A stretch of DNA of 64,000 nucleotides from sequence record NC_055709.1, one strand, 5' to 3'. Within the stretch, counting starts at the first letter, position 1; each line of letters opens with the position of its first letter. The translations under genes were made by a program, and so were the position numbers. This stretch comes from Escherichia phage phiE142. Of this stretch, positions 1 through 64,000 are shown in pieces. The notes beneath the pieces are model-generated. The model was not told where the DNA came from. It ran no database searches and worked only from the letters and a program-made list of their open reading frames with translations.

Positions 1-7
1 ATTATCG

Positions 8-559
8 ATGGCCGATTTAAAAGCCAACAAGCCAAAAGCGGCTGATAACGATTTCGTATCTAAAGCAAACGGCGGGACATATCTCAAAAAGGTAATCTTT
101 AACGAAGGTGTTGCAGTCAAAACAGCTGATGACCAAACGAATGGTATTTTTTCTGGTGGTGGTGACGCCGCGACATTCGACCAAACAAACATGGATATTG
201 TTTCGTGGTATGGTATTGGGTTTAAATCATCTCAAGGTACCGGTGAAAGAACTGTTGTAATTGATACTCGCACCGGTAATATAAGTTCTAAAGGCGTTAT
301 TGAAGCATCTCAATTCAGAGCCACAACGTTAGCACCTTTAAATAATTACGACCTTACTCGCAAAGATTATGTTGATAGTCAAATAAATACAGTTAATGCT
401 AATGCAAACAGTCGCGTACTCCGTTCAGGAGATACGATGACCGGCGCTCTAACAGCCCCAAACTTTTTCTCACAGAATCCTGCATCTCAACCATCGCATG
501 TTCCACGATTTGACCAAATTGTTATTAAGGATTCTGTTCAAGATTTCGGCTATTATTAA
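8..559 (+). CDS. 36: Long tail fibre distal connector subunit gp36
   Basis: 183-aa ORF; fibre motif SGDTMTGALTAP and C-terminus PRFDQIVIKDSVQDFGYY as in T4 gp36; directly upstream of gp37. Confidence 0.85.
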   Translation: MADLKANKPKAADNDFVSKANGGTYLKKVIFNEGVAVKTADDQTNGIFSGGGDAATFDQTNMDIVSWYGIGFKSSQGTGERTVVIDTRTGNISSKGVIEASQFRATTLAPLNNYDLTRKDYVDSQINTVNANANSRVLRSGDTMTGALTAPNFFSQNPASQPSHVPRFDQIVIKDSVQDFGYY

Positions 560-567
560 GAGGACTT

Positions 568-3500
568 ATGGCTACTTTAAAACAAATACAATTTAAAAGA
601 AGCAAAACTGCAGGAGCACGTCCTGCCGCTTCAGTATTAGCCGAAGGTGAATTGGCTATAAACTTAAAAGACCGCGTACTTTTTACTAAAGACGACCAAG
701 GAAATATCATTGATCTTGGTTTTGCTAAGGGTGGTAGTATTGACGGGAATGTTATTCATATAGGAAACTATAATCAAACTGGTGATTATACTTTAAATGG
801 CGTCTTCACTCAGACTGGTAATTTTAATTTAACTGGTATTGCTCGAATAACTCGCGATATTATTGCCGCTGGGCAGATTATGACTGAAGGCGGAGAACTT
901 ATTACAAAAAGTTCAGGTACATCACATGTTCGTTTTCATGATTCAGCTGACCGTGAACGTGGAATCATTTTTTCTCCTGCTAATGATGGATTAACTACAC
1001 AAGTAATTAATATTAGAGTTCAAGACTACGCAGCTGGTAGCGAAAGCACCTATGCATTTTCAGGCAGTGGACAATTTATTTCACCTGAAGTATCGGCATG
1101 GAAATCTATGTCAACTCCTCAGATTTTGACTGACAAAGTCATTACAGACGGGAAGAAGGCAGGTGATTATGACATCTATTCATTAGCAAATAATAATTCT
1201 AATACAGATAAAAATAATTTACGTGTTGTACGTACCGACCCAGCGGCCGCAATGCTCCATGAAATTTGTGAAAACAACGGCATCAGTTGGTATTCTGGTT
1301 CAACCCCTACTGATTATATGTTATCTTTTGCTTATTCCGGCGGTTTTCAAGCAGGCCATTCGATTGCAGTAGGTATGGAATCAGGGCCTATGACATATTC
1401 AACCTTAGGTAAAGGTTCTATTGTTCTTGGGGATAATGATACTGGATTTAAATGGCATCAAGACGGATATTATTTCAGCGTTAATAATGGAACAAAAACG
1501 TTTTTATTTAGTCCTAGCGAAACAACTAGCCTAAGAAAATTTGTAGCTGGATATTCTACTAATGGAACCGATTTAACTACTCCTCCAACTGAAAACTATG
1601 CTCTTGCTACTGTTGTGACATATCACGATAATAACGCGTTTGGAGATGGTCAGACTCTTTTGGGATATTATCAAGGCGGTAACTATCATCACTATTTCCG
1701 TGGTAAGGGTACCACAAACATTAATACTCATGGCGGTTTGTTGGTTACTCCTGGTAATATTGATGTTATTGGCGGTTCTGTTAATATAGATGGTAGAAAT
1801 AATTCTTCTACACTAATGTTTAGAGGCAACACAACAGGATACAGCTCGGTTGATAATATGGATATTAAAGTTTGGGGTAATACGTTTGTTGATCCAAGCG
1901 GAGGTATCCGTAAAAACATTATGGAAATTTCTGATGCAACTAGCTGGATGAGCTATATTCAAAGACTTACTACTGGCGAAGTAGAAATGAACGTTAATGG
2001 TTCATTTGAATCATCTGGTGTTACTGCTGGAGATAGAGGAGTTCACACAACAGGTGAAATTTCATCTGGAGCAGTGAATGCTCTTCGTATTTGGAACGCA
2101 GATTATGGAGCCATTTTTAGACGTTCAGAAGGAAGTCTTCATATTATTCCAACTGCTTATGGCGAAGGCAAAGATGGCGATATTGGTCCACTTCGCCCAT
2201 TTAGTATGGCTTTAGATACTGGTAAAGTTACTATTCCAGATTTACAATCAAGTTACAATACGTTCGCTGCTAACGGTTATATTAAATTTGTTGGTCATGG
2301 AGCGGGTGCCGGCGGTTATGACATTCAATATGCTCAAGCGGCTCCTATTTTCCAGGAAATCGATGATGATGCGGTAAGTAAATATTATCCTATTGTTAAG
2401 CAGAAGTTTTTAAACGGTAAATCTGTTTGGTCTTTAGGTACCGAAATTAATTCGGGTACATTCGTTATTCATCATCTGAAAGAAGATGGATCACAAGGCC
2501 ATACATCTCGTTTTAATCAAGACGGCACAGTTAATTTCCCTGATAACGTTCTGGTCGGCGGCGGCGAAGCTGCTATTGCTCGTAATGGTAATATTTTCTC
2601 GGATATCTGGAAAACGTTTACTTCAGCAGGCGACGTAACTAATATTCGCGATGCAATAGCTACTCGTGTTGCTAAAGAAGGTGATACGATGACAGGCCGC
2701 TTAACTCTTAATGCAAACTCTGATGCCATCGTTATTAATAGCACGGCAACCGAATCTGGCTATTTGAAAGGACAAAAAGCAGGCGTTGATAACTGGTATG
2801 TAGGTAATGGTGGTGCTGATAATGCCATATCGTTTTATAGTTTCCAAAATAGATCAGGCATATATGTTAATAATGGTGGTGATATTGCTTTAAACCCAGA
2901 AGGGACCGCCACTTTTAATTTTAATAGGGACCGACTTTATATAAATGGTTCGGTCTGGACCTCACACCAGGCTGGCGATTGGGGAAATCAATGGCGCCAG
3001 GAAGCCCCCGTATTTGTGGATTTTGGCTATGTCGGTAATGATAGTTATTATCCAATTATCAAAGGAAAATCTGTTATTACGAATGAAGGATACGTATCTG
3101 GTGTTGATTTTGGTATGCGCCGTACCACTAACCAATGGGCTCAGGCTATTATCCGTGTTGGTAACCAGGAAAATGCTAGCGATCCACAAGCTATCTATGA
3201 ATTCCACCACAATGGAGTTATGTATGCTCCTAACATGGTACAAACTGGAGCAAGATTATCGGCTGGCGGTGGTGACCCGGTGTGGACTGGACCATGTCTT
3301 GTTATTGGCGATAATGATACTGGATTAGTTCATGGTGGTGACGGCCGAATCAATATGGTTGCCAATGGTATACATATTGCAAACTGGGGAGCAGGCTATC
3401 AATCTCATCCTGGGCTTTGGGATTCAACCGGTGCTTTTTGGACAGAAGTTGGAAGAGCTATCGTTTCTCATGGGCATCTCGTTCAGGCAAATGATAGTTA

Positions 3501-3867
3501 TTCAACGTTTGTCCGTGATGTTTATGTCCGTTCTGATATTCGAGTTAAAAAAGACCTTGTTAAATTTGAAAATGCTTCTCAGAAGCTTTCTAAAATTAAC
3601 GGTTACACTTATATGCAGAAGCGAGGCCTAGATGAAGAAGGCAATCAGAAATGGGAACCTAACGCCGGTTTAATTGCTCAAGAAGTTCAAGCTATTTTGC
3701 CAGAATTAGTTGAAGGTGACCCGGATGGTGAAGCTTTACTTCGTTTGAACTATAACGGTGTAATTGGTTTAAATACAGCTGCAATCAATGAGCATACTGC
3801 AGAAATTGCAGAACTTAAGTCAGAGATTGAAGAGCTTAAAGCATTAGTTAAATCATTGTTAAAATAA
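568..3867 (+). CDS. 37: Long tail fibre large distal subunit gp37 with C-terminal intramolecular-chaperone-like domain
   Basis: 1099-aa ORF; [10 protein letters not shown] fibre motif; C-terminal ~110 aa (NGYTY...[15 protein letters not shown]...coiled coil) resemble self-cleaving chaperone domains of tail fibres; followed by gp38. Confidence 0.9.
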
Positions 3868-3898
3868 TAAGAGGGGCTTCGGCCCCTTGGAGGTTTAT

Positions 3899-4675
3899 AT
3901 GGCAGTAACAGGACCGTGGGTAGGATCGTCTGCAGTAGTTAATACAGGACAAAATTGGATGGGCGGCGCGGCCCAACGATTAAGAATGGGCATTCCGTTC
4001 TGGATGAGTAATATGATAGGTCGATCTGTTGAAATAATTCACACGCTTGGAGCAGACCATAACTTCAATGGTCAATGGTTCCGAGATAGATGTTTTGAGG
4101 CAGGTAGTGCACCTATAGTGTTTAATATCACTGGAGATTTAGTATCATATTCTAAAGATGTTCCTTTATTCTTCATGTATGGAGATACACCGAATGAATA
4201 TGTTCAGTTGAATATACACGGCGTAACGATGTATGGACGTGGCGGTAATGGCGGTAGCAATAGTCCTGGTTCAGCTGGAGGTCATTGTATTCAAAACGAT
4301 ATTGGTGGGAGACTAAGAATTAATAATGGTGGAGCTATTGCTGGAGGTGGCGGCGGTGGTGGCGGCGGATATTATTCTCCTTTTTCAAAAATGAGATTGA
4401 CTTTTGGAGGTGGCGGCGGGCGTCCGTTTGGCGCACCGGGCGGATCTATTGATATGCAATCAGGAGCAACTGCTGGTACTATTTCTGCGCCTGGCGCAGG
4501 GTCTGTGAACGGTATCTATAGCGGCGGTGGCGGTGGCGAAGTTGGCTCCGCAGGAGGTAGATGTAATATTCGTGGTCAAGGATCTGAATACGATGGCGGA
4601 GCTGCTGGTTATGCCGTCATAGGGTCTGCTCCAACGTGGATAAATGTTGGAGCAATATATGGTCCAAGAGTATAA
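3899..4675 (+). CDS. 38: Receptor-recognising tail-fibre adhesin gp38 (T2-type, glycine-rich motifs)
   Basis: Several poly-Gly motifs ([38 protein letters not shown]) separated by variable segments; ATG at 3899 preceded by GGAGG (ORF track begins at a TTG at 3887). Confidence 0.8.
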
Positions 4676-4705
4676 TTTGAATAAATATCCTTAAAAGGAG
4701 GGTCT

Positions 4706-5362
4706 ATGGCAGCACCTAGAATATCATTTTCGCCCTCTGATATTCTGTTGGGTGTTCTAGATCGCTTGTTCAAAGATAATGCTACCGGGAAGGTTCTTGC
4801 TTCCCGGGTAGCTGTCGTAATTCTTTTGTTTATAATGGCGATTGTTTGGTATAGGGGAGATAGTTTCTTTGAGTACTATAAGCAATCAAAGTATGAAACA
4901 TACAGTGAAATTATTGAAAAGGAAAGAAATGCACGCTTTGAATCTGTCGCCCTGGAACAACTCCAGATAGTTCATATATCATCTGAGGCAGACTTTAGTG
5001 CGGTGTATTCTTTCCGCCCTAAAAACTTAAACTATTTTGTTGATATTATAGCATACGAAGGAAGATTACCTTCAACAATAACAGAAAAATCACTTGGAGG
5101 ATATCCTGTTGATAAAACTATGGATGAATATACAGTCCATTTAAATGGACGTCATTATTATTCCAATTCAAAATTTGCTTTTTTACCAACTAAAAAGCCT
5201 ACTCCCGAAATAAATTACATGTACAGTTGTCCATATTTTAATTTGGATAATATCTATGCTGGAACAATAACCATGTACTGGTATAGAAATGATCATATAA
5301 GTAATGACCGCCTTGAATCAATATGTTCTCAGGCGGCCAGAATATTAGGAAGGGCTAAATAA
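4706..5362 (+). CDS. t: Holin (T4 gene t type)
   Basis: 218 aa, N-terminus MAAPRISFSPSDIL, single TM segment, near-identical to T4 holin T as I recall it; position after gene 38. Confidence 0.85.
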   Translation: MAAPRISFSPSDILLGVLDRLFKDNATGKVLASRVAVVILLFIMAIVWYRGDSFFEYYKQSKYETYSEIIEKERNARFESVALEQLQIVHISSEADFSAVYSFRPKNLNYFVDIIAYEGRLPSTITEKSLGGYPVDKTMDEYTVHLNGRHYYSNSKFAFLPTKKPTPEINYMYSCPYFNLDNIYAGTITMYWYRNDHISNDRLESICSQAARILGRAK

Positions 5363-5635
5363 TTATTTGTTTGTATACATCTCTAGATATCGATATACAC
5401 CCTCAAAACCCTCGTTGAATTCGTCGATGAGGGTTTTCTTATCTTCTTGGGTTAATTCAGAAACAATTTTACGGAATGAATTCTGATTTAATTTTCTACC
5501 TTCATGCGTTACTCCAATCTCATTCAGAAATGCAATAAAATTAGCACGATTCTCAACAATATCTTCTCTGGAAAATTTAATCAAAATAGACGCAACAGTA
5601 ATAATTTCACGAACTGTATCAATGTTTTTATTCAT
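5363..5635 (-). CDS. asiA: Anti-sigma70 factor AsiA
   Basis: 90 aa MNKNIDTVREIITVASILIKFSREDIVENRANF... matches T4 AsiA from memory. Confidence 0.9.
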   Translation of the reverse strand: MNKNIDTVREIITVASILIKFSREDIVENRANFIAFLNEIGVTHEGRKLNQNSFRKIVSELTQEDKKTLIDEFNEGFEGVYRYLEMYTNK

Positions 5636-5647
5636 TAACTATACCAC

Positions 5648-5800
5648 TCAATTAGTTGACTTTATTATAATATCATCAGACACTTGATTTGTAAACTGGT
5701 CTGTGTTATTTTCTTCAAAAATTTTTTCTACGAATTCCTTGAACGACTCACGTTCTTGAGCTACATTGTGCTCGATTACCTTTTCAAGATTATGACTCAT
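5648..5800 (-). CDS. Hypothetical small protein (50 aa)
   Basis: ATG-initiated ORF filling the asiA-arn gap, start overlaps arn stop (ATGA); not in ORF track because under 60 aa. Confidence 0.35.
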   Translation of the reverse strand: MSHNLEKVIEHNVAQERESFKEFVEKIFEENNTDQFTNQVSDDIIIKSTN

Positions 5801-6075
5801 TCGAAATAATCTTCAATTTCATAATCATGGACATAAATCATTATAGTTTTTAATACATCATCAATACTTTTTCCTGGAGCTGGAATTACGTAAAAATATC
5901 CTGCTTTTGAGAGGTCTTTATAAGTTCCAATCAAGAAATCATTATTCTCGAGATGTAGTTCTTCAACTAATTCATTAACAATTGAGTGGTATAAATTTGG
6001 TAGAAACTTATATAGCTTTTCTAGAATATCAATTTTGATTGTGTATTGAACCACAGACTGAGAATCAATAATCAT
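5797..6075 (-). CDS. arn: Arn-like anti-restriction protein (McrBC inhibitor)
   Basis: 92-aa acidic protein at the T4 arn position between asiA and motA. Confidence 0.65.
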   Translation of the reverse strand: MIIDSQSVVQYTIKIDILEKLYKFLPNLYHSIVNELVEELHLENNDFLIGTYKDLSKAGYFYVIPAPGKSIDDVLKTIMIYVHDYEIEDYFE

Positions 6076-6158
6076 AGACCTTCCCCTTATGTTTCTGTTT
6101 GCGATTAGATTCTTTAAACGCTTTCTTCTTATCCTTATGAACAGAAGCTTTATTAAAA

Positions 6159-6377
6159 TTATGCTTTGCGACTAAATTGTTCATAGTGCTGAATTACCTC
6201 TCTCAAACATTTGCATGTGAATGAAAACTTTTTAGCTACACCACATTCAAATATGTGTTCTCTTAAATCACGTGTATCGGTATATCCCATCTCAACAATA
6301 AAATGCCGTATTAGATTTTTATCTTTATCATTGAGAGAATTAAAATAATCAGATTTTGAATTAATTTCCCTGGCCAA
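6159..6377 (-). CDS. Hypothetical early protein (72 aa, Cys-containing)
   Basis: ORF in arn-motA interval; no recognisable motif. Confidence 0.45.
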   Translation of the reverse strand: MAREINSKSDYFNSLNDKDKNLIRHFIVEMGYTDTRDLREHIFECGVAKKFSFTCKCLREVIQHYEQFSRKA

Positions 6378-6630
6378 ATTGAATCACCTTCAGTTGACGT
6401 TTTAGCTCTTTTATCATTTCTTCGTTCATCGCAATATAAAGATCGCGTAAAGCAGGTTTTAGCATTCCATTTACTGGAGAACTAAATGGACATACATAAT
6501 CTTTTCCTACAAGCTTTTTGGCAAATTCCATATCACAAAATTTAAATGCCGGCTCATTCGCATAAATTCCCCAATTAGTTGACATCATTTTATTGGCATA
6601 TTCCAGTGCCTGGATTTGATTCAATAGCAT
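6361..6630 (-). CDS. Hypothetical early protein (89 aa)
   Basis: ORF in arn-motA interval, translationally coupled to neighbours. Confidence 0.45.
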   Translation of the reverse strand: MLLNQIQALEYANKMMSTNWGIYANEPAFKFCDMEFAKKLVGKDYVCPFSSPVNGMLKPALRDLYIAMNEEMIKELKRQLKVIQFGQGN

Positions 6631-6654
6631 CTTTCTGGAGTTGTTTAATATTCA

Positions 6655-7116
6655 TTAATAAAGGTCCTCTGAATAAAGTTCTTTCTCACTTCCGCCACGT
6701 TCAATACGTACCTGTCCAGCATACGTTGCAATAATCATTGCTTCTTCACGCGTCCAGTAATTAGAATATTGGTCAATAAAGCCTTGGTCGTCACCACAAA
6801 CTTGTTGCGAGACTAATTGAGGACCAACTATATCAAGTACTTCAGCCATATCTTTGGAGTAATGACGAACTCCAGGAATAACCAGAGTTCTACCACTCTT
6901 CAATTTAAACCTATTAGCTGCACATACTATAACACGTTGAACTTTTTGGTCATTATTCCAATAGCACGTTTGCCAACAGATTTCAGGAACTTCATTCATT
7001 ATATCATCAGCAGAATAATTATAACCGTAGGACTGGAATTTTTCTGCTAGACTTTCAGGAGTCTCACGAGACAAGGCCAAATCTAATAGCTCTAAACGTT
7101 CTTTAAATGATTTCAT
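6655..7116 (-). CDS. Hypothetical early protein (153 aa)
   Basis: ORF in arn-motA interval. Confidence 0.5.
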
Positions 7117-7457
7117 TTAAACCATTCCTTAATACGTTGCCAAATAGATTTTTGTGCTTGTTTATTTACACCAATCGAACGAATAACCGGTTGTGACTGC
7201 TGATATTCTTTATAATCTTCTTTATAGATTTCGTAAGCTGCATCAACAAATGAACTGATCGCTGCCATGTAGTTTTTACGTACACCGCCTGGAGCTACTC
7301 CATTAGGAAATTCAGAATTTTCGCGAATAATTAAATATAACCCAGCTCTAACTTTAACGATAGTTCCAAGATAAGCTCCATGGTACCAAATATCCCATCC
7401 TTCCTGAGTAGGTTCTGCACATTTACGAAGTTCGTTAATAATATTCAGCTTATTCAT
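7113..7457 (-). CDS. Hypothetical early protein (114 aa)
   Basis: ORF immediately downstream of motA, stop/start overlap with next gene. Confidence 0.5.
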
Positions 7458-7467
7458 TATGTATTCC

Positions 7468-8100
7468 TCACAGTACGTTAGTTACAAGGGTAATGATTTC
7501 TTTGGACACATTAGGGAAGTCAATGTAAGTATATTTACCACCGATCTTAATCTTAACATCATTTTCAAGAGAAGTAAACAGCTTTGATTCAGTTTCTGAC
7601 ATGTTGTATGCAAAGATTCTAAGAGCGCCATCTCGTCGAATTTCAATTTGGCGAATGCCTAGAACTCGTTTAGCGAATCGAACTTCTAAGTTACTACGGT
7701 TTTCACCAATTTCTTTAACTTCAACTTTATCTTTAATATTTTCAAAAACAAAGTTTGCTAATTCATGCATTTCAGGAGTAACTCCACGTGCTTTTCTAGT
7801 GTTACGTTTCTGAAGAAGTTCTGGAGCATTTTCTTGAGCAAATAGGTCTGCAGCTTTTTGGATAATATCCATTGCTTCGCCGGTTGCCACAAGTCCATCA
7901 CCAGATTTTTCGACTAAACCTTTCTTAATCAATACACCAATGTTAGAGTTAACAACTGATGCATTGTATTCTGCTTCCAGAGCTTCACGGACATTGGCAG
8001 CAGTGGTGAAGTTGTTCTTAATGATATAAACCATTATTGCCGCAGTTTTTTCATTCAGAGCGTTTTCAGAAGCTTTGATGATGTAAGTAACTTTAGACAT
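7468..8100 (-). CDS. motA: Middle-transcription activator MotA
   Basis: 210 aa, MSKVTYIIKAS...NSNIGVLIKKGLVEKSGDGL matches T4 MotA. Confidence 0.85.
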   Translation of the reverse strand: MSKVTYIIKASENALNEKTAAIMVYIIKNNFTTAANVREALEAEYNASVVNSNIGVLIKKGLVEKSGDGLVATGEAMDIIQKAADLFAQENAPELLQKRNTRKARGVTPEMHELANFVFENIKDKVEVKEIGENRSNLEVRFAKRVLGIRQIEIRRDGALRIFAYNMSETESKLFTSLENDVKIKIGGKYTYIDFPNVSKEIITLVTNVL

Positions 8101-8139
8101 TTTATTTCTCCAATTTGGTTGTTTTGTTTTGATAGGTCT

Positions 8140-8168
8140 ATAATATCACGTTTGAAGCACATGTAAAC
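8140..8168 (-). promoter_or_regulatory. Sigma70-type early promoter-like element upstream of motA
   Basis: Minus strand reads GTTTAC, 17-nt spacer, TATTAT about 40 nt before the motA ATG. Confidence 0.5.
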
Positions 8169-8179
8169 TGTTTTGTGAG

Positions 8180-8212
8180 AAAAAAAAATGCACAAAGGGA
8201 GCCGAAGCTCCC
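8180..8212 (-). terminator. Rho-independent terminator-like hairpin
   Basis: Minus strand GGGAGCTTCGGCTCCC followed by TTTGTGCATTTTTTTTT, downstream of gene 52. Confidence 0.6.
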
Positions 8213-8288
8213 TAATCGTGATTGTCCAACCAATACAGCCAAATCACTAGTGCGGCTATTGCACCGAGAAATCCTAAGGCTAGGGCAC

Positions 8289-9614
8289 TCAAAGTGCCTC
8301 CAAGTCTTTAGTGTACTCTGTCACAACATCAGTAGACTTCCAATACTCATTTTCTTCTTTCTTAGCTTTAGCTTCTTCTGCTAGTTTACGTGCTTCATCG
8401 GAAGTGATATGGAAGATGTTAAGACCTACCAGTTTATCGACATGTTCTTTATACATTTCGATTTGTGCTAGCTCTTCAGTCAAAGCTTTACGAGTCTTGC
8501 CCTGAATCACAATTTCACCACTGATAACTTTTTTGATGAAGTGTGCCTTAGCAAAAGCCAGTTTAAATGCTTTTTCAGATTCAAGGATTTTGTTGTCAAT
8601 ACGTTTCTGAACGTAAGTCTTACGGACTTCAACAAAATCTTTGATTAAGTCTACTACATTATCGTAGACCGCTAATTTACCTTTTTCATTAATCACTGTG
8701 ATGTTTTGTGAACGACGTTCGATGAGACTAAAATCTTTCATGATTTTTTCATGACGTAGCTCTTCATTATCAGGAAGCGAGTACTCTTTACGGAACTTCA
8801 CCTTAAACCCAAAGCCGTGTTCACCACAATCATCTTCCCATGAGATTAGACCTTTGTCTTCCAACGGGTCAAGAACCTTACTCACATACGTTTCACGGTC
8901 GAATTTATATGGGATTTCAGTTATCTGCATTTGAGTACGAGATGTGAACTTATATGTTCCATGAATCTCATATCGCCCATCAACTTCATGCACTTCACCA
9001 CGGAATTCCGGGAATTCAACTTTTGGCTTAGTGACATTTTTACCTTGAAGAGCTTGTAATACAGCCTTTTTGACTGATTTAAAACTATGAGGCAGAATAT
9101 TTGTTGCGTAACCGGTTGCAATACCAGAGACACCATTCAAAAGAACTGTCGGAATAATAGGAAGATAGAATTTTGGTGGAACGTGTTCTTTATCTTCATG
9201 AGCTGGAGCATATTCAGTATCTTTATAGACATTATAGAAATTTTTACTTACACGAGCAAAAATATAACGAGATGCTGCAGCTTTTTGGACTGTTCTAGAA
9301 CCAAAGTTGCCTTGGCCATCTAACAGTGGATAGTTGTTGTTCCATGTGTTAGCCATCAATGCACCTGCATCTTGTGCAGAAGATTCACCATGGTGATAAC
9401 CTAAATCTGCAACACCACCCGCAATTGACGCAAGTTTATGAAATTTTTCTTTATTACCACGAGCCAAATCTAATGCACGATGAACCACAAAACGTTGAAC
9501 CGGCTTAAATCCATCAATCATATTTGGGATTGCACGGTTTTCAACGGTGTACATCGCGTATGCTAAGGCTTCGTTATCAATAATACTTTTTAGATTACGA
9601 GAATTCAATTGCAT
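8289..9614 (-). CDS. 52: DNA topoisomerase II medium subunit gp52
   Basis: 441 aa GyrA-like N-terminus (PNMIDGFKPVQRFVVHRALDL); T4 gp52 size and position. Confidence 0.9.
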   Translation of the reverse strand: MQLNSRNLKSIIDNEALAYAMYTVENRAIPNMIDGFKPVQRFVVHRALDLARGNKEKFHKLASIAGGVADLGYHHGESSAQDAGALMANTWNNNYPLLDGQGNFGSRTVQKAAASRYIFARVSKNFYNVYKDTEYAPAHEDKEHVPPKFYLPIIPTVLLNGVSGIATGYATNILPHSFKSVKKAVLQALQGKNVTKPKVEFPEFRGEVHEVDGRYEIHGTYKFTSRTQMQITEIPYKFDRETYVSKVLDPLEDKGLISWEDDCGEHGFGFKVKFRKEYSLPDNEELRHEKIMKDFSLIERRSQNITVINEKGKLAVYDNVVDLIKDFVEVRKTYVQKRIDNKILESEKAFKLAFAKAHFIKKVISGEIVIQGKTRKALTEELAQIEMYKEHVDKLVGLNIFHITSDEARKLAEEAKAKKEENEYWKSTDVVTEYTKDLEAL

Positions 9615-9618
9615 ATTT

Positions 9619-9759
9619 TCACCATATTAATGAACGAATAATCATTATAACATCTGAAATGAAAAGCACTACTTGGATTAGTCCAAACATCACACCGTAG
9701 TACAGAACCGTAAGCAACAACAAGAGCCCGAAGGCTCCTGCTAAGATGTTCTTAATCAT
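9619..9759 (-). CDS. Hypothetical small membrane protein (46 aa)
   Basis: Hydrophobic ORF with AAGGCGAG ribosome-binding site; at the T4 ac/stp position between 52 and ndd. Confidence 0.35.
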   Translation of the reverse strand: MIKNILAGAFGLLLLLTVLYYGVMFGLIQVVLFISDVIMIIRSLIW

Positions 9760-9905
9760 TACTCGCCTTTTAACACGTTAATAAGAGCTAAGACCGCTAA
9801 GGTACCTTGTGATACGGCCTGTTGAAATACTGTTGTTTCGCCCGTAACTAAAGTGTTAACGAATAAAAACGACCAACACAGCAATGCAATAATCCATGCT
9901 ACCAT
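9759..9905 (-). CDS. Hypothetical small membrane protein (48 aa)
   Basis: Hydrophobic ORF with GAGGT ribosome-binding site; stop overlaps next start (TAATG). Confidence 0.35.
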   Translation of the reverse strand: MVAWIIALLCWSFLFVNTLVTGETTVFQQAVSQGTLAVLALINVLKGE

Positions 9906-9957
9906 TTTAATTACCTCAAAAATAAATTAAAGGCCTAACTTAATAGGTCCGTATAAA

Positions 9958-10404
9958 TTAGTAACTCTGCAGAATGAATTTGAAATTATCAGCCAGAAGA
10001 CGGTTCATTTCAGTGAGTGTTTGATATTCTGACGTATGGTTGCGAGTGAATGCCAGAGCCAATTGACCTTTACCATAACCAGTAGTCAGTGGTTTCATGT
10101 TCTTAGCTGCAACAAAGATTACATCATATTCAATATTGTTAGTGGCCATGGTACGAGCTAGTTGTGAACGGCCTTGACGAATGTGAGAAAGAATTGCATC
10201 TAACCCTTGTTTAGAACGTTGACGTCCTACAAAGAATCGTGCTGCTACTTGACGCCAGTCAGATGAACCTTTAACGAAGAAGTAAAAACCTTCACGAGAA
10301 CGAAACTCTTTAGAAACTTCAGAACCGTATTCGCCATTACGAACTACTGCAACAACTTCACCACCGACTGCCAGAAGGTCTTTACGAGTTAAATATTTGG
10401 ACAT
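9958..10404 (-). CDS. ndd: Nucleoid disruption protein Ndd
   Basis: 148 aa; C-terminus ...[36 protein letters not shown] matches T4 Ndd. Confidence 0.8.
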
Positions 10405-10448
10405 GCTAATTTCCTCAATTGATTAATGTTTTTGTAATCCATGAGAGC

Positions 10449-10478
10449 ATTATACTCTGCTCTCAAGAGTTTGTACAA
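10449..10478 (-). promoter_or_regulatory. Sigma70-type early promoter-like element upstream of ndd
   Basis: Minus strand TTGTAC, 18 nt, TATAAT; spacer contains inverted repeat TGAGAGC/GCTCTCA. Confidence 0.45.
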
Positions 10479-10480
10479 TT

Positions 10481-10696
10481 TTATTCGGCCATATCAGAAC
10501 GTTCAAAAAGCTCTTCAACAGTTAAACATTCAGTGTCATCCTCGATAAAGAATCGGGTCCAACACGTTGGGGCGATGCAGTTATGAGTTTGTCCAGCTAT
10601 AGAAGCTACACGAATAAGCTGCTGTCCATTATTCAGGACAAATTTTTCACCAATTTCAACATCTTTAAAAAGCTTAGCCATTTTTGTATTCCTCAT
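10481..10696 (-). CDS. Hypothetical early protein (71 aa, Cys-containing)
   Basis: ORF with GAGGAA ribosome-binding site, own promoter upstream. Confidence 0.45.
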   Translation of the reverse strand: MRNTKMAKLFKDVEIGEKFVLNNGQQLIRVASIAGQTHNCIAPTCWTRFFIEDDTECLTVEELFERSDMAE

Positions 10697-10710
10697 GTTT
10701 AAGTAGGACT

Positions 10711-10740
10711 ACTATACCATAATCCTACTGTGTTGTAAAC
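10711..10740 (-). promoter_or_regulatory. Sigma70-type early promoter-like element
   Basis: Minus strand GTTTAC, 18 nt, TATAGT. Confidence 0.5.
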
Positions 10741-10932
10741 AATTAAATTACATTAAGATATGTTAAAGCCAACCATGTTCCAGTGAACGAGCATGCAATG
10801 TAAAAAACCGTATCACAAAATGTTCTTAGTACAATAAGAAGTGCATTTTTCATAAGTACCTCAACACAATTGAAAATATTATACAAATCATTGGGATACT
10901 AAGCAACCATATTCCTATCCACATTTTAGAGC

Positions 10933-11196
10933 TCATATCTCAACTTCCGTGAGTTCCATATATCCTTTGTTGATAACCTCTTTAAGGTCTTTAGAAAGAA
11001 TAACACCAAAATGGTCATTCATATGTCCATTAACTAAACGAGTTATTTCGGCTTCGGATGACATATAAGGCACGTCTGAGTCCCAATGAGATAGACCTAA
11101 ATGAGTATAAATCATCCCTTCGTCATCTGCAGTGTTGTACATTGAAACAAACTCACCAGTCACTTTATGTTTTGCGTAGAAAAATTTAAATTTCAT
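10933..11196 (-). CDS. Hypothetical early protein (87 aa)
   Basis: ORF with own promoter. Confidence 0.45.
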   Translation of the reverse strand: MKFKFFYAKHKVTGEFVSMYNTADDEGMIYTHLGLSHWDSDVPYMSSEAEITRLVNGHMNDHFGVILSKDLKEVINKGYMELTEVEI

Positions 11197-11222
11197 GATG
11201 TTATCCTCTTTTAGATAGGACT

Positions 11223-11252
11223 ACTATATCATAGTCCTACTTAGTTGTAAAC
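11223..11252 (-). promoter_or_regulatory. Sigma70-type early promoter-like element
   Basis: Minus strand GTTTAC, 18 nt, TATAGT; shares the TAGGACTACTATA block with the 10711 element. Confidence 0.5.
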
Positions 11253-11264
11253 ACTTTTGTGAAA

Positions 11265-11822
11265 TTAAAGATGAAGATACCACCCGTTGTAGTTGCTCTT
11301 GCGGACGATTTTCTTTAGGTCTTCATGGTCTCCCACGAACTTTATAGAATAAGAGAAGACGTCAGGTGAGGTTTCTTTGACATCTAATATAATAATGCAA
11401 TCTGCGACTCGATGATTCAAGAAGGGCCCTATATTGATTCCATTACCACCCGGATAATCACCACCGTATCCTGTGGTAACCGAAATCCATTTCGAATCTA
11501 TCTGGTGCGTCTTGACTTCGACACGCAACCCGCAGTATTTAGGATGAGCTAACACGTCCCATGCATACGTGTACGGGTCTTCTACGTCTTCATTACCTTT
11601 ATTAACGTATCCGTCTAGCCAATTTGCTACTACATACTCTGCAAAGACTGCAACCTTACAACGTCGAACAACGTCTTCTTTTATTTGACCGGGATCTTGT
11701 TTCAACGAGTACCGAGCAGTATCAGCGATCTTAACCTTCATTTCGCTAGTCAAAAACTCATTCGACAGGATAAATGTCGGAAGACTCTTCAGCCTCAACA
11801 GTCCCAAGTTCGTCTTTACCAT
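11265..11822 (-). CDS. DenB-like protein (endonuclease IV position)
   Basis: Positional call between ndd and rIIB; 185 aa from internal ATG (MVKTNLG), the size of T4 DenB; ORF track starts at 11885; no catalytic motif verified. Confidence 0.45.
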   Translation of the reverse strand: MVKTNLGLLRLKSLPTFILSNEFLTSEMKVKIADTARYSLKQDPGQIKEDVVRRCKVAVFAEYVVANWLDGYVNKGNEDVEDPYTYAWDVLAHPKYCGLRVEVKTHQIDSKWISVTTGYGGDYPGGNGINIGPFLNHRVADCIIILDVKETSPDVFSYSIKFVGDHEDLKKIVRKSNYNGWYLHL

Positions 11823-12045
11823 AGATACCTCTGATGTGTAGTTCGCCAAAATAAATGCGGTCACCTTCTTCAAGATATTCTGCATCTACAGGTGGAATTT
11901 CATTAACAACTTCGTCGCATTCTAACCAGCCGTAGTGTGCATCACCAGGATGTTTTACCAATTTAGCACAATAAACTGATTTACACTTATGATGACCACG
12001 AAGATTAGCAATTTTGGATTCTGATACGTCAAATGGATGAATCAT
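11758..12045 (-). CDS. Hypothetical Cys/His-containing protein (95 aa)
   Basis: ATG at 12045 preceded by AGGGG and located just after the rIIB terminator; HHKCKSVYC motif. Confidence 0.45.
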   Translation of the reverse strand: MIHPFDVSESKIANLRGHHKCKSVYCAKLVKHPGDAHYGWLECDEVVNEIPPVDAEYLEEGDRIYFGELHIRGIYGKDELGTVEAEESSDIYPVE

Positions 12046-12053
12046 AATTACCC

Positions 12054-12080
12054 CTAAAGAAAAAGGGGACCGAAGTCCCC
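12054..12080 (-). terminator. Rho-independent terminator after rIIB
   Basis: Minus strand GGGGACTTCGGTCCCC followed by TTTTTCTTT. Confidence 0.65.
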
Positions 12081-12085
12081 AATTA

Positions 12086-13012
12086 TTATTCTGCAAATAA
12101 TTCAGTAACGTCTGAAATTACTTCATAACGACAAGTACGCATCTTAGCATCACCATAGTCAACTGGGATGGATACAACATCACGTGGATGAACTTTAACC
12201 TTAACAACTTTATCTGAGCTAGAACCAAAGTAACGAATATATGATTTAGCGCAAACATGTAGACCACGGGAGCAAGTTTGTGTATCATCATCGTTAACAC
12301 GAGTCCGAGGCATTGAAACAACTTTACCTGGTGAGTTATCAAATGTACCACTATAACAGTCTAAATAGTCCTTACGAACTACTTTCCATGCATAAAAATG
12401 TCCATCTTCAGTGATTTCAATGTCATTTGCAACCAAGAAGTCGAATAAACGTTGTACAGCTTTTTCGCTTGGGTTTTCTAACAGGTTTTCAAGGAATGGC
12501 AGATAGAATTTAAAGTCTTCACCTTTTTCCATGGAATCAATAATACGGTTAACCAGCCCTGAACGAATCTCTATACCTTGATAAAATAAACTACCACCTT
12601 CAATAGTAACATTACCATCAACAAACTTAGTAATAGCTTTCTTGATGTTAATAAGTTCGACAGCTTTACTAAGGTTTCCTGCGACCAGATTAGCTTTAAT
12701 TTCTTCAAAATTTGCATGACTTGATGGGGTCGCATTGTATGCTACGCGTCCTTCAATGATTGAAATAAATTTAGATGACGCGTTCCATACGATTTCTGGA
12801 CGATGACCTGTAATAATAGGTTCATCATTTTTCGGAACTTCTTCAACTTTCGAAGTCTCATCTTCGGCTTTAAAGTTCTTAACAATCTTACGAAGAGTGT
12901 CAGTGGAAATATTGAAGTAATCAGCAATTTCCTGACGGGTCCATTGGCCTGATTTAACCAGTCCGTAAGCTTCTAACTGTTCTTCTTGGGACAAGCATTT
13001 AATATTGTACAT
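12086..13012 (-). CDS. rIIB: rIIB protein
   Basis: 308 aa; MYNIKCL... and long conserved blocks (FYAWKVVR, DDDTQTCSRGLHVC) match T4 rIIB. Confidence 0.9.
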   Translation of the reverse strand: MYNIKCLSQEEQLEAYGLVKSGQWTRQEIADYFNISTDTLRKIVKNFKAEDETSKVEEVPKNDEPIITGHRPEIVWNASSKFISIIEGRVAYNATPSSHANFEEIKANLVAGNLSKAVELINIKKAITKFVDGNVTIEGGSLFYQGIEIRSGLVNRIIDSMEKGEDFKFYLPFLENLLENPSEKAVQRLFDFLVANDIEITEDGHFYAWKVVRKDYLDCYSGTFDNSPGKVVSMPRTRVNDDDTQTCSRGLHVCAKSYIRYFGSSSDKVVKVKVHPRDVVSIPVDYGDAKMRTCRYEVISDVTELFAE

Positions 13013-13021
13013 AATGTTTCC

Positions 13022-15235
13022 TTATTTGGCCGCTTCCACGGCCTTCATGAATTTAACGATTTGAGCGACCTGTTCTTTAGAAAGAGTACCACGTCGTCCC
13101 ATGTATTCTGACACAATATGATAATTGGTTTCGAATTCAATAACCATTTTATCATCATTATCGTAAGCATTATCTTTAAGCTTATCGAAAATTTTAGCAC
13201 ATAGTTCTAACTTTTTATTCAGTTCTCTGTTAGTAGCACCTGAGAATCGATTCCATCCCCAACGATTATTTACTGTTGAGAGTTTTGCAAAATCTTTACT
13301 GATTTCTTTGTTTTTAGAGCTAAAATATTTACTAAGGAAGTTAAGCTCTTCATTACGAGTAATATGATTCAAATAAGGTTGAGCTCTACGACTTGGTGAT
13401 ACATACTCATCATAATCTACTTTATCGATTAGCGTAATATAGTCATTAATTGATTTTTCGAACAAGCATTCTACTTCACCAAGTTTACGAACTTTCTTAG
13501 CAATCTGTGGACGAACTACAGTGAACTCTTTAATACCTGACAAATCAGCAATACGGGTCAAGAAATTGGAGTCATAGTTCAACCAACCTTTATCGGCGTC
13601 AAGACATTCAGCATTAGAACGATTACGAACTATAGCATAACCTTGGATTTCATCTGCTTCACTTGCCGGAATAAAGAGGTCTTCTGATACCCAAACATCG
13701 TTTTCATTCTTAAAGAATCGATGAGCACTTGGCGATTTAGGACGAGGCTCATTAGTCCGTTTCCTGACTTCAATCCATGGCTTAACGATTTGTAAAAGCT
13801 CTGAAGTCTTGTACATGTTAATGTTGTCGCCATCAAAGATAACTTTAAGGCGTTCCAGAAGTTTCATTGCATCTTCGTCTGTAGGGTCAACGAATATTAC
13901 GCTTTTACCAAAACCGCGCGGAACTTTACCAGTTAATTTAACCTCGTCTTTAGACATTTCAATTGAATTAAGAGCTCGCATTAATGGAACGCGTCCCTTA
14001 ACGTCGTCAATAACAATTTCAACGTTTTTAATGTTAATGCCAATCAGACTGTTAATTGAAATGGTTGCCGTTGAGCTACCGCTTTCACGAATACGGCGAA
14101 GACGAGTGGATTCAACGATATCGTATACTACGCCAAGATTACACCACTCAGGCCCCATTTTAAAACGTTTGTACAACTCAGAATAAGTTAGTTGTTCTTT
14201 GGAGTATTTCAGTGATTCAATATTAGACCCAGCCTTTTCCATGTATTTACGAGCGGTATAGCCAAGAGAATCAATTTCACGGAACACATGACGTGGGTAT
14301 TTACAATCAATCCATTTCTTAGAATCTTCAGCGAACAATTTAGCATCTATTTCTGCAACGCGTTTATGGATATTTGCTACTGTACGTTTATCAAACGACA
14401 ATGCTTCACGAGACGGGGCTACATCTAGTTCACCCATAGGGAATTTAATATAAGCTGTAGTGCATCGCGTCATCATCCATGTTTGTTCTTTAATAACACT
14501 TCCGATTGGATATACAATACCGCCGTAAACAGCCATGATATTACCACGTTCACCCCATGGAGCTTCCTTGGCCAAATATACATCGTCAAATTCAGGGAAG
14601 TATTTAATATCTTTAACACCACGAACTTCTGCAATATCACCTAGAGGACGCATAACATATGCAATTTCGGATGCAAACTTTTCAAAATCTTCCGGGTTAA
14701 CCGGTACAACTACTTCTACACCCGTACGGTCGTCAGGACCCATCTTATCTACAAATGTCGGCTTAATTTGTGGACCTGTGTCATCTTGGTAGATTACGTA
14801 ACCACGAACTTCACCGTTGTGATAAGACGTAAGGTTAAACGTATCAGTATATGCTAATGGAGCTTTAGAACCGAGTCCGAATCCACCGATGAAATCGTTA
14901 CTCGATGTTTTAGTTGAAGCAAAATATGAGTTATAGATTCCTGGCTCTTCGTCATTACCTCGAATGGTGAAATCACTCATACCAGGACCAAAGTCTCGAA
15001 CTACAAAACGTGGGTCTAAACGACCTGGAGCCTGAACAATAAACTTATCAGTGCAACCATTAAGAATTTGTCCATCGATACAGTTTGTAATTAATTCACG
15101 TACACAAGCCAATTCTTTGTTTGTATAAAGGTCATTAGACAAAATCTTATAAACTTTGCTATTGCCTTGAATAGTGAATGCTGTGCTCTTACCGCCTGAA
15201 CCAATAATCGTTTCTTTAGCCGTTTCAATAATCAT
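13022..15235 (-). CDS. rIIA: rIIA protein
   Basis: 737 aa, N-terminal GHKL-type ATPase features, directly upstream of rIIB as in T4. Confidence 0.9.
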   Translation of the reverse strand: MIIETAKETIIGSGGKSTAFTIQGNSKVYKILSNDLYTNKELACVRELITNCIDGQILNGCTDKFIVQAPGRLDPRFVVRDFGPGMSDFTIRGNDEEPGIYNSYFASTKTSSNDFIGGFGLGSKAPLAYTDTFNLTSYHNGEVRGYVIYQDDTGPQIKPTFVDKMGPDDRTGVEVVVPVNPEDFEKFASEIAYVMRPLGDIAEVRGVKDIKYFPEFDDVYLAKEAPWGERGNIMAVYGGIVYPIGSVIKEQTWMMTRCTTAYIKFPMGELDVAPSREALSFDKRTVANIHKRVAEIDAKLFAEDSKKWIDCKYPRHVFREIDSLGYTARKYMEKAGSNIESLKYSKEQLTYSELYKRFKMGPEWCNLGVVYDIVESTRLRRIRESGSSTATISINSLIGINIKNVEIVIDDVKGRVPLMRALNSIEMSKDEVKLTGKVPRGFGKSVIFVDPTDEDAMKLLERLKVIFDGDNINMYKTSELLQIVKPWIEVRKRTNEPRPKSPSAHRFFKNENDVWVSEDLFIPASEADEIQGYAIVRNRSNAECLDADKGWLNYDSNFLTRIADLSGIKEFTVVRPQIAKKVRKLGEVECLFEKSINDYITLIDKVDYDEYVSPSRRAQPYLNHITRNEELNFLSKYFSSKNKEISKDFAKLSTVNNRWGWNRFSGATNRELNKKLELCAKIFDKLKDNAYDNDDKMVIEFETNYHIVSEYMGRRGTLSKEQVAQIVKFMKAVEAAK

Positions 15236-15247
15236 ATTTTTCTCTCA

Positions 15248-15448
15248 TCACAAGTTACGTTTAAAAATTTCCGCTACTTCAAGAAGTTCTTCTTTAGTAG
15301 CTGTATCGGTTTGTATTTTATATCGAATTTCTTTAAAGCGTTCTTTAAAGAACTCTGCTGACTCGATATCAAAAAATCTTTGGATAAGCCGGAATTCCCG
15401 GAGCACCGCTTTATCAAAAAGTTCCAAGTTCACGTTATATGTTCTCAT
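15248..15448 (-). CDS. rIIA.1-like small protein
   Basis: 66-aa ORF immediately upstream of rIIA. Confidence 0.5.
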   Translation of the reverse strand: MRTYNVNLELFDKAVLREFRLIQRFFDIESAEFFKERFKEIRYKIQTDTATKEELLEVAEIFKRNL

Positions 15449-15540
15449 AATATTCTCTTCAGTAGATTCCTAGGGCACTATTACTAAAGACCATATAATC
15501 TATCATCTTATGTGTAATAGTGCCTCAGGCGATTCAGGAT

Positions 15541-16641
15541 TTACGCTGTGAAGATTTTATCCCACATCGCAACAACTGCATCTCGGTTATACTTCTTCCA
15601 TACTGCTTCAGCACGTTTAACTCGAGCTTCGTACGTGTCAGTGAATTCTAATACAGCTTTTGTGTAAAGCGCAACTACTTCTTTCTTAGGAGTAGAGGAA
15701 TCAATTTCTACACGCACAGTATCTGGGTCATATTCGAATGTCGCATGCGGATAATCCTTAAAAACTAACTGAATTACAGGGACACCTTTAGAAATGGCTT
15801 CAATAGAACTATTCTCTACCGTACCTGTGTCAGGACACGTATTAATAAGTGCTTTAGCTGTTTTAAGACGTTCCATAATTTCACTGTGTGGAGCATCAAT
15901 AATAACAGGATACTTAGCCGGTGGTGCCCATTTGCTTGGACAATAACCAATACCATTTTCGCCTAGTGCTTTAATCGCTTCAAGAGCAACATCAGTACGA
16001 CGCATTTTAGTGTCATAACGTTGTGCACTAATAATCAGATCAGTCGCCGGAAGAACTTCAGGTTTCTCATTCAAACAAATAACCGGATAATCTTCGGCTT
16101 CAAACAACGGATTTGCTCGCCAATAATCATAATCAATTTTGTCAGTCAGACCTGAAGTCATATAACAATATTTGCGTTCAAATTCACGGAAGGCTTTAGT
16201 AGGAGCATAACTCTTACCACCGTTCTTATGAATTTGAATAGTCTGGTCCCAAATTTGAACAATGCCACGAGATACCGGTTCAAATGGTGTTGCCATAAAA
16301 TTCTTATGAACTTTAGAGAGGCCCGCGTCTTTAATTGCCTGAACAGTTAGTTTGGTCGGTTCCATTGTAACAACGAAATCGTACTCATTAATGCCGGCTA
16401 GTTCAACAATCTTACGAGCCATAGTATAACTCATACCTAGACTGAATTTAGTCAGATGACCAACAGGATGATGATTAACCTTCCAATCACCAAATGTGTC
16501 ATTATCAAAACCGATATAATCAATATCGGCACCGATAGAAACTAAATATTTCAACACATTTAAATGTACTGCTTCAAGACCACCTTGTACACGTTCAGGA
16601 TTAAATGGGACTGCACGAGATGGGATAAACATAACTTTCAT
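15541..16641 (-). CDS. GT-B fold glycosyltransferase (GT4-like), candidate DNA sugar transferase
   Basis: 366 aa; N-terminal MKVMFIPSR...GGLEAVHLNVLKYL and C-terminal ENSSIEAISKGVPVIQ resemble GT4 donor-binding motifs; located between rIIA.1 and gene 39. Confidence 0.7.
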   Translation of the reverse strand: MKVMFIPSRAVPFNPERVQGGLEAVHLNVLKYLVSIGADIDYIGFDNDTFGDWKVNHHPVGHLTKFSLGMSYTMARKIVELAGINEYDFVVTMEPTKLTVQAIKDAGLSKVHKNFMATPFEPVSRGIVQIWDQTIQIHKNGGKSYAPTKAFREFERKYCYMTSGLTDKIDYDYWRANPLFEAEDYPVICLNEKPEVLPATDLIISAQRYDTKMRRTDVALEAIKALGENGIGYCPSKWAPPAKYPVIIDAPHSEIMERLKTAKALINTCPDTGTVENSSIEAISKGVPVIQLVFKDYPHATFEYDPDTVRVEIDSSTPKKEVVALYTKAVLEFTDTYEARVKRAEAVWKKYNRDAVVAMWDKIFTA

Positions 16642-16650
16642 AATTAAGCC

Positions 16651-16685
16651 TTATTAAAATTAAAATGAAGCTCCCGAAGGAGCTT
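16651..16685 (-). terminator. Terminator-like hairpin
   Basis: Minus strand AAGCTCCTTCGGGAGCTT followed by CATTTTAATTTTAAT, overlapping the HNH gene stop. Confidence 0.5.
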
Positions 16686-17496
16686 AGGACATCCAACACA
16701 TTTTATAACCTTTGCAGGTTCTGTTAGGATTATTTAATGCTTTCAATATATTAGAAGACCCTATACCTAAATACTCCCTTAATTCATAAAGATAGTTAAA
16801 ATCAATAGTTTCACCTGTTTTTACACTTGTGATTCTTATAGGCCTTCTTTCATATTTAGATTTATACAACTCTCTAGTCTTAGCTTTAGTTTCTTCTGAC
16901 CTAGGAGTGTATGGTTTAAATCCTTTTGTTTTAAATGTTTCCATTCTTGATTTAGTTATTTTATCCTGATGTTCTTTTGTTTTTACAGGTGCTTTTCGCC
17001 CATTCTCCCAAGATAACTTGTTGGCCTGTATTATTTTATCTATTGCTTCTTGCGTATGAGTTTTACCATAAAATGGATTTAATTCGCCTATACGTTGTGA
17101 AGCAATATGTGACATTAATTCTCTTGTTGCTTTAGTATGTTTTTTACCTTTAAATGGGTTGCCATTTTTAGCAATCCATTCTTTCATAAATCTAGAGTGC
17201 TCTTTAGAGAATTCTTGTTTAAGCCAATCATAATCTCTAGAATTTCTAGCTCCTATGTAAAAAGCTCTAATAGCCATAAGCATAGAACGGTTCTTATGAA
17301 TTTTATAAAGCAATAAATGGGCGATAAAATGCTCTCTAGGGGTCATTTTAACTAGATTTGATTTAGCATTACTCCCGCCCATAGATTTAGGCAAAATATG
17401 GTGAGTTTCAGTATAATTAGGAATAGTGCTGCGGTTTTTAGCCGCAGCGATAAGTTTATCATAAATTTTACGATAATTCATTATCCTAGCATCCAA
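16684..17496 (-). CDS. HNH homing endonuclease with NUMOD3 repeats
   Basis: ETHHILPKSMGGSNAKSNLVKMTPREHFIAH HNH motif plus two NPF.GK.HT....L repeats; overlaps the end of gene 39. Confidence 0.8.
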   Translation of the reverse strand: MDARIMNYRKIYDKLIAAAKNRSTIPNYTETHHILPKSMGGSNAKSNLVKMTPREHFIAHLLLYKIHKNRSMLMAIRAFYIGARNSRDYDWLKQEFSKEHSRFMKEWIAKNGNPFKGKKHTKATRELMSHIASQRIGELNPFYGKTHTQEAIDKIIQANKLSWENGRKAPVKTKEHQDKITKSRMETFKTKGFKPYTPRSEETKAKTRELYKSKYERRPIRITSVKTGETIDFNYLYELREYLGIGSSNILKALNNPNRTCKGYKMCWMS

Positions 17497-19301
17497 TCTT
17501 TACGGAGTTCAGGGTCGTTACCCATGAGCATTTCAAATAGTTCTTTCCAATTTTCAGGAAGTTTAACTACGTCGTACACAGGGTTTTGAATCATTTCTTT
17601 ATATTCATCTCGCTGAAGTGAGCCCAATCCCTTGATGTATCGAATACTATGCTTAGGAAGCGTATCTTTAGCTTCTTCATACTCAGCTACAGTATAAAAC
17701 CATTTTTGAGATTTGCCAATTTGTGCAATAATTACAGGTGTTTTAACAAAGCGAATACGTCCTTGTTCAAACAATTCAGGCCAATTACTAAAGAAAGCAA
17801 GCAAAGCCGGATAGATACTTCCAAGACCGTCATGATCGGCATCGGTCATAATTGCAATATTACGATAGTTCGTATTCTCTGCCTTTTCACCAAGAATAAG
17901 ACCTGTGATAGCACAGATATCGAATAACTCTTTGTTCTTCATCATATCAGCATATGACATACCCCAGCTATTCATCACCTTACCACGTAATGGGAATCCG
18001 CCGTGTAGTTCACGGTCACGAACATCAATGAGATATCCAATTGCCGAATCACCTTCTGTTAAGAACAATGTCGTATCTGCATCTTTACCGCATTGGTTAG
18101 CTTTAATATGCTTATGAACCTTAGCTTTAGTTGCCTTTTTAGCTGCTTTAGTTTCTGCAGCCTTTTCTGCTGCCAATTTACGAGCTAATGCTGCTTCAAC
18201 AATAGGCATAATCAAGGATTCGTTTTTAAGAAGTGCCTGAGCAATTTTCTTAGCATCTAATTGGATATGATTACGAATATCACCATACGTTGACGTTAAA
18301 CGTTCTTTAGTCTGAGAATCAAAACGCATGTTGCTCATGTCTCTAATAAACATCAACATTGTGAGGCATTCTTTAACACGAGCTTTAGTGACTTCAATAC
18401 CCTTATATTTCTTTTTAATACCCGGCAAAAGATGTTCGCAGATATCATCCATTACACATTCAACATGATGACCACCATTTTTAGTATGGATGTTATTCAC
18501 ATAAGTTAAATGACGGAAGCCATCTGGTGATGTTGTGAATGCTATAGAGACTTTATCATTTTCTTGAATGATGTTATCTTCACCAAATTGTTTAGCAAAT
18601 CGTTTAAAATTACCATCAACCTTTTTACCATTAAATGTGAACTTGATATCAGGATAAACGACTGCCAATGTTTGAAGTCGGTCTAAAGTAATATCTAAAT
18701 AAATTTGAGATAAATTATGCTCTTCAAATGAAGTGAAATCAGGAGTGAAGATTACTTTAGTGCCTTTACCTTTAGATTTCTTAGAAGACCATGATTTGTT
18801 TTCCATTCCGTTTGAACAGTTAACAGTGATTTCATTTTCGCCATCTGACGTGATGCCTGTAAACAACGTAGAGAAGATATTAGTTAAACTACTCCCGACG
18901 CCGTTCATACCACCAGTCTTGCGTTCAGAATCATCACCAAAGTTACCACCGGCCTTTGGAATAGTCCAGGCTGCTACAGGACCAGGAATTTGTTCACCTG
19001 TTTGGTCGGTAACTAAACCTTGAGGAATACCACGTCCGTTATCTTCCACCGAAACTTGATTATTTTTAATTTGCACATCAATTTTATTTGCAAACTTAAA
19101 TGATGTACGAATAGCTTCATCAACCGAGTTGTCAATAATCTCATCGATTAATTTAACCAGACCAGGAACATATTCAACTTGTTGATATTTACCAAACAAA
19201 AAACGCTCGTGGGCTTCTTTAGCAGAAGAACCAATATACATGCCACTACGTTTCTTAATATGTTCTACATCTGACAGTACCTTAATTTCATTTTTAATCA
19301 T
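17481..19301 (-). CDS. 39: DNA topoisomerase II large subunit gp39 (unsplit, T2-type)
   Basis: 606 aa GyrB-like ATPase and TOPRIM regions; single ORF rather than the T4 39/60 split. Confidence 0.9.
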   Translation of the reverse strand: MIKNEIKVLSDVEHIKKRSGMYIGSSAKEAHERFLFGKYQQVEYVPGLVKLIDEIIDNSVDEAIRTSFKFANKIDVQIKNNQVSVEDNGRGIPQGLVTDQTGEQIPGPVAAWTIPKAGGNFGDDSERKTGGMNGVGSSLTNIFSTLFTGITSDGENEITVNCSNGMENKSWSSKKSKGKGTKVIFTPDFTSFEEHNLSQIYLDITLDRLQTLAVVYPDIKFTFNGKKVDGNFKRFAKQFGEDNIIQENDKVSIAFTTSPDGFRHLTYVNNIHTKNGGHHVECVMDDICEHLLPGIKKKYKGIEVTKARVKECLTMLMFIRDMSNMRFDSQTKERLTSTYGDIRNHIQLDAKKIAQALLKNESLIMPIVEAALARKLAAEKAAETKAAKKATKAKVHKHIKANQCGKDADTTLFLTEGDSAIGYLIDVRDRELHGGFPLRGKVMNSWGMSYADMMKNKELFDICAITGLILGEKAENTNYRNIAIMTDADHDGLGSIYPALLAFFSNWPELFEQGRIRFVKTPVIIAQIGKSQKWFYTVAEYEEAKDTLPKHSIRYIKGLGSLQRDEYKEMIQNPVYDVVKLPENWKELFEMLMGNDPELRKDWMLG

Positions 19302-19342
19302 GTTGTCTCCTCGTTATGAAGGTATTCTATCATCCTAAATCT

Positions 19343-19365
19343 AAAGCAAAAAGGGCCGAAGCCCT
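19343..19365 (-). terminator. Rho-independent terminator
   Basis: Minus strand AGGGCTTCGGCCCT followed by TTTTTGCTTT. Confidence 0.6.
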
Positions 19366-19790
19366 TATTTAAATTTAATTTTCTGAAGTGCATCAATTGC
19401 AGCCAGGCGCCCTTGTTCACTTTTAACTGTAATGACCACATCGCCTGATACGATCACCGAACCATCAACAAATTCTATAGAGCCTTTTTTGAAATCAACA
19501 GATGTATCTGGTTCCGGAACTTCTTCAAAGAATTTAAATTCTGCACCATAAAGCAGAATATCACCTTGCATACTATGAATAGTTCGGCCATAATCGCCTA
19601 CGGCTTCTACAGCAATAACCGAAACACCGTAACCAATCATCTCTTCCACAATAAAATCTTTGGACAATAAAGTAGTATGCAGATTAGTATTAAGACGTTT
19701 ACCAGTCGTATTAAGAATTCTCAAGAAATTATCTTCCTGTCCTTTGATAATACGATATTTCTTACCAACTTCAAAACCTTTAAAAGCCAT
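19365..19790 (-). CDS. Hypothetical early protein (141 aa)
   Basis: ORF upstream of gene 39. Confidence 0.5.
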   Translation of the reverse strand: MAFKGFEVGKKYRIIKGQEDNFLRILNTTGKRLNTNLHTTLLSKDFIVEEMIGYGVSVIAVEAVGDYGRTIHSMQGDILLYGAEFKFFEEVPEPDTSVDFKKGSIEFVDGSVIVSGDVVITVKSEQGRLAAIDALQKIKFK

Positions 19791-19792
19791 AA

Positions 19793-19972
19793 TTAACCCT
19801 TCTTAAGTAAGTCGTAAAAACCACCGTTCACATGTTTAGGAGCAGAAACCCGACGAGTAGACAGACGATGACATTCAGGGCAAACATCGTTTTCTCGTTC
19901 AGAAATCCTTTTAATTTTTTCATATTCATGGCCACAATCTTCAGATTGACATTTATAGTCGTATAACGGCAT
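19793..19972 (-). CDS. Zinc-ribbon protein (59 aa, CxxC...CxxC)
   Basis: MPLYDYKCQSEDCGHEY...CPECH four-Cys zinc ribbon; ATG-initiated; under 60 aa so absent from track. Confidence 0.5.
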   Translation of the reverse strand: MPLYDYKCQSEDCGHEYEKIKRISERENDVCPECHRLSTRRVSAPKHVNGGFYDLLKKG

Positions 19973-19974
19973 TA

Positions 19975-20397
19975 TTATTCCTTAAAATGTGCTTTCAACA
20001 TTTGATACAAAGACCATGCCTGGTCGTTATTTTCGATAGTAACTTTCATTACTGGGAATTCTGTGAAATCTTCTATCTGTTCTTGCTCTTCAGAAGCTTG
20101 GTACGGATTTTCCACTTCATCAAAAAACTCTGCTTCACTAGTAGAGAGCCAGATAAAGTTTTCATCAAGGATATCACCGCCTGTTGCGTATCCAACCATG
20201 CCAGTAGATGTCACAATTTTAGTAGGACGACCAAGATGGTCAACATCTAATACTTTAAATGGTTCCATGCCAAGACGTCGTGCATAAATCCCATTATCAG
20301 TGTGGTTTTTAATAAACTCTTCTTGGGCACGTTTATCTTTAAATTGGTACCATGAGTTAACGCGGAATTTATTAGCCATTAGTAAGTTTCCTTCCAA
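19975..20397 (-). CDS. Hypothetical early protein (140 aa; T4 goF position)
   Basis: Positional only. Confidence 0.45.
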
Positions 20398-20651
20398 TAA
20401 GTTGTACCATTTTCAGTGATTTCACGGAAGATACCATAGATAGGCATTTCATCACCGAGTTTTTCGTAAACGTAAACCACTTCAGTGTAGCATAAAAATT
20501 CAGTCCAGTTTTTCTGTACAACAACTAAATCAGGATTAAACAGAACATCTTCAAACTCATCGATGTTTGAATCAGTAGTTACGTTTTTAATGATTTGACG
20601 TTTCATAATATTCTCCTCTTGTTTTGATAGGTCTATAGTATCATAGACCAT
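20379..20651 (-). CDS. Hypothetical early protein (90 aa)
   Basis: ORF with AGAGGAGAA ribosome-binding site. Confidence 0.45.
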
Positions 20652-20663
20652 AGTTGTTGTACA

Positions 20664-21188
20664 TCATTTTAGCAAAATAAAATCAACTTGTTCTGCCAAT
20701 GAACGTCTAAACATTAATTGACAACTTCCGAGGATGAAATCAGGTGCTTCATAGACCGCGATGTAGTATCCTTTAGCTTTCAAGAGTTCAACATCCACCT
20801 GGTCATCAAACCATGCATAAACCGCGTCAACGCTTTCAAATCCAAAATAGAACCCTTGAGCCCAATCTTCACTCAATTCAAATGTGTGCTCAATTCTATA
20901 GTATCTTAAGATATTTTGTTCAAGGAGTTTGTCTTCATTTACAGTAGGACGATTAGGGACATTATAGTTGTCGCCGTGATGGTAGAAGTTACCTGAGATT
21001 ATTCCATGTTTATCAAGGAACTCCCATGTTTCTTCAGAGTTGTCGGTGCCCGACCAACCGTATGGCGAACGAGGTTCTTTATTCCAAGAGGTTTCCCAAA
21101 TTCTGACGGCTTTACCGTCTTCAATAGCAATTCCTGGTAATGATTCACGTTGAGTACAAAAACTACGTTCTACGCGGTAAACTAACAT
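20664..21188 (-). CDS. Hypothetical early protein (174 aa; T4 motB position)
   Basis: Positional only. Confidence 0.5.
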   Translation of the reverse strand: MLVYRVERSFCTQRESLPGIAIEDGKAVRIWETSWNKEPRSPYGWSGTDNSEETWEFLDKHGIISGNFYHHGDNYNVPNRPTVNEDKLLEQNILRYYRIEHTFELSEDWAQGFYFGFESVDAVYAWFDDQVDVELLKAKGYYIAVYEAPDFILGSCQLMFRRSLAEQVDFILLK

Positions 21189-21214
21189 ATTATTCTCCTC
21201 TGGTTGATATGGTT

Positions 21215-21243
21215 ATAATATCAAAACCAGAGGAGAAGTAAAC
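21215..21243 (-). promoter_or_regulatory. Sigma70-type early promoter-like element inside an inverted repeat
   Basis: Minus strand GTTTAC, 17 nt, TATTAT; 11-bp inverted repeat CTCCTCTGGTT/AACCAGAGGAG (21195-21235) brackets the -10 and contains the downstream ribosome-binding site. Confidence 0.5.
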
Positions 21244-21247
21244 AACT

Positions 21248-21667
21248 TTATGCGAAAGCCGCCGGGCTATATTTTTTAATTTGGAATTCAGGAACTACCA
21301 TGAACTGACCAGCGAAAACGATGTTATAAAGCTTAACACCATCTTCTACCCAACGGTCGCTAATAAATCCGGCGATTTGCTTAGTTTTCCATGGCGTTCC
21401 ATCGGTTGCCGCAGCAATAGTGAATTCGTGGTCTTTTTCAACAGAAACTGATCTGCATAGTCCCCATTTGAACGCTTTTTCTTCTGGTTCAATGAATTGG
21501 CTTGAGACGTAGCCAATGTTGCCATCAGCATCACGAACTTTAACTTGATGTGGACTAAAGAGTCCACAACTTACAGAAAGAACTTCAACCAACTTCCCAG
21601 CAACTTTAGAGCGAGAAGCAACAGGTACATATACGTAATCACCTGTAGAGAGATTTGCAATATTCAT
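21248..21667 (-). CDS. Paralogue family protein (139 aa)
   Basis: Shares SRSKVAGKLVEV N-terminal block and C-terminal GFISD.WVEDG.KLYNIVF.G.F.VV block with the next ORF. Confidence 0.55.
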   Translation of the reverse strand: MNIANLSTGDYVYVPVASRSKVAGKLVEVLSVSCGLFSPHQVKVRDADGNIGYVSSQFIEPEEKAFKWGLCRSVSVEKDHEFTIAAATDGTPWKTKQIAGFISDRWVEDGVKLYNIVFAGQFMVVPEFQIKKYSPAAFA

Positions 21668-21676
21668 AATAATTCC

Positions 21677-22162
21677 TTAAGCTTTACGAGGAGACACATA
21701 GCGAGTGATTTCAGATTCTTCAACAACTCGGAAGTCACCTAAGAATACAATATTGTATAGCTTTTTACCATCTTCAACCCATTGGTCACTAATGAAGCCA
21801 CACATAGTATCAGTTTTGCTTGGATAACCGTATTCATCGATGAAGTCAAATTCTTTATCAGTCTGGAATTCAACACCTTTACACAGGGCCCATTTGAACT
21901 GTACATTATGCTCTGTGGATTCAACTTTTTCTCTTGAAGCAAAAGCACTACTCACAGGCATTTCCAAGAACTTTGCACGAACATAAGCAAATTTGGTTTC
22001 CTGTGTCCCAAAACTAGGAATAATACGAACTTTTACCTCAGAATCTTCATCTTTAACGCCTTCTTTAAGTTGAATACTTACAACTTCGACCAATTTTCCT
22101 GCGGCTTTAGAACGAGATTTGTTAGATACGCGAAAGATTTCACCAATAATACCAAGATTCAT
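21677..22162 (-). CDS. Paralogue family protein (about 161 aa from internal ATG)
   Basis: Same conserved blocks; start taken at MNLGIIG with AGAGAGAGAAA ribosome-binding site, as the track N-terminus runs over promoter sequence. Confidence 0.55.
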   Translation of the reverse strand: MNLGIIGEIFRVSNKSRSKAAGKLVEVVSIQLKEGVKDEDSEVKVRIIPSFGTQETKFAYVRAKFLEMPVSSAFASREKVESTEHNVQFKWALCKGVEFQTDKEFDFIDEYGYPSKTDTMCGFISDQWVEDGKKLYNIVFLGDFRVVEESEITRYVSPRKA

Positions 22163-22224
22163 AATTTCTCTCTCTTTGTTTAAATTGAATTCACTATACT
22201 CCATCCATCCTTGGATGTACAACA

Positions 22225-22719
22225 TTAATTAAGGATATTAACCACAGCACTACGTGGAACTACACTAAAATCACCTGCATGAACAACGTTCAGAAGTTCA
22301 ACACCGTCTTCAATCCACTGGTCAGTTACCCATCCATTTACTGGACCTGTGAACGGGCGTCGAATTGAAACATATTTACACAGCAAATCAGTAGGCTCAA
22401 TAGGCTTAATCAGAGTACCGTACATACAAGCGATATCCATATCAATACAGATGTCTTTAACGGGTTCTACTTCTTCAATCAACAGTTCAAAGTCTGTGCT
22501 TGGAAGGGCGGTAGTAGAAATTGTACCATATGAATTTTTAATTTCTAAGAATAACCAAGGGCCTTCAGCTTGTTTGATGAAGTTAACAATAGTGAAACTA
22601 TTGCCTTGAGTGGCACCTAAAATTTCACAAAACTTTTCGTAAGCTCGCACTGAAGCACTGTACCAGTTGATTTGTTTTTCGTCTTTCAGGATGTAAGTAG
22701 CCGTAGTATTGATATTCAT
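22225..22719 (-). CDS. Paralogue family protein (164 aa, divergent)
   Basis: C-terminal block W.TDQWIEDGVELLNVVHAGDFSVV related to the two ORFs above. Confidence 0.5.
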   Translation of the reverse strand: MNINTTATYILKDEKQINWYSASVRAYEKFCEILGATQGNSFTIVNFIKQAEGPWLFLEIKNSYGTISTTALPSTDFELLIEEVEPVKDICIDMDIACMYGTLIKPIEPTDLLCKYVSIRRPFTGPVNGWVTDQWIEDGVELLNVVHAGDFSVVPRSAVVNILN

Positions 22720-22750
22720 AATGTTTTTCCTGTTTGGTTAAGATAGAAAG

Positions 22751-22781
22751 ATTATACTCCAACCATCCTTGGTTGTAAACT
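22751..22781 (-). repeat. 31-nt promoter cassette, copy 1 (identical to 63501-63531)
   Basis: ATTATACTCCAACCATCCTTGGTTGTAAACT on plus text; minus strand GTTTAC, 18 nt, TATAAT; spacer has internal palindrome CAACCA..TGGTTG. Confidence 0.6.
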
Positions 22782-22785
22782 GATT

Positions 22786-23463
22786 TTATCGCTGTTTTAC
22801 ACTTAACGGGTCAGGATTCTCAGGGACATCTTCAAGGCCAAGCGCATAACGCTGAGCATATTTTAACATCAAAATATCTTTAGCACAATCATGAATACTA
22901 TCATGGGCAACGAATCCTTTTAGCGTACCCATCGGTAATGGACACATACTTAATCCTCGTGTCAACGAGTAAGCTTCGATTGCCGTACGAATATCGCGTT
23001 GAGCCCAGAATTTAACCGGTTCTAATTTATCAGTATCAATCTCTGGTTCAAGAACACCTTCATCACGATAGAGATCACGAATCAAATCGACCAAGATCGG
23101 GAAGTCAAAGCTCATACCACGGCACCACATTTGCGATTTCCATTGGTCAACTTTATTAGCTCGACAATAATCTAAAAAGATTTTAATGCCTTCAAGCGTA
23201 GTGACATCGTCTTCAGACGGAGCCAGGTTTTTACGTGCTTCTGCTGATTGTTCTTTCCACCATTTCATAGTGGATTTAGCGAAAACTCGCTTCCCTTTTT
23301 GAGAAGCTAAATTAAATTTAATTCGCTTACCTCGTTGAACAAGTTCTTCAAATGATTCAACAACTTCAGGGTCGGAATTATATGCAATAACCGCCAGGTC
23401 AATAACAGCCGCTTTTGATGTATTGCCGAATGTTTCAAAATCTATAATAACATCAGTGCTCAT
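22786..23463 (-). CDS. dexA: Exonuclease A (DexA), DEDDh family
   Basis: 225 aa; IIDFETFG exo motif, FVAHDSIHDCAKDILM block as in T4 DexA. Confidence 0.8.
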   Translation of the reverse strand: MSTDVIIDFETFGNTSKAAVIDLAVIAYNSDPEVVESFEELVQRGKRIKFNLASQKGKRVFAKSTMKWWKEQSAEARKNLAPSEDDVTTLEGIKIFLDYCRANKVDQWKSQMWCRGMSFDFPILVDLIRDLYRDEGVLEPEIDTDKLEPVKFWAQRDIRTAIEAYSLTRGLSMCPLPMGTLKGFVAHDSIHDCAKDILMLKYAQRYALGLEDVPENPDPLSVKQR

Positions 23464-23472
23464 AATTTTCTC

Positions 23473-24786
23473 TCAAATAAAATGGACGTCAAAACGACCA
23501 CGAGTTGTGCCGACATACAATAGTTGTTTAGCTAATTCTGAATCGGCATAATGGATACACGGTGTATAAACAAAGGCCGTGTCAACAGACATACCCTGAG
23601 CCTTATGGAAGGTTGATACTGGTAGTGCCTTCACCTTAGTGAACATGCGTTTAGCATCCCAGAATTCGCTCCATGGGGCTTTACCACCTTTATTCCAGAA
23701 TTTATATGTTTCTGCTGTCTTAGCCAAAAACAAATTGAATTTATAAAGCTCTTCTTCAGAAGAAATAACCTTTATATCTTCGCGGATGTATTCTTCATCA
23801 TCCCCATATGTTTCTACTGTAAGATTCCAGTATCGTATCATATATTCGCCTGAAACACCACGTGCTTTAACGAATGTAGACGTTTCTACAGCATCTCGAA
23901 TACGAACGAATTGTCCGTTATTGAAAAGCATTTCGGTCATATTTTTGCCATCTAGCTTGTATGTCTTAGTAAATGGCTCTTGTAGAACAATGACTTCGTC
24001 TTTAATAAATGGCTTTTCTGTTTCAAGAAGTTTTCGGCGAATAATTGAATTTAACTTGTCCACCGACTTATTTGTGAATGCCATCATTCGATTTTCGAAA
24101 AGGTCTTCAGGAGTTTTAACGACATTAAAATAGTTCATCATATACGATTTAAGGTCTGTATATCCATGAACACCATGTCCGTCAACTACTTTATCATAAA
24201 TCCATTTGCCATTACGAATATCGGTCGCAACATCAATAATTGGTGCATTGCTACGTTTAACTTCTGTAAGGTTGCATTGCACGAAGTCTTTGTGAGTGAA
24301 GAAAGGACTTAGATATGCAGTGGATTCGCCGGGGTCGACCGGACGAATCTGACATCGGTCACCGATTCCAATTACTGTACACCATTTAGGGATACTAGCT
24401 AACATTATTTTAAACAGAGAACGGTCGCACATTGACGCTTCATCAAATAACAGTACACGACACAAGGCTAAGTCTGGAACCTTTTTCTGTTCAAATAATA
24501 CGTTTTCTTCGTATGTAGTTGGGTTGATTTTAAGAATGCTATGAATAGTCGATGCTTCTTGTCCAGCAAGTTTGCTTAGAACCTTTTTAGCAGCATGTGT
24601 AGGGGCTGCTAAAATAATACCTGATTCTCCAGAAGAAATAAGGGCTTCAACGATGAATCTAGTAAGAGTTGTTTTACCTGTACCAGCAGGTCCATTAATA
24701 GTTACGTGATGTTTCTTTTCTTTAATAGCTTTCATAACAACATTGAAGGCGTTTTTCTGGCCTTCAGTCAAATCATCAAATGTCAT
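23473..24786 (-). CDS. dda: Dda DNA helicase (SF1B)
   Basis: 437 aa MTFDDLTEGQKNAFN...GPAGTGKTT; matches T4 Dda throughout. Confidence 0.92.
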   Translation of the reverse strand: MTFDDLTEGQKNAFNVVMKAIKEKKHHVTINGPAGTGKTTLTRFIVEALISSGESGIILAAPTHAAKKVLSKLAGQEASTIHSILKINPTTYEENVLFEQKKVPDLALCRVLLFDEASMCDRSLFKIMLASIPKWCTVIGIGDRCQIRPVDPGESTAYLSPFFTHKDFVQCNLTEVKRSNAPIIDVATDIRNGKWIYDKVVDGHGVHGYTDLKSYMMNYFNVVKTPEDLFENRMMAFTNKSVDKLNSIIRRKLLETEKPFIKDEVIVLQEPFTKTYKLDGKNMTEMLFNNGQFVRIRDAVETSTFVKARGVSGEYMIRYWNLTVETYGDDEEYIREDIKVISSEEELYKFNLFLAKTAETYKFWNKGGKAPWSEFWDAKRMFTKVKALPVSTFHKAQGMSVDTAFVYTPCIHYADSELAKQLLYVGTTRGRFDVHFI

Positions 24787-25094
24787 CGTAAAGTCCCTGC
24801 AATTGGAATACTAACAATACGACCCGTGTCCAGGATTCGTTGATATAATCTTTGCGTCTCCGCATCTAGTTTAACGTGTTTCATTTCAAGCTTATTAAAC
24901 CAGAACTTACGCGGAGTTTCGACCATTCTTAGAACTCCCATTTTTAAATCTGTTTTATACTGTGTTTTCAAAGTATCGAAAACTTTATCTGCAATATCCT
25001 TTCTAAAAAATACTGCAGGACGGTATTCATCAAGAGGAACCGGGACAGTAAATCCTTCCATATCTCGATAAACTATTGCATATACATAAACCAT
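24783..25094 (-). CDS. Hypothetical protein (103 aa; dda.1 position)
   Basis: ORF overlapping dda start. Confidence 0.5.
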   Translation of the reverse strand: MVYVYAIVYRDMEGFTVPVPLDEYRPAVFFRKDIADKVFDTLKTQYKTDLKMGVLRMVETPRKFWFNKLEMKHVKLDAETQRLYQRILDTGRIVSIPIAGTLR

Positions 25095-25096
25095 AA

Positions 25097-25843
25097 TTAA
25101 CCTTTAATCAGTTGGAATAATGATGCGCTAAGTGGTAAGCCACGTTTCAATTTTAATTTACCAATGAAACCAATCTTTTCAAAACGTTGCAAACCTTGGA
25201 TAACTTTATCATATGTATCGAAAAGCGATTCAGCGTCAGTTAATTTAGTTTTAGTTTTCCAGTCAGAGCCTTTAAGAAGAACGTTGAGTTTAGTAAGTTC
25301 ATGTCCTTCTGCTTGATGTGAACCATTAATGCGTGCTTTCAAAGCAACAATTCTAAGTTTAGACTCGTTAGATAAAGGTTGATTTTTCATCATGTTCGCC
25401 ATATGCTTAACACGATTTTCACGTTTTGCTCGGATTTTTAAAATAGTACCATAAACCTTTTTGATTTGGGCCCATTTCTTCTCGTCGAGATTAAGTTTCT
25501 CTACTTTACGGGCAGAAGGATTAGCGATACGTCTTGCAATGGCATCACGTTTCTCAATAAGTTCTTCTAATGTTAAATCAGAACGAGCCGTGTTATATTT
25601 TTTCTTAACTGGGATAACATTACCTTTTATGTAGCCGATATCGTTATTAAAACGTTCTAAGGATAATTTCTCACCTTCAACAGAGTTATTGAAAGATTCA
25701 CCTGAGTAAGCGCAGACCTTTTGATCAAGAATGTTTTTAAGATAATTAAAGTCTAAGTTAAAATCCTTAGAGCGTCTCTTCGCAGAAGCTCTGGTGTGGT
25801 CAAGACGACGATTGATTTTGTTAATTTTATTATTTGATAACAT
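25097..25843 (-). CDS. srd: Srd-like protein
   Basis: 248-aa basic protein at the T4 srd position downstream of dda. Confidence 0.55.
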   Translation of the reverse strand: MLSNNKINKINRRLDHTRASAKRRSKDFNLDFNYLKNILDQKVCAYSGESFNNSVEGEKLSLERFNNDIGYIKGNVIPVKKKYNTARSDLTLEELIEKRDAIARRIANPSARKVEKLNLDEKKWAQIKKVYGTILKIRAKRENRVKHMANMMKNQPLSNESKLRIVALKARINGSHQAEGHELTKLNVLLKGSDWKTKTKLTDAESLFDTYDKVIQGLQRFEKIGFIGKLKLKRGLPLSASLFQLIKG

Positions 25844-25995
25844 AATATTTTCCTCTGTCTTACGGACGTTAGGTCATTTAGCTGATAAGCTTATAATATC
25901 ATGCCCTCAGGTAGTGTACACTCTTTTTTCGTAAAATGCTTTAATTTTTTATGTGTTATAATGGTTCTGAGTTCCATCCGGTTATTCCAATCCAG

Positions 25996-26604
25996 TCAGT
26001 AACTGACAATAGTCAGATTCCAGATTGTATAATTTCCGTCTTGAATAATAGAATCTACACGCAGTGTAGTCCCTATAGGGAGCATAAATTCACATTCGTC
26101 AGATATAAGTCTAGCATTAGACCGTCTTGTCGCTTCAGGGAAAGCTCCATTGAACTCACAAGATGGCGCAGCCAGAATCATGTTAAGCATATGTTCACGG
26201 AAGTTGAAAGCAAATGGTGCATCTTTGATGCAGAACATATTAAATGTTCCATAAAAATTATATGAAGCGAAGTTACGTGCTACACTGAACACCGGGCTGA
26301 AGCTCATTACTCTGTCAAATTTAATAATACTACCAACATCTTTATCATCAAGTGTGGCCATAGTTTTCTTAGAGATTCCACGATACATTGTCTCAGGAAC
26401 AGAAGACGACCAATTTCTACGAACAATTGCACTTAAATCTTGTTGGATGCTATCAGGCTTGTTTTCCATACACTGCCATAGTACACTTTGTTCAATGTCG
26501 CTGAATTGCTCATCGATTTTGTACTGAAGCATATCTTGATAATCTGGACATTGAGCACGTCGAACCATTTCCTCAATTTCACATTCATTATACGGCATAA
26601 ACAT
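25996..26604 (-). CDS. ADP-ribosyltransferase ModA/ModB-like
   Basis: 202 aa at the T4 modA/modB position; only one copy present. Confidence 0.55.
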   Translation of the reverse strand: MFMPYNECEIEEMVRRAQCPDYQDMLQYKIDEQFSDIEQSVLWQCMENKPDSIQQDLSAIVRRNWSSSVPETMYRGISKKTMATLDDKDVGSIIKFDRVMSFSPVFSVARNFASYNFYGTFNMFCIKDAPFAFNFREHMLNMILAAPSCEFNGAFPEATRRSNARLISDECEFMLPIGTTLRVDSIIQDGNYTIWNLTIVSY

Positions 26605-27012
26605 TTAGGTTTCTCCTGTGGTTGATAAAGGTATAGTATCATCATCGGAAGAGTTTGTACACTAAAAATTCAACATTTTCAAATGAATGATTTTGTATAA
26701 TCGAGATAAAGGGATATATTCCAAGTCTTCAATTTCCACAATCTCAAATCTAGAGATACCTGAGACCATGTACTCTTGTTCAGATTGACATGTCATGATA
26801 GACCTCCGTTTAAAGATAAGTCTATCATAACATAAGAGGAGGGGTTGTAAACTACTTTTTAAGCTTTCCGACTAAAGGTCCATCAGGCCCAGGTTGTTCT
26901 AACATGAATGGTGATGCTTTAAGAAGCAATGTCAACCCTTTCACCATTCGATACCATATCTCAAAGTCCTTTTTCTTGGTTTCCACTAAGAATTGCTCTT
27001 TCAAATGCTCTT

Positions 27013-27201
27013 TCATTTCCAAGGACTCCACGGTGGTGGGTCGTCATAATAAGAGGCAAGGTCTTTCAGGACTTCTAATGGTAAACTAAAACCATGGCGT
27101 TGTATAATACTATCAATTTCATTGACAAGATCACCACGTTGTTCTTTAGGAGCCTTGACTTCAGGCTCATCAAACATACTCATCAAGTCCATATTATTCA
27201 C
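27013..27201 (-). CDS. Hypothetical protein (62 aa)
   Basis: ORF only. Confidence 0.4.
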   Translation of the reverse strand: MNNMDLMSMFDEPEVKAPKEQRGDLVNEIDSIIQRHGFSLPLEVLKDLASYYDDPPPWSPWK

Positions 27202-27658
27202 CGAGATAAAAACTAGCCGGTTCAGAGAATGTTTCTAGTGCTACACCTTTTGTCTTAAAAAATTTCCAAATAGCTCGTTGCAAATGGGTTAAATCTGCTA
27301 ATGATGTAATAAAGTATTTTTTGGCAAAATACTTATGGTCTCGCTTTTCAAACAAGTCTAAACGCTTTTCAGGATTCACATAAACAGCATTTTCTGTAGA
27401 TTCGTACCCTAAGTCCTTTATGCCTTCTTCAAGACTAAACGGAGAATTTTTAGAATGAGTAATAGCTCCAACTCGCTCTACACGAATTTTGTAACCTTTA
27501 GGAATCTGCAATTTGCAGAATTCTTCTACGATATATTGCGGATTATTTAGACTTTTGTTAATGAGAATAGCTATTTCTAGCGGAGTCTTATCTTCTACTG
27601 GTATATGTTTAAACGACTTGGCTTCAAGCAAATACATTTTAAATAGCATAGCATCCAT
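27194..27658 (-). CDS. Hypothetical protein (154 aa)
   Basis: ORF only. Confidence 0.5.
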   Translation of the reverse strand: MDAMLFKMYLLEAKSFKHIPVEDKTPLEIAILINKSLNNPQYIVEEFCKLQIPKGYKIRVERVGAITHSKNSPFSLEEGIKDLGYESTENAVYVNPEKRLDLFEKRDHKYFAKKYFITSLADLTHLQRAIWKFFKTKGVALETFSEPASFYLGE

Positions 27659-27833
27659 TATAATTTCCTCAATGGTTCACCCATATAAAGTTTTACAATA
27701 CGTTCGCCTTCATCTTCGACGAGCTTTTCTTCATGTTTCTGGAATTCTTTAGCCATATTCTCTTCAAGAACATCCAGCCAATCTTCTGGACCGACACCAT
27801 CATTCAAGCTTTTAAACCATTTTACTATTCTGT

Positions 27834-28082
27834 TCATTCACAGCTCCCTGAGCTTGAACTACAATCAGAATCACTTGTCCCAGAATCACCAGGCCAAGAC
27901 GATACGTATGAATGATTATAACTTGAAGAGCTTGAAGCATTAACCTGTTTTGTTTTTGGACGAATAACTTCTTCCATCATTCCGTCACCGATATATTCCC
28001 AACTTTTTTCATGTGTATCAGGAATAGGCATCATCCCTTCGCCTGGTTTAGCAGCAAAAAACTTCTTCAGCATCGTAAGCAT
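27834..28082 (-). CDS. Hypothetical protein with Ser-rich C-terminus
   Basis: Start taken at internal ATG (MLTMLKK) to limit overlap with upstream ORF. Confidence 0.4.
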   Translation of the reverse strand: MLTMLKKFFAAKPGEGMMPIPDTHEKSWEYIGDGMMEEVIRPKTKQVNASSSSSYNHSYVSSWPGDSGTSDSDCSSSSGSCE

Positions 28083-28275
28083 TAATTGTTCCTCGAACAA
28101 AACGAACACCACCATCATCCCAACGGATTTCGGCATTAAATTTGACGTCTTCACCATCCATCATGAATGAGTGTACGACTACATCATCGTAGTATCCAAG
28201 ACCATATTTCAACGAAACTTCTTGTGCAATCAAAGCACCTAATGTGTTATTAGGTTTAATCCAACGATTTAACAT
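28048..28275 (-). CDS. Hypothetical protein (75 aa)
   Basis: ORF with AGAGGAGAA ribosome-binding site, promoter-like element upstream. Confidence 0.45.
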   Translation of the reverse strand: MLNRWIKPNNTLGALIAQEVSLKYGLGYYDDVVVHSFMMDGEDVKFNAEIRWDDGGVRFVRGTINAYDAEEVFCC

Positions 28276-28303
28276 ATTGTTCTCCTCTTGAGTAAGTAAG
28301 AAT

Positions 28304-28332
28304 ATCTTAACATAGTTTTTAGTGGATGTAAA
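28304..28332 (-). promoter_or_regulatory. Early promoter-like element
   Basis: Minus strand GTTTAC, 17 nt, TAAGAT (weak -10). Confidence 0.35.
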
Positions 28333-28336
28333 CTCT

Positions 28337-28368
28337 AAAAACGAAAAAAGGAATCCCGAAGGATTCCT
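28337..28368 (-). terminator. Rho-independent terminator after soc
   Basis: Minus strand AGGAATCCTTCGGGATTCCT followed by TTTTTTCGTTTTT. Confidence 0.65.
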
Positions 28369-28376
28369 TAAATTAT

Positions 28377-28613
28377 TTAACCACTTACTGGTGTAGGGGT
28401 AAACATTGCGGCGTTCTTAGTACGCCAATCTGCTGCGTCAGTCACCACAGTAGTGTAAGCAGCTTTTTCAGATGGGAAAGTCTGATAATGAGCATCAGCA
28501 ATCCGATGTTCGTTTGAATAAATCTCAAACGGTACAGAAACTTCCATACCTTTAACTTCTTTACCTTCACCCGCAGGATGCGTAAAGGTTTTGATGTTTA
28601 CATAACCACCCAT
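28377..28613 (-). CDS. soc: Small outer capsid protein Soc
   Basis: 78 aa; GYVNIKTF...AHYQTFPSEKAAY matches T4 Soc. Confidence 0.8.
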   Translation of the reverse strand: MGGYVNIKTFTHPAGEGKEVKGMEVSVPFEIYSNEHRIADAHYQTFPSEKAAYTTVVTDAADWRTKNAAMFTPTPVSG

Positions 28614-28654
28614 AATTAACTCCTTTGTTGTTTAATTACAGGTGTATTTATAAC

Positions 28655-29176
28655 TTAATATCCGTTGTCCTGGCGTTCAAAGTTGTGTTGGTTTTTCAAG
28701 TAGTAAAGTTTAAAGATTTCTTCAGCAGAAAGACCCAGACCTTGGAACATATTCAGAACAAAGTGCAGAATATCAATCATTTCGAATTTAATTTCGAGCT
28801 GGTCTTCAGGAGACAGTTCATCGATACGACGATTTCGATATTCAGCATGTTGTGCTTTCCATGGCTTCCATACACTGCTGGCGGCTTTTTCACCATTGCT
28901 CATACCACCAAGTGAAGTCAGCAGTTCACGGAATTCATCATCAATATAATCTTTCTGATTACGCAGCCAATCAACAACATCGCCGGCAGTAGCCAATTCA
29001 TCAGGATGTTTGTTATGTTCAGGCTTGTCATTTGCCAGACGAACCTGTAAAGATTTCTGCATATCAAGCATTACCTGCAGTGGGTCTTTATCTTCGTGAA
29101 TCAGAGCATTAAAATAAGCTTCTTCTGCTTTATCAACACCAGAAATAAGTTGTGAACATTCGTTAAAGTGTGCCAT
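28655..29176 (-). CDS. 56: dCTP pyrophosphatase gp56 (MazG-like)
   Basis: Start at MAHFNEC as in T4 gp56; DELATAGDVVDW, EIKFE.IDI.HFVLNMF blocks. Confidence 0.8.
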   Translation of the reverse strand: MAHFNECSQLISGVDKAEEAYFNALIHEDKDPLQVMLDMQKSLQVRLANDKPEHNKHPDELATAGDVVDWLRNQKDYIDDEFRELLTSLGGMSNGEKAASSVWKPWKAQHAEYRNRRIDELSPEDQLEIKFEMIDILHFVLNMFQGLGLSAEEIFKLYYLKNQHNFERQDNGY

Positions 29177-29265
29177 TATTTTTCCTTTCAATTCAGTATA
29201 AGAGAGTTTAATTCTAACATTAATTTTATAAAGCGTAATAAATAATAGGTAACTAAGGAGATATT

Positions 29266-29463
29266 ATGTTTAAACTTCCATCGTTAATCAACGCTATTAA
29301 AGGCAATAAAAAGAAAACTGCTATCGCTGCAATAGTTGTAGGTGGCATTATTTCATGGAACTTCGGTATCGCACCGGTGTTAGTTGCTAATGGTATTATA
29401 GTTCCTTCTGTTCCGTTGGATACTGTAGTTGACCTAGCTTTTGCTGTTATAGGGTTAGTCTAA
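29266..29463 (+). CDS. Small hydrophobic protein (65 aa) on the plus strand
   Basis: Strong AAGGAG ribosome-binding site 7 nt before ATG; Lys-rich N-terminus then hydrophobic stretch; lies between genes 56 and 61, overlapping the gene 61 stop. Confidence 0.4.
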   Translation: MFKLPSLINAIKGNKKKTAIAAIVVGGIISWNFGIAPVLVANGIIVPSVPLDTVVDLAFAVIGLV

Positions 29464-30482
29464 ATTTTAGAATACCGAGATAATCTCATTTTAGCATGCA
29501 ACCCACTTGAAATATTCTGTTTCATATATTCTAAAATTTCTTGTGGTGTTGCATTTTCTTTCATTACCATATCATTCACATCCTTTGAACTCCATGGAGC
29601 TCTATCCCAGAACATAACACGTTCACCTGCATCTACTAATCGCTTCATACGAGCTATAGTATCCGGATGCCTAGGTTCATTATCCATTACCCATACCCGA
29701 CGTTCTTTAAATGGTACCACATCTAAATCTATTGAGCCGCCTGTAATAGCGATTGCATTGGGTATGAATAAACTATCAATAGGGCCTTCCATTACCCAGA
29801 CGTCTCCTTCCTTAACACGTTCAACACCATAAATTTTTGTTGCAGATTCAAAAGCTTTAATAGTGATATATTTTTGAGGAGCATCTTTGCGAAGTGCACG
29901 TCCTTGAAATGACTCGGCCTTCCCGTCTTTATTAAAAATAGGAATCACTAAACGCGGTTCAGGAATCTCTTTCTTATACGTACCAGGTTGAATCTTGTTG
30001 ACCAATTTAGGCCATTCTAATGTGAACCATAATCTGTTCCACGATTCTTTAGGAATACACCGAGACTTAACATATTTCACAATAGGATGCTCTTCAGGCA
30101 GCTTGTCCAGACGAGAACAAGACGGCAAAGAATTTATAGTCTTTTTCTCCGGTTCTGGTTTATGTTCAGGAACCTTTTCAATCTTTGGTTCCATTCTAGC
30201 TTTTTCTTTACGAACTTCCATTAGATATTCACGATAAAGCTCTTCGTCATACTCTTTTAAGTATCCGGAAATTGTATTATGATATTGGCAGTTATAGCAA
30301 TGCACATTACCTGGAGTACCACCGTAATACCATCCGCGGGCTTTCATTGCATCTGTCTGAGAGTCGCCGCAAACTGGACAACGAAACGTTAATTTAAATG
30401 TGCTTGAATTATTGATTTGTCTAAAACGAGGTAGGTGAGAAAACGCACGATAAGCAAATTCATTATCTATCCATTCAGCCAT
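29460..30482 (-). CDS. 61: DNA primase gp61
   Basis: 340 aa; N-terminal zinc ribbon CPVCGDS...CYNCQYH and TOPRIM-like C-terminal region; T4 gp61 size/position. Confidence 0.85.
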   Translation of the reverse strand: MAEWIDNEFAYRAFSHLPRFRQINNSSTFKLTFRCPVCGDSQTDAMKARGWYYGGTPGNVHCYNCQYHNTISGYLKEYDEELYREYLMEVRKEKARMEPKIEKVPEHKPEPEKKTINSLPSCSRLDKLPEEHPIVKYVKSRCIPKESWNRLWFTLEWPKLVNKIQPGTYKKEIPEPRLVIPIFNKDGKAESFQGRALRKDAPQKYITIKAFESATKIYGVERVKEGDVWVMEGPIDSLFIPNAIAITGGSIDLDVVPFKERRVWVMDNEPRHPDTIARMKRLVDAGERVMFWDRAPWSSKDVNDMVMKENATPQEILEYMKQNISSGLHAKMRLSRYSKI

Positions 30483-30521
30483 AGTATTCTCCAGAGGCCT
30501 TAAATTAATAAGGCCATCATA

Positions 30522-31016
30522 TCACAACTTATTAATATTTACTTTAATTCGCTTTCTTTTCTTGGAAGGAATTTGTTCTGGACCTTTATTTACGACTGCA
30601 CCTGTAGTTGTTCCTGATGCAATAGCTTGAGGGCTGCCACCTGAATCACCAGCCACCATATCCTCAAATAAAGGGAGTTCTTTAAATATTTCTTTCTGCT
30701 GTTCTTCTGTAATGTTATAGCGGGATGCTACGGCACTCCAGGCAGACATCATTGAGGCCATTCCATTAAGACCTGGAACAGTACTCATCATTCGCTTCAT
30801 TGAACGAACTGAAGCATGAAAAGGTGTATAAGCCGCTTTCTCTTCGGGAGTAGAAGGACGTTTAAGAACACTTCCACGTTCATCGATGATTTTGGCTTCG
30901 TACGCTTTCCATTCTGTAAAAGGTTTTTGCATTAGTCGAATAAACTTATATGCATAAACTGAATCTATTGCAGTGTTAATAATACCCATAGGTACCTCCT
31001 GAGTATATTTAATCAA
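30522..31016 (-). CDS. Hypothetical protein (164 aa)
   Basis: ORF only. Confidence 0.5.
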   Translation of the reverse strand: MIKYTQEVPMGIINTAIDSVYAYKFIRLMQKPFTEWKAYEAKIIDERGSVLKRPSTPEEKAAYTPFHASVRSMKRMMSTVPGLNGMASMMSAWSAVASRYNITEEQQKEIFKELPLFEDMVAGDSGGSPQAIASGTTTGAVVNKGPEQIPSKKRKRIKVNINKL

Positions 31017-31206
31017 TCACAAAGATCGCTTTATCACCGTTCGCATCTGTGACTTCATATGTAGTGTCTTCATAGTGTGGAATATTCCAAATTACACCAT
31101 CATTAGCTTTTACACTAATATGACATTGGTGTTTTGAAACAACTTCATAATCTTCAAAACTTGTAAAAACACTAATTTTAGAACCAGTGCAAATTGCAGT
31201 AGTCAT
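31009..31206 (-). CDS. Hypothetical protein (65 aa)
   Basis: ORF only. Confidence 0.4.
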   Translation of the reverse strand: MTTAICTGSKISVFTSFEDYEVVSKHQCHISVKANDGVIWNIPHYEDTTYEVTDANGDKAIFVID

Positions 31207-31207
31207 T

Positions 31208-31867
31208 TTAACCTCGATTCATAAATGCATTAAATATTTGGTCATCAACAGAAATTTCTAATTCGACTTCAATTGTTTCAGCCTTTTCTTCAGGTGGTAA
31301 TTCGTATCCACACACTACAATTTTTTCATCGATATCAAAATATACAGAAGCAATACGATTAATGTTACTTTCAGTTAAGTCTAAATCAACATCAACATCT
31401 TTTTGACCTACACTTAAAGGATAACTAATACGGGTTATTTTATTATCTTTAACAAAGAGTCCACCAACATACTCTGTACTACGTTTGAAGTTTACACGTT
31501 TCCGAATTGAAAGATATGATACATCTTTACCGTGAGCTCGGCTCATAGGACATAATGAATAGCTAGAATAAGAGATGTCAAATCCTACACCTTCAATATG
31601 AGCCAACGTGTCATGATTAAACCAATTATAATCATATGCCAAATCCATTATATTGTAATATGTGAAAGGCACAGGATTAACATCATATGTTGTACCTTTA
31701 AAATCTGCCCAGGCAACGATTTCGTTATCTTTAACAATTACAAAAATTACACCAATATGGTATCCGTTATTATTTTCATTCGGCGTTATATTATAACATT
31801 GTGCATTAGGAAATTTACCATATTTAAATGGCGCATTTTTGTGCATATAATAAATCATATTATTCAC
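31208..31867 (-). CDS. Hypothetical protein (219 aa)
   Basis: ORF only. Confidence 0.5.
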   Translation of the reverse strand: MNNMIYYMHKNAPFKYGKFPNAQCYNITPNENNNGYHIGVIFVIVKDNEIVAWADFKGTTYDVNPVPFTYYNIMDLAYDYNWFNHDTLAHIEGVGFDISYSSYSLCPMSRAHGKDVSYLSIRKRVNFKRSTEYVGGLFVKDNKITRISYPLSVGQKDVDVDLDLTESNINRIASVYFDIDEKIVVCGYELPPEEKAETIEVELEISVDDQIFNAFMNRG

Positions 31868-32153
31868 CTGTGATTTCGGTTACGATATCTTTGTTATCGA
31901 AATTAGGGTCACAATACAAAACATAGTTGTACTGCATGATACCACCAGACTTAAGTTGTTCAACAACTTTATTAACCATATTAGGACGATCTCGTTTAGT
32001 GATGTTCATGATATCAGAGAAGATTTGTTGTTCAACATCTTCTTGATTTGCAGTCATTGACCACTCACAGAGGTCTTTATCATAACCTGCTGTAACTGGA
32101 GCTGGTGCACATGATACTGCGAGTAAGATTGCTGCCAATGATAACTTTTTCAT
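31860..32153 (-). CDS. Secreted 97-aa protein, candidate Spackle (Sp)-like
   Basis: N-terminal signal peptide MKKLSLAAILLAVSCAPA; size and location match T4 sp (positional inference). Confidence 0.45.
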   Translation of the reverse strand: MKKLSLAAILLAVSCAPAPVTAGYDKDLCEWSMTANQEDVEQQIFSDIMNITKRDRPNMVNKVVEQLKSGGIMQYNYVLYCDPNFDNKDIVTEITGE

Positions 32154-32216
32154 TTTAACTCCTTAGTTGATTTAATAGGACTACTATACTATAGTCCATC
32201 TATAATGTAAATAAGT

Positions 32217-32465
32217 TTATTCTTTTTCGCGAATAATAATTACTTGTTGGGGCTGCTGAGCAGATTTCTTTTCGGCAACGATAGACCAAATTAAAGTTCC
32301 AATCCAACCAACCATCGTCCAGTTAAAGAGTAAAGATACAAAGAAGATTGCTGTTGTGCTTTTTGTGCCACGAATAAGTGCGATTACCCAAGGCAACATG
32401 TAAATGATGATTGAACCAATACCTGCGATTAAAACTGCTACTGAACTAGCTACGAATAATTCCAT
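32217..32465 (-). CDS. Small membrane protein of the superinfection-immunity (Imm) family
   Basis: 82 aa, two TM segments; YMLPWVIALIRGTK and GWIGTLIWSI resemble the Imm superinfection-immunity domain. Confidence 0.5.
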   Translation of the reverse strand: MELFVASSVAVLIAGIGSIIIYMLPWVIALIRGTKSTTAIFFVSLLFNWTMVGWIGTLIWSIVAEKKSAQQPQQVIIIREKE

Positions 32466-32526
32466 GTTAATTTCCTCTTGATTTGTTATGTTTATAATAT
32501 CTTGTTTTAACTTTGGCGTAAACCAA

Positions 32527-32895
32527 TTAATTAAATTTGTTTAAACGTTCAATACACTGGACATAGTTATTCGCGATTTGTTTCTGGGAAGGCTCTTTAC
32601 CAGTTGTTTCAACATAGCGAATGAATGCGATTTCAGTAGCCTGTAAGCAATGTTCTTTAACGCGTTGTTCTTTTGACAATGCTACAGTATCAGAATCACG
32701 ATAACGTTGAGCATGGGCATCAGCTTGAATCATTCGATTACCTACAGTAACCGGGTCTTCCACTTCAACTTTAGGTTGGTCATACTGTTTAACATTCGGA
32801 TTGTAAATCAATTGGCCAACGTTATTAGGGATAAAGCCATGGGCACCACATCCGGTTAATCCAAATACCATTGCTAAAGCGATTAATTTTTTCAT
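32527..32895 (-). CDS. Lipoprotein (122 aa)
   Basis: Signal peptide with lipobox LTGC. Confidence 0.55.
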   Translation of the reverse strand: MKKLIALAMVFGLTGCGAHGFIPNNVGQLIYNPNVKQYDQPKVEVEDPVTVGNRMIQADAHAQRYRDSDTVALSKEQRVKEHCLQATEIAFIRYVETTGKEPSQKQIANNYVQCIERLNKFN

Positions 32896-32967
32896 TTCAA
32901 TTTCCTCTGTAGTTGATAGAAAGATAGTAACACAGTATGTAGTGCTTGTAAACAGCTATTTTTAAAA

Positions 32968-33156
32968 TTATCGAAAATCAGCTTCAAAAACTTTCTCGTC
33001 ATTAACAAATGCTTTAACTAATGCTTTGTTCACTTCAGCAAGTTGTACCGTAACCCACTCGATTTCTTCACGGTCACCTGATAACATGATATCTTTAGTG
33101 AACATCTCACCGCTTTTAAACCAACCGATAAAAGTAACTTTAGTTAATTTGCTCAT
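32968..33156 (-). CDS. Dmd-like antitoxin candidate
   Basis: 62-aa protein in the 61-41 interval, size and position of T4 dmd; identity not verified. Confidence 0.45.
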   Translation of the reverse strand: MSKLTKVTFIGWFKSGEMFTKDIMLSGDREEIEWVTVQLAEVNKALVKAFVNDEKVFEADFR

Positions 33157-33470
33157 ATTTCCTCACAGAACGCCCATTCAGCATGATAAACTGTAGCACC
33201 TTTAGTATTATTCATTTGAACTACGTCTACCGGAGAAATTACTCGATAGAGACGTGGTTCACCTCCATAAGAGCGTGCTGCTCGTCCTGCATAAATCTTT
33301 GCTAAACCGATATCTTCAGTAAAGAATACACGATTCAAGTTTTTCTTACGTCCGGTTTCAGACAGAACTCCTGTTTCTTCAGGAGGACAAAGCATGTTTT
33401 CGATGTTAGCTGAACTACTTGAACCGTGATAAAAAATCTTAAATTCTGCTTTACAATCGATGGTTTTCAT
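33153..33470 (-). CDS. Hypothetical protein (105 aa)
   Basis: ORF only. Confidence 0.5.
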   Translation of the reverse strand: MKTIDCKAEFKIFYHGSSSSANIENMLCPPEETGVLSETGRKKNLNRVFFTEDIGLAKIYAGRAARSYGGEPRLYRVISPVDVVQMNNTKGATVYHAEWAFCEEI

Positions 33471-33525
33471 TTTGTTCTCCAGTAGTTGATAGGTCTATAA
33501 TAACACAACTACTGGAGAAGTAAAC

Positions 33526-33900
33526 TTAAAAACGTAATTTAGATATATCTGCGTTGATTTCGTTTTGGTTTGCGTCGTATGCAATTAAACGAACCGCTTT
33601 AGATGGGTCATTCAATGCATAGAAATGATGGAACATTGCTCGAACGATATCACCATTTACGAGTTCTACCTGGATAGGAGAACCTTTTTCGAGTTGGAAA
33701 TGTTCATAAGCTTTAATGGTTCGCAGATAATCAAGTTTTTGATTTCCGGCTCCAACGATTTGTACGATACGTTTGCCCATGTTTTCCATACGAGATACAA
33801 TAGTTTTAGGAGCAAGAATAACGTAGGTTGCCAGCGGAGAAACTACTTCAACAGTTGTGTTTTCGGTGATTGCAGTAAAAATTGCTTGAGACATATTCAT
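33526..33900 (-). CDS. Hypothetical protein (124 aa)
   Basis: ORF with AAGAGGAAA ribosome-binding site and own promoter. Confidence 0.5.
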   Translation of the reverse strand: MNMSQAIFTAITENTTVEVVSPLATYVILAPKTIVSRMENMGKRIVQIVGAGNQKLDYLRTIKAYEHFQLEKGSPIQVELVNGDIVRAMFHHFYALNDPSKAVRLIAYDANQNEINADISKLRF

Positions 33901-33929
33901 AATGTTTTCCTCTTGGTTGGTGTAAGTAC

Positions 33930-33959
33930 ATCATATCATGACTAGAGGAAGATGTAAAC
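33930..33959 (-). promoter_or_regulatory. Sigma70-type early promoter-like element with spacer complementary to downstream ribosome-binding site
   Basis: Minus strand GTTTAC, 18 nt, TATGAT; spacer CTTCCTCT is complementary to AGAGGAA at 33908-33914. Confidence 0.5.
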
Positions 33960-33966
33960 CCCGAAA

Positions 33967-33990
33967 GGAGACCGAAGTCTCCTTTTTATT
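33967..33990. other. GC hairpin directly after the gene 41 stop
   Basis: GGAGACCGAAGTCTCC; T-tract follows on the plus strand, not on the minus strand. Confidence 0.5.
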
Positions 33991-35431
33991 AAAATTTTAA
34001 CTCATTGGCTAAGCTATCTAGGTCAGCACGTGTTGCTTTGGCTTTACCTACGCGTTCCGTACGATTCACCTCTGCCTGACGCATCTGAGCACCTGCGTTT
34101 TCATTTACCGTGTTAGGTGTGTTCATGCCTTCTTGCTCAATCTCAACCCATTTCTGATTGCCTTTACGTACACCCATCAGGAATTTATTCCACTTATTCT
34201 TATCACCATATCGTGATTTGATTTGTTTGATAAGTTGTTGTTCAGCTTGTGCAAGTTCTTCGGTTTCAATTACAGCCAACATGAAATCTGCCGTTGCTGG
34301 TAAACCTGCTGATTCTGCAATATCGCTCATGTTCATGTCTGAAGCATCCCATGCTGCACGTCCTACTTGAGCTGCAGTCCATAGAACTGTTTCAGATTCT
34401 ACTGCTAATGCACGAAGTTCTTCTGCGATAGCTTTAACTAATGTGTAACTATTTTCAGTGTAAACTCTGATACGACAAGACCCACAAATACCTAAGTAAT
34501 CGACTATGATTACAGACGGCACAAAGTTCTTCTTGAGTTTCAATTCATTAAGCAATGCACGGAATGTATTAGCATTAGCTCCACCAGTAGGATACTGTTT
34601 GACTACTAAACGTCCTAATGTTGATTTTGAACGCCATTTTTCCATCTTGGCTTTATATTCAGCATAAGATACGTTACCATCATCGATATCATCGAGTGAT
34701 ACGTCAAGCATGTTTGCATCTATACGCTTAGCACAAACTTCTTCAGCCATTTCCATGGAAATATAAAGAACATTATGTCCTGTTTGAAGATAATCTGCAG
34801 CAAGTGAACAAAGGCCTAAAGATTTACCAACGTTAACACCGGCCATTAAAACGTTCAGTGTACCTGTTTCAGCACCACCTTTGGTGATTTTATTCAGAAT
34901 GTTTAATTTGAACGGGACCTTACGTGCTTTATTTAGATAAGAAAGCCAGCGTGCTTCATAGTCTTCCATCCAGTCATGACCAACATAACTATCAAACGAA
35001 ATTGAAAGTGCTTGACGCATAATATCAGGAATAGCTCCTACGTCAGGCATTTTCTTGTTACGTTGTTCTGGAGGTAGTTCGGCATTAGTCTGAATCTCAA
35101 TGATTTTGGACGTGGCATTATACATCGCTTTTTGCTGGACATATTTCTCAGTTTCTTTAACCAACCATTCGTGGTCTTCAGGAGTATCAGCCAATTTTTC
35201 AATTAGGTCTGAAGTTCCTTTATACTCTACTTCGGTTAAAGAACTGTTATCTAAAGCCACCTTTAATGCATTAATGGATGGCATTGCGTTATATTCGTTA
35301 ACGTGGTTCTTTATAATTTTAAAGACATTTTTTGCCGGTCCACGCTCAAAATACTCAGAATCCATATAAGGCCAGACCTTAGAAAAATAAGCCTGGTCAT
35401 ATACGAGATGAGACAAAATAATTTCTACCAC
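33989..35431 (-). CDS. 41: Replicative DNA helicase gp41 (DnaB-like)
   Basis: 480 aa; Walker A GVNVGKS region, RecA-like core; T4 gp41 size and position. Confidence 0.9.
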   Translation of the reverse strand: MVEIILSHLVYDQAYFSKVWPYMDSEYFERGPAKNVFKIIKNHVNEYNAMPSINALKVALDNSSLTEVEYKGTSDLIEKLADTPEDHEWLVKETEKYVQQKAMYNATSKIIEIQTNAELPPEQRNKKMPDVGAIPDIMRQALSISFDSYVGHDWMEDYEARWLSYLNKARKVPFKLNILNKITKGGAETGTLNVLMAGVNVGKSLGLCSLAADYLQTGHNVLYISMEMAEEVCAKRIDANMLDVSLDDIDDGNVSYAEYKAKMEKWRSKSTLGRLVVKQYPTGGANANTFRALLNELKLKKNFVPSVIIVDYLGICGSCRIRVYTENSYTLVKAIAEELRALAVESETVLWTAAQVGRAAWDASDMNMSDIAESAGLPATADFMLAVIETEELAQAEQQLIKQIKSRYGDKNKWNKFLMGVRKGNQKWVEIEQEGMNTPNTVNENAGAQMRQAEVNRTERVGKAKATRADLDSLANELKF

Positions 35432-35440
35432 GATAACTCC

Positions 35441-35803
35441 TTAAAAGAATTTAAATTTTTTCTTGGTTCGTTCATTAAAAGCTTGTTGTACCTGCATTGT
35501 AACACATTTTTCAACATGTGGTGCAAGTTCTGCTTTTCTGTCCTGGTCAAGAACTGCAAAGTCCATTACGATTTTACCATCAACCCAGTCTAGTTTTGTA
35601 ATATAGACTATATGATGAGAACCGTCTTCAAGTGTAATCAGAATCTCTTGAATGACATTTTCCATTGCTGAACGGATAATTTTAAGAGATTCATTAAACA
35701 CTCGTTCTTTGCGAATGTCTTCCCCTTCCGAAGAAGGGGATTCATCAACGATTTCTAGATTTAAATCATCGAGATTATTCATCGAAATCTTCCATTTCGT
35801 CAA
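35441..35803 (-). CDS. gp40-like protein (120 aa)
   Basis: Positional call between uvsX and 41. Confidence 0.45.
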   Translation of the reverse strand: MTKWKISMNNLDDLNLEIVDESPSSEGEDIRKERVFNESLKIIRSAMENVIQEILITLEDGSHHIVYITKLDWVDGKIVMDFAVLDQDRKAELAPHVEKCVTMQVQQAFNERTKKKFKFF

Positions 35804-36947
35804 GGTCGTTTTCTATATCTGCTGCAGATGGAGCATCAGAAGTTTTAACCGGAACTTTAGTTGTTGCTTTGCAATTAATAAGGTCATTAACAGCGTCATC
35901 AACTTCTTTAATAGAAGAGATAGCACCTAGTTTATATTTAGTTTCAATTGCGTCACGAAAAGGTTTGTGTTTAAACAACGGACCCCAGAATTCTACACAA
36001 TCAGTAGCTTTAGCACGCCACGATTTCTCTTCACGAATCATTTCACCTGTTTCTTCGTCAAGGAATTCACGAGCATACCAACCAGCTTTAGGCTTAACAA
36101 CAAATCCAATTTCAGTTGCCATTTCTAACAAGCCACTGAATGGATCAATACCACCATCAAAATTAACTGTGATTGGGAAAGTAGATTTCTCTTTAACTGT
36201 ACGAGATTTTTCTGCTTTCAACGTGAAGTCATAACCGGTCAATTCTGTACCTTCTTTAACCTGACGTTTAGAGATAAAGAATACAGTGTTAGCAGAGTAA
36301 AGAATACCTGTACCACCACCCATAATCTCTTTAGGATATAGTCCGCCGATTTCCATTGCTGTATGGTTGATTGCAACACATGGAATATCTTTAATAGTCA
36401 GATACGGGGTCACAATACGGAAAAGAGATTTAAGTGCCTTAGCACGAGACATATCACCTACGACTTTCTCGTTCAACGCATCTTCGGTTTCTTTCTTAGA
36501 TGCAGTATTACCGATTGAATCGATAAAGATAATAACTTTATCACCGCGTTCAATTGCATCAAGCTGATTAGTCATATCAACTTTAAGTTGTTCGACAGAT
36601 TGAATCGGAGTATGAACTACACGGTCTAAATCAACACCCATTGAACGAAAATAAGATTCTGAAGCACCAAATTCTGAGTCATAGAACAAACAGATTGCAT
36701 CTTTATATTTCTTCATATAAGCTGCAACCATAGTTAGTCCAAACAATGTTTTAAAATGTTTAGAAGGTGCAGCAAAAATAGTCAAGCCTGATTGCAATCC
36801 TGCATTCAGAGCACCACCTAGTGCAATATTCAACATCGGAATACGAGTAGGGACTTCATCACGATTATTAAACAGCTTAGACTTAGTCAAGTCTGCAGTC
36901 ATTTTAGAAGTAGAAGCTTTAATCAGACGAGATTTTAAATCAGACAT
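35775..36947 (-). CDS. uvsX: UvsX recombinase (RecA-like)
   Basis: 390 aa; MSDLKSRLIKASTSKMTADL... and RecA core match T4 UvsX. Confidence 0.92.
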   Translation of the reverse strand: MSDLKSRLIKASTSKMTADLTKSKLFNNRDEVPTRIPMLNIALGGALNAGLQSGLTIFAAPSKHFKTLFGLTMVAAYMKKYKDAICLFYDSEFGASESYFRSMGVDLDRVVHTPIQSVEQLKVDMTNQLDAIERGDKVIIFIDSIGNTASKKETEDALNEKVVGDMSRAKALKSLFRIVTPYLTIKDIPCVAINHTAMEIGGLYPKEIMGGGTGILYSANTVFFISKRQVKEGTELTGYDFTLKAEKSRTVKEKSTFPITVNFDGGIDPFSGLLEMATEIGFVVKPKAGWYAREFLDEETGEMIREEKSWRAKATDCVEFWGPLFKHKPFRDAIETKYKLGAISSIKEVDDAVNDLINCKATTKVPVKTSDAPSAADIENDLDEMEDFDE

Positions 36948-37046
36948 TGTATTTTTCCATAGGCATCATTATATTTTACTCATGTTTAAAAGATAAGATG
37001 ATTATATACTAATGATTATACAGCATTTAAAACTTTAAACAGGCTC

Positions 37047-37595
37047 TTAACGAGCCCATTTGATGATTTCTGTAATCAAATCATTACGTTCGCTTGCATT
37101 AAATCCTATAACTTTGTTAGCACCATCATGATTAAGTAATTGATACGTTTGGATTTTGTTATGAATTGCAAACTCTTCAAAATGTGAAATGACTGTATTA
37201 AAACCGAATGAAGACAAAGTAATAAGGTCGTCTTCAAAACTTTCAGTCATTTCGTTACGTGTTAAAATAATTGTGAACACGTCATGGTTTTGGCAAAGAC
37301 GAACATAATCCTGCTCATAAACATCAAGAACCGAGTCAGCATCTTGTCGAATACGTCCATAAACCCAGTTACTAATATATCCACGGTCTAACAGATAAAT
37401 CTTAGTAGGGTCTAAATAATTCAACATCGTTTCGAAACAGCCAACTTCATTTCGAGACTTAACATCGAAACGTCCATCAACTGTTCGTTTAGGGAAATCA
37501 ATCTTTACATATCTTTCACTAATTTCCATTATGTCATTAATGAAAGTTGTTTTACCAGCATTATCCGGGCCATCTACTAAAATAATTTTAGCCAT
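37047..37595 (-). CDS. P-loop kinase-fold protein (NMP/sugar kinase-like)
   Basis: Walker A ILVDGPDNAGKTT at N-terminus, 182 aa; occupies part of the T4 beta-gt slot. Confidence 0.55.
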   Translation of the reverse strand: MAKIILVDGPDNAGKTTFINDIMEISERYVKIDFPKRTVDGRFDVKSRNEVGCFETMLNYLDPTKIYLLDRGYISNWVYGRIRQDADSVLDVYEQDYVRLCQNHDVFTIILTRNEMTESFEDDLITLSSFGFNTVISHFEEFAIHNKIQTYQLLNHDGANKVIGFNASERNDLITEIIKWAR

Positions 37596-37596
37596 T

Positions 37597-38496
37597 TTAT
37601 TCCTCGATTACGACATCTTCGTATTTAGGTATATTATACGGCGAAGAAATTAAAGCATTAAAGTAGATGAACTCACCAAGACCTGGATGGAATACTTCTT
37701 CAGGATTTTCGAAATATTGAATCTTCGGACGTCCTTTAAGAATTTGGTAGTACTCAGTTTTAGTTGGTTTAAAAATTCTAATCAGCGCTTCTTCAGGATA
37801 CTTATTTCTGTCGAAGCTATTATTTGGATCGGTTATATAAAGCGGTTGACCTAATTGAATTGCACATTCAACCACTTGTTCAAAATGATAACACGGATCA
37901 CTAATTCGAAATGGATGAAAAATACCATCTACATGAATAGGAGCCAAATCACCTACAAGACGCTGCATGATGGAAGGACGTATAACTTTCTGCGTTACGA
38001 TAATCTTATTATCATCTGCGCCAGCGTTAACCAGCACTTCCTTTTGACGTTTATTCAACACAGTTGTTTGGATTGAACGATTAACCGACAACATGTCGGT
38101 TTTTAAGAATTCGTCAATATAAAAACGTGGTTTATTAGGGTCTGCAGTGATATTGAAATTGAATTCTACATCAAAAGCGCCGTCATATCCAGTGATATCT
38201 GTGATTAGAAAATCACAATCATAATAAGCAATTAATGAATCAACCACAAATTCATTTTCAGACCAGAAATATTTACGGGTGTTATACGCGTTATCTTTAT
38301 ACCATAATGGAACAAACTTAAATTCTGGAAAAAGACGTTCGCATTCTTTAATATCAGATGCATTACGTGGATATGTAATCACATCACCCGGATTAGCACG
38401 GTGCAAATGAAGTTGGAAGTTGCCATCCTTAAGGATAGCATACTGTCCAGTTTCATAAGACCGCATACTCAAGATAGGTACGCGGAAAATAGCCAT
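37597..38496 (-). CDS. Hypothetical protein (299 aa) in the beta-gt slot
   Basis: No recognisable motif; translationally coupled to flanking genes. Confidence 0.5.
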   Translation of the reverse strand: MAIFRVPILSMRSYETGQYAILKDGNFQLHLHRANPGDVITYPRNASDIKECERLFPEFKFVPLWYKDNAYNTRKYFWSENEFVVDSLIAYYDCDFLITDITGYDGAFDVEFNFNITADPNKPRFYIDEFLKTDMLSVNRSIQTTVLNKRQKEVLVNAGADDNKIIVTQKVIRPSIMQRLVGDLAPIHVDGIFHPFRISDPCYHFEQVVECAIQLGQPLYITDPNNSFDRNKYPEEALIRIFKPTKTEYYQILKGRPKIQYFENPEEVFHPGLGEFIYFNALISSPYNIPKYEDVVIEE

Positions 38497-39212
38497 TAGT
38501 CAAGGAATCCTTTAACATAATCAAAATCACGTTCAAACACATGGGCACTTACCATGGTATGAGTATAATCACCAACTTCTACACCGCATTCGTTAGCGAT
38601 ATAATGAAGTAATTTTCCTTGGAGATAAAAATCCAACTGCATAACAACAGCACAGTTCTGAGAACGCATATGACAGTGGGTATAAAGCTTACCATCACGA
38701 ATATAATAAGTCACTGAGTCAGTACATGGATATTCAAGCGTTTCATCCGAATCAAGCAAAGCCTGATCAGAACTTTCTAGAATTTGGAACACAACTCTTC
38801 GAGAGTTAGGCTTCTCTTTAAGTTCTTTTAGAAGAGCTGGTAATTGGGCCGCAATGCGAGGACCATAGAAAGTGTTGAAGTTCGCCGGCAAAACATCTGA
38901 TTTTGGTTTAGAAATAAATTTAGCGACATTAGGATATGCCTTAAACGCTTCTTCTGCGTTGGTACCACCAGAAATCATAAACTTCCAGAAGTCTTCGGCA
39001 TATTCATAAGAGATGCGGTTAATACGTGGGTCGGTCATTTTGAATGATGATGGAGTGTCAACAACTACTGTCATAGACCCAATTTCATTACAACGTCCAA
39101 TACGAGAATCAGTTACGAATTCCGGGTTTTCTAAAATTTCACGATTGACTGCTTTAAATGCGGTTTGAAAATCTGCGGCTTTGATATATTTCATTGTGTT
39201 ATGTTTTCCCAT
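38496..39212 (-). CDS. 42: dCMP hydroxymethylase gp42-like (thymidylate synthase fold)
   Basis: PCTDSVTYYIRDGKL...HMRSQN block parallels T4 gp42 CTNTVQYLIRDKK...NMRSND; 238 aa. Confidence 0.65.
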   Translation of the reverse strand: MGKHNTMKYIKAADFQTAFKAVNREILENPEFVTDSRIGRCNEIGSMTVVVDTPSSFKMTDPRINRISYEYAEDFWKFMISGGTNAEEAFKAYPNVAKFISKPKSDVLPANFNTFYGPRIAAQLPALLKELKEKPNSRRVVFQILESSDQALLDSDETLEYPCTDSVTYYIRDGKLYTHCHMRSQNCAVVMQLDFYLQGKLLHYIANECGVEVGDYTHTMVSAHVFERDFDYVKGFLD

Positions 39213-39254
39213 GTTTACCTCAATACAATTTATTATATACTCAATTCGTAAAGC

Positions 39255-39494
39255 TTATTTGAATTTCTTGACAATGTTGATATAACGTAAAGCTTCAGCA
39301 TCGATACTTCCAAGAACACTATGAAGAAATGCATCAGCGTAGTATTCCAATTGAACAGGTTCTTTAATCACTTTAGCCGCTTTAGTTTCAAAAAGGCCCA
39401 TCAGGGCCTTTTTAAGAATTTGTTCATTAGTGTTCAGTTTCATAGTCAAAATCTCTTCATTAAGTTGGTGGTTAAAAGTTTTTCTAGAAATCAT
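39255..39494 (-). CDS. Hypothetical protein (79 aa)
   Basis: ORF only. Confidence 0.45.
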   Translation of the reverse strand: MISRKTFNHQLNEEILTMKLNTNEQILKKALMGLFETKAAKVIKEPVQLEYYADAFLHSVLGSIDAEALRYINIVKKFK

Positions 39495-40666
39495 TCCGGG
39501 TATCTCAAAGCGTCATCAGAGTTAGTTATATCAATAATAGATATAGAGTTTTCTGCTAACCCGTTTTTAGATAATTGACGTTTATAATATCTTTCACAAT
39601 ATGTACACGTCGTCCCGCAGATTTCATTAGCACAATCGAAATCTGGATGTCTGAACCACCTTTTTTCTAAAAAGCCATCTAACAAAGAGGTTTCAATATT
39701 TACTGTATGTGAAAACTCAGTCTCATTTTCAAGAGTGAAAATAGTCTCTAAAGGCTTCCACAGTTCTAACAAATTACCTTCAAACTTTTCAGAAGCGTAT
39801 GCTTCAAGAACTTTCAAAATGTAGTCTGTGCTACCTGTACGTCCTGAAACTTTGAATTGAGTGATACCAATATCATTATAAAGTTTCAAATCTTGAGGAC
39901 GAACAAAACGAGTTCTCAACCAGTTAAATGGGTCTGTATCACGAGCTTTAATACAGTGCTGCATAGGATATCCGTTTAAGGATTTAGCATCATCAGCGGT
40001 AACATCAGTACTATGGAAAATATAGCAAGAGTCACGATAGCTACAATGTGTTGTATACCCTTTACCAGCATTAGAACAGAACTCATTTACAAGAACTTCA
40101 AATATTATATTGTTCTTATTGCAAAACTCTGCTGCACGCTTCAGGAAAGAAACTGAACGGTTCTTATGAATTCCACAGCAGACCTTTTTGATATTATACT
40201 GGTCATGCAAGTATTTGATTTGAGTTACAGCATCGACATGTAGAATTGTTGAAACTTCAATCTCAATGTCTTTATTGACTTCACGAACAATTTCCATAAC
40301 AACAGGGTTAGCGATAGTAATACGCCATACGCCTATTGACCAAAGATACTGAACATAATCCTGAATAGCTTTCTTCTTCCACTCAACTAGTTCTCTTTTT
40401 GAACCAGGATTTATCGTGTTGAGTGTATAGTTAAAGCAAATACCTAATTCGTTACAACGTTTAACGTAATCTTCTAACATCTTTTTGTCAACGTCAGGAA
40501 GCCTAAAATCAGGTCTGGCTGCTACAAAAGCCATTTCTCTTGTAGAGCCATATACTTCGTTTATCAAGCTATTAGGATAAGTTTTATTGAGCTCTACGAT
40601 TTTATCGAGAAGAGCTAAATCAAAATTCGTTCCGATTTTAAAAGTATTCATTTTTTTGCATCTCAC
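39491..40666 (-). CDS. Cys-cluster protein (391 aa), possible Fe-S/metal enzyme
   Basis: C-terminal CANEICGTTCTYC (Cx4Cx3Cx2C) plus further Cys; no confident family assignment. Confidence 0.5.
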   Translation of the reverse strand: MRCKKMNTFKIGTNFDLALLDKIVELNKTYPNSLINEVYGSTREMAFVAARPDFRLPDVDKKMLEDYVKRCNELGICFNYTLNTINPGSKRELVEWKKKAIQDYVQYLWSIGVWRITIANPVVMEIVREVNKDIEIEVSTILHVDAVTQIKYLHDQYNIKKVCCGIHKNRSVSFLKRAAEFCNKNNIIFEVLVNEFCSNAGKGYTTHCSYRDSCYIFHSTDVTADDAKSLNGYPMQHCIKARDTDPFNWLRTRFVRPQDLKLYNDIGITQFKVSGRTGSTDYILKVLEAYASEKFEGNLLELWKPLETIFTLENETEFSHTVNIETSLLDGFLEKRWFRHPDFDCANEICGTTCTYCERYYKRQLSKNGLAENSISIIDITNSDDALRYPE

Positions 40667-40708
40667 GTTAATTGATGCGATGGTTTTTTGCAGGTCTTAC
40701 TTAAATTA

Positions 40709-41110
40709 TTATAGATTCGGTTTATATGATTTAAATGTTTCGAATTCGCCTTTATTCATAAGAGCTTTGAATTCGTCAGGACGCATAGCTTTGTCGTCGA
40801 TAATCCAATCATATACTGGTTTATGTGTTAGCAAATTATGGTACTTCAAGCCAATGTTTGCCAAGTTCTGAATCAGACTTGGGAGAATGTCAATTGCTAT
40901 ACGACCAGGACCTACTGACTTCATACCGCGAGCAGTGTAAAGCGTTATGGTATGCCCTGCATCATACAGGGCATTAATGGCAGTCACCATTTCGACGTCC
41001 GGTTTGAAGTTCACGTAATCACGATTGTTATTCCACTCTGTTATACAATCATCGACGTCAAAACAAAGATTAAGCATGTTTTCTACACGGTGCATTAGAT
41101 TCGTTCCCAT
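40709..41110 (-). CDS. HAD-like phosphatase
   Basis: 133 aa; N-terminal FDVDDCIT (DxD-type motif I, non-canonical), TARG motif II-like, WIIDDKA motif IV-like. Confidence 0.5.
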   Translation of the reverse strand: MGTNLMHRVENMLNLCFDVDDCITEWNNNRDYVNFKPDVEMVTAINALYDAGHTITLYTARGMKSVGPGRIAIDILPSLIQNLANIGLKYHNLLTHKPVYDWIIDDKAMRPDEFKALMNKGEFETFKSYKPNL

Positions 41111-42780
41111 TGATGAGTGATATCGCCACCGATTGGACGATAGGAAACACCAGTTTCTTTATCAGTTAGTACCCATTTACCAGGATTTTTTGTAATCAGA
41201 GTAGCCGTTACAGGTTCTGCTACGTCATAACTAATAGAGCCATCTTGAAGTACACGGCCCATGTTACGTAATTGCTTAGTCAGAAGTTCCATACCTTTAT
41301 AATATGCGGCCACCGCTTTAAGTGGATTATTCTTGAAATAACCACCTAATGCAATCCAGATAATTGCCACTGCCAAATGATGATACTCGTTAAACGAACT
41401 CATCTTTCCATATTTGTAAACTAATGGATTGATGTTAATAGTCACATTACAAGTTGTTTCATCAATAGTAAACTGGCCCCAGGTCGGATTAGCGTTGAAT
41501 TCATCATAACCTGAAACAGCATAAAGCACTTTAGCTTCATCATACAATTTTGGCCCGTAAATCTTGGTTTCGCCAAAATATCCACGAGGGTCGATAAACT
41601 TGACTTCGCCGTTATCAGTAATCATAGTATTACTGAAGTTCGGGTCACCGTGAATAACAGAGTACTGTCCCTGAGAACGGTTATGATAACGAATAAGATG
41701 TTCTAAAGCTTGTTTCAACATTGGCTTCAGACGTCCAATCTTAGTGTAGTTCACGTGTGTGATTTTACCAAATGAATCAATCAATGGCTGAATGCTTTCA
41801 CAACGATCAATAACTTTCGTATAGAACTCTTTAGTGAAATCACGACGAACAGTTTCAGGACTTACAAAATAAGTGTCTGTGCTGAATTTCAGTGCATCTA
41901 AAATTGCATCAACAATTTGTGGACGAGCAAGACTTGATTTGGATTTAATATATTCAAATGCCGGCTTACCTTTAATACGTTCCATTTCAAAATTATTTTC
42001 ATTTACCGAAACTAACTGAGGAACCGAATCTGATTTCACTTTCAAATACCATGAAATCTCATCTTTTTGAAGAGCTCGACCTTGTTCGGTTAACGCGAAT
42101 TTAGTTACAGTTTCTTCGCCAATTTCAACTGCATTAAAACTACGATTAAGTTCACGAACTTCATGAGCTTTTTCAAGTTTAGGCATATCACCTAAATCAA
42201 TTAGATTCATAAGCTCTGATTTATTGAATGCGCTGCTGTAAAGGAATTCTACGAAATCACGTCCTTTGCAGTATTCATGAATTTCCTCATCAGTAGAACC
42301 CATATAGAATTCCCAGTCTTTGAACTGATAAATTCCTACAACATTACCGCCTGTTGCACCTACATTAGTGATATTTTCACCGTCGAAATTATATCGACAT
42401 TCGTCACCCTTAACATAGATTGCGTTAACATTCCAAGACCATGAACCAAAATCAGGAATAATATCGCACCAGTTAACAACTACGTTATGCCTGTCTAAAT
42501 CTTTGTGTAATTTAGCAAGAGCATAAGCAGAACCATACGCTTCATCAACTGTACGAATAGTCACATTGAACCCTTCTTGCTCACAATAAGCTCGAACGGT
42601 TTCAGCAAATTTTGAATGAACTACTACAATAATTTCATCTGCGCCAAGGTCAGAATAAATTGTATACAAATTGCTCAGAATAGTGTCTTGTTTATAGTTA
42701 ACAAGCACCTTAGGAATATGATGCGTTATTGGATACAAACGAGTTGCCAGTCCAGCACCAAGAATAACAGCTTTTTTCAT
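41095..42780 (-). CDS. Bifunctional sugar-1-phosphate nucleotidyltransferase / APH-type kinase
   Basis: N-terminus KAVILGAGLATRLYPIT (RmlA/GlmU-type); C-terminus VIHGDPNFSNTMI...FIDPRG (aminoglycoside/choline kinase catalytic loop). Confidence 0.7.
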   Translation of the reverse strand: MKKAVILGAGLATRLYPITHHIPKVLVNYKQDTILSNLYTIYSDLGADEIIVVVHSKFAETVRAYCEQEGFNVTIRTVDEAYGSAYALAKLHKDLDRHNVVVNWCDIIPDFGSWSWNVNAIYVKGDECRYNFDGENITNVGATGGNVVGIYQFKDWEFYMGSTDEEIHEYCKGRDFVEFLYSSAFNKSELMNLIDLGDMPKLEKAHEVRELNRSFNAVEIGEETVTKFALTEQGRALQKDEISWYLKVKSDSVPQLVSVNENNFEMERIKGKPAFEYIKSKSSLARPQIVDAILDALKFSTDTYFVSPETVRRDFTKEFYTKVIDRCESIQPLIDSFGKITHVNYTKIGRLKPMLKQALEHLIRYHNRSQGQYSVIHGDPNFSNTMITDNGEVKFIDPRGYFGETKIYGPKLYDEAKVLYAVSGYDEFNANPTWGQFTIDETTCNVTININPLVYKYGKMSSFNEYHHLAVAIIWIALGGYFKNNPLKAVAAYYKGMELLTKQLRNMGRVLQDGSISYDVAEPVTATLITKNPGKWVLTDKETGVSYRPIGGDITHQWERI

Positions 42781-42961
42781 GTTGTGGTCCTCATTGGTAA
42801 GTAGGAGTATTGTACACTATTCTAGTTAAAGCATTCATACTTTGCTTGTAGTCCAATCATAATCCATCCAATTACAAGTGTTGGAATCATTACCGGAGCC
42901 GTTAAGCTCCAGTAGATAGTCATGACAAGCATCAATAGTAAAAGTCCTATTGTTATTGCTT

Positions 42962-43597
42962 TCATTGTTCGCCTCGTAACATGGCACCTAGTGCACCGCC
43001 TGGATGGAACTTAAGGAAATCATTAGAGGTAAATCCACGTTCAGACGAAAGGTTGATAGCAAACGTATCGATAAGCGCTAACAACAATGTAGTGGACATT
43101 GTCGGAGCTAAAGAGTTCTCGTCAACTTCTACCGCGATACCAGTACAGAACGTATAATCAAAAAGAGCTTCGTATTCTTGTGGAATGTCAGGGTTACAAT
43201 GTAACAGAATCTGTTTAACCTGAGGACGAATCATACGAAGATGTTTAGCAACACCTATCATTTCTTCAGTCTTACCAGAACGACTAATATGAATCAACAC
43301 ATCATTAGGCGCAATGAATCCTGCATCACCGTGAGAATAATGCCCAGTGTTCAAGTACATACTCGGGATACCGAGTGAAGCAAATGTCTCAGAAGCTTTA
43401 GTTGCGATATTAGCGTTCTTACCAACACCTGTAATAATTACACGACTTTCATAATTACTCAGTCCTGGGCGTCGAAGAGTTTCTAGAATAGCATTATAAC
43501 GAGCAGGGTTTTGACTAATTACTTTGGCCATAGCGGCCAAAGAAGAAGCTTGTTTTATGATTGCGTCAATAGCGATAGTAATAGGAGTAGTTTTCAT
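42962..43597 (-). CDS. SIS-domain sugar-phosphate isomerase (KdsD/GutQ-like arabinose-5-phosphate isomerase)
   Basis: ITGVGKNANIATKASETFASLGIPS...HGD...LIHISRSGKTEE SIS motifs; 211 aa, no CBS domains. Confidence 0.7.
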   Translation of the reverse strand: MKTTPITIAIDAIIKQASSLAAMAKVISQNPARYNAILETLRRPGLSNYESRVIITGVGKNANIATKASETFASLGIPSMYLNTGHYSHGDAGFIAPNDVLIHISRSGKTEEMIGVAKHLRMIRPQVKQILLHCNPDIPQEYEALFDYTFCTGIAVEVDENSLAPTMSTTLLLALIDTFAINLSSERGFTSNDFLKFHPGGALGAMLRGEQ

Positions 43598-43637
43598 ATT
43601 TCTCTCATTTAATTAGTTTACCGTCCATGGCATTATA

Positions 43638-46349
43638 TCAAAAATCGAACATATCGAATAGAGATGCTTTCTTCTCGTAATCGAGTTTCGCTGCTGATGT
43701 GAATCCTTCAAGTGGTTTAATAAATGTCTTCTCAAGGAGAACAGTGTAGTCCATCCAATGAAGTACGTCGTCTTTAATTAAATCTGTGATTTCAGTACCA
43801 GAAGGCCATGCGATACATTTATCACCGAATGGGTTTCCTTCACGTAAAGGCAGAACATATACTTTTTCACCTTCTACAACTTGTGGAGCATCAATATTAC
43901 CTTTGATAGCCCGGTTATACGTCAGAATTCCACGAATATGGAACGGACATTTGGGACCAGGGAATCCACCTACATCATATTTAGCAATGTTATTCGCAGA
44001 AGATACCGACGCGATGCTAATATAATTCAATTGACGGAATTCTTTTTCAAACTCTTTAAAATATTCTTGTAATGATTCTTCACCTTCTTGAAGCATACGA
44101 CGAATACATTCTTTAAGAGCTTTCTGTACCGCTTTAGGAGTTGAAGATTTCTGTGTTTCGAGACCCATGATTTTGAGTTTAGGCTCAGCGTAACGAGTAC
44201 CTTCCATATCCCACACGTTTAATGCATAACGTTTCTTACCAGTCCAGAATCCGCCAATACCTTTAGAACCAAGCGGAGGACCAGCGATAGCTTCTCGGTC
44301 CATGAACATTAAGTGTTGTTTATTGTTCATGTATTCACACATTTCACGGAAACCTTTATCAATAGCTGGTTCCATACGTTCACGTGCGAACTTATCTAAG
44401 AAGTCTACCCAATGGTTGGTATCACGGAATTTAGATTCACCAACCTTATCGATAATTTTATCAGCAGATACGTAAATAGAGTCTGTATCACCATAAAGAA
44501 CGAAAGCTTCACCTTCTGTACCACAAACTTCATTCAGATATTCATTAACTTTACGTTCAATCCACTGTAAAGCCATTTGCCCGAATGTTGTGATTGCAGT
44601 AGCATTACGCAAATCGTAATAACGGAACCATACGTTACCAAGTGCACCATAAAGCGAGTTGATAAGCAATTTACGGTTAATTTGTGCAGTCATACCTGCA
44701 ACTTCAGTACGTTGAGCTCTAAACAACATTTCATTAAGAGATTTAGCAGACAACTTTTTAATCTTTTCTTTAATCTCATCGCTGAAGTCGAAACGATAAT
44801 CAACATCTAATGGTTCGTCAACAGAAAGATTAGGATTATGCAATGCCTCTTTAATTATTTCACCATTACGTTGAGCTGCAAGCATGTAACCTTTATGTTC
44901 TTTACGCTGATTAAAGACCTTAGTGATTTCAGTTGGAACTACACCGTCACGGTCTTTATAATACATCATGCCGTTAGGAGAGCAACTGTACACATCTGAA
45001 GGACGTTCAGCGATTGCGTTAATATAATCATGCAGTGGAGCTACTTTAAACGTTCCTGCTATTGTTTCCGGGCTAATATTCACTTGGCGAATAATACTTG
45101 GATACAGAGACGTAAGGTCGAAACTCATTACATATTTGTATCGATTTGGAATAGGTTCCTTAACAAAAGCGCCAGGATAAGGTTGAACCGGGTGAGAACG
45201 ACCTTGTGGAATCACCTTGTTTTGTTCTTTAAGGCTATTAAAAATAATAGCATCCCAAGTTTTAATTGGACTGAACACAGATTGAATCTGAATTTTAGCA
45301 TAATAACCCATGTCCAAGCTCAAGTTGATGAACTGACGCTTAGAATCAATTTGCAATACACGATACACGTCGATAATGTTATAAGAAATATATCGTTGGT
45401 GATTGCTTTCACGAAGCTTAGAAATAGGGCCGTCATATTTCAGTTTACCAATGTTCAATTCAAATTCTGAAATGTAATCCAGAGAATACGACGGTTGATT
45501 GGTAAAAGAGAATTTTTTGTAAAGGTCAATGTAATCAAGAACAGAGATACCGAACAATGTAATGATTTCACGAGAACCATACATGTTTTCGATAACTTTA
45601 ACACGAGTTTTACGATGTGGTGATAAACGTTTCGCAGTAGATTCGCCAAAAATATTCTTGATTCGGTTATACACATATGGAATATCAAATGACTCAACGT
45701 TCCATCCAGTCAAAATGACAGGAGTTTTCTGTTGCCAGAAGTTGAGATATTCCATCAACAATTCTTTTTCGTTATCGAACGGCATATAAATGATTTTATC
45801 GATAATTTCGGACGGAACTTCATCACCACCTTGTTCTTGAAGCTTAGCAGCGATTTCAATAGACCATTCTTCCACATTACCATATGGAGAATTCAATAGA
45901 TCAAATACGTAGAACCTGTCGTCAATTGAGTCATAATGGGTGATAGCATCAATCGGATGTTTTGCTTGTGACGGCTCAGGGAATCCATCCGGAGATGTTA
46001 CTTCGATGTCGAAGTTAGCCACACGAATTTTTGTATGGTCGTATTTGATTTCATAGTTATAAGTGTCAGACAAATACGCCAATTTGAAATCGTCCATGCC
46101 AAGTGCTTCAAGACCGATATCTTCCATGCGTTTAATCCATTGAGACGCATCACGCATATTAGCGAACAACTTACGAGTACACGGCTTACCGTAGATATCG
46201 AAATATTTCGTAGCCTGACTTTCTGGACAATGAGCAAACAGTGATGGTTTATATTCTACTTCACGAGTACGTTCACGGCCATTAGAATCGATGTAACGTT
46301 CAAAAATTGAATCACCAATCTGTTCAACCGTTAAGTAAAATTCTTTCAT
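43638..46349 (-). CDS. 43: DNA polymerase gp43 (family B), RB69-type
   Basis: 903 aa; sequence matches RB69 gp43 as I recall it from structural literature, including exo motifs FDIEV and YNIIDV and YGDTDS. Confidence 0.95.
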   Translation of the reverse strand: MKEFYLTVEQIGDSIFERYIDSNGRERTREVEYKPSLFAHCPESQATKYFDIYGKPCTRKLFANMRDASQWIKRMEDIGLEALGMDDFKLAYLSDTYNYEIKYDHTKIRVANFDIEVTSPDGFPEPSQAKHPIDAITHYDSIDDRFYVFDLLNSPYGNVEEWSIEIAAKLQEQGGDEVPSEIIDKIIYMPFDNEKELLMEYLNFWQQKTPVILTGWNVESFDIPYVYNRIKNIFGESTAKRLSPHRKTRVKVIENMYGSREIITLFGISVLDYIDLYKKFSFTNQPSYSLDYISEFELNIGKLKYDGPISKLRESNHQRYISYNIIDVYRVLQIDSKRQFINLSLDMGYYAKIQIQSVFSPIKTWDAIIFNSLKEQNKVIPQGRSHPVQPYPGAFVKEPIPNRYKYVMSFDLTSLYPSIIRQVNISPETIAGTFKVAPLHDYINAIAERPSDVYSCSPNGMMYYKDRDGVVPTEITKVFNQRKEHKGYMLAAQRNGEIIKEALHNPNLSVDEPLDVDYRFDFSDEIKEKIKKLSAKSLNEMLFRAQRTEVAGMTAQINRKLLINSLYGALGNVWFRYYDLRNATAITTFGQMALQWIERKVNEYLNEVCGTEGEAFVLYGDTDSIYVSADKIIDKVGESKFRDTNHWVDFLDKFARERMEPAIDKGFREMCEYMNNKQHLMFMDREAIAGPPLGSKGIGGFWTGKKRYALNVWDMEGTRYAEPKLKIMGLETQKSSTPKAVQKALKECIRRMLQEGEESLQEYFKEFEKEFRQLNYISIASVSSANNIAKYDVGGFPGPKCPFHIRGILTYNRAIKGNIDAPQVVEGEKVYVLPLREGNPFGDKCIAWPSGTEITDLIKDDVLHWMDYTVLLEKTFIKPLEGFTSAAKLDYEKKASLFDMFDF

Positions 46350-46378
46350 TTAATTTCCTTTAGACGAGTTATTGTCTT
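46350..46378 (-). promoter_or_regulatory. Gene 43 translational operator-like hairpin adjacent to the ribosome-binding site
   Basis: mRNA sense AAGACAAUAACUCGUCUAAAGGAAAUUAA AUG; stem AGAC/GUCU with AAUAACUC loop resembling the T4-family gp43 operator. Confidence 0.5.
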
Positions 46379-46408
46379 TTGTTTGTTGATGAACTTATTA
46401 TACTCCAA

Positions 46409-46426
46409 ATGGGACCGAAGTCCCAT
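46409..46426. other. GC hairpin between regA and gene 43
   Basis: ATGGGACCGAAGTCCCAT; on the minus strand followed by TTGGAGTATAAT (weak U-tract, -10-like hexamer). Confidence 0.45.
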
Positions 46427-46430
46427 TGCT

Positions 46431-46808
46431 TTAATTACCAATTGTATATTTTGCTTTCAAAGTCCAGTCATCTTTCTGTTTAAAAGAGATAACTCGGAAG
46501 TTATTAGTCAGGCTAAATAGATCTTCACGAGCAGAGTCTTCAATAACAATCAATCCCCAGTCTTCAAGCAACTGAGCAATCGAATCGCGTCGTTGATAGT
46601 CTTCACCATCAATATCAACCTGACGTCCGTCCATACGCAACATTTCTTTAAAGTGGACGATGTAATATTTACCTTGCTTTTGGAGGATATGACAGGACTG
46701 ATAAAGAACTTTATCTTTGTTATTAGCGATGCCCATACGGGTCAAAGTCTCTTTGACTTTCAGAAAATCTTCAGGGTTCTTCAATTTAATTTCAATCATT
46801 TTTACCAT
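46431..46808 (-). CDS. regA: Translational repressor RegA
   Basis: 125 aa; [34 protein letters not shown] matches T4 RegA. Confidence 0.9.
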
Positions 46809-47365
46809 TCCAATGCTAATTTTTTAAATTGTTTTTGTTCTTTTACGTTTTTAGTAACTTCTTTGAGAAATTCATCAGTGACCATGGCCTTCAGTTCTTT
46901 AAGGACTATTGGCAACTTGTTATTTTTTTCAAGGAGCCGCTTATACTCGGTAGCATCATTCATGTTGATTGTGTAATGTTTCATCAACAGTTTGATAACT
47001 AGTAACTCTGAAGTGTCTTCGACTAGTTTAGCCCATTTAGAGAATCGACGACCACGTGGAATTGCCGCCATCATATAGTTGAAGTGCGCTTCATCACTTA
47101 ATTCAGAACCGACCAAGTTCATCATGTAAACGGCTGGCATACATTCTGGAAACTGGGATAATGAGTTCTCAACCATAAATTTTGAGTAGTCTACCTGAGC
47201 AATTGACATAGATTTCTTTTCATTAATAGCATTAATGATTTTAAAGAATTCGTTCTCAGGTTTTTCTTTAAACATATCAGCACATTTTTGAATCGCATCA
47301 GCGTCATTAGACTTCCATGCAATTTGGTGCTCGTTAAGCTGGACGTCATCATCGAATAAGTTCAT
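46802..47365 (-). CDS. 62: Clamp loader small subunit gp62
   Basis: 187 aa; [30 protein letters not shown] match T4 gp62. Confidence 0.85.
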
Positions 47366-47366
47366 A

Positions 47367-48329
47367 TTATTTCCAAGTCAGTTCGCAGGTCAGTTGAAGA
47401 AGCATATACATAACATGTAATTCAATATTACTTGCTAGTCCATGAAACTTATTATTTTCGCCTGCAATTTCGTAAAGCGAAATAATACTTTTACCAGGTG
47501 CAACTTGGTCATAACATTCTGAAACTAATTTATCGATGAACCACGAATAATCTGCAGCATATTTTGGAGCTAATGCACGAAGCTGTTTGATATCTTTGTT
47601 CTTCATTGCTTCGATAACATCAGAGACTGTGCCACGGTCATTAATTACGATAGACAGAATACCTGCATCAAGAACACCTTTAGACGAGTACTGGTCTAAT
47701 TGACCAATTGTACGACGAAAGTCTGGGAAGTTCTTTTTAACCAGAGCTGCAACAACTTTCATATCAGCGATTTCGATATTTTCGTTCTTACAGATTTCAA
47801 CCATACGATGAATCATTTTCTTCATCATCGAGATTTTATCTTCTTCAGTCGGACGACCGAATTCGATAACTCGACAACGACTACGTAATGGTTCAATAAT
47901 TCCATCAATATTGTTAGCAGTGATAATAATAGAGCAGTTACTAGAGAATTCTTCCATAAACGTACGAAGGTGACGTTGTGATTCGGCGAGGCCACTACGG
48001 TCAAATTCATCAATAACAATAACTTTAGGCTTGCCTTCCATTGAGACTGAACGAGCGAATGCAGTTAACGGACCACGCACAAAATCAATCTTACAATCAG
48101 AACCGTTGACGAACATCATTTCGGCATTGATATCATTACATAATGCTTTTGCTACGGTTGTTTTACCGGTACCAGGAGATGGAGAGTGTAAAATAATATG
48201 AGGAAGTTTTCCTTTAGATACTAAAGACTTGAATGTTTCATGGTCATACGCAGGCAGAATACATTCGTCAATGGAAGAAGGACGATATTTCTGTTCTAGA
48301 ATGTGTTCTTTGGAATTGATAGTAATCAT
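47367..48329 (-). CDS. 44: Clamp loader large subunit gp44 (AAA+)
   Basis: 320 aa; Walker [12 protein letters not shown]; position. Confidence 0.9.
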
Positions 48330-48404
48330 GTAATTTTCCTCATTATCATTAAACTGGAGGATTTCTCCTCCATAATCGTATCACATTAAACGTAAATCTT
48401 TGAC

Positions 48405-49091
48405 TTAGAAGTCGTGAGTAGAATCGGCTTCCATTGCAATAACATAACTTACTTGAGAGCTTTCAAACTTAGCTGCAACTTTATCACCAGCTCCCCACAA
48501 CATTACTTTATAGTTACCTGGCTGGATTTTCATATTAGCCATATTGATTACGAAGTTAAAGTTGTTAGAACCATCATAATCGGTAAGAGTCAAAGAATAC
48601 TTAGGACGAGTTAGACCGGAATCTTCAACTTTATTATAGCCATTGATAACAATTTTACCATCTTTATTTGTAATAGCAATTGTATCAATCTGGAGACCAC
48701 GTGAAACTCGAAGCAATTGTTGAAGGTCTTCAGCTTTAATTTCAGTAATCACAGAAGCCACTGGGAATTGAATTGGCTTATTAGGAAAAACAATGGTGCT
48801 CTTGTCGGCAGCAGGCCAATAAACTGTGGAACGTGTATCTGCAATTTTAATATTGCCATCAGTGTGCATTGAAATTTCAGCATCATCAGACACTAGACTC
48901 AAAATGCTTAAGAAGCTATTCAAATCATAAAGTGCTACGTCAAAATCAATTTCATCAGAGATATTTGCTTCCGCATAAGTGGTGCCATTAACTGCACGAG
49001 TCATAATAAATTTACCTTGACTCAGCAGAATGCCTGAGTTAATAGAGGCAAAGTTTTTCAGAATAGCGATAGTATCTTTAGACAGTTTCAT
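48405..49091 (-). CDS. 45: Sliding clamp gp45
   Basis: Start at MKLSKDT as in T4 gp45; C-terminus ALEADSTHDF. Confidence 0.9.
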   Translation of the reverse strand: MKLSKDTIAILKNFASINSGILLSQGKFIMTRAVNGTTYAEANISDEIDFDVALYDLNSFLSILSLVSDDAEISMHTDGNIKIADTRSTVYWPAADKSTIVFPNKPIQFPVASVITEIKAEDLQQLLRVSRGLQIDTIAITNKDGKIVINGYNKVEDSGLTRPKYSLTLTDYDGSNNFNFVINMANMKIQPGNYKVMLWGAGDKVAAKFESSQVSYVIAMEADSTHDF

Positions 49092-49133
49092 TTTATTTCC
49101 TTTCAAGACAATTCAAAGTTTATAACAAATTTA

Positions 49134-49550
49134 TTATGCAGCAACCATCTGCTTTTTAATAGCTTCAGGCAGTGATTCAATATATTCTGGAATTTTAGAA
49201 GCAACAATTTCGCCGGCTGCAATTAGCTGTTCGTCGGCATCAACACAGTAGAAATCTTCCAGACGCTCAGAACCATCTTTATCAAGAACGATTTTTCCAC
49301 CAGCTTCAATAGAATCTTTATAGTGCTTACGCATCAGATGAATCCACATATCAGATACATCGTTATCAATAAAACCATAAATCATAAAACGAGTTTCTTG
49401 TGGCAAAGATTGAAGCTTTTTAGCACTTGCGTCATCACAATGCAGGACCCATGCTTTACGAACACGATTATGGTTATGCGGGTTAGCGTCAGTACGGATA
49501 GAAGTAACTTTCAGATCAGCAGCAGTAAAACCTTTAGCAGTGGTAAACAT
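49134..49550 (-). CDS. rpbA: RNA polymerase-binding protein RpbA-like
   Basis: 138 aa at the T4 rpbA position between 45 and 46. Confidence 0.55.
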   Translation of the reverse strand: MFTTAKGFTAADLKVTSIRTDANPHNHNRVRKAWVLHCDDASAKKLQSLPQETRFMIYGFIDNDVSDMWIHLMRKHYKDSIEAGGKIVLDKDGSERLEDFYCVDADEQLIAAGEIVASKIPEYIESLPEAIKKQMVAA

Positions 49551-49562
49551 ATTATTTCTCTC

Positions 49563-49763
49563 TTATTCGTAGAAGTCGGTAACTGTCCATGCGGAATTGC
49601 GATTAGACATTATTTTATTATACTCATCTTTAAAAGCAGATTTGAGCATTTGTTCAGTAACAATATGTTCTTCACCTGAAAACGTATTGGTCAAAACATA
49701 TTTTTTAATTTCAGGGACAACGAGAAGATGTTGTCCGGTTGAATACTCCATGTTGTTCTCCAT
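49563..49763 (-). CDS. Hypothetical protein (66 aa; 45.2 position)
   Basis: ORF only. Confidence 0.45.
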   Translation of the reverse strand: MENNMEYSTGQHLLVVPEIKKYVLTNTFSGEEHIVTEQMLKSAFKDEYNKIMSNRNSAWTVTDFYE

Positions 49764-49805
49764 TTAATTTGATGTGGTCATTATAACCACATCATGTTAA
49801 AGCGT

Positions 49806-51494
49806 TTATGAAACAGTCATCACAGTAAATCGTCCAACTTTGCTCATTTGAAGATGTTGTCCATAACGTTGAGGGTCATGGTCTCGATGAGAGATAATGA
49901 ACACATTAGTATTTTGTAAACTTCCAAGAATGGTATCTATAGCCTTAACAGCTTCAGAATCAACTGCCCCATCAAAAACCTCATCAAGAATCAACGTGTT
50001 GATTTTAACACCAGAAACTTTTTCAGCAATATCTCGCCATGTAAACAACAATGCGATATCGATACGTGCCTTTTCACCTTGACTAAATGAAGCATAACTA
50101 AAATCTTCACGGCCACGTGATTTTATAGATTCATTGAATTCTTCGTCAATAGAAAACACGTAATCAGCTTCCATGATTTTAAGATAATGGTTAATCTGCT
50201 TGTTGAACAGAGGCACATATTTTTTAATGATAGCACCTTTAATACCAGAATCTTTTAACATATCTGTGATAATACCACGATGGTATTTTTCAAGAACAAT
50301 ATCCGATTTTGTTTTAATGATTTTATCAAGTTCTTTTTGAAGCAAAGCTATCTCATCGGCATGGTCGATAAATTCTGCTGAGGCTTGCTCTATTGCAGCT
50401 TTAACTTTCTTAGCTTTATCAATAGTGGCAATCATTGCTTGTTTCTTGGTACGAATATCAGATGCAAGGTCCTGTTTAGTCTTAACATTAGCTCTATATT
50501 CGTCCACTAGGACACTCAGATTATCTCTGTGGCAGGTAAGTTGCTCGAATGAGTGATTACATTCATGAAGCTTATCGGTAATCTTAGAGACAATAGGATC
50601 ACCCTGGTGCAACTGTGATGCGCAAGTAGGACATGTACCGCCATCATGATACATCTTAATAACTTTGTTGTATGAGTCAATTTTAGATTTAATCAAGAAT
50701 GCTTCTTGTCCTATCTTGTTGAATGCCTCAGTAGGGTCTTCATCAAGAACGATATTAAGTAGTCGCTCATTAGCTTCTTCGATCTCTGCTTTTAATGAAC
50801 GAGCTTCTTTGGCTAGGTCGTCATACATATTCTGTAGACGCGCTACATTATCACCAGATAATTTCTTTTGACGTTCGATATTCTCGTTATAAATCTTAAT
50901 TTGTTGGATAATACCATCTTTCTTGGCATCGAGAACTTGTCCCTGGGAATTAAGTTCTCGAACTTGAGACTTATTGATTTTATCCATTTCAGCGAGTGTG
51001 CCGACTTCTAAAAGGTCTTCGACAAGTTTTCTACGAGCAGGGGTGCTAAGAGCCATGAAAGGGGTATACCCTGCCGTCCCAAGCACAACGATCTGTTTAA
51101 AAGACGCGTATGACATTCCGATGCTACGTTCAAATTCTTCTTGGAAGTCACGACTGCTGGCAGATTCATCAAGACGAACACCGTCAACGGAGATTTCGAA
51201 AATATTGGGCTTTTGGCCACGTTTAATGAAGTATTTTTTATCATCGAATTCCATCCAAAGCTCAACTAAGAGCTCTTTCTTGTTCGTGCTATTAATGATT
51301 TGTCCTTTCTTAACATCACGAAATGGTTTACCGAAAAGTCCGAAAGTAATGGCTTCTAACATCGTAGATTTACCACCGCCATTTTTACCGGTGATTAATG
51401 TCTTTTGGACTTTATCTAATTGGATATCAATAGGATTCCCACCTACCGACATGATGTTTTGATAACGAACACGATTTAATTTAAATGATTTCAT
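49806..51494 (-). CDS. 46: Recombination endonuclease subunit gp46 (Rad50/SbcC-like ATPase)
   Basis: 562 aa; Walker A GKNGGGKST, coiled-coil middle, CxxC zinc hook, signature and D-loop at C-terminus. Confidence 0.88.
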   Translation of the reverse strand: MKSFKLNRVRYQNIMSVGGNPIDIQLDKVQKTLITGKNGGGKSTMLEAITFGLFGKPFRDVKKGQIINSTNKKELLVELWMEFDDKKYFIKRGQKPNIFEISVDGVRLDESASSRDFQEEFERSIGMSYASFKQIVVLGTAGYTPFMALSTPARRKLVEDLLEVGTLAEMDKINKSQVRELNSQGQVLDAKKDGIIQQIKIYNENIERQKKLSGDNVARLQNMYDDLAKEARSLKAEIEEANERLLNIVLDEDPTEAFNKIGQEAFLIKSKIDSYNKVIKMYHDGGTCPTCASQLHQGDPIVSKITDKLHECNHSFEQLTCHRDNLSVLVDEYRANVKTKQDLASDIRTKKQAMIATIDKAKKVKAAIEQASAEFIDHADEIALLQKELDKIIKTKSDIVLEKYHRGIITDMLKDSGIKGAIIKKYVPLFNKQINHYLKIMEADYVFSIDEEFNESIKSRGREDFSYASFSQGEKARIDIALLFTWRDIAEKVSGVKINTLILDEVFDGAVDSEAVKAIDTILGSLQNTNVFIISHRDHDPQRYGQHLQMSKVGRFTVMTVS

Positions 51495-51745
51495 ATGTAT
51501 TCTCTTCGAATGAAGTCCTCTACATATTTTAACATGTCATCTCTATCAGCAAAATATTCATCTAGTTCTGCATACATAACAACACCTGGTGCGTACTCGC
51601 AGGTAACATACATTGTTCCAAAGAAACGAGGAGTTGATTCCTCGTAATTCTCAGTCCATTCAACGATGCCAATATAACCGTCACCAATACTAAATTCATG
51701 ACGATGGATTTCATAATCAGTCTTCGTCATTATACGCATCCTCAA
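51491..51745 (-). CDS. Hypothetical protein (84 aa)
   Basis: ORF coupled to gp46. Confidence 0.5.
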   Translation of the reverse strand: MRMRIMTKTDYEIHRHEFSIGDGYIGIVEWTENYEESTPRFFGTMYVTCEYAPGVVMYAELDEYFADRDDMLKYVEDFIRREYI

Positions 51746-51974
51746 TACACGCTTCAGCCATTTTAAGAATAGAGCCAGGAGTATCGTTGTCCATTACATT
51801 AAAGCTAAATTCAATAGCCCAGTCGGTGCAGACATGAACTGCTTTAACTTCATTGCCTTCAACGCGTAATGGCTCAATCCAATACTTGATAGTGTTCTCG
51901 AATCCATCATCATCTTTAACGTCTATTTCAACTTCAAGCCCGAGCCCAGCATTGTTAAATTCATCTAAAGTCAT
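51717..51974 (-). CDS. Hypothetical protein (85 aa)
   Basis: ORF coupled to gp47. Confidence 0.5.
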   Translation of the reverse strand: MTLDEFNNAGLGLEVEIDVKDDDGFENTIKYWIEPLRVEGNEVKAVHVCTDWAIEFSFNVMDNDTPGSILKMAEACIEDAYNDED

Positions 51975-52990
51975 TGTGTTGCCTCAATATAAAGTTCGTT
52001 GGAATATTTGACCAGCGCTTCTCTGTCTTCGTCTGAGATATCTGGAATCGCGTCAATATATTCTTTAATGATATCTTGAAGTGATTTAATCTCGATTTCC
52101 TGGTCGTCATCAGATTCAACACTGTTATCAACTTTAGAAACCATACGAAGAGAGTGAACTACTTTTTCAAGTTCAGATTCAAACTTAGTCAACTCTGAAT
52201 CAATTTCTGATACTATAACACGTAAGGCTAGATTAGTATAATCAGAATAATTGATTTTGCCTTTAAACGGATAAGTGATTCGTCGATGCCATGTTGTTTC
52301 ATTAGGAATAAATTCCATACGTTCAACGTCAGTGTCAAATACCCAGAATCCGCGAGGATCATTCTCATCACCTGCAGTAAGGGTCCATGGTGTCCCAATA
52401 TATTTGACGTTAGCAGCTTCAGAGATTGTGTGGAAGTGGCCGGACCAGACTTGTTTATAGGTCTTTAAGAAATCAGGTTCAAGCCCATGAGACTTCATTC
52501 CTTTATAGAAATAGAAGCCGTTCAGTTCCCAGTGTCCAACACAATACGCAGCAGAAGAAGTCTTGATGTGCTCTAAGATTTCACCTGTATTTTCTTCACA
52601 CATCCATGGAACGATATCAATCAGACATCCGTCAAAATCTACAGTAGTTGGATGTTCATAAATAGTAAAGTTTTCAAATTGAGTTAACAATTCAGAAACA
52701 GTGTTAGGTGTTATTGTATTCTTAAACGCCATGTCATGGTTTCCTATCGTGACATGAACGTGAATGCCTGCTTTAGAAATCATATCAACGATTTCACGAT
52801 TGAATTCCATTGTACGATGTGTTATTGCTTTACGGACGTCAAACCAATCACCGTACTGAATCCAAGTTTTAATCCCGTGTTTCTTAGAGTATTCAATTGC
52901 TTGTCGAATACCATCACGTTGAATATCTTGAACCCACGGGTCGTCTTGTTTGACTCCGATATGGAAGTCGCCTAAGTGCAAAATTTTCAT
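51971..52990 (-). CDS. 47: Recombination nuclease subunit gp47 (Mre11/SbcD-like)
   Basis: 339 aa; MKILHLGDFH phosphoesterase motif I, GNHD, GHWE/GHFH motifs. Confidence 0.88.
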   Translation of the reverse strand: MKILHLGDFHIGVKQDDPWVQDIQRDGIRQAIEYSKKHGIKTWIQYGDWFDVRKAITHRTMEFNREIVDMISKAGIHVHVTIGNHDMAFKNTITPNTVSELLTQFENFTIYEHPTTVDFDGCLIDIVPWMCEENTGEILEHIKTSSAAYCVGHWELNGFYFYKGMKSHGLEPDFLKTYKQVWSGHFHTISEAANVKYIGTPWTLTAGDENDPRGFWVFDTDVERMEFIPNETTWHRRITYPFKGKINYSDYTNLALRVIVSEIDSELTKFESELEKVVHSLRMVSKVDNSVESDDDQEIEIKSLQDIIKEYIDAIPDISDEDREALVKYSNELYIEATQ

Positions 52991-53030
52991 ATTATTTCCT
53001 CATTAGTTAATTCATTCTATCATCCGTTTA

Positions 53031-53060
53031 TAAAGCAAAAAAGGAACTCCGAAGAGTTCC
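53031..53060 (-). terminator. Rho-independent terminator
   Basis: Minus strand GGAACTCTTCGGAGTTCC followed by TTTTTTGCTTTAT. Confidence 0.6.
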
Positions 53061-53233
53061 TATCCACATAGTACACCATACAGAGGCTCATTTGAACTTT
53101 TAAATCGAATGGGCTTGTACGTAATAGTTCCTTCGGCTTTAGCTTTATCATAAGACTCTTTAAAACGTCTCATTCTTTCTGCTTTGCCTTTACGGATTTT
53201 ATCGAAATTTTCAGAAGTCGGGATGTTCGTCAT
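53060..53233 (-). CDS. Hypothetical small protein (57 aa)
   Basis: ATG with GAGAGGTG ribosome-binding site, terminator directly downstream; under 60 aa so absent from track. Confidence 0.4.
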   Translation of the reverse strand: MTNIPTSENFDKIRKGKAERMRRFKESYDKAKAEGTITYKPIRFKSSNEPLYGVLCG

Positions 53234-53272
53234 GCATAAGCACCTCTCAGAAAATGTCTAAATCAATTTCTC

Positions 53273-53494
53273 TCATCGTTTCCACCATTTCTTAACTTGA
53301 AATGAATCGACCCACACGAGTTGTTTTGGGTCTGCCTTTACAATAGGCGGACAAATTTCTGTAATAGAACCATCATGATATTCCTTTTCAGAAATTTTAA
53401 CACAAAGAGGACCTCCCAATTTAATGGTGAACCCCGCGTTCAGCTTCAGACGTTTAAACTTTGTTTGAACTAGCGCCATTAATAATGTCCTCAA
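53273..53494 (-). CDS. Hypothetical protein (73 aa)
   Basis: ORF only. Confidence 0.45.
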   Translation of the reverse strand: MRTLLMALVQTKFKRLKLNAGFTIKLGGPLCVKISEKEYHDGSITEICPPIVKADPKQLVWVDSFQVKKWWKR

Positions 53495-53777
53495 TAGCCT
53501 GACGAGTAGTAACCCATTGGATTTTAATTAACTTGTCATTATATGGTTGTCGTAGAATATCCCGAGATTTCTTAATAGCATATTCGTAAGCTTCGAAGTT
53601 GTTTTGAATTGCTGCTTCTTGAGCATGAGCATAAAGACGGTTTAGTTCAAAACGATTCTTTTTAAGAATCTTTTCGGATTTTTTACGTGCTTCAGCTTCA
53701 TTTTTCTTTTGGATTTCTTGTAGCATTTTAGCTACTGCATCTTCTGCTTCTTTATTTTCAATAATCTCAGTATTCAT
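53454..53777 (-). CDS. Hypothetical protein (107 aa, coiled-coil rich)
   Basis: ORF only. Confidence 0.5.
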   Translation of the reverse strand: MNTEIIENKEAEDAVAKMLQEIQKKNEAEARKKSEKILKKNRFELNRLYAHAQEAAIQNNFEAYEYAIKKSRDILRQPYNDKLIKIQWVTTRQAIEDIINGASSNKV

Positions 53778-53778
53778 A

Positions 53779-53988
53779 TTATCTCATTAAATTAAAATAA
53801 AAACGTCCATCCTCTTCAATACAGAACTCATACTCAACTGGAGTCCCATTTATCGAAAATGACACGTCATGTGGGTTCAAAGGGTCGATGTCAAAATTAA
53901 TTTTAAATTCACGACCCAACAGTTTTACCAAATAAGGGATTGCTTCGTCAAAAGGTTCTTCTAAGTAGTTAGAGATGTCAATTGTCAT
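53779..53988 (-). CDS. Hypothetical protein (about 70 aa; 55.1 position)
   Basis: Start taken at internal ATG just downstream of gp55 stop. Confidence 0.45.
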
Positions 53989-54535
53989 CCTCATATAAAA
54001 AATCCAAACTAGGCGAATCGCTAACAACTTCCTTCTTTTCAGCCCCAGGAGCTTTATAAGCGGATTCTTCATAATGCGTCATTTTATCGTAGATGTCTTG
54101 AATAAACGTTTCATCTACCAACGCTACCATATCATCGTCATGACTGTCGTAGACATTATGAACGAAGTAACTATATTTCTTTGCAACTTCCTTACGCTCT
54201 TTTTTGATACGTTGGACAAAAGCATTAAAACAAGCTCGAGTTATGTATGCATGTGGGTTATTGTACTTAGTTTCGTCGAAATTATGAAGTCCCTTAATAG
54301 AGGCTTCAATCCCATCTGCAATCATCTCCTGCTTCCAAGACTGGGTATATCCTGAAAAGTTGAAACGTTTGGACAGGCCTTCGGCGATAAGCATAATTGC
54401 TAAACCGATGGTATCATTCTGACGAATAATTTTGTTTGGGTCTTTATTATTTAAGAGCTCCTTTTTCCACTCGATTATAGCGGCGAGAAGCTCTTTATTA
54501 TTCACATAGTTATTTTTAGGTTTTTGTTCAGTCAT
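53978..54535 (-). CDS. 55: Late-transcription sigma factor gp55
   Basis: Matches T4 gp55 ([31 protein letters not shown]); start taken at 7th residue Met to give 185 aa. Confidence 0.88.
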
Positions 54536-54690
54536 AAGTACCTCTTGGCTCAATTCATAGGTCTATTATATCATAATATTTAGAGACCTATTTTAAAGCA
54601 CGAGATACTATCAAAGATACGTAACTTTCATAAAGTTGACGACTTAAAATTAACCAAACTTTTCTTCGGTTATAGCAATTCGAGATAGTT

Positions 54691-54918
54691 TCATTCTAAT
54701 TCCTTTGCTGCAAATAAGGCAGCATCCAATGAATCAAATTGATCGACGAAATCAATATTCAACGCATCGTCAACCGTAGCATATAACCACCATTGTTTGA
54801 ATTCGTATTCTAGAATAAATCCAGGACCTTCAATCTGAGGAAGACCTAGACTATTTGTACCAACTTCGTAACCAGCTAGACGCAGGTCATTAATCAAAGT
54901 TTCTGTTAATACGCTCAT
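54691..54918 (-). CDS. Hypothetical protein (75 aa)
   Basis: ORF only. Confidence 0.45.
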   Translation of the reverse strand: MSVLTETLINDLRLAGYEVGTNSLGLPQIEGPGFILEYEFKQWWLYATVDDALNIDFVDQFDSLDAALFAAKELE

Positions 54919-55295
54919 TTTGCCGCCTTAACAATTTTCAGGTCAACGAATTTTTTCTTACGTTGATTTTTCATACGACGGATAGTCTTTTCAGAGATTT
55001 CATGTTTCTGATAAGCTTTAGATTCAACACCAAATGCAGCAACGTCAAATTCAGAAAGAATATATTGTACTAGAATTTCACGAATAGAATTACGTCCAAT
55101 TTTCTGGTCGTGTTTTTGCATGATTTCATAAAGACGGAATTCCCACGCATCAAGAACTTGAGGAGTAACAATATTGCCAGATTCCAGAAGAGCAACAACT
55201 TTATCGAAAGCGAAAGAATTAACTACGTTTTTGATTTTAGTAGACATATTATTTTCCTCGGTTATTTTAATATCCAACGAGAGAATTATACTCAT
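54915..55295 (-). CDS. Hypothetical protein (126 aa)
   Basis: ORF only. Confidence 0.5.
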   Translation of the reverse strand: MSIILSLDIKITEENNMSTKIKNVVNSFAFDKVVALLESGNIVTPQVLDAWEFRLYEIMQKHDQKIGRNSIREILVQYILSEFDVAAFGVESKAYQKHEISEKTIRRMKNQRKKKFVDLKIVKAAK

Positions 55296-55554
55296 CTCTC
55301 AAGAGTTTGTATACTATTTTTTTAAGCATGAAAAGTAAGTAATTTGTATCACGTGGAGTAATATCAACACCCATATCAAAGATGCCTTTATGGATTGGGT
55401 ATTTGTTTTCGGTTGTATCGAAGCTGAAACTATTTCCATCACATCTAACAGTAATAGCATCTGTTAAAATGTCATACTCAATCCTAACAATTGAATCCCC
55501 AATTTTAACGTCGAGGTGTTTTTTGAATTTGATAAAATCTAATTCTTGGGCCAT
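55267..55554 (-). CDS. Hypothetical protein (95 aa)
   Basis: ORF only. Confidence 0.45.
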   Translation of the reverse strand: MAQELDFIKFKKHLDVKIGDSIVRIEYDILTDAITVRCDGNSFSFDTTENKYPIHKGIFDMGVDITPRDTNYLLFMLKKIVYKLLRDEYNSLVGY

Positions 55555-55617
55555 GATATTTTCCTCATTTTAAGACGATAGGAAGTCATGTTATTATCTT
55601 CCTATCGTTGTACATTA

Positions 55618-55830
55618 TTAACCGAACTTTTTAGCGCCTTTCCAGCCTTCGTACATAACTGCGCAAGTCAATAGCACAGCATGTTGACATTCTTTGTATT
55701 TGTAAATCCAGAACCAGCGTAAAAAGTCTTCATCCTCAACGCCGTTGAGTTTCATGTTGGCAAAGAATTCGGCACGTTCTTCACGAAGTTGCCATGACAC
55801 AATATTTTCAGGATTCATTTTGTGTTCCAC
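55618..55830 (-). CDS. Hypothetical protein (70 aa)
   Basis: ORF only. Confidence 0.4.
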   Translation of the reverse strand: MEHKMNPENIVSWQLREERAEFFANMKLNGVEDEDFLRWFWIYKYKECQHAVLLTCAVMYEGWKGAKKFG

Positions 55831-56042
55831 GCCCCGTTTTCATCGATGAACTTAATCCAGTCATTTACAGGCCATTTAGTTGTATCACCCTTTGGATTAA
55901 CATTTAAAGTATATAATCCCTGCTTAAAAAGCATTCGTTTGATATTCATAATTTCCTCAACTGTAACGGTAACATTCGTTAGCTTTACGTTTGGCTTCAG
56001 TATGAGAAGTATTATAATCATACTCTTCTTTACTGTAAACAT
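55815..56042 (-). CDS. Hypothetical protein (75 aa)
   Basis: ORF only. Confidence 0.4.
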   Translation of the reverse strand: MFTVKKSMIIILLILKPNVKLTNVTVTVEEIMNIKRMLFKQGLYTLNVNPKGDTTKWPVNDWIKFIDENGAWNTK

Positions 56043-56277
56043 CTTTTTTCAACTTACGAACTTCTTTGCGGAGTTGTCGATTCATTTCATTCTTGACTTC
56101 AGAATCAACGCCTTTCATACGTTTCCATTTATCTGAGCGGAAGATGTTTTCAACCATGTCTTTGTGGCTAACACCGTCAGGAGCTTTACGTTTACCAAAA
56201 TAGTCGTAATCACGAACTTTCAAATCTTTACGACGATACGTTTTACCCATAAGTACCTCAGAGGTTGATTGATACAA
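55957..56277 (-). CDS. Hypothetical basic protein (106 aa)
   Basis: Lys/Arg-rich ORF. Confidence 0.45.
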   Translation of the reverse strand: MYQSTSEVLMGKTYRRKDLKVRDYDYFGKRKAPDGVSHKDMVENIFRSDKWKRMKGVDSEVKNEMNRQLRKEVRKLKKDVYSKEEYDYNTSHTEAKRKANECYRYS

Positions 56278-56506
56278 TGCGTTTGATAAAATTCACTTCA
56301 CTTACTGAAAGGTCTTTAAGACCGATTGATTCTAAACGCTGAGTAAGCGTCAACATCGGGATATAATCCCAATGAGTTTTATTTGCTTGATAAGTACGAA
56401 CGCCATTAGCAATTTCAACATGCAAATCGGAAATGGTAACGAATACCAGACGCTCGTCATTAACTTTAAGGGTTAGAACAACTTTCTTTGAATCTAAACT
56501 AATCAT
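56258..56506 (-). CDS. Hypothetical protein (82 aa)
   Basis: ORF only. Confidence 0.45.
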   Translation of the reverse strand: MISLDSKKVVLTLKVNDERLVFVTISDLHVEIANGVRTYQANKTHWDYIPMLTLTQRLESIGLKDLSVSEVNFIKRIVSINL

Positions 56507-56724
56507 GTCTTAATTTCCTTCGCAATTGAACAGAAGATACCACGGTCACAAAGCATTTCACCAATTTCTGGATATTTGATTGAACGGTACCAAACATCCA
56601 GGCTTGAAACTTTGGTTATCTGTACTGCATTACCGTTGACCGAATAGTACTGGTCAACCTTAATTTCTTTATCTTCAATTGTCATTTTATTTTCCTCTAT
56701 AGTAGATGGTGTTAATCTTAACAT
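56503..56724 (-). CDS. Hypothetical protein (73 aa)
   Basis: ORF only. Confidence 0.45.
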   Translation of the reverse strand: MLRLTPSTIEENKMTIEDKEIKVDQYYSVNGNAVQITKVSSLDVWYRSIKYPEIGEMLCDRGIFCSIAKEIKT

Positions 56725-56852
56725 ATCTATCGAGGATGTAAACTGTTTTATGAAAATATTTTTTGATTTGAGAGGGGCACAAGGAGATAGTGAAGTGAAG
56801 ATTCCAATGGATTATATTAGAAATGAGATAAAGAAGACCAGGCGGCACCTGG

Positions 56853-57176
56853 TCAATCTTCTATGATATCAGAGTCATATCCTAATGAAATCAAGGACTT
56901 TTTAAACTCTGCAATATTCTTTTGTTTCTTATCATTTAAAAATATGACAGGATAACGAATATTAAGTGAAGTGAATCCTGCACGTTTAGCAAGAGATACG
57001 ATTAAAGGACGGTCATATTCAATCTTACCATTATTAGTGAGGACTTTATAAAATGTATAAGGAGCATTGAGCTCCTTTAAAAGTTTTGTAACAGTATAAC
57101 ATCCTGGACAACGTCCAACTTCTTCAGGGATGCCGTAGATTTCAATCTTATTCTTTAAGTTCGAGTTTTGTTCCAC
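56853..57176 (-). CDS. Glutaredoxin-like protein (NrdH-like)
   Basis: KIEIYGIPEEVGRCPGCY thioredoxin-fold active site; no in-frame ATG near the domain, start provisionally at GTG 57176. Confidence 0.5.
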   Translation of the reverse strand: MEQNSNLKNKIEIYGIPEEVGRCPGCYTVTKLLKELNAPYTFYKVLTNNGKIEYDRPLIVSLAKRAGFTSLNIRYPVIFLNDKKQKNIAEFKKSLISLGYDSDIIED

Positions 57177-57459
57177 GAGAAATAATTCCTTGGTAAGCCC
57201 AATAAGGAGGATTAACAGAATCCTCACCAGAGTTTTCTTCAGGAAAATAAACCTGGATAACGAAGCCGGATTCATCAAAGGTAAAATAAACCGTAGGCAG
57301 TTCACCTAACAAATCGGCACGAGCGTTGATTTCTTCGAGGTCTTGTTCACGTCCAGCCCAGAAGCTTGGGTTCAGACTACATTCATAGAAATAATAGTCA
57401 TTACCGAACATATCAAAACCATTCCAACTCTCTACCACATACCGCTCAAAACTAATCAT
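57148..57459 (-). CDS. Hypothetical protein (103 aa)
   Basis: ORF overlapping start of glutaredoxin-like gene. Confidence 0.5.
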   Translation of the reverse strand: MISFERYVVESWNGFDMFGNDYYFYECSLNPSFWAGREQDLEEINARADLLGELPTVYFTFDESGFVIQVYFPEENSGEDSVNPPYWAYQGIISRGTKLELKE

Positions 57460-57461
57460 AA

Positions 57462-57677
57462 TTAAGCCTTTTTATCAAGAACAGAATTCAGTTTATTAGT
57501 AATTTTGTCCAAACGTTCATTGAATTCGCTGGAGGATAAACCCTTTTCTGGAGAAATTAAACTAATCACGAAAAATACACCAGTAAAAGGAATAAGAAAA
57601 ATAGCTCCAACTGCCATAAACAAAAAGAACGTTACAGTTGTAAGAAAATCAGCTAAACCTTTACGAAATTTGTACAT
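57462..57677 (-). CDS. Hypothetical small membrane protein (71 aa)
   Basis: Hydrophobic N-terminal segment. Confidence 0.45.
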   Translation of the reverse strand: MYKFRKGLADFLTTVTFFLFMAVGAIFLIPFTGVFFVISLISPEKGLSSSEFNERLDKITNKLNSVLDKKA

Positions 57678-57787
57678 ATTTACCCTTAATTAACTAAGCA
57701 TTGATAATCATTAAACTATATTGCGAATAAAATTCTGGACCAAAACGAAAAATCATATCATTTATAGTATCCATAATGTAATTCAAT

Positions 57788-58258
57788 TTAATCATGTTTC
57801 CACACCCCATCGGTATTTGACCAAAGACGCTGATTATCTGATCCTCGCCACAGTTTTTTGGTCGGAAGATTTTTCTCATACTTCCCATCAATAATAACAT
57901 CAACATATTTAAGCATTTCTAGTTGTTTAATATCTTCAAACTTATATCCTGTCCACAACCAAATGCTTTTATTAGGATAAAGATTTTTTACTGTTTGAGC
58001 AATGCGATGAATAACATCTCGGTTATCAGGATAGAGAGGGTCTCCTCCGGTTATAGTTAATCCTTCTATATAATCATTATTCAAACATTCAATCAATTGT
58101 TCTAGTGTTTCACCAGTGAATGGAATACCATTTCTAGCATTCCATGTTGATTTATTATAACACCCTTCGCATTTATGCAAACAACCTGTAACGAAAAGAA
58201 CGACCCTGCATCCAGGGCCATTCACAAAATCGCAAGGATAAAATCTATCATAATTCAT
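57788..58258 (-). CDS. nrdG: Anaerobic ribonucleotide reductase activating protein NrdG (radical SAM)
   Basis: 156 aa; CDFVNGPGCRVVLFVTGCLHKCEGC cysteine motifs. Confidence 0.9.
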   Translation of the reverse strand: MNYDRFYPCDFVNGPGCRVVLFVTGCLHKCEGCYNKSTWNARNGIPFTGETLEQLIECLNNDYIEGLTITGGDPLYPDNRDVIHRIAQTVKNLYPNKSIWLWTGYKFEDIKQLEMLKYVDVIIDGKYEKNLPTKKLWRGSDNQRLWSNTDGVWKHD

Positions 58259-60072
58259 TGGTGTTTAACCCTATGCATGATTTCTTTATTTTTACCGAGA
58301 TTAAATCCGCGTTCGTTCGGATTTCCCAAATAACCGCATGTTCTTCTTATGGTGTTCATCTTTTTAGGATCAGTTTCTCCACAAACTGAACAAACAAATC
58401 CGTTTTCAGTAGGAGTCATTTCATGAGTACTTCCGCATGTAAAACATTTATCCACTGGCATATTAACACCAAAATAATCTAAATGTTGTGCAGCATAATC
58501 CCAGACGGCCTCAAGTCCTTTTAAGTTATTTTTCATATCAGGAAGTTCAACATAAGAAATGTGACCACCTGTCGCAATGAAATGATATGGCGCTTCACGA
58601 GAAATCTTTTCAAACGGAGTAATATTTTCTTCTACTGAAACGTGGAAACTATTAGTGTACCAGCCTTTATCGGTAACATCTTTTACGCTTCCATATTTTT
58701 CTGTATCAAGTTTACAGAAGCGATAACACAAGTTTTCAGCAGGAGTAGAATACAAGCTAAAAGCAAATCCAGTTCTTTCAGTCCACTGTTTAAGATGAGC
58801 ATTCATTTTAGTTAAAATTTCTTGCCCAATATCACGACCGACAAGAATATTCAATTCATGAATACCAATATATCCTAAAGACACTGAACTTCTACCGTTT
58901 TTAAATAACTCAATTATGTCGTCATCAGGTTTAAGACGAACACCGAATGCACCTTCTTGGTAAAGAATAGGAGCAACAGTCGCTTTAACTCCTTTTAAGG
59001 AACTAATTCTACACATCAAAGCTTCAAAACATAAATCCATTCGTTCATTGAATAATTCAACAAATTTCTGTTCGTTAAATTGCGTTCCAATATAAGAATC
59101 TAATGCGATACGAGGAAGATTCAGTGTTACAACACCGAGATTATTACGTCCATCAAGAATTTCATTACCAGTCGAATCTTTCCATACGCTCAAGAAACTA
59201 CGACAGCCCATTGGAGAAACAGGAATAGATGAGCCAGTGATAGCTTTATTATTCTTAACAGAAATAATGTCAGGATACATTCTTTTGCTTGCACACTCTA
59301 GAGCGAGTTGCTTAATATCATAGTTCGGATCGTCTTTATAAAGATTAACACCCTCTTCGACAAACATAACAAGTTTAGGGAAAATAGGAGTTATTCCATC
59401 ACGACCAAGTCCTTTAATCCGATTTTTCAGAATTGCTTTCTGAATCATTCGTTCAGTCCAATCAGTTCCAGTACCAAATGTAATTGTTACAAAAGGCGTT
59501 TGTCCGTTTGAACTAAAGAGAGTATTTACTTCATATTCATAAGCTTGAAATGCGTCATATACATCTTTTTCTGTTTTAGATTGAGCATAATTCAGAATGT
59601 CTGGTATTTGCCATTTTTCTGCATCTTCAACATGTTTAGCGTATGTACGTTTAACATAAGGAGAAAGAACTTTATCGACATTCGCAAATGTAGTTCCGCC
59701 GTACTGATGTGAAGCAACTTGTGCAGTAATTTGTGCCATAATTGCAGTAGCAACACCAATCGATTTAGGCGTTTCAATTTGAGCATTGCCTAATTTAAAT
59801 CCGTTCTCAAGCATCCCCTTTAAATCGACTAAACAGCAATTGGTAAACGGAAGAGCAGGAGAATAATCAATATCATGCATGTGAATGATTCCGCTTTCAT
59901 GCGCATGCATAATAAAAGACGGGACCATATTTTTAGCAATGTGCTTAGACACAATACCAGCCATAAGGTCCCGTTGAGTTGGAAAAACACGAGAATCTTT
60001 ATTAGCATTCTCGTTCAAAAGATCTTTATTAGTTTTATAAATTAATCCTTCAATTTCTTTTTCAATTTTCAT
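58255..60072 (-). CDS. nrdD: Anaerobic ribonucleoside-triphosphate reductase NrdD
   Basis: 605 aa; C-terminal Zn site CFTCGS...CSVCG and glycyl-radical motif RTCGYLG. Confidence 0.92.
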   Translation of the reverse strand: MKIEKEIEGLIYKTNKDLLNENANKDSRVFPTQRDLMAGIVSKHIAKNMVPSFIMHAHESGIIHMHDIDYSPALPFTNCCLVDLKGMLENGFKLGNAQIETPKSIGVATAIMAQITAQVASHQYGGTTFANVDKVLSPYVKRTYAKHVEDAEKWQIPDILNYAQSKTEKDVYDAFQAYEYEVNTLFSSNGQTPFVTITFGTGTDWTERMIQKAILKNRIKGLGRDGITPIFPKLVMFVEEGVNLYKDDPNYDIKQLALECASKRMYPDIISVKNNKAITGSSIPVSPMGCRSFLSVWKDSTGNEILDGRNNLGVVTLNLPRIALDSYIGTQFNEQKFVELFNERMDLCFEALMCRISSLKGVKATVAPILYQEGAFGVRLKPDDDIIELFKNGRSSVSLGYIGIHELNILVGRDIGQEILTKMNAHLKQWTERTGFAFSLYSTPAENLCYRFCKLDTEKYGSVKDVTDKGWYTNSFHVSVEENITPFEKISREAPYHFIATGGHISYVELPDMKNNLKGLEAVWDYAAQHLDYFGVNMPVDKCFTCGSTHEMTPTENGFVCSVCGETDPKKMNTIRRTCGYLGNPNERGFNLGKNKEIMHRVKHQ

Positions 60073-60542
60073 TTTAAACTCTTTCTAAGCTGCTTTTTGA
60101 ATGAAGCTATTAATTGTGTTTTAGTATCAGATTCATTATATTCAAATCCTCTTTGAAGCATCTCGGTCATCATTTCCTCTTTACCTAGTCTTGAGAACTC
60201 TTTAGTTTTGTCTGGAACAAAATTAGGATGGATATTATTATCAGAATAATCTTGTTTCAAATAAGCAAGAAGAGCTTCAAGCCATTCGAGGTAATCAACG
60301 TTTTGACCTTTAAGACCAGAACGGTTGAACTTATGCTTCATTTGACCTTCTGCTGCGTTGCACAGATTACAGAGTAATCCACGAACCTTACCAGCTTTTG
60401 GCCCGTTTAACTCGTGGTCGTGGTCAAGATGGTTACCTTGAACATCAGGGTCTAATTCACGGTGGCAAATAGGACACTTACCGTTCTGTGCATCATAAAA
60501 TTTTTGTTTTTCTTCTTTATATTTTGCGCCTGATAATAACAT
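60069..60542 (-). CDS. 49: Endonuclease VII gp49 (Holliday junction resolvase)
   Basis: 157 aa; matches T4 Endo VII (CPICHREL..., HLDHDHELNG, C-terminus SFKKQLRKSLK). Confidence 0.92.
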   Translation of the reverse strand: MLLSGAKYKEEKQKFYDAQNGKCPICHRELDPDVQGNHLDHDHELNGPKAGKVRGLLCNLCNAAEGQMKHKFNRSGLKGQNVDYLEWLEALLAYLKQDYSDNNIHPNFVPDKTKEFSRLGKEEMMTEMLQRGFEYNESDTKTQLIASFKKQLRKSLK

Positions 60543-60581
60543 GATAAACCCTTACCTTAAATAGATAAGGGTATTTATAAT

Positions 60582-60779
60582 TTAGTAAACGTTATAAAAG
60601 TTACGATGAGAACGTTTAGCTTTGCGAAGCTGACGTTTAGTAGGACGAACTGTAAATGGTTGTCCAGAGAAAAAATTCGGATCGGTTTTAATAAGCAAAT
60701 ACCAATCACGCTTGCCATTTTTTAATAAACGGTACAATAATTTAACTTGCATAATAATCTCTTCCCATTTCCATATCAA
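60582..60779 (-). CDS. Hypothetical protein (65 aa)
   Basis: ORF only. Confidence 0.4.
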   Translation of the reverse strand: MIWKWEEIIMQVKLLYRLLKNGKRDWYLLIKTDPNFFSGQPFTVRPTKRQLRKAKRSHRNFYNVY

Positions 60780-60880
60780 TTAATTCATTTATTGAAGGTT
60801 CATCATAACATGGTTCTTCGTCGTTGTAAACCGTTTCGACGTCTGGCTCGACAGTCTCCCATCGAGCAGAATACCACGGT

Positions 60881-61237
60881 TTAACCCCGGAGTTTATTGA
60901 GCTCTTCATAATCAATCCAGGATTCTAGCCCTGACGGCAGGTCACATTCAATGTTCCACAGAAGCTCTTCAATGGCTTGCAGGCGATTATATTCTTCAAC
61001 GGTAATGGTAACCATTGGTGCAACCGGTTCTGCCTTTTTAACCATCATGTCATTCATCAGGACATACAAGTCATCACGAACAACAGTATCATTCCATCCC
61101 CATGATTTGGCTTCATACGCTAATGATGAAGGGAGCACATTTAAAACTTCAATAATAGATGGAGATTCAGGACCAAGCTCTGATACACAAACTTCGTATG
61201 CATCTTGGAAATCTTTAAGATTTAATGAATATGTCAT
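60881..61237 (-). CDS. Hypothetical acidic protein (118 aa)
   Basis: ORF only. Confidence 0.5.
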   Translation of the reverse strand: MTYSLNLKDFQDAYEVCVSELGPESPSIIEVLNVLPSSLAYEAKSWGWNDTVVRDDLYVLMNDMMVKKAEPVAPMVTITVEEYNRLQAIEELLWNIECDLPSGLESWIDYEELNKLRG

Positions 61238-61255
61238 TTAAAATATTCTCGCAGT

Positions 61256-61552
61256 TTATTGTTCTACCCAGGCATAGGAAACTTCGAAATCAGGACCACC
61301 GTATTCCCAGTGATATTCACCAACAGGAATCCAGTCACCGTGCTCGTTTTCTTCATAGTCCTCAGCCTCAAGGCCAACGAATCGCCATTGGACACCGATG
61401 ATTCGATTACCCATCATTACTCTAAATTCACCCCATGGATTATCGATAGCATATTGGATATCGTTCTTAGCACGAGAACACATTTCTTGATATAACAAAG
61501 CTTCTAATTTACCCTGGTCATAAGAGCCCGGGAAAGTTAAATCAATACTCAT
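61256..61552 (-). CDS. Hypothetical protein (98 aa)
   Basis: ORF only. Confidence 0.5.
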   Translation of the reverse strand: MSIDLTFPGSYDQGKLEALLYQEMCSRAKNDIQYAIDNPWGEFRVMMGNRIIGVQWRFVGLEAEDYEENEHGDWIPVGEYHWEYGGPDFEVSYAWVEQ

Positions 61553-61812
61553 TTAAAATATTCTCGCAGTTGGTCAAATCCACCAATATGACTTCCATCA
61601 GGAGCAAATATCTGTGGCATAGTCAATCCGACTTGTGATTCACGTCCAAGCTTAACCAGAAGCTCAGCAATTTTCTCATCATCGAACACACCTTTTTCTG
61701 GCATAACATTAATGAATTCGAATGGTTGTTTTTTAACAGTCAGCAATCGTTTCGCATTATCACAATAAATGCATTTATGAATAGTAGAGTCATACCCGTA
61801 CACTTTAAACAT
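61549..61812 (-). CDS. nrdC: Glutaredoxin NrdC
   Basis: Start at MFKVYGYD; HKCIYCDNAKRLL active site; matches T4 NrdC (87 aa). Confidence 0.85.
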   Translation of the reverse strand: MFKVYGYDSTIHKCIYCDNAKRLLTVKKQPFEFINVMPEKGVFDDEKIAELLVKLGRESQVGLTMPQIFAPDGSHIGGFDQLREYFK

Positions 61813-62218
61813 TATTTTTCCTTTCATCGATTAAATATGCAATGCCAAATACAATACATGTAATAAAACCTGTGATACAGATAGAAACCAACAACACTGT
61901 ACCAAAGAACCAAATCAAGTTATCTTTAGTAGTTTGTTTGATATCCATCTCACGAATTTCTATAGCTATCGTATCACCTTTATTCAGAAGCGTATAAAAC
62001 GACGGTGATACACGCCTGTCAAAAACTCGTCCTTGCTCATCTTTATAGACTGCAATAAATTCTAATTTAGAATATTTTCCTGTAGATTGGCCTGAGATTA
62101 ATTCCACTACCTCCACAGGAATTACTTTAGTTTCCATGTAAGTATTCTGGCTGTTCCAAATGAATGGAATAATAGCAAAAACTAAAGCTGCGATAAAACA
62201 ACGAAGGCTATATCTCAT
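61805..62218 (-). CDS. Membrane protein (137 aa, N- and C-terminal TM segments)
   Basis: Hydrophobic segments at both ends. Confidence 0.5.
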   Translation of the reverse strand: MRYSLRCFIAALVFAIIPFIWNSQNTYMETKVIPVEVVELISGQSTGKYSKLEFIAVYKDEQGRVFDRRVSPSFYTLLNKGDTIAIEIREMDIKQTTKDNLIWFFGTVLLVSICITGFITCIVFGIAYLIDERKNNV

Positions 62219-62523
62219 TATAATGTTCTCTCAAATTTGTGGAAGCATTTACGGCATTTCAATTTCAAGTTATCAGTGGTCCAGTTAACCAGTTGGACTT
62301 GGATAGTTCCACATTCCGGACATGGATGTTTTGCTGCCGATTTGGCAGCATTTTCACGTCGTTCAACCATTTTCATGATTTCGTTCCATGCCGGAGGAAC
62401 GAACTCTTCTTCATCGTGGATATTATCTCGCTGAACAAATTCAATCTTTGAACTATCATCAATAAACTTAACCAAGCTGTTATTAGTGCTCATATCAATA
62501 TCCTCTAAAAGACGTAGGTTCAT
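62218..62523 (-). CDS. Zinc-ribbon protein (101 aa)
   Basis: CPECG...CRKC four-Cys motif at C-terminus. Confidence 0.5.
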   Translation of the reverse strand: MNLRLLEDIDMSTNNSLVKFIDDSSKIEFVQRDNIHDEEEFVPPAWNEIMKMVERRENAAKSAAKHPCPECGTIQVQLVNWTTDNLKLKCRKCFHKFERTL

Positions 62524-63473
62524 TATAACACCTCAATGGCATTTCGTAAACCATCCGCTTTCGCATTCAGAGCTTTTAACGATTTAGTTTGTTCTGCAAT
62601 CTGGGCTTCGACTTCTTTCAGACGAGATTTGAGATATTCGCGTTCTTCTCTTAAGTTATCAACTTTTTCTGCTTTAGGTTCTTTAATAGGCTTAGGCTTA
62701 TACTCGTTAGGGTTCTTCAACTTAATTTGAATGCGAGAACTGTATAACATTGAACCATTATCTTCGGTTTCATCATACATTTCTACCACGTCCATGATTC
62801 TTAACATCATGCGAAGTTTATAAGACAGCGAACGAATGGTTTTGTTGCGCTTATTAATTTCTTCGGCTTTCATAGTACCGAGATTACGTGAGTAATAATA
62901 AGGAACCTGGATATCAATTGATAACGACGCGGTGCCATTACCGGTTGGTTTGAATACTGCAGTAACCCAATCTTTAACATGAACTTTATTTGTACGATCA
63001 TCACCGCCTGTGAATAATTTACGTGAATGTTTAAAAAGCATATTCACTTGGTTATTGAATTCACAAGCAAATTTATCAGCAAATTTAGTTTCAGGAATGG
63101 TAGATAACCAATCAGCCAAATGAGTCTTTTTAACATCATTAACAATAGTGAATTCAACCAAATCTGTTTTAGATGTCACAGATTTAATAAAGCTCGGTTT
63201 CATAAAGTTTTTAATGTTATCGCGAGCTACAGTAGAAGATAATAAACGAGAACGTTTAAACCATTGAAGCAGCGTCCCTAATGAATGAGAATACGCATTT
63301 TGAGTATCTTTACAGATATGATTTTCTTGGCCTGTGTATGTACCAAAATCGCGAAGAATACCACTTACTACATCTCGGTGTGGAACATCAAATCCTAGTG
63401 CGCCAACAGCGCGCTGGGCGTGAACGTTAGCGATAAGTCCTGCAAAGTAATCAATGTAATGTGAACGTGTCAT
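62523..63473 (-). CDS. Hypothetical protein (316 aa) with C-terminal coiled coil
   Basis: ORF with GAGAGGAAAA ribosome-binding site downstream of promoter cassette copy 2. Confidence 0.55.
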   Translation of the reverse strand: MTRSHYIDYFAGLIANVHAQRAVGALGFDVPHRDVVSGILRDFGTYTGQENHICKDTQNAYSHSLGTLLQWFKRSRLLSSTVARDNIKNFMKPSFIKSVTSKTDLVEFTIVNDVKKTHLADWLSTIPETKFADKFACEFNNQVNMLFKHSRKLFTGGDDRTNKVHVKDWVTAVFKPTGNGTASLSIDIQVPYYYSRNLGTMKAEEINKRNKTIRSLSYKLRMMLRIMDVVEMYDETEDNGSMLYSSRIQIKLKNPNEYKPKPIKEPKAEKVDNLREEREYLKSRLKEVEAQIAEQTKSLKALNAKADGLRNAIEVL

Positions 63474-63500
63474 AATATTTTCCTCTCGTTAAGATAGATT

Positions 63501-63531
63501 CATTATACTCCAACCATCCTTGGTTGTAAAC
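63501..63531 (-). repeat. 31-nt promoter cassette, copy 2 (identical to 22751-22781)
   Basis: Same ATTATACTCCAACCATCCTTGGTTGTAAACT block; minus strand GTTTAC, 18 nt, TATAAT. Confidence 0.6.
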
Positions 63532-63535
63532 TATT

Positions 63536-64000
63536 TTATGATTTTAATGCATTCATTGCGTTAAAAAGTTTAGAATACTGCAACTGGAGATTCGTTACAA
63601 CACTTTGAGCATCACGAAGCTTAGCTTGTGCTTTGTCAAGTTCAACAGACAGTTGGTCTACAGTAGCCTTGATTTGATTGTAATGGTAATCTTCGGCCGG
63701 AATAAGGTCATTAGAAACATTTAGTTTTACTGCAGACAGTTTGCACACATTTGGCAAACCTTTAAACATTGATTTACCCGAAGTAGAATAAGCACTTAGG
63801 ACTTCGGCCTGTTCAATTGGGGTCCCAGTAAGCGATGCTTCAAACAATGCATTTTCTTTTTTAAGATTTTGATAGTATTCAGAGTCTTTGTGCCACCATG
63901 GCGCAGGAACCTTTTTACCAATAGATACACGAGCCTGGATAGCGATATGGCCCTTATTCTTGATAGGGTCGATAATATTAAGCTCACGAGAATAAATTGC
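63536..64000 (-). CDS. Hypothetical protein, 5' end beyond window (partial)
   Basis: Minus-strand reading frame is open from the window edge to the stop at 63536; the track start at 63847 is a TTG inside this frame. Confidence 0.45.
   Translation of the reverse strand, partial: AIYSRELNIIDPIKNKGHIAIQARVSIGKKVPAPWWHKDSEYYQNLKKENALFEASLTGTPIEQAEVLSAYSTSGKSMFKGLPNVCKLSAVKLNVSNDLIPAEDYHYNQIKATVDQLSVELDKAQAKLRDAQSVVTNLQLQYSKLFNAMNALKS

Follow-up and report, generated by a model that had tools for sequence, protein, structure and literature searches.

A Kinase of the Thymidylate-Kinase Fold and a Predicted GT-B Glycosyltransferase Encoded beside uvsX in Escherichia Phage phiE142 Probably Serve the Arabinosyl-5-Hydroxycytosine Pathway

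Results and Discussion

Two adjacent genes of Escherichia phage phiE142 (NC_055709.1), situated between uvsX and a thymidylate-synthase homologue, very probably both belong to the pathway that yields arabinosyl-5-hydroxycytosine DNA, one encoding a kinase of the thymidylate-kinase fold (182 aa) and the other a glycosyltransferase of predicted GT-B fold (299 aa). Positions given below are those of the window, i.e., the whole stretch of 64,000 nt that was analysed. The best overall explanation, to which we assign a probability of roughly 0.6, is that the cluster of genes between uvsX and the DNA polymerase gene makes arabinosyl-5-hydroxycytosine DNA in the conventional order, with the first sugar added after the base has been built into DNA. 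Judged by sequence, the two ORFs are the orthologues of gp45 and gp46:47 of phage RB69, which have already been published, and they are ordinary for Mosigvirus/RB69-like phages.

Location, Gene Packing and Orthology with RB69

The 182-aa ORF (37047–37595, minus strand) starts MAKIILVDGPDNAGKTT and is separated by 99 nt from uvsX (35775–36947). The 299-aa ORF (37597–38496, minus strand) lies between it and the thymidylate-synthase homologue (38496–39212, minus strand), the gene for which ends in a TAATG that overlaps the start of the 299-aa ORF. A single base intervenes between the stop of the 299-aa ORF and the ATG of the kinase gene, and a Shine-Dalgarno sequence, GAGGA, precedes that ATG. 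The annotated map order in T4 is 41-40-uvsX-segA-b-gt-42-imm-43, and the 182-aa/299-aa pair thus takes up the beta-gt slot while the thymidylate-synthase homologue takes up the gene 42 slot. The initial annotation had placed both ORFs directly after uvsX, at the beta-gt position of T4, and there they are indeed present. A promoter/terminator scan of the cluster yielded fewer sites than shuffled sequence and was uninformative.

The region is 98.3–98.5% identical to that of Mosigvirus phages, and the window, itself from a Mosigvirus, is colinear with RB69 across 10.7 kb (97.4% identity). Over both genes, the 1450-nt alignment to RB69 contains 32 substitutions and one 1-nt indel. Seven nucleotide differences in the kinase gene bring about one amino-acid change (181/182 aa identical to gp45), and 25 in the transferase gene bring about only seven (293/300 codons identical to the repaired gp46:47 after dropping an extra T). 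This T, present in the RB69 reference, makes a stop and is the sole length difference between the 299-aa ORF and RB69 ORF046 plus ORF047; the split of gp46:47 in RB69 has been ascribed to a sequencing error (Lee et al., NAR 2026, PMC13326640). The gene is intact in the window whereas the RB69 reference is split, but no functional difference is expected between the 299-aa protein and RB69 gp46:47, DLP3 gp79 or Thanatos TH1_063. Likewise, the window kinase is no different from RB69 gp45, which is listed with DLP3 gp78 and RL38J1 gp214 as the “nucleotide kinase” of such clusters. Searches of a large protein collection returned 135 homologues of the 299-aa protein and 27 of the kinase, and the 299-aa gene occurs in 347 cultured-phage records. 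Both ORFs are genuine genes and not chance ORFs.

The Surrounding Cluster and the Modified Base

In RB69, the modification cluster comprises gp45 to gp55, and the DNA contains mono- and di-arabinosylated 5-hydroxycytosine (Lee et al., PMC13326640). The same authors showed experimentally that gp48 makes 5-hydroxy-dCMP with flavin and O2, while their labels for gp45 (“nucleotide kinase”) and gp46:47 (“arabinosyltransferase 1”) come from structure prediction only. An earlier study (Thomas et al. 2018) had assigned hydroxymethylcytosine (hmC) to RB69-type DNA, an assignment since corrected; it found only ORF003c, and ORF045–047 were never mentioned in it.

The cluster in the window is near-identical to that of RB69, all of it on the minus strand. 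The 238-aa thymidylate-synthase homologue (Pfam Thymidylat_synt, E 2.3e-15) is the orthologue of RB69 gp48 (236/238 aa), a 5-hydroxy-dCMP synthase. Next to it are a conserved 79-aa protein (39255–39494; phrog_8601, E 6e-52; RB69 gp49 orthologue, 75/79 aa), found in only part of the related clusters, and a U32-family protein of 391 aa (39491–40666; Pfam Peptidase_U32, E 7.5e-11; RB69 gp50 orthologue, 385/389 aa). They are followed by a HAD-like phosphatase of 133 aa (40709–41110; phrog_1238; 126/128 aa against RB69 gp51; equivalent of HY126 AfhF) and a bifunctional sugar-1-phosphate nucleotidyltransferase and kinase of 561 aa (41095–42780; Pfam NTP_transferase, E 4.6e-10; phrog_4098; equivalent of RB69 gp52:53 and HY126 AfhE), the C-terminus of which gives weak kinase-family matches in Pfam; for these two proteins we adopted the roles given by Lee et al. 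(NAR 2026, PMC13326640). An arabinose-5-phosphate isomerase of 211 aa (42962–43597; Pfam SIS, E 4.8e-10; phrog_5670 “arabinose 5-phosphate isomerase”, E 1.6e-116) is the orthologue of RB69 gp55 (207/211 aa). [quoted passage not shown]

The identity of the base follows from the synthase. The 238-aa protein is approximately 98% identical to PDB 9iqc/9ir2/9iqu (E 8e-161) and 25% identical to T4 gp42; we take 9iqc to be the HY126 enzyme. It carries an N at the position of D169 in E. coli ThyA and a D at that of N177 (RSQN...LD), a D169N/N177D signature by which 5-hydroxy-dCMP synthases are recognised (Lee et al., NAR 2026, PMC13326640). The match to 9iqc and the signature together imply that the acceptor base is 5-hydroxycytosine and the sugar arabinose, and not glucose on hmC. 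Of the overall interpretation first put forward for this locus, the enzyme classes survive, but its T4 frame of beta-gt and hmC has to be abandoned, since the adjoining synthase is of the 5-hydroxy-dCMP type and not a hydroxymethylase.

The 299-aa Protein

Neither the single sequence of the 299-aa protein nor a 48-sequence profile gave a match in Pfam or NCBIfam (E ≤ 0.1 / 0.01) or among PDB sequences, and at the sequence level the protein does lack a recognisable motif, as first reported. Only structure prediction provided an identity: the AlphaFold model built on the 48-sequence alignment (pLDDT 94.7, pTM 0.89) consists of two Rossmann-like domains with an intervening cleft, the arrangement of a GT-B fold. 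The comparison with other GT-B folds that had been proposed returned GT4-type enzymes, the closest structural matches being sucrose-phosphate synthase, MshA and BshA, which act on small acceptors, several of them phosphorylated. The likeness is structural only: the bacterial GT4-type GT-B enzymes (sucrose-phosphate synthase 6kih, BshA, MshA, PimA) are only 7–13% identical to the 299-aa protein and count 340–400 aa against its ~300, no EX7E motif is visible in its sequence, and the family sequence models for CAZy GT4/Pfam Glycos_transf_1 do not match it. In the C-terminal half, R197, K246 and H270-P-G do not vary within the family and are plausible candidates as ligands of the diphosphate or ribose.

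The glucosyltransferases of T4, beta (GT63) and alpha (GT72), have the GT-B fold in common with the 299-aa protein and presumably also the role of decorating a modified cytosine, and the gene for T4 beta-gt has the same map position, between a thymidylate-synthase homologue and uvsX. Fold and position are what would speak for a divergent, beta-gt-like enzyme that glucosylates hydroxymethylcytosine DNA. However, the comparison with beta-gt (GT63) that the initial annotation had called for revealed no relationship (hhalign probability of 0.1% for the transferase profile), the neighbouring synthase makes a different base, and RB69-type DNA carries arabinosyl-5-hydroxycytosine now that the old hmC assignment has been corrected; we consider the chance of such a glucosyltransferase vanishingly small.

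Against the window's own 366-aa transferase, the hhalign probability was 0.4%. A recent duplication of the 366-aa transferase and descent from beta-gt are both ruled out as origins of the 299-aa protein by these two values. The suggestion of a “second, highly divergent DNA sugar transferase” was apt as to class, given the predicted GT-B fold, but not as to “second”: the 299-aa enzyme is proposed to act first, the other transferase being the one encoded at 15541–16641. Proteins of the transferase family are acidic, with a median pI of 5.15 (5.2 for the window protein), where T4 beta-gt has a pI of 9.05, a weak hint as to the acceptor.

The 182-aa Protein

Across 21 homologues of the 182-aa protein, there is little or no variation in GPDNAGKTT (the P-loop), FPKRT and DRG, and these motifs align with the P-loop GxDxxGK(S/T), the base-stacking/phosphate motif FPxR and the DR(Y/H) of the vaccinia and yeast thymidylate kinases (Tmk). 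With the Tmk family (vaccinia A48R, yeast Cdc8), it shares the three-dimensional fold, the GxDxxGKT P-loop, FPxR and the DR motif; it differs in having DRG instead of DRY/DRH, and while the family acts on dTMP, the genomic context of the 182-aa kinase points to a modified dCMP. PF02223 does not match, and the score with TIGR00041 is 16.6 bits against a curated cut-off of 83.25; the protein being below the cut-offs for thymidylate kinases, its substrate is not to be read from family membership. We therefore class the 182-aa protein by its fold, as a kinase of the thymidylate-kinase type with a putative substrate. No structural or sequence similarity was found to the T4 gp1-type dNMP kinase (1dek). 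What the two would share is their role: T4 gp1 (RB69 gp159) is also a phage enzyme through which a modified dCMP reaches the dNTP pool.

Conserved Context and Fusion Proteins

We surveyed 51 IMG/VR loci with a transferase homologue, which were scanned with a profile of each cluster protein. Of the 47 loci with a usable upstream flank, 44 encode a thymidylate-synthase homologue, in 40 cases immediately upstream of the transferase gene. The kinase occurs in 44 of the 48 loci with a usable downstream flank, where its gene directly follows that of the transferase in 32 and has another place in the cluster in 12. In thirteen loci there is only the synthase-transferase-kinase triad, with no arabinose-activation genes within 6 kb, which links the kinase to the base and not to the sugar. 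We rejected the idea that the 182-aa protein is a sugar kinase on account of its Tmk-specific motifs and its retention in these 13 clusters; in the original wording, “nucleotide or sugar kinase fold”, it is the first half that holds.

The triad-only loci also bear on the transferase. Thanatos TH1_063, a presumed homologue of 300 aa with a glycosyltransferase fold, is encoded next to a thymidylate-synthase homologue, and the purified protein forms UDP-xylose from UTP and xylose-1-phosphate (Thanatos paper). By analogy, the 299-aa protein could supply the activated sugar as a UDP-pentose pyrophosphorylase. This we hold to be highly improbable: the predicted fold is GT-B and not that of a nucleotidyltransferase, the cluster already has a nucleotidyltransferase domain in the 561-aa protein, the HY126 equivalent of which, AfhE, has reported UDP-arabinose pyrophosphorylase activity (Lee et al., PMC13326640), and in the 13 triad-only loci genes producing a sugar-1-phosphate are missing within 6 kb. 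Apart from its orthology being presumed, the activity of TH1_063 may reflect a side reaction, a reaction run in reverse or a host enzyme that co-purified.

The association of kinase and transferase extends beyond close relatives. Two distant metagenomic contigs carry a transferase gene (36–38% identity) followed by an overlapping gene for a kinase homologue (hhalign 99.3–99.4%). In a different lineage of phages, which have RecA and a polymerase of the DnaE type, the order is kinase-like gene, transferase, U32, polymerase, and the U32 protein encoded beside the transferase is 50% identical to the 391-aa protein of the window; no thymidylate-synthase homologue was found within 6 kb in this lineage. 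Kinase and transferase form a conserved pair in T4-like and DnaE-type phages, which goes beyond the accounts cited here. An exhaustive profile search of 1.84 billion proteins retrieved only 230 cluster representatives of the transferase family, which must, therefore, be small.

Furthermore, we found fusion proteins of approximately 550–600 aa (e.g., P0258, P0264, P0286 and P0288), in which a P-loop domain containing LEGFDRIGKD and TRxFISDxVYG comes after the transferase; they are encoded in clusters of like kind. One of them matches Pfam Thymidylate_kin (E 1.2e-4). The kinase profile matched single fusion proteins weakly (1.4% and 15.7%), while a profile of four fusion C-terminal domains matched the kinase family at 82.7% (E 9e-6). 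As far as these profile comparisons go, the evidence that the fusions provide for a link between transferase and kinase is moderate, not strong, and it confirms the likely membership of the two ORFs in one pathway. In a second class of fusions, a HAD-like domain occupies the N-terminus of the transferase; it has no BLASTP similarity to the HAD protein of the window. Fusion is no proof of consecutive steps, because the HAD-transferase fusion joins steps that are not consecutive.

In T4-type phages, dTMP is already served by the gp1 kinase. The 182-aa protein has the fold and motifs of Tmk and bears the label “thymidylate kinase” in phrog_761 and RefSeq, which could make it an ordinary dTMP kinase for nucleotide supply that stands beside the modification genes by chance. 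This is very unlikely, given the presence of gp1, the TIGR00041 score far under the cut-off, the co-occurrence with the transferase in 44/48 loci and across unrelated phage lineages, and the fusion to the transferase in several proteins. The dispensability of the thymidylate kinase of another phage (phage Tn-seq preprint) would be compatible with such a supply function; the preprint, which names LC53 and Bas46, holds no essentiality data for the kinase or the transferase gene of the cluster.

Order of the Steps

In the conventional order that we prefer, the thymidylate-synthase homologue would first hydroxylate dCMP to 5-hydroxy-dCMP, as shown for the RB69 orthologue. The 182-aa enzyme would convert 5-hydroxy-dCMP to the diphosphate, upon which the host NDP kinase and the phage polymerase would incorporate 5-hydroxycytosine into DNA. 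The 299-aa GT-B enzyme would then transfer the base-proximal alpha-D-arabinofuranose from UDP-arabinofuranose to the 5-OH, and the 366-aa transferase would put on the second arabinose. The specific assignment within this scheme, with the kinase acting on 5-hydroxy-dCMP and the transferase on DNA, has in our estimate somewhat better than even odds. To our knowledge, every sugar modification of phage DNA of which the timing is established is post-replicative, T4 being the paradigm. We favour the conventional order because of this paradigm, because co-expression of gp48 and a dNMP kinase leads to 5-hydroxycytosine in E. coli DNA, and because the later arabinose additions take place on DNA (for both, Lee et al., PMC13326640).

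Some observations run against the conventional assignment. RB69 gp159, a T4-gp1-type kinase, is itself able to make the diphosphate from 5-hydroxy-dCMP in vitro (Lee et al., PMC13326640); a second kinase for this step seems superfluous, but is hardly ever lost. No single transferase was active on 5-hydroxycytosine DNA with UDP-Araf or UDP-Arap, and whether the first arabinosylation takes place on the mononucleotide or on DNA was not distinguishable (Lee et al., PMC13326640). The contrast between the acidic transferase family and the basic T4 beta-gt also counts, weakly, against the assignment.

These observations would find a place if glycosylation occurred at the nucleotide level. The transferase would then arabinosylate 5-hydroxy-dCMP before replication, the 182-aa protein would be a dedicated kinase for arabinosyl-5-hydroxy-dCMP, a bulky product that a gp1-type kinase would refuse, and the polymerase would insert the glycosylated nucleotide. 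The gene order synthase, transferase, kinase, with its overlapping or abutting stops and starts, reads like such a sequence of steps, and fusions occur in that same order, transferase then kinase, although fusions also join non-consecutive steps, as in the HAD-transferase proteins. Although gp1-type kinases handle 5-hydroxy-dCMP, 44 of 48 loci retain the second kinase, and its pairing with the transferase persists in the non-T4 lineage with the DnaE polymerase, but in 12 loci it is not adjacent to the transferase gene. The best structural matches of the transferase glycosylate small acceptors, several of them phosphorylated; the negative assays on 5-hydroxycytosine DNA and the acidity of the family also fit, as weak indications. 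Set against this are the post-replicative timing of phage DNA sugar modifications wherever it is established and the fact that the synthase and a dNMP kinase, expressed on their own, are enough for 5-hydroxy-dCTP to be formed and built in. Overall, we regard arabinosylation before replication as rather unlikely, and retain the conventional order as the preferred reading.

Implications

The two genes described here re-identify components of a pathway that was described in 2025–2026; they do not represent a new kind of system but one that is already known. For annotation, a correction is due: nearly all 347 phage records still list the 299-aa gene as “hypothetical”, and its neighbours often bear a wrong name (dCMP hydroxymethylase, phosphoheptose isomerase or dCMP deaminase). 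With the modification, these phages are protected against restriction enzymes, CRISPR-Cas and DNA glycosylases. We know of no earlier phage case of pre-replicative sugar hypermodification; if nucleotide-level arabinosylation were true, the first sugar would enter DNA on a dNTP, and this would be the first such case in a phage. The level at which the first sugar is added (DNA or nucleotide) and the reason for a second kinase would decide how the modification might be reconstituted in vitro or removed from therapeutic phages by engineering.

Transferase Reading Frame and Public Annotation

The gene for the 299-aa transferase (37597-38496, minus strand) is an unbroken open reading frame in the window and in most relatives, whereas the RB69 reference (NC_004928) carries one surplus T in the corresponding section (4598-5498 of locus L058), where it reads GTAGTGTGA versus GTAGGTGA in the window. 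The surplus T generates the stop codon that divides ORF046 from ORF047. RB69 ORF052/053 are likewise split, and their counterpart in the window is a single ORF of 561 aa.

Annotation of the cluster is inconsistent across public GenBank records (PQ480333 and others). The transferase gene is nearly always "hypothetical". The 5-hydroxy-dCMP synthase appears either as a thymidylate synthase or as a dCMP hydroxymethylase, the HAD phosphatase bears the name "phosphoheptose isomerase" and the AfhE-like gene is, in one record, a "dCMP deaminase".

Insertions and Intergenic Sequences

In the close relative NRG-P0074, an inserted homing endonuclease (12149-12910 of locus L001, PQ480333) separates the HAD gene from the AfhE-like gene; unlike NRG-P0074, the window has none there. 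At 16684-17496 (minus strand), between the second arabinosyltransferase gene and the topoisomerase gene, the window has an ORF of 270 aa that contains a NUMOD3 motif and probably encodes a homing endonuclease.

The 99-nt spacer ahead of uvsX (36948-37046, minus strand) contains AAATGCTGTATAATCATTAGTATAAT, similar to the MotA-box middle promoters of T4 (TATAAT about 12 nt after TGCT), which suggests that uvsX may have a promoter of its own, besides read-through from the modification genes.

Fusion Proteins and Variant Clusters

Two types of fusion occur in the transferase family. In one, the transferase is followed by a thymidylate-kinase-like domain (proteins P0258, P0264, P0286, P0288; loci L059, L061, L062); in the other, a HAD-like phosphatase domain precedes it (P0166, P0176, P0177, P0192, P0197, P0263; locus L060). 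Besides an AfhE-like gene, clusters of both types contain a SIS isomerase, accompanied by a thymidylate-synthase homologue in L060 and L062 and by a U32 gene in L061.

One distant cluster, of metagenomic origin, has a flavin reductase-like gene of the Flavodoxin_2 family (L004, 4539-5054; L005, 1815-2330) that lies directly upstream of the thymidylate-synthase homologue and overlaps it. This fits flavin dependence of the 5-hydroxy-dCMP synthase.

The synthase-transferase-kinase triad is present in 13 IMG/VR loci (L032-L040, L042-L045), where isomerase, HAD and AfhE-like genes are all absent within 6 kb. These phages may put a host-supplied sugar other than arabinose on 5-hydroxycytosine.

A U32-Family Protein in the Cluster

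The window encodes a U32-family protein (39491-40666, minus strand), orthologous to RB69 gp50, for which the sole label in Lee et al. is "sugar or heterocycle reductase" (PMC13326640). U32 enzymes include the O2-independent hydroxylases RlhA, TrhP and UbiU/V, and RlhA generates 5-hydroxycytidine in 23S rRNA (PMC5727448, PMC6599085, PMC10990095). The phage thymidylate-synthase-type hydroxylase requires O2.

In a DnaE-type phage lineage, a U32 gene immediately follows the transferase gene (L051, 6954-8051; L054, 5783-6865; L056, 6870-7970), with no thymidylate-synthase homologue within 6 kb; the L051 protein is 50% identical to that of the window. Our literature search found no proposal of an anaerobic U32 route to 5-hydroxycytosine. 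Because its kin are O2-independent, the synthase is O2-dependent and the DnaE-type loci carry U32 without a nearby synthase homologue, the U32 protein may provide gut phages with such a route.

Follow-up and report, generated by a model that had tools for sequence, protein, structure and literature searches.

The window analyzed here is a stretch of 64,000 nucleotides from Escherichia phage phiE142 (NC_055709.1), a T4-like Mosigvirus sequence in which positions 37000 to 43700 share 98.8% identity with phage phiC120. UvsX and an RB69-type DNA polymerase are encoded on the flanks of a DNA modification region, whose genes are collected in Table 1 with two cysteine sets discussed below. A scan for promoters and terminators gave matches that were no more than the shuffled expectation.

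Table 1. Genes and predicted sites of the phiE142 modification region, in window coordinates.
Feature	Position	Strand	Remarks
Thymidylate-kinase-like nucleotide kinase	37047..37595	-	RB69 gp45 ortholog
DNA arabinosyltransferase 1	37597..38496	-	RB69 gp46:47 ortholog
Thymidylate-synthase homolog ("gene 42"), 5-hydroxy-dCMP synthase	38496..39212	-	D169N + N177D signature; RB69 gp48 ortholog
79-aa ORF (RB69 ORF049c, PHROG 8601)	39255..39494	-	start overlaps U32 stop (ATGA)
U32-family Fe-S protein gene	39491..40651	-	RB69 gp50 ortholog, 386 aa
C-terminal Cys set C345-X4-C350-X3-C354-X2-C357 (CANEICGTTCTYC)	39596..39634	-	predicted second metal site
Core Cys set C197-X10-C208-X5-C214-X23-C238	39953..40078	-	predicted U32-type [4Fe-4S] ligands
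HAD phosphatase (AfhF-like)	40709..41110	-	UDP-arabinose pathway
Bifunctional arabinose-5-P kinase / UDP-arabinose pyrophosphorylase (AfhE-like)	41095..42780	-	
Arabinose-5-phosphate isomerase (SIS domain)	42962..43597	-	

The gene of interest was first noted, in a sequence-only reading of the window, as a 391-aa frame at 39491-40666. A maximal open reading frame of 391 codons does run on the minus strand from a GTG at 40666 to the stop at 39491, but the true start is likely the ATG at 40651, giving a product of 386 aa that begins MNTFKIG. We prefer this start because the alignment to PHROG 5757 opens at residue 5, because tblastn matches align from that Met, and because the CDS of phage HY126 is annotated as 386 aa. 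The protein is 99.5% identical to RB69 ORF050c, the product of which is gp50. The reading placed the gene between the HAD phosphatase and gene 42, and that order holds, but gene 42 is not the immediate neighbor, since the 79-aa ORF intervenes. This ORF, translationally coupled to the U32 gene and situated between it and the thymidylate-synthase homolog, is split or truncated in several Mosigviruses, HY126 among them.

The gene 42 of the earlier reading has to be renamed, as it encodes a 5-hydroxy-dCMP synthase and not a dCMP hydroxymethylase; the window's copy carries both diagnostic substitutions, D169N and N177D. The chemistry is known from RB69, whose DNA has arabinose joined by an ether bond to 5-hydroxycytosine (5hoC) instead of hydroxymethylcytosine, and in which gp48 is a flavin-binding enzyme that makes 5hodCMP with oxygen coming from O2, as determined by 18O2 labeling (Lee et al., NAR 2026, PMC13326640). 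The synthase binds its FMN loosely, needs reduced flavin, and is active in E. coli without gp50; the UDP-arabinose route is made up of the isomerase, the bifunctional kinase/uridylyltransferase and the HAD phosphatase, again without gp50; and Acinetobacter phages make arabinosylated 5hoC without a U32 gene (Lee et al., PMC13326640).

The sequence-only reading could not assign the protein to a family. It is in fact a divergent member of Peptidase_U32, matching Pfam PF01136 over residues 99-291 at 42.2 bits against a gathering score of 22.4, and a precomputed PF01136 match is found on nearly all of its homologs. Remote homology search and structure prediction, the checks proposed at the time, agree. 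A family profile of 36 sequences, compared by hhalign with E. coli UbiU, UbiV, RlhA and TrhP, aligns with these four with a probability of 96.3% and E = 2e-9. The AlphaFold model (pLDDT 89.7, pTM 0.89) has the U32 TIM-barrel fold, and the weak resemblance to TIM-barrel Fe-S enzymes that had been remarked on is thereby made good, with conserved Cys clusters of the kind typical for such enzymes. The sole solved U32 structure matched is Mk0906 (PDB ID: 5D88), at 14% identity; it consists of the 247-aa core only, without the C-terminal Cys extension of the phage protein. Searches of the PDB sequences with the single sequence and with the family profile returned nothing relevant, so the placement came solely by profile-profile and fold comparison.

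Within the family, the protein is orthologous to no E. coli member. It scores 18.4 bits against the UbiU equivalog model NCBIfam NF047963, for which the cutoff is 440. The HMM of the phage family, turned on the E. coli proteins, gives 13.1 bits to TrhP, 8.7 to RlhA, 3.7 to UbiU and -0.8 to UbiV. An RlhA or TrhP ortholog is ruled out, as the matches to those two cover partial stretches only and the lengths are 653 and 453 aa, respectively, against 386. With no clear closest E. coli paralog, we treat the phage family as a separate U32 subfamily. It comprises over 1,000 clusters at 50% identity and counts 1,185 representatives with E no higher than 1e-3, and in the neighborhoods sampled its members are mostly on phage-like contigs.

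There are 14 cysteines in the protein, and the C-terminal cluster CANEICGTTCTYC with its CxxxCxxC spacing, noted earlier together with several further cysteines, is present and conserved across homologs, with Cys at 345, 350, 354 and 357 (391-aa numbering). In 121 homologs of 46-87% identity, ten cysteines are invariant or nearly so: C163, C182, C197, C208, C214, C238, C345, C350, C354 and C357. Farther out, in 122 representatives of 27-50% identity, C197, C208 and C238 are conserved at 99-100%, the C-terminal four at 93-94%, and position 214 is Cys in 62% and His in 37%. Judged by this conservation, the pattern is far beyond chance.

How the core set relates to the established U32 cluster can be read from the hhalign alignment, in which phage C208, C214 and C238 stand opposite UbiU C169, C176 and C232, and phage E190 opposite UbiU E161. 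UbiU C169, C176, C193 and C232 are the proven [4Fe-4S] ligands. The canonical motif CX6CX15CX3/4C is found in 8 of 10 U32 subfamilies and is thus typical, not universal; the phage pattern CX10CX5CX23C does not keep its spacing, although the position of the pair and that of C232 match. The region of UbiU C193 is deleted in the phage protein, and C197 would be the fourth core ligand in its place. The C-terminal set would most likely form an electron-relay Fe-S cluster, to be likened to the C-terminal cysteines of RlhA and to the second cluster contributed by UbiV. A radical-SAM reading of the CxxxCxxC, a spacing which radical-SAM enzymes share in a TIM-barrel-containing protein, is ruled out: the phage site has a fourth invariant Cys upstream (C345), the C-terminal extension is outside the barrel, and Radical_SAM PF04055 gives no match at E up to 1. 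With four conserved Cys at the C-terminus, this looks instead like a fully ligated second site.

Which phages carry the gene is of interest next to the distribution of the synthase. In cultured phages, the 5hoC synthase is found in 372 records, including 57 of Acinetobacter and 20 of Rhizobium phages, and the U32 gene in 220, all at 80% identity or above; the U32 gene appears to occur solely together with the synthase. Among the U32 matches listed, the hosts are without exception Enterobacterales or Shewanella, and no Acinetobacter or Rhizobium phage occurs. In the cluster of Acinetobacter phage AM101, the HAD gene is followed directly by the synthase gene. Since Acinetobacter and Rhizobium hosts are aerobes, the distribution fits an anaerobic function, with the correlation drawing on few independent lineages. 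The E. coli Dhakaviruses have the synthase and no U32 gene, hence U32 is dispensable in some enteric hosts.

The most informative neighbor is in relatives of the window's phage. Enterobacter phage Entb_45 has a type II chorismate mutase gene that overlaps the U32 stop, at 40.9 bits to CM_2 with a gathering score of 27, and many NCBIfam chorismate mutase models match it as well. By tblastn, this chorismate mutase is found in 51 phage records, each time with the synthase and U32 genes as its neighbors, with hosts in Klebsiella, Serratia, Yersinia, Enterobacter, Edwardsiella, Erwinia, Pectobacterium, Kosakonia, Providencia, Morganella, E. coli (phage EcS1) and Shewanella. The adjacency of chorismate mutase, synthase and U32 was confirmed in Yersinia TG1 and Serratia 92A1, and the phage enzymes keep the AroQ catalytic pattern. 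Mosigviruses have no chorismate mutase, and the unrelated 79-aa ORF occupies its place. That ORF was considered as a cryptic chorismate mutase and rejected, having no CM_2 profile match and an hhalign probability of 0.1% against the phage chorismate mutases; TG1 and 92A1 have both an ORF049c-type gene and a chorismate mutase. A chorismate mutase profile scan of the whole window yielded just one spurious 15-bit match, to a basic helical ORF resembling a homing endonuclease. The prephenate link of the phiE142 gene rests therefore on its relatives.

Outside the T4-like phages, the same link is found in another form. In four diverse viral contigs, a fusion of DAHP synthase and chorismate mutase is encoded one gene upstream of a U32 gene (~49% identical). 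A full shikimate pathway upstream of these fusions is ruled out, the genes there being AfhE-like, Tmk-like and HAD. A Pfam census of 148 neighbors at 23 de-duplicated diverse U32 loci gives DAHP_synth_1 in 5 and CM_2 in 4, along with Thymidylate_kin in 7, PolIII-alpha in 5, SIS in 5, NTP_transferase in 4, and dUTPases. Among the papers searched, none joins a phage U32 protein with chorismate mutase, prephenate or hydroxycytosine; earlier publication is possible.

The wider neighborhoods are those of nucleotide metabolism, replication and glycosylation. Huge phage-like contigs with U32 proteins 50-58% identical to that of phiE142 have the series thymidylate kinase, UDG, PolIII-alpha, dCMP deaminase and U32; other homologs adjoin NT5C, dNK and nucleoside deoxyribosyltransferase; and a 30%-identical member is in the order TSCPD, U32, a 173-aa gene, a dUMP-type thymidylate-synthase homolog, UDG and PolA. 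At 6 of 32 non-T4 viral loci, a homolog of the window's arabinosyltransferase abuts U32, and AfhE-like genes are found at 10, 9 of which also have an arabinose-5-phosphate isomerase homolog. A thymidylate-synthase homolog is within 10 kb of U32 at one of the 32 (L035); such genes could lie farther out at the others. Because a DNA glycosyltransferase of the arabinosyltransferase type needs a hydroxyl on the base, the U32 enzyme is the obvious candidate for adding it in such clusters. At locus L018, the thymidylate-synthase homolog is ruled out as a 5hoC synthase since it keeps D169 and N177 and hence is of the dUMP type; its pairing with U32 suggests that the substrate may vary, being C or U, and nucleotide or polymer.

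Three characterized systems give the terms of comparison. E. coli RlhA (YdcP) is required for 5-hydroxycytidine at 23S rRNA C2501, and needs prephenate, Fe-S biogenesis, C169 and C176 of its U32 motif, and its C-terminal cysteines. It resembles the phage protein in its U32 domain, in the alignment of its C169/C176 with phage C208/C214, in having a separate C-terminal Cys cluster, and in placing a C5-OH on cytosine, which is the change that we propose for the phage. It differs in its 653 aa with large C-terminal domains, in the spacing of the C-terminal cysteines, and in acting on one rRNA position, while the phage enzyme is proposed to modify a DNA precursor or DNA in stoichiometric amounts. 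TrhP (YegQ) makes tRNA ho5U34 in a prephenate-dependent, O2-independent manner alongside the O2-dependent TrhO, so that two unrelated routes lead to one 5-hydroxypyrimidine, as we propose for gp50 and the flavin synthase; its substrate is a tRNA uridine, however, and at 453 aa and 13.1 bits it is not an ortholog. UbiU-UbiV, with one [4Fe-4S] each, carries out O2-independent hydroxylation of ubiquinone precursors with prephenate as the oxygen donor. It shares with the phage protein the U32 fold, the three aligned Cys and two clusters per functional unit (predicted for the phage), but it is a heterodimer working on an aromatic lipid, whereas the phage version would have both sites in a single polypeptide.

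The flavin-dependent 5hodCMP synthase (RB69 gp48 / DLP3 gp80) has its pathway and product in common with what is proposed for the U32 protein, and is encoded ~280 bp from U32, yet with its thymidylate-synthase fold, its FMN and its O2-derived oxygen it is unrelated in sequence and mechanism. Its homolog in HY126 is said to have been treated by He et al. The pairing of an aerobic with an anaerobic enzyme parallels TrhO/TrhP for tRNA ho5U and UbiI/H/F versus UbiU/V for ubiquinone. T4 itself has another such O2-dependent and O2-independent pair in its aerobic NrdAB and anaerobic NrdDG reductases.

We consider it probable that the gp50 ortholog is an anaerobic, prephenate-dependent cytosine C5-hydroxylase of the U32 Fe-S type, and a contribution to DNA base modification by a redox step is very probable. 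The earlier suggestion of a role in sugar or base modification thus survives in its base half, and the sugar epimerase or dehydratase is set aside with a UDP-arabinose route complete without gp50; the additional step expected from the gene would more probably be a duplicate of the C5 hydroxylation of cytosine by oxygen-independent chemistry. In the scheme that we infer, from its metal content to its use of prephenate, its substrate and its anaerobic role, the enzyme would offer an O2-independent route to the 5hoC of arabinosyl-5-hydroxycytosine DNA, backing up the adjacent flavin- and O2-dependent synthase under anoxia. The substrate would be dCMP, or possibly cytosine already in DNA; since RB69 encodes a dCTP pyrophosphatase (Lee et al., Table 1, PMC13326640), analogy to T4 makes the nucleotide level the most economical reading. 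The substrate would give up two electrons and take its hydroxyl oxygen from prephenate, which would aromatize and leave phenylpyruvate and CO2, as has been proposed for UbiUV. The electrons would exit via the core [4Fe-4S] (C197/C208/C214/C238) and the second, C-terminal cluster (C345/C350/C354/C357), one phage polypeptide carrying both where the UbiU-UbiV heterodimer has one per subunit. With 37% G+C and 167.6 kb, the hydroxylations required amount to ~62,000 per genome and millions per burst, a stoichiometric demand for which a phage-encoded, feedback-insensitive chorismate mutase and DAHP synthase would be useful.

The alternatives are to be weighed against those same linkages. That the protein is a sugar-pathway or "heterocycle" reductase, an epimerase or a dehydratase acting on the arabinose donor is suggested by the position of the gene between sugar-activation and base-modification genes and by the sugar-nucleotide genes near U32 in diverse loci, and we find it unlikely. 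To our knowledge, no U32 member acts on sugars; the linkage to chorismate mutase and DAHP synthase would be left unexplained, as would the U32 loci with nucleotide and replication genes only. RB69p050 does bear the label "sugar or heterocycle reductase", in Table 1 only and from fold matches alone, to 5D88, but the arabinose in RB69 DNA is plain and its donor is made without gp50 (Lee et al., PMC13326640), and the Acinetobacter phages arabinosylate their 5hoC with no U32. A TrhP- or RlhA-like enzyme that hydroxylates tRNA or rRNA of the host or the phage (ho5U34, ho5C) and so tunes translation in infection would conform to the proven pyrimidine substrates of U32 enzymes, which are RNAs only, and to the family HMM, which ranks TrhP and RlhA slightly over UbiU and UbiV. 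This is quite unlikely in our view, as the host already has TrhP, TrhO and RlhA, the phage protein is without the C-terminal domains of RlhA and TrhP, and the gene in cultured phages apparently occurs only with the 5hoC synthase, inside a DNA-modification cluster. Elsewhere it is surrounded by genes of deoxynucleotide metabolism and DNA replication and not of RNA modification, and catalytic RNA modification gives no obvious need for a phage DAHP synthase and chorismate mutase.

The synthase holding its FMN loosely and needing reduced flavin, a nearby protein with two predicted Fe-S sites, which would suit electron transfer, might be its redox partner, such as an Fe-S flavin reductase or electron shuttle, and not a hydroxylase. 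We judge this very unlikely: the synthase is active in E. coli when gp50 is absent, U32 is missing from the synthase-bearing Acinetobacter, Rhizobium and Dhakavirus phages, most of the diverse U32 loci have no thymidylate-synthase homolog nearby, and the chorismate mutase/DAHP synthase linkage would again be without an explanation. A genuine peptidase or collagenase is what the family name and the automatic GenBank labels on homologs ("peptidase", "collagenase-like protease") would have, and it is extremely improbable. The characterized U32 members have hydroxylation roles, with peptidase activity not established as their function; conservation falls on Cys/His metal ligands and on basic residues; and nothing in the gene context is proteolytic. 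Each of these rivals is disfavored in that it leaves the chorismate mutase/DAHP synthase linkage, the synthase-free glycosylation clusters, or both unexplained.

The prephenate-dependent hydroxylase that we favor is of a known kind, the U32 prephenate-dependent hydroxylases; what would be new is a distinct subfamily that departs from the usual core Cys motif, conserves a second Cys cluster and serves the hypermodification of phage DNA. Tentatively, and with a good measure of doubt, we propose that gp50 is the first cultured representative of a large U32 subfamily, mostly viral, whose members would be self-contained enzymes with two clusters that use prephenate to hydroxylate pyrimidines of DNA precursors at C5; this would be an anaerobic 5hoC route for gut phages and the only hydroxylase in many uncultured phages of anoxic habitats. 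If the proposed function is right, the "organic oxygen donor" chemistry of U32 enzymes extends from RNA and quinones to DNA precursors, and the puzzling phage chorismate mutase and DAHP synthase genes would be the supply of a stoichiometric organic oxygen donor. It would also offer a U32 enzyme that is soluble, made of a single polypeptide, experimentally tractable and active on a small molecule, which is useful because, as of a 2024 PNAS paper, in vitro reconstitution of hydroxylation had not been achieved for any member of the family. For uncultured phages, it would give glycosylated 5-hydroxypyrimidine DNA an origin independent of thymidylate synthase. For the cultured ones, the known RB69-type 5hoC route uses O2 while enteric hosts are largely anoxic, a conflict that a phage prephenate-dependent hydroxylase would resolve; as the phage dCTP pyrophosphatase would, by analogy with T4, deplete dCTP, replication is expected to depend on the modified nucleotide. 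One could then predict from the presence of the gene which therapeutic phages retain, in a gut without oxygen, the DNA modification that protects them from restriction.

The thymidylate-synthase homologue of the window, which the sequence-only reading had labelled gene 42, carries D169N and N177D, the signature of flavin/O2-dependent 5-hydroxy-dCMP synthases, and therefore the neighboring UDP-arabinose genes, the sugar module of that reading, decorate 5-hydroxycytosine (5hoC), not hydroxymethylcytosine.

Features of the phiE142 window and of comparison loci (L numbers)
Feature	Position	Strand	Remark
248-aa basic, helical ORF	25097-25843	-	
5-hydroxy-dCMP synthase type (gene 42)	38496-39212	-	D169N + N177D
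79-aa ORF (RB69 ORF049c, PHROG 8601)	39255-39494	-	ATGA overlap with U32 gene
Sigma-70-like promoter match, TTTAAA-16-TATAAT, 10/12	40708-40735	-	Directly upstream of U32 start, end of HAD gene
47-aa strongly hydrophobic ORF (MKAITIGLLLLMLVMTIYW...)	42822-42965	-	Gap between arabinose-5-P isomerase and AfhE-like genes
DAHP synthase-chorismate mutase fusions (DAHP_synth_1 + CM_2)	L044:8411-9433, L046:9-971, L047:7302-8357, L048:8332-9387		Viral contigs
GP88 (PF17338), ~410-aa methyltransferase/kinase-like protein, ~266-aa unknown, U32	L002:5135-9098, L016:4251-8056		Cassette
U32 (30% identical) and dUMP-type TS homologue	L018:6622-10111		Phage-like contig

ORF049c is translationally coupled to the U32 gene through the overlap. 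It has conserved residues N8, H9, L11, N12 and E13 and a YY-DAF-HS motif, and its predicted structure consists of three helices. Yersinia phage TG1 and Serratia phage 92A1 have it together with both U32 and chorismate mutase, and in several Mosigviruses, HY126 among them, it is split or truncated. ORF049c may serve the U32 enzyme as an accessory factor. The product of the 47-aa ORF resembles a small membrane protein, and HY126 has an equally sized ORF annotated at the matching position. Promoter-like sites in the U32 region, including the tabulated match, did not exceed expectation in a scan against shuffled sequence. The 248-aa ORF gave a 15-bit match to the chorismate mutase HMM that we regard as spurious; the ORF resembles a mobile gene of the homing-endonuclease type.

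Escherichia phage MX01 (L012, Dhakavirus) and Acinetobacter phage AM101 (L011) have the 5hoC synthase, AfhE-like and HAD genes, and from both U32, chorismate mutase and ORF049c are all absent. The MX01 gene order is rearranged, in that the kinase gene separates the HAD gene from the synthase gene, and the MX01 annotation includes no arabinose-5-P isomerase. Around the DAHP synthase-chorismate mutase fusions, which resemble auxiliary metabolic genes that would supply prephenate, the cluster order is A5P-isomerase-like, AfhE-like, Tmk-like, fusion, HAD and U32.

The order of the four-gene cassette, as tabulated, is conserved between L002 and L016. The L002 contig, which has a dockerin-bearing GH43 gene, appears bacterial. 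After its cassette come NT5C, an NMN transporter, dNK, a radical SAM/SPASM protein, a second U32-like paralogue and a nucleoside deoxyribosyltransferase, the whole possibly being a deoxynucleoside-modification or salvage island.

The TS homologue of L018 is of the dUMP type in that D169 and N177 are kept, and an acidic residue aligning at the L143 position suggests a hydroxymethylase. Downstream of the pair are UDG and PolA. Since U32 is here paired with a dUMP-type homologue, uracil or thymine hypermodification pathways may be the setting that some members of the U32 family serve.

What the first reader, a model, noticed from the sequence alone, without database searches (positions are those of the whole stretch)
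41095..42780. Fused sugar-1-phosphate nucleotidyltransferase and APH-type kinase in one 561-aa protein
The N-terminal about 230 aa carry the RmlA/GlmU signature (G.G.ATRLYPIT.H.PK) and the C-terminal half carries the protein-kinase-like HGD....N catalytic loop and DxxG of aminoglycoside/choline kinases. This fusion would phosphorylate a free sugar at the anomeric position and immediately activate it as an NDP-sugar, a salvage-type logic unusual for a lytic phage.
Basis: partly seen in the sequence, partly recalled or inferred. Interest (0 to 1): 0.6.

Follow-up and report, generated by a model that had tools for sequence, protein, structure and literature searches.

The report
Phage UDP-arabinose kinase/nucleotidyltransferase fusion (known)
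This gene is a real two-enzyme fusion that helps an RB69-like phage make activated arabinose to decorate the cytosines of its DNA, but the family and its pathway were already described and tested in 2018-2026, so it is an ordinary member of a known system.

Summary

The window is a Mosigvirus (RB69-like). The protein is identical to phiE142 YP_010088535.1 and 98% identical to RB69ORF053c over its first 218 aa. It is therefore the orthologue of RB69 gp52:53, which Thomas et al. 2018 and Lee et al. 2026 assigned to UDP-arabinose synthesis and equate with AfhE of phage HY126.

AfhE is reported to be a D-arabinose-5-phosphate 1-kinase plus UDP-D-arabinose pyrophosphorylase. The neighbouring genes complete that pathway: a SIS arabinose-5-P isomerase, a HAD phosphatase, a ThyA-like 5-hydroxy-dCMP synthase and glycosyltransferases.

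The [quoted passage not shown] logic is not the published route, which runs Ru5P -> Ara5P -> Ara-1,5-P2 -> Ara-1-P -> UDP-Araf. The gene occurs in at least 372 phage records. Already known; low interest.

The parts
41095..42780 (-). 561-aa bifunctional gene, orthologue of RB69 gp52:53 and homologue of HY126 AfhE: D-arabinose-5-P 1-kinase / UDP-D-arabinofuranose pyrophosphorylase
   Evidence: ORF. Identical to phiE142 YP_010088535.1 and in the same 90% cluster as RB69ORF053c. 98% identical to RB69ORF053c over aa 1-218. PHROG 4098 end to end, E 1e-294.
42166..42780 (-). N-terminal domain (aa 1-~205): sugar-1-phosphate nucleotidyltransferase, RmlA/LicC/MurU/HddC-like
41260..42153 (-). Kinase domain (aa ~210-507): protein-kinase-like small-molecule kinase of the APH/choline-kinase type
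41098..41259 (-). C-terminal ~54-aa extension (TKNPGKWVLTDxETGxxYRP...W), of unknown role
   Evidence: Conserved only in the T4-like-phage clade and absent from the more distant homologues. Model pLDDT is 72-84 here against >90 elsewhere.
42962..43597 (-). SIS-domain arabinose-5-phosphate isomerase (RB69 gp55 equivalent): Ru5P -> Ara5P
   Evidence: PF01380, E 4.8e-10. KpsF/GutQ at E 5e-32 and KdsD at E 2e-30. PHROG 5670 'arabinose 5-phosphate isomerase'.
40709..41110 (-). 133-aa HAD-type phosphatase (RB69 gp51 / AfhF equivalent): Ara-1,5-P2 -> Ara-1-P. Its start overlaps the stop of the 561-aa gene by 16 nt.
   Evidence: TIGR01689 EcbF-BcbF capsule phosphatase, E 4.6e-13. Overlap seen. Role taken from PMC13326640.
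38496..39212 (-). ThyA-like enzyme (RB69 gp48 equivalent): 5-hydroxy-dCMP synthase, which makes the acceptor base
   Evidence: PF00303, E 2.3e-15. The activity of RB69 gp48 was shown experimentally in PMC13326640.
37597..38496 (-). 299-aa putative DNA arabinosyltransferase 1 (RB69 gp46:47 equivalent)
   Evidence: PHROG 3891 end to end; no Pfam hit. Assigned by position and by PMC13326640 Table 1.
37047..37595 (-). 182-aa P-loop nucleotide kinase (RB69 gp45 equivalent)
   Evidence: PHROG 761 'thymidylate kinase', E 1.6e-45. The Bas46 annotation reads 'putative thymidylate kinase'.
39491..40651 (-). U32-family protein (RB69 gp50 equivalent); role in the cluster unresolved
   Evidence: PF01136 Peptidase_U32, E 7.5e-11. 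PHROG 5757 aligns from residue 5. Bas46 annotates a 1161-nt CDS, so the start is probably the ATG at 40651.
15541..16641 (-). 366-aa ORF between rIIA and the topoisomerase II large subunit: probable second DNA arabinosyltransferase (RB69 ORF003c equivalent)
   Evidence: Position. Present Mosigvirus-wide at ~2.5-3.6 kb of genomes that start at rIIA. [quoted passage not shown] I did not align it directly to the RB69 ORF003c sequence.

Best explanation
The gene encodes the Mosigvirus orthologue of RB69 gp52:53 (the AfhE family), a bifunctional enzyme in the phage's own pathway to UDP-D-arabinofuranose, the donor for arabinosylating 5-hydroxycytosine in phage DNA.

Proposed route:
1. The phage SIS isomerase (42962..43597) converts host ribulose-5-P to D-arabinose-5-P.
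2. The C-terminal APH/choline-kinase-type domain of this protein uses ATP to phosphorylate the anomeric C1-OH, giving arabinofuranose-1,5-bisphosphate.
3. The small HAD phosphatase encoded immediately downstream, with overlapping stop and start codons (40709..41110), removes the 5-phosphate.
4. The N-terminal RmlA/LicC-like domain condenses Ara-1-P with UTP to UDP-Araf.
5. Glycosyltransferases (37597..38496 and probably 15541..16641) transfer arabinose to 5-hydroxycytosine, whose precursor is made by the ThyA-like enzyme (38496..39212).

Shown here: the two-domain architecture, the intact catalytic residues of both domains, orthology to RB69 gp52:53, and conserved gene context.

Taken from the literature: arabinosylated 5-hydroxy-dC in RB69 and Mosigvirus DNA, and the AfhE and AfhF activities in HY126.

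Inferred: that this particular protein has the same substrates, the same order of steps and the same UTP specificity.
For: - Architecture and catalytic residues.
- Orthology: identical to the phiE142 protein and in the same 90% cluster as RB69ORF053c; 98% identity over aa 1-218; 95-99% nucleotide identity to about 150 Mosigvirus genomes.
- Existing annotation: BASEL phage Bas46 labels this gene 'putative enzyme involved in UDP-arabinose biosynthesis'.
- Context in the window: SIS A5P isomerase, HAD phosphatase, ThyA-like gene and glycosyltransferase.
- Context elsewhere: the same module (SIS, GT2, this fusion, HAD, ThyA-like, EndoIV-like) sits on a 350-kb phage-like contig.
- Rosetta-stone fusions: proteins of 912-955 aa (P0084, P0088, P0089, P0091, P0092) carry HAD, SIS, nucleotidyltransferase and kinase in one chain. 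This ties the four activities to one pathway.
- Literature: PMC6024577 proposed ORF53_52c for UDP-arabinose. PMC13326640 models gp52:53 as nucleotidyltransferase plus kinase and reports that HY126 AfhE is a D-arabinose-5-phosphate kinase / UDP-D-arabinose pyrophosphorylase and AfhF a Mg2+-dependent phosphatase. PMC13390438 finds 5-ara-dC and 5-ara-ara-dC in a Mosigvirus. PMC12838424 shows that the 54%-identical Thanatos TH1_060 is essential.
Against: - No biochemistry exists for this exact protein or for RB69 gp52:53 in the papers I could read.
- The primary AfhE paper (He et al. 2026, Nat Chem Biol) and Mahler et al. 2025 are not in the library. The order of steps therefore rests on a secondary summary.
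- Table 1 of PMC13326640 still describes the alternative order: phosphatase first, then a kinase acting on free arabinose.
- The purified Thanatos homologue showed no pyrophosphorylase activity with xylose-1-P and any of five NTPs. That fits arabinose specificity but is not positive evidence.
- Nucleotide (UTP) specificity cannot be read from the sequence.
Confidence: 0.75

Rival explanations
1. The first reader's version, which is also the order listed in Table 1 of PMC13326640. The HAD phosphatase first makes free D-arabinose from Ara5P, or exogenous arabinose is taken up. The kinase domain then phosphorylates the free sugar at C1, and the N-terminal domain converts Ara-1-P directly to NDP-arabinose. 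This is an AmgK/MurU-like or FKP-like two-step salvage within one polypeptide.
For: - Table 1 of PMC13326640 lists 'dephosphorylates Araf5P to Ara' and 'phosphorylates Ara to Araf1P'.
- Gene content alone fits either order.
Against: - The text of PMC13326640 reports that experiments on HY126 showed AfhE phosphorylates Araf5P to Araf1,5P2 and AfhF dephosphorylates the bisphosphate.
- The HAD protein resembles heptose-1,7-bisphosphate phosphatase GmhB.
- Carrying a dedicated A5P isomerase argues for a phosphorylated route.
- The kinase domain has several invariant basic residues beyond the catalytic set (R326, R399, K417, K488) that could bind a 5-phosphate. This last point is inference only.
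Confidence: 0.15
2. The enzyme activates a different substrate or nucleotide, for example another pentose, or a CDP/GDP/dTDP carrier, so the product is not UDP-D-arabinofuranose.
For: - Base specificity cannot be read from the sequence.
- The best structural neighbours use CTP (LicC), dTTP (RmlA), GTP (HddC) or UTP (MurU, GalU).
- PMC13326640 itself writes 'NDP-arabinose ... potentially UDP-arabinose' for RB69.
Against: - Arabinose is the sugar found on Mosigvirus and RB69 DNA.
- AfhE is reported as a UDP-D-arabinose pyrophosphorylase.
- The Thanatos homologue did not use xylose-1-P.
- The structural neighbours of the cluster's glycosyltransferases mostly use UDP-sugars.
Confidence: 0.07
3. 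A LicC/LicA-type choline (or other amino-alcohol) kinase / cytidylyltransferase fusion unrelated to DNA modification.
For: - One metagenomic homologue is named 'choline kinase' by JGI (P0083).
- LicCA fusions with this domain order exist in Treponema (my own knowledge).
Against: - Identity to LicC or choline kinase is only 13-20%.
- The conserved neighbours are a sugar-phosphate isomerase, a ThyA-like enzyme and glycosyltransferases.
- The Rosetta-stone fusions join it to SIS and HAD domains.
- Phage DNA carries arabinose, and AfhE biochemistry is reported.
Confidence: 0.02

Closest known systems
AfhE of Escherichia phage HY126; RB69 gp52:53 (ORF53_52c); Acinetobacter phage DLP3 gp82; Shewanella phage Thanatos TH1_060
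   Same: Same family and same architecture of about 550-565 aa: nucleotidyltransferase N-terminal domain plus kinase C-terminal domain. Same neighbours: SIS isomerase, HAD phosphatase, ThyA-like enzyme and glycosyltransferases. The window protein is 98% identical to RB69ORF053c, about 57% identical to the homologues in Acinetobacter phages DLP1 and DLP2 (DLP3 gp82 itself was not compared) and 54% to TH1_060.
   Different: Nothing of substance; this is the phiE142 allele. RB69's own record splits the gene in two through a sequencing error. Identity to HY126 AfhE itself could not be measured.
ADP-heptose pathway GmhA / HldE / GmhB, and the GDP-heptose variant GmhA / HddA / GmhB / HddC
   Same: Identical pathway logic. 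A SIS isomerase makes a sugar phosphate. A kinase adds the anomeric phosphate to give a bisphosphate. A HAD phosphatase removes the distal phosphate. A nucleotidyltransferase then makes the NDP-sugar. In HldE the kinase and transferase are likewise fused in one protein. HddC is the best profile match of the N-terminal domain in the PDB (E 1.5e-12).
   Different: The sugar is a heptose, not a pentose. The HldE kinase has a ribokinase/PfkB fold and its transferase a cytidylyltransferase fold; HddA is a GHMP kinase (my own knowledge). The kinase here has an APH/choline-kinase fold, so this is analogy rather than homology for that step.
AmgK - MurU (MurNAc/GlcNAc anomeric kinase plus MurNAc-1-P uridylyltransferase) of Pseudomonas
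   Different: These are separate proteins. They act on a free sugar in true salvage, in consecutive steps with no phosphatase between. The sugars are hexosamines.
LicC / LicA (CTP:phosphocholine cytidylyltransferase and choline kinase) and LicCA fusions
   Different: The substrate is choline and the nucleotide is CTP. There is no sugar-phosphate context. Identity is only 13-20%.
Bifunctional sugar-1-kinase / NDP-sugar pyrophosphorylases of salvage pathways: L-fucokinase/GDP-fucose pyrophosphorylase FKP, and Leishmania D-arabino-1-kinase/GDP-D-Arap pyrophosphorylase
   Same: One polypeptide carries an anomeric kinase and a pyrophosphorylase. The Leishmania enzyme even activates D-arabinose (my own knowledge).
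   Different: The kinase has a GHMP fold. These enzymes take the free sugar, make a GDP carrier and the pyranose form, and have a eukaryotic or Bacteroides origin.

Membership tests
Sugar-1-phosphate nucleotidyltransferase (Pfam PF00483, RmlA/GlmU/LicC-like) | HMM match above the curated threshold | tested here: met
   PF00483 at 39.9 bits against a cut-off of 21.2; PF12804 at 30.8 against 27. 31 of 38 homologues match.
Sugar-1-phosphate nucleotidyltransferase (Pfam PF00483, RmlA/GlmU/LicC-like) | N-terminal G-x-G-x-x-R-L loop plus conserved Lys (NTP binding), and acidic residues for Mg2+ | tested here: met
   G10, R14, L15, K24, D106, D195 and G197 are invariant in 38 sequences. Assigning these roles to them is by analogy with RmlA and LicC.
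Sugar-1-phosphate nucleotidyltransferase (Pfam PF00483, RmlA/GlmU/LicC-like) | Rossmann-like nucleotidyltransferase fold | tested here: met
Sugar-1-phosphate nucleotidyltransferase (Pfam PF00483, RmlA/GlmU/LicC-like) | NTP + sugar-1-P -> NDP-sugar + PPi activity | not testable with these tools
   Reported for HY126 AfhE with UTP and Ara-1-P, second-hand.
APH / choline-kinase-type small-molecule kinase (Pfam PF01636, protein-kinase-like fold) | HMM match above the curated threshold | tested here: not met
   This sequence gives only sub-threshold hits: Fructosamin_kin 17.2 bits against 22.4, EcKL 16.2 against 22, RIO1 16.2 against 22. However, 10 of 38 homologues match PF01636 at E <= 1e-3, best 6e-10.
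APH / choline-kinase-type small-molecule kinase (Pfam PF01636, protein-kinase-like fold) | Catalytic loop H-x-D-x-x-x-x-N (Brenner motif) and Mg2+-binding Asp of the DFG-equivalent | tested here: met
   H377-G-D379-PNFS-N384 and I396-D397-P-R-G400 are invariant.
APH / choline-kinase-type small-molecule kinase (Pfam PF01636, protein-kinase-like fold) | ATP-anchoring Lys (beta3) and Glu (alphaC) in the N-lobe | tested here: met
   K227 lies in strand 224-229 and E241 in helix 232-247; both are invariant. The role is assigned by position.
APH / choline-kinase-type small-molecule kinase (Pfam PF01636, protein-kinase-like fold) | Bilobal protein-kinase-like fold | tested here: met
AfhE / RB69 gp52:53 family (D-Ara5P 1-kinase / UDP-D-Araf pyrophosphorylase of ara-5hoC phages) | Orthology to RB69 gp52:53 | tested here: met
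   Same 90% cluster as RB69ORF053c; 213 of 218 residues identical. Synteny between UvsX and gp43 as described in PMC6024577.
AfhE / RB69 gp52:53 family (D-Ara5P 1-kinase / UDP-D-Araf pyrophosphorylase of ara-5hoC phages) | Co-occurrence with an A5P isomerase, a HAD phosphatase, a ThyA-like 5hodCMP synthase and DNA glycosyltransferase(s) | tested here: met
   All are present within 37047..43597. The same set is on a distant 350-kb contig.
AfhE / RB69 gp52:53 family (D-Ara5P 1-kinase / UDP-D-Araf pyrophosphorylase of ara-5hoC phages) | Sequence homology to the biochemically characterised HY126 AfhE | not testable with these tools
   The HY126 sequence is not in any collection reachable here. The taxon exists. 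PMC13326640 states that AfhE corresponds to gp52:53.
AfhE / RB69 gp52:53 family (D-Ara5P 1-kinase / UDP-D-Araf pyrophosphorylase of ara-5hoC phages) | Ara5P-dependent kinase activity and UDP-Araf formation; arabinosylated 5-hydroxy-dC in virion DNA | not testable with these tools
   From the literature only: RB69, NP, Bas46 and Bas47 DNA carry ara-5hoC.
HldE (ADP-heptose bifunctional kinase/adenylyltransferase) | PfkB/ribokinase-fold kinase domain plus cytidylyltransferase-fold transferase domain | tested here: not met
   Neither Pfam, NCBIfam nor the fold searches return PfkB or HldE; the folds found are protein-kinase-like and RmlA-like. It works like HldE but is not a member.

The most novel reading that the evidence does not exclude
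The family is not confined to phage DNA modification. On a contig that looks like a giant virus (MutS+HNH, RNA polymerase Rpb2 and Rpb10), and in a eukaryotic transcriptome, all four steps (HAD phosphatase, SIS isomerase, nucleotidyltransferase, kinase) are fused into a single polypeptide of about 930-955 aa, with no ThyA-like gene within 8 kb.

Giant viruses of eukaryotes may therefore make NDP-D-arabinofuranose through the same chemistry and use it for something other than cytosine arabinosylation, for example virion glycans, or for a DNA modification not yet seen in eukaryotic viruses.

For the window gene itself, the only unexplained element is the C-terminal tail of about 54 aa, which is specific to the T4-like clade. 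It could dock the enzyme to the phosphatase or to the replication/dNTP complex.
Probability: 0.3. Interest if true: 0.45.

Novelty: already known. Interest (0 to 1): 0.15.

Why it matters
The enzyme supplies the sugar donor for arabinosyl-5-hydroxycytosine, a DNA hypermodification that shields RB69-like phages from restriction enzymes and CRISPR nucleases while exposing them to type IV systems. That matters for choosing therapeutic phages and for making UDP-D-arabinofuranose enzymatically.

The gene's role was proposed in 2018, annotated in the BASEL collection in 2021, modelled in 2025-26 and reportedly reconstituted in vitro for a homologue in 2026. This window adds no new biology, only another allele.

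The practical value of this check is to correct database labels still attached to the locus: 'bifunctional protein GlmU', 'hypothetical protein', and 'phosphoheptose isomerase' for the neighbouring phosphatase.

Tried and rejected
- **Single-sequence Pfam and PDB searches for the kinase half.** These gave only sub-threshold or no hits. The question was settled with conservation and fold searches instead.
- **Primary papers.** He et al. 2026 and Mahler et al. 2025 could not be fetched. A search for 'AfhE' or 'HY126' found only the citing paper.
- **A solved AfhE structure.** None is in the PDB copy by sequence or fold; the best identity is about 20%.
- **Promoter and terminator scan of 36900..43700.** It found no more sites than shuffled sequence (20 against 25.9 ± 5.6 promoter-like; 2 against 3.6 terminator-like), so I make no operon-boundary claim.
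- **Cellular origin of the family.** A pattern-seeded scan of 185,579 species genomes returned only three loci, all MAG contigs, two of them of phage-like size (120 and 167 kb) and one only 5 kb. I dropped the idea of a bacterial polysaccharide-gene origin; the scan's sensitivity is limited.
- **Pseudokinase reading of the C-terminal half.** Rejected, because every catalytic residue is invariant.
- **Choline-pathway (LicCA) reading.** Rejected on gene context (see rivals).
- **Direct BLASTP of the neighbouring U32 protein against E. coli RlhA.** It aligned only the 'D-x-G-x-x-x-F-K-x-x-G-R' signature (E 0.05), so the hydroxylase idea for that gene stays a hypothesis.
Full report
**Observation**

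The three quoted motifs are present:
- G8-A-G10-L-A-T-R14-L-Y-P-I-T-H-H-I-P-K24
- H377-G-D379-P-N-F-S-N384
- D397-P-R-G400

A GAGG lies 8 nt upstream of the ATG. The stop of the ORF overlaps the start of the next gene by 16 nt.

**Which genome**

The flanking ORFs are UvsX, gp43 DNA polymerase, RegA and the clamp loader, so this is a T4-like phage. Megablast places the gene at 95-99.3% identity in about 150 Mosigvirus (RB69-like) genomes. The protein is identical to YP_010088535.1 of Escherichia phage phiE142. It shares a 90% cluster with RB69ORF053c, to which it is 98% identical over residues 1-218. RB69's record splits the gene into ORF052c and ORF053c through a sequencing error (PMC13326640).

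**N-terminal half**

This half is a bona fide sugar-1-phosphate nucleotidyltransferase.
- PF00483 and PF12804 both pass their gathering scores.
- NCBIfam gives partial hits to archaeal GlmU, AglF, RmlA, MurU and HddC models.
- A profile of 38 homologues hits HddC (E 1.5e-12) and LicC (E 9e-12) in the PDB.
- G10, R14, K24, G83, D106 and the D195-x-G197-D198-x-x-K201 block are invariant.

**C-terminal half**

On its own this half reaches only sub-threshold Pfam scores, so this part of the observation needed a real test. Three lines settle it.
1. Ten of 38 homologues match PF01636 (APH), with a best E of 6e-10.
2. The canonical kinase set is invariant down to 29% identity: beta3 Lys K227, alphaC Glu E241, catalytic loop H377-G-D379...N384, and Mg-binding D397.

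The last ~54 residues form a lower-confidence tail that is conserved only in the T4-like clade.

**Gene context**

The cluster between UvsX and gp43 reads, in transcription order on the - strand:
- SIS arabinose-5-phosphate isomerase, 42962..43597 (KpsF/GutQ E 5e-32, KdsD E 2e-30)
- a 47-aa hydrophobic ORF
- the 561-aa gene
- a 133-aa HAD phosphatase, 40709..41110 (TIGR01689, E 4.6e-13)
- a U32-family protein (PF01136, E 7.5e-11)
- a 79-aa ORF
- a ThyA-like enzyme (PF00303, E 2.3e-15)
- a 299-aa protein assigned as a glycosyltransferase
- a P-loop nucleotide kinase

The BASEL phage Bas46 already annotates the 561-aa gene as 'putative enzyme involved in UDP-arabinose biosynthesis'. A 366-aa ORF between rIIA and the topoisomerase (15541..16641) sits where the literature places the second arabinosyltransferase, RB69 ORF003c.

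**Literature**

- Thomas et al. 2018 (PMC6024577) found arabinose on RB69 DNA. They proposed ORF53_52c and ORF055c, in this very module, as UDP-arabinose synthesis genes.
- Lee et al. 2026 (PMC13326640) showed that the base is 5-hydroxycytosine carrying one to three D-arabinofuranoses, and that RB69 gp48 is a 5-hydroxy-dCMP synthase. They modelled gp52:53 as a nucleotidyltransferase N-terminal domain plus a kinase C-terminal domain.
- Lee et al. also report, citing He et al. 2026 (Nat Chem Biol), that HY126 AfhE is a dual D-arabinose-5-phosphate kinase / UDP-D-arabinose pyrophosphorylase. AfhF is reported as a Mg2+-dependent phosphatase that converts Araf-1,5-P2 to Araf-1-P.
- A Mosigvirus in the Durham collection carries 5-ara-dC and 5-ara-ara-dC (PMC13390438).
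- The 54%-identical Thanatos TH1_060 is essential for propagation. It did not make an NDP-sugar from xylose-1-P (PMC12838424).

**Mechanism**

The best-supported route is:
1. Ribulose-5-P -> Ara5P, by the SIS isomerase.
2. Ara5P -> Ara-1,5-P2, by the kinase domain of this protein.
3. Ara-1,5-P2 -> Ara-1-P, by the HAD phosphatase.
4. Ara-1-P -> UDP-Araf, by the nucleotidyltransferase domain of this protein.
5. Transfer of arabinose to 5-hydroxycytosine in DNA.

This is the logic of nucleotide-heptose synthesis (GmhA / HldE / GmhB), built with a non-homologous kinase fold. That comparison rests on my own knowledge of those families, supported by the HddC match.

Independent support for linking the four activities comes from Rosetta-stone proteins of 912-955 aa that carry HAD, SIS, nucleotidyltransferase and kinase in one chain. 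Further support is a 350-kb phage-like contig with the same module: SIS, GT2, this fusion, HAD, ThyA-like and EndoIV-like.

Three points are inferred rather than shown for this protein: the kinase substrate, the order of the steps and the UTP specificity.

The architecture, the anomeric kinase chemistry, the NDP-pentose product and the choice of arabinose are right. Three points are not supported by the published route or by the adjacent isomerase and phosphatase genes: phosphorylation of a free sugar, immediate hand-over between the two domains, and a salvage rationale.

The gene is also not unusual. tblastn finds it in 372 phage records, 362 of them near full length, from phages of Escherichia, Acinetobacter, Klebsiella, Vibrio, Serratia, Proteus, Yersinia, Shewanella and others.

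The phosphatase-first version is still printed in Table 1 of PMC13326640. I keep it as a rival at about 0.15.

**Distribution**

A pattern-seeded scan of one genome per bacterial and archaeal species returned only three loci. All were MAG contigs; two are of phage-like size (120 and 167 kb) and the third is only 5 kb. As far as this limited scan shows, the family is essentially viral.

**Verdict**

The feature is an already known member of the AfhE / RB69 gp52:53 family, with low interest (0.15).

Side observations worth a note:
- the U32-family neighbour, whose family includes the O2-independent hydroxylases RlhA, TrhP and UbiU/V
- the four-domain fusions on a giant-virus-like contig
- the clade-specific C-terminal tail

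Noticed in passing
window 39491..40666 (-), probable start 40651: The U32-family protein in the arabinosylation cluster (PF01136, E 7.5e-11) belongs to the family of RlhA (23S rRNA 5-hydroxycytidine), TrhP (tRNA 5-hydroxyuridine) and UbiU/V, which are O2-independent, prephenate-dependent hydroxylases (papers). It sits next to the flavin/O2-dependent ThyA-like 5-hydroxy-dCMP synthase, so it could be an anaerobic route to 5-hydroxycytosine for a gut phage. PMC13326640 lists it only as 'sugar or heterocycle reductase'. It carries a Cys-rich stretch (C-x10-C-x5-C ... C) in the region of the Pfam match. BLASTP against E. coli RlhA aligns only the DxGxxxFKxxGR signature.
   Followed up: partly
L002:8001-10781 (P0084; also P0088, P0089, P0091, P0092): Proteins of 912-955 aa fuse HAD, SIS, nucleotidyltransferase and kinase, the whole four-step pathway, in one chain. 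P0084 lies on a 103-kb contig beside MutS(I/III/V)+HNH, RNA polymerase Rpb2 and RNA_pol_N, which looks like a giant virus of eukaryotes. P0091 comes from a eukaryotic transcriptome set. No ThyA-like gene lies within 8 kb. The words 'giant virus' and 'fusion' do not occur in PMC13326640.
   Followed up: partly
L005:5135-11689 (350-kb JGI contig): A jumbo-phage-sized contig carries the same module in the order SIS, GT2, nucleotidyltransferase/kinase fusion (P0082, 35% identical), HAD (Hydrolase_3), ThyA-like, T4 EndoIV-like. The cytosine-arabinosylation cassette therefore seems to travel as a unit well outside Straboviridae-sized genomes.
   Followed up: partly
window 41098..41259 (-), aa 508-561 of the 561-aa protein: A C-terminal extension (TKNPGKWVLTDxETGxxYRP...W) is conserved in the T4-like-phage members and missing from the more distant homologues. 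It is modelled with lower confidence as short strands. Its function is unknown; it may be a docking element.
   Followed up: no
window 42822..42965 (-): A 47-aa strongly hydrophobic ORF (MKAITIGLLLLMLVMTIYWSLTAPVMIPTLVIGWIMIGLQAKYECFN) lies between the isomerase and the 561-aa gene. Its ATG overlaps the isomerase stop (ATGA). Bas46 annotates it as a hypothetical protein. A small membrane protein is unexpected in a cytosolic sugar-nucleotide cluster.
   Followed up: no
window 16684..17496 (-): A 270-aa HNH/NUMOD3 homing endonuclease (PHROG 655, E 1.6e-54; NUMOD3 E 5e-9) is inserted between the ORF003c-like glycosyltransferase and the topoisomerase II large subunit.
   Followed up: no
window 40709..42780 and 15541..16641; public records H1-H30, H111: Database labels for this locus are inconsistent and mostly wrong or empty. 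The 561-aa gene is labelled 'bifunctional protein GlmU', 'mannose-1-phosphate guanyltransferase' or 'hypothetical protein'. The HAD phosphatase is labelled 'phosphoheptose isomerase' in RefSeq and PHROGs. The ORF003c-like gene is labelled 'DNA alpha-glucosyltransferase'.
   Followed up: yes
L007, L008, L009 (genome-contig scan): Among one genome per species for 185,579 bacterial and archaeal species, only three loci encode a relative, all on MAG contigs (167 kb, 120 kb and 5 kb). The two large contigs are probably phage genomes binned into MAGs, labelled 'bacterium' and 'Candidatus Izemoplasma'.
   Followed up: no

Follow-up and report, generated by a model that had tools for sequence, protein, structure and literature searches.

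The translational operator of gene 43 is reportedly the subject of Andrake et al. (1988) for T4 and of Wang, Pavlov and Karam (1997) and Petrov and Karam (2002) for RB69, and the first SELEX experiment, by Tuerk and Gold (1990), is said to have taken the T4 gene 43 operator as its target. The hyperstable C(UUCG)G tetraloop hairpins of T4 mRNA reportedly go back to Tuerk et al. (1988).

In T4 and RB69, the DNA polymerase gp43 is an autogenous translational repressor, as set out in the review of Uzan & Miller (PMC3014915). Its operator consists of a hairpin plus a sequence overlapping the ribosome binding site; the T4 hairpin measures 18 nt and that of RB69 16 nt, and a -UAAC- loop is common to both (PMC3014915). 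Crosslinking places the RB69 operator RNA at the palm domain of gp43, the loop recovered by SELEX with gp43 was that of the operator, alongside a 'major variant' whose loop is -CAAC-, and the gp43 proteins of some T4 relatives do not autoregulate (PMC3014915). The polymerases of T4 and RB69 differ in their RNA specificity, and binding of RNA and binding of DNA are mutually exclusive (PMC535899). Two further elements of these genomes are relevant here: C(UUCG)G hairpins, an unusually stable class first found in T4 mRNA (PMC4371310), and the T4 middle promoter P43, whose transcripts start at position 29933 (PMC2988021 Table 1, Hinton review).

The regA-43 spacer of phiE142

The DNA analysed, a stretch of 64,000 nt from Escherichia phage phiE142 (NC_055709.1) that we call the window, belongs by its sequence to an RB69-like Mosigvirus. 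The regA-43 region shows 98% nucleotide identity to RB69 and its relatives, with 153 records within the 95–99% band. The genes lie on the minus strand, where gene 44 (47367..48329) and gene 62 (46802..47365) are followed by regA (46431..46808) and gene 43 (43638..46349). The regA reading frame has 125 codons for the translational repressor RegA (Pfam Translat_reg, 201 bits), is annotated as regA in RB69, and ends in a UAA stop codon at 46433..46431. Gene 43 encodes a family B DNA polymerase of 903 aa, gp43 (Pfam DNA_pol_B_exo1 and DNA_pol_B), and is thus both the source of the repressor and the regulated gene; its ATG, taken from the list of open reading frames, occupies 46347..46349, and the first 250 aa of the protein are 100% identical to RB69 gp43. 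Over the full length, 899 of the 903 residues are shared with RB69 gp43 AAP75958 (99.6%), the differences being the four conservative substitutions I300V, S336A, I446V and K665R, and the nucleotide identity of the gene to that of RB69 is 98.0%. The top PDB matches of the protein are full-length DNA polymerase chains of 903 aa (1CLQ and 1IG9), which we take to be RB69 gp43.

The spacer between regA and gene 43 comprises 81 nt. Read 5' to 3' on the minus strand, it leads from the regA UAA through AGC, AAUGGGAC-UUCG-GUCCCAUU, U, GGAG, UAUAAU, AAGUUCAUCAACAAACAAA, AGAC-AAUAACUC-GUCU, A, AAGGAA and AUUAA to the AUG of gene 43. Together with its flanks (121 nt in all), it is 100% identical, base for base, to RB69 (AY303349), and 142 of 156 related phage records match the 91-nt leader at 99% identity or more. 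The GenBank records of T4 and RB69 carry no promoter, terminator or operator features at the regA-43 region.

The hairpin proximal to the ribosome binding site lies at 46362..46377 (minus strand), with AGAC at 46377..46374, the loop AAUAACUC at 46373..46366 and GUCU at 46365..46362. It is 16 nt long, has an 8-nt loop, and occupies positions −28 to −13 from the gene 43 ATG, leaving a single base before AAGGAA and 12 nt before the start codon. The single-stranded 3' part of the operator, which is also the ribosome binding site, covers 46350..46361 (minus strand; A-AAGGAA-AUUAA), with the Shine-Dalgarno sequence AAGGAA at 46360..46355 (−11 to −6); the boundaries given here for the operator, like the RB69 transcript map, come from the review combined with inference.

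Both AGAC-AAUAACUC-GUCU (16 nt) in the window and AGCCU-AAUAACUC-GGGCU (18 nt) in T4 fit the description in the review. According to the review, the two hairpins of T4 and RB69 agree in their 'top 10 bases' (PMC3014915); between T4 and the window we count nine contiguous identical bases (AAUAACUCG), the 5' closing base being U in T4 and C here. An earlier note on this DNA, which drew on the letters alone, had pointed to an AGAC/GUCU hairpin beside AAGGAA, just 5' of the polymerase ATG, and had likened it to the operator through which T4-family polymerases repress their own synthesis. All of these elements are indeed present on the minus strand, and the resemblance is borne out by a spacer identical to that of RB69, by a 16-nt hairpin as in the review and by the 99.6% identity of gp43; set beside the two known operators, the hairpin is identical to that of RB69 and shares with T4 the same 8-nt loop, carried there on a 5-bp stem.

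On sequence grounds, the hairpin at the ribosome binding site is the RB69 gp43 translational operator, unchanged and already known, an assignment that we make because the spacer is identical and because of the comparative analysis described below. More broadly, we read the regA-43 spacer as three stacked control elements known from T4 and RB69, namely the operator, the −10 element of a promoter and the UUCG hairpin, and place the probability of this reading at about 0.88. The operator would then comprise a weak 16-nt hairpin and the single-stranded region next to it, in which the Shine-Dalgarno sequence lies. By analogy with the literature on the identical RB69 sequence, free gp43, when not engaged on primer-template DNA, would bind this RNA through its DNA-binding region, and bound gp43 would block access of the 30S subunit to a ribosome binding site only 1–12 nt away, so that the polymerase would repress its own translation. 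As DNA competes with the operator RNA in the published systems, polymerase synthesis would be expected to track the pool of unengaged polymerase.

The upstream hairpin and the probable gene 43 promoter

A second hairpin, AAUGGGAC-UUCG-GUCCCAUU, lies distal to regA at 46408..46427 (minus strand). It starts 3 nt past the regA stop codon and has an 8-bp stem with four G-C pairs and a ΔG of −11.1 kcal/mol, strong by itself. The hairpin is followed by U, GGAG (46406..46403) and TATAAT (46402..46397), with the tail UGGAGUAU. The earlier note rightly placed it after regA but, at 46409-46426, drew it one pair too short at each end. It also described a TATAAT hexamer in place of a U-tract: the hexamer is there, and a canonical U-tract (at least 5 U in 8 nt) is absent after the stem, with no call from the terminator scan on the minus strand, although a short U run, AUUU, does exist and the relatives have four to five U. 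Because a canonical U-tract is lacking, the hairpin is at most a weak terminator or attenuator, or a protector of 3' ends. A terminator-like call on the plus strand at 46408-46427 was discarded, as it is the same palindrome reversed and the only plus-strand reading frame there is a mechanical TTG ORF of 45 aa (46383..46520) antisense to regA.

Across lineages, compensatory changes are seen at seven of the eight stem pairs, and the paired cells amount to 93% in a loop-centred, ungapped alignment built by a best-hairpin search, a procedure that inflates the percentage paired but not the compensatory changes. RNAalifold on an unanchored MAFFT alignment missed this hairpin, as MAFFT had placed gaps in the tetraloops. 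The loops found in the different lineages are UUCG, UACG, UUAC and GAAA, some of them closed by G-C; since all of these replacements are stable tetraloop types, the variation points to selection on an RNA structure rather than on a DNA motif.

C(UUCG)G hairpins occur at about a dozen intergenic-looking positions of the window. They include 8213..8196, 9743..9718, 12080..12065, 16685..16668, 19366..19351, 28369..28348, 33985..33964, 35740..35721 and 53061..53042 on the minus strand and 3871..3888 on the plus strand. Two of them are directly followed by a consensus MotA box (TTTGCTTTA after 19366..19351 and TTTTTGCTTTA after 53061..53042), which suggests that terminator-plus-middle-promoter cassettes may recur in the window.

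The TATAAT at 46397..46402 (minus strand) aligns with the T4 TATAAT at 29943..29938, and the mapped T4 P43 start, 29933, is the fifth base after that hexamer. Because the homologous T4 hexamer lies 5 nt before a mapped start, the TATAAT of the window is likely the −10 element of the gene 43 promoter, the homologue of P43 and of the middle-promoter class, with a predicted start at 46390..46392 (minus strand): homology to T4 gives the fifth nucleotide after the hexamer, 46392, and the canonical seventh nucleotide is 46390. The element would thus drive transcripts from about 46392-46390, with a predicted leader of about 42 nt that begins 13–15 nt 5' of the operator hairpin. The sequence GGAGTATAAT is conserved across lineages. 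Our literature search for genome-wide maps of T4 transcription starts or terminators returned no usable map.

The predicted start lies 3' of the UUCG hairpin, so the hairpin is probably outside the leader of the gene's own transcript and would be found in the 3' end of regA messages or in read-through RNA. The earlier note had counted it as part of the gene 43 leader, which is probably not the case given the T4-based start. We infer that the hairpin is probably an attenuator and a 3'-end protector of the 45-44-62-regA transcripts, on which it would act as a leaky terminator and as a barrier to 3' exonucleases. In the DNA, the same stretch would overlap the upstream part of the gene 43 promoter (the −35/−30 region).

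The phage encodes both MotA (7468..8100, minus strand; Pfam MotA_activ and MotCF) and AsiA (5363..5635, minus strand). Within MotA, the MotA_activ match scores 134 bits and that of the DNA-binding domain, MotCF, is far weaker at 34.5 bits, so the latter domain may have diverged. The DNA mimic Arn is also encoded, at 5797..6075 (minus strand). The canonical arrangement TGCTTYA-N11-13-TATAAT occurs four times in the window against 0.03 expected; these sites are 25937..25962 on the plus strand and 27939..27915, 37657..37633 and 60160..60135 on the minus strand. Upstream of the gene 43 TATAAT, no consensus MotA box, (a/t)(a/t)(a/t)TGCTTtA, is present at 12 ± 1 bp, and the minus-strand promoter scan found no sigma-70 −35 element for this hexamer, the best hexamers found by eye matching at two to three of six positions.

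These features bear on a different reading, in which the UUCG hairpin is primarily a DNA promoter element whose loop (ACTTCG; GCTTCG in T4) is the core of the P43 MotA box and the RNA hairpin is incidental. It is favoured by the listing of T4 P43 as a MotA-dependent middle promoter (PMC2988021) and by the fact that the only CTT cores upstream of the T4 P43 −10 fall in the hairpin, but the spacing in T4 would be 15 bp, outside the 12 ± 1 bp range. In the window, which encodes motA and asiA, the loop sequence TGGGACTTCG is located 13 bp from TATAAT and contains a CTT core and, like T4 P46, an ACTT centre, yet the pattern is at chance level: ACTTY-N12-14-TATAAT occurs once against 0.72 expected, which gives a MotA box of the ACTT type no statistical support. 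Moreover, several lineages swap the loop for UACG, GAAA or G(UUCG)C and keep the stem by compensatory changes, and the more distant lineages L025-L034 have separate TGCTA/TACTT boxes, 11–12 bp from the −10 and between it and the hairpin. On balance, we regard a primary role of the hairpin as a DNA element as unlikely.

The GGAG between the hairpin and the −10 (46403..46406, minus strand) is conserved. It directly precedes TATAAT in 24 of 33 distinct leaders and is replaced by GGAU in three of the 33, counts in which the leader of one locus (L010) was assigned by eye. According to a review, the RegB consensus is GG*AGRAYARAA and the synthesis of gp43 in T4 is stimulated by RegB. Compared with the RegB/S1 consensus, the window offers a partial match, GGAGUAUAAUA, with five of seven downstream positions. 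The GGAG is possibly a RegB cleavage site on read-through RNA, or it may reflect a constraint on the promoter spacer.

A combined scheme would have the 20-bp palindrome read twice, as a hyperstable RNA hairpin terminating or protecting regA transcripts and as DNA in which the loop (ACTTCG; GCTTCG in T4) serves as a degenerate MotA-box core, while RegB would cut at the conserved GGAG and so shorten read-through RNA to the operator-bearing leader. Double reading of the palindrome would explain the MotA dependence of T4 P43 without a properly spaced consensus box, and a RegB cut at GGAG would explain the stimulation of gp43 synthesis by RegB. We offer this scheme tentatively and consider it improbable.

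Directly 5' of the UUCG hairpin, AAGCAA (46426..46431, minus strand) is found in 17 of 33 distinct leaders, or in 18 when AAGCAG in L022 is included. Besides the window, it occurs in T4 and in the loci L006-L010, L013, L014, L016-L018, L020, L024, L036, L037 and L039, and its conservation extends to leaders in which regA and gene 43 are separated by an additional small ORF. Read on the other strand, AAGCAA gives TTGCTT, the core of the MotA box, and it would lie at about −41 to −36 of the predicted promoter.

Conservation of the operator among related phages

For comparison, we used 60 IMG/VR loci encoding relatives of gp43, along with T4, MX01, X20 and PSD2002. In most Tevenvirinae-like lineages, the leader has four parts, these being a GC hairpin with a tetraloop, (G)GAGTATAAT, a AAUNACUC hairpin, and AAGGA-ATG. 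The operator stem was examined in 16 distinct sequences anchored on the loop motif alone, so that their choice was independent of the stem. Eight of the nine loop-plus-G columns are invariant in these 16 operator sequences, and the loop varies solely at position 4 (A, C or U). At the five flanking stem positions, 85% of cells pair, compared with 61% after shuffling, and 22 cells carry double changes, a number matched by none of 500 shuffles; slid-register controls gave 15–43% pairing. Three of the five stem pairs show compensatory changes in this loop-anchored alignment, and among the pair types are A-U/G-C, G-C/A-U/C-G/U-A and C-G/A-U/G-U. From the unanchored MAFFT alignment, RNAalifold recovered the same four operator pairs, of which three have compensatory changes.

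Trained on these sequences, a covariance model gave a single match in the 64-kb window, at 46358..46381 with 33.3 bits against 13.6 for the runner-up, although this match is partly by construction because the training set included the window sequence. Among the related loci, 39 contained exactly one match each, always just 5' of the gp43 ATG, and no match was obtained in the more divergent loci L015, L038, L040-L047 and L051-L065. These results demonstrate that the operator is under structural selection, that it is unique in the window and that it is placed at the ribosome binding site. The 39 loci span several Tevenvirinae lineages, with loop position 4 variable and stems covarying, and could guide studies of gp43 binding specificity.

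Several variants were seen along the way. Among 33 distinct leaders, the loop is AAUAACUC in 11, AAUCACUC in 13 and AAUUACUC in eight, the variation being confined to position 4; the -CAAC- loop of the SELEX 'major variant' was seen in no locus compared. In L015 (1400-1500), a tetraloop hairpin, AGCC-ACAC-GGCU, replaces the 8-nt operator loop of the other lineages, and in L046 and L047 (1400-1500 in both), a PeSL-like TTGACA-17-TATAAT stands between GGGG and CCCC and the AAUNACUC hairpin is missing; autoregulation by gp43 may have been lost or replaced in these three lineages. An extra small ORF, hypothetical or ORF43.1, lies between regA and gene 43 in L005 (966-1181) and, upstream of 1400, in L006-L009, L018 and L022. 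The lineages with this ORF are Dhakavirus and some T4-like phages, and the block of hairpin, promoter and operator is unchanged downstream of it.

It has to be asked whether autoregulation by gp43 is the main function of the conserved hairpin. It might instead act mainly as a 5'-end stabiliser (against RNase E/G) of the short P43 transcript, or as a ribosome standby site or enhancer, with gp43 binding secondary. In T4, just 4 nt separate the hairpin from the mapped 5' end of the P43 transcript, a typical position for a 5' stabiliser, but the hairpin of the window is 13–15 nt from the predicted 5' end. The existence of T4-related gp43 proteins that do not autoregulate would suit such a role (PMC3014915), whereas an invariant 8-nt loop sequence is not needed by a pure stabiliser and the same loop was recovered by SELEX with gp43. 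We thus find a main function other than gp43 autoregulation very unlikely.

Similarly improbable is a role of the upstream hairpin within the gene 43 leader, where it would work together with the operator, for instance as a further contact for gp43 or as an alternative pairing partner. Read-through transcripts from upstream promoters would presumably carry both hairpins, but the start mapped for T4 P43 is 3' of the upstream one, the minimum free energy (MFE) and centroid folds show no pairing between the two, the distance between them ranges from 20 to 44 nt across lineages, and the dozen or so similar UUCG hairpins at other intergenic positions of the window speak for a generic element. The odds against such cooperation appear slightly longer than those against a main function other than autoregulation.

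As a fold, the operator hairpin is modest. The MFE and centroid structures of the 106-nt spacer contain both the operator and the UUCG hairpin, and the operator pairs have probabilities of 0.92–0.99 in a predicted leader of 61 nt. The ΔG of −2.2 kcal/mol is, however, thermodynamically marginal, the window holds 768 Watson-Crick hairpins with 4 bp and an 8-nt loop, and the z-score of the whole-spacer fold is only −1.62. An Rfam search of 1.2 kb around the site, in E-value mode, returned sub-threshold chance matches only and no operator family. Taken alone, the operator hairpin is therefore at chance level, and its significance derives from the comparative data and from its identity with a characterised element, not from the fold alone. 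The motif AATAACTCG occurs three times in the window (0.69 expected); the other two sites, at 846 on the plus strand and at 11039 on the minus strand, were rejected as extra operators, as they lack flanking stems and one of them is inside an ORF.

On these figures for energy, frequency and z-score and on the lack of an Rfam family match, one might take the small hairpin for a chance fold in an A-rich 5' UTR and leave expression to transcription and to general regulators such as RegA and RegB, but the near-invariant loop, the compensatory stem changes across lineages, the single and position-specific covariance-model match, the identity to an RB69 operator that binds gp43 and the absence of stems at the other two AATAACTCG sites make this hardly credible.

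Comparison with described systems

The gp43 operator is textbook autogenous translational control, and there is little new in it as a discovery. For the phiE142 genome, the gain is a confirmed annotation of the regA-43 control region, in which we attribute the TATAAT to the gene 43 promoter and place the UUCG hairpin on the upstream message instead of in the leader.

Similar architectures have been described as PeSL (promoter-early stem-loop) cassettes in RB49 and phi1, where the stem-loop is a terminator or attenuator for upstream transcription (PMC2839356). In both, a GC-rich stem-loop reaches into the upstream region of a promoter, and the composite intergenic cassette also includes a stop codon, a −10 element, a Shine-Dalgarno sequence and an ATG. 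Unlike the PeSL cassettes, which have strong sigma-70 −35 and −10 elements and flank ORFans in hyperplastic regions, the locus of the window is without a −35, corresponds to a T4 promoter of the middle class and lies among core replication genes, so that the likeness is one of architecture only.

The upstream hairpin itself agrees with the C(UUCG)G hairpins of T4 in loop and closing pair, in its intercistronic location and in its high stability, and we see no difference between them. The promoter likewise follows T4 P43: the TATAAT is homologous, GGAG precedes it in both phages, the window encodes MotA and AsiA, and a consensus MotA box at 12 ± 1 bp upstream is absent from both, the start being mapped in T4 only.

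The T4 operator shares with that of the window the loop AAUAACUC and the 3' closing G, and the mechanism would be the same. The order of elements is also the same in T4, with the UUCG hairpin, GGAGTATAAT, the operator hairpin, AAGGA and the ATG following one another. The stem differs, with 5 bp in T4 (AGCCU/GGGCU, ΔG −5.2 kcal/mol) versus 4 bp in the window (AGAC/GUCU, ΔG −2.2 kcal/mol), as does the position of the hairpin from the ATG, −36 to −19 in T4 versus −28 to −13 in the window. The distance from the promoter start to the hairpin is about 4 nt in T4 and 13–15 nt in the window, which has an insert, CAUCAACAAACAAA.

With RB69, in contrast, no difference is detectable at the RNA level, although phiE142 is a separate isolate whose flanking genes show about 98% nucleotide identity. 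The RB69 operator and that of the window are the same in the whole spacer, in the 16-nt hairpin, in the loop AAUAACUC and in the position adjoining the Shine-Dalgarno sequence.
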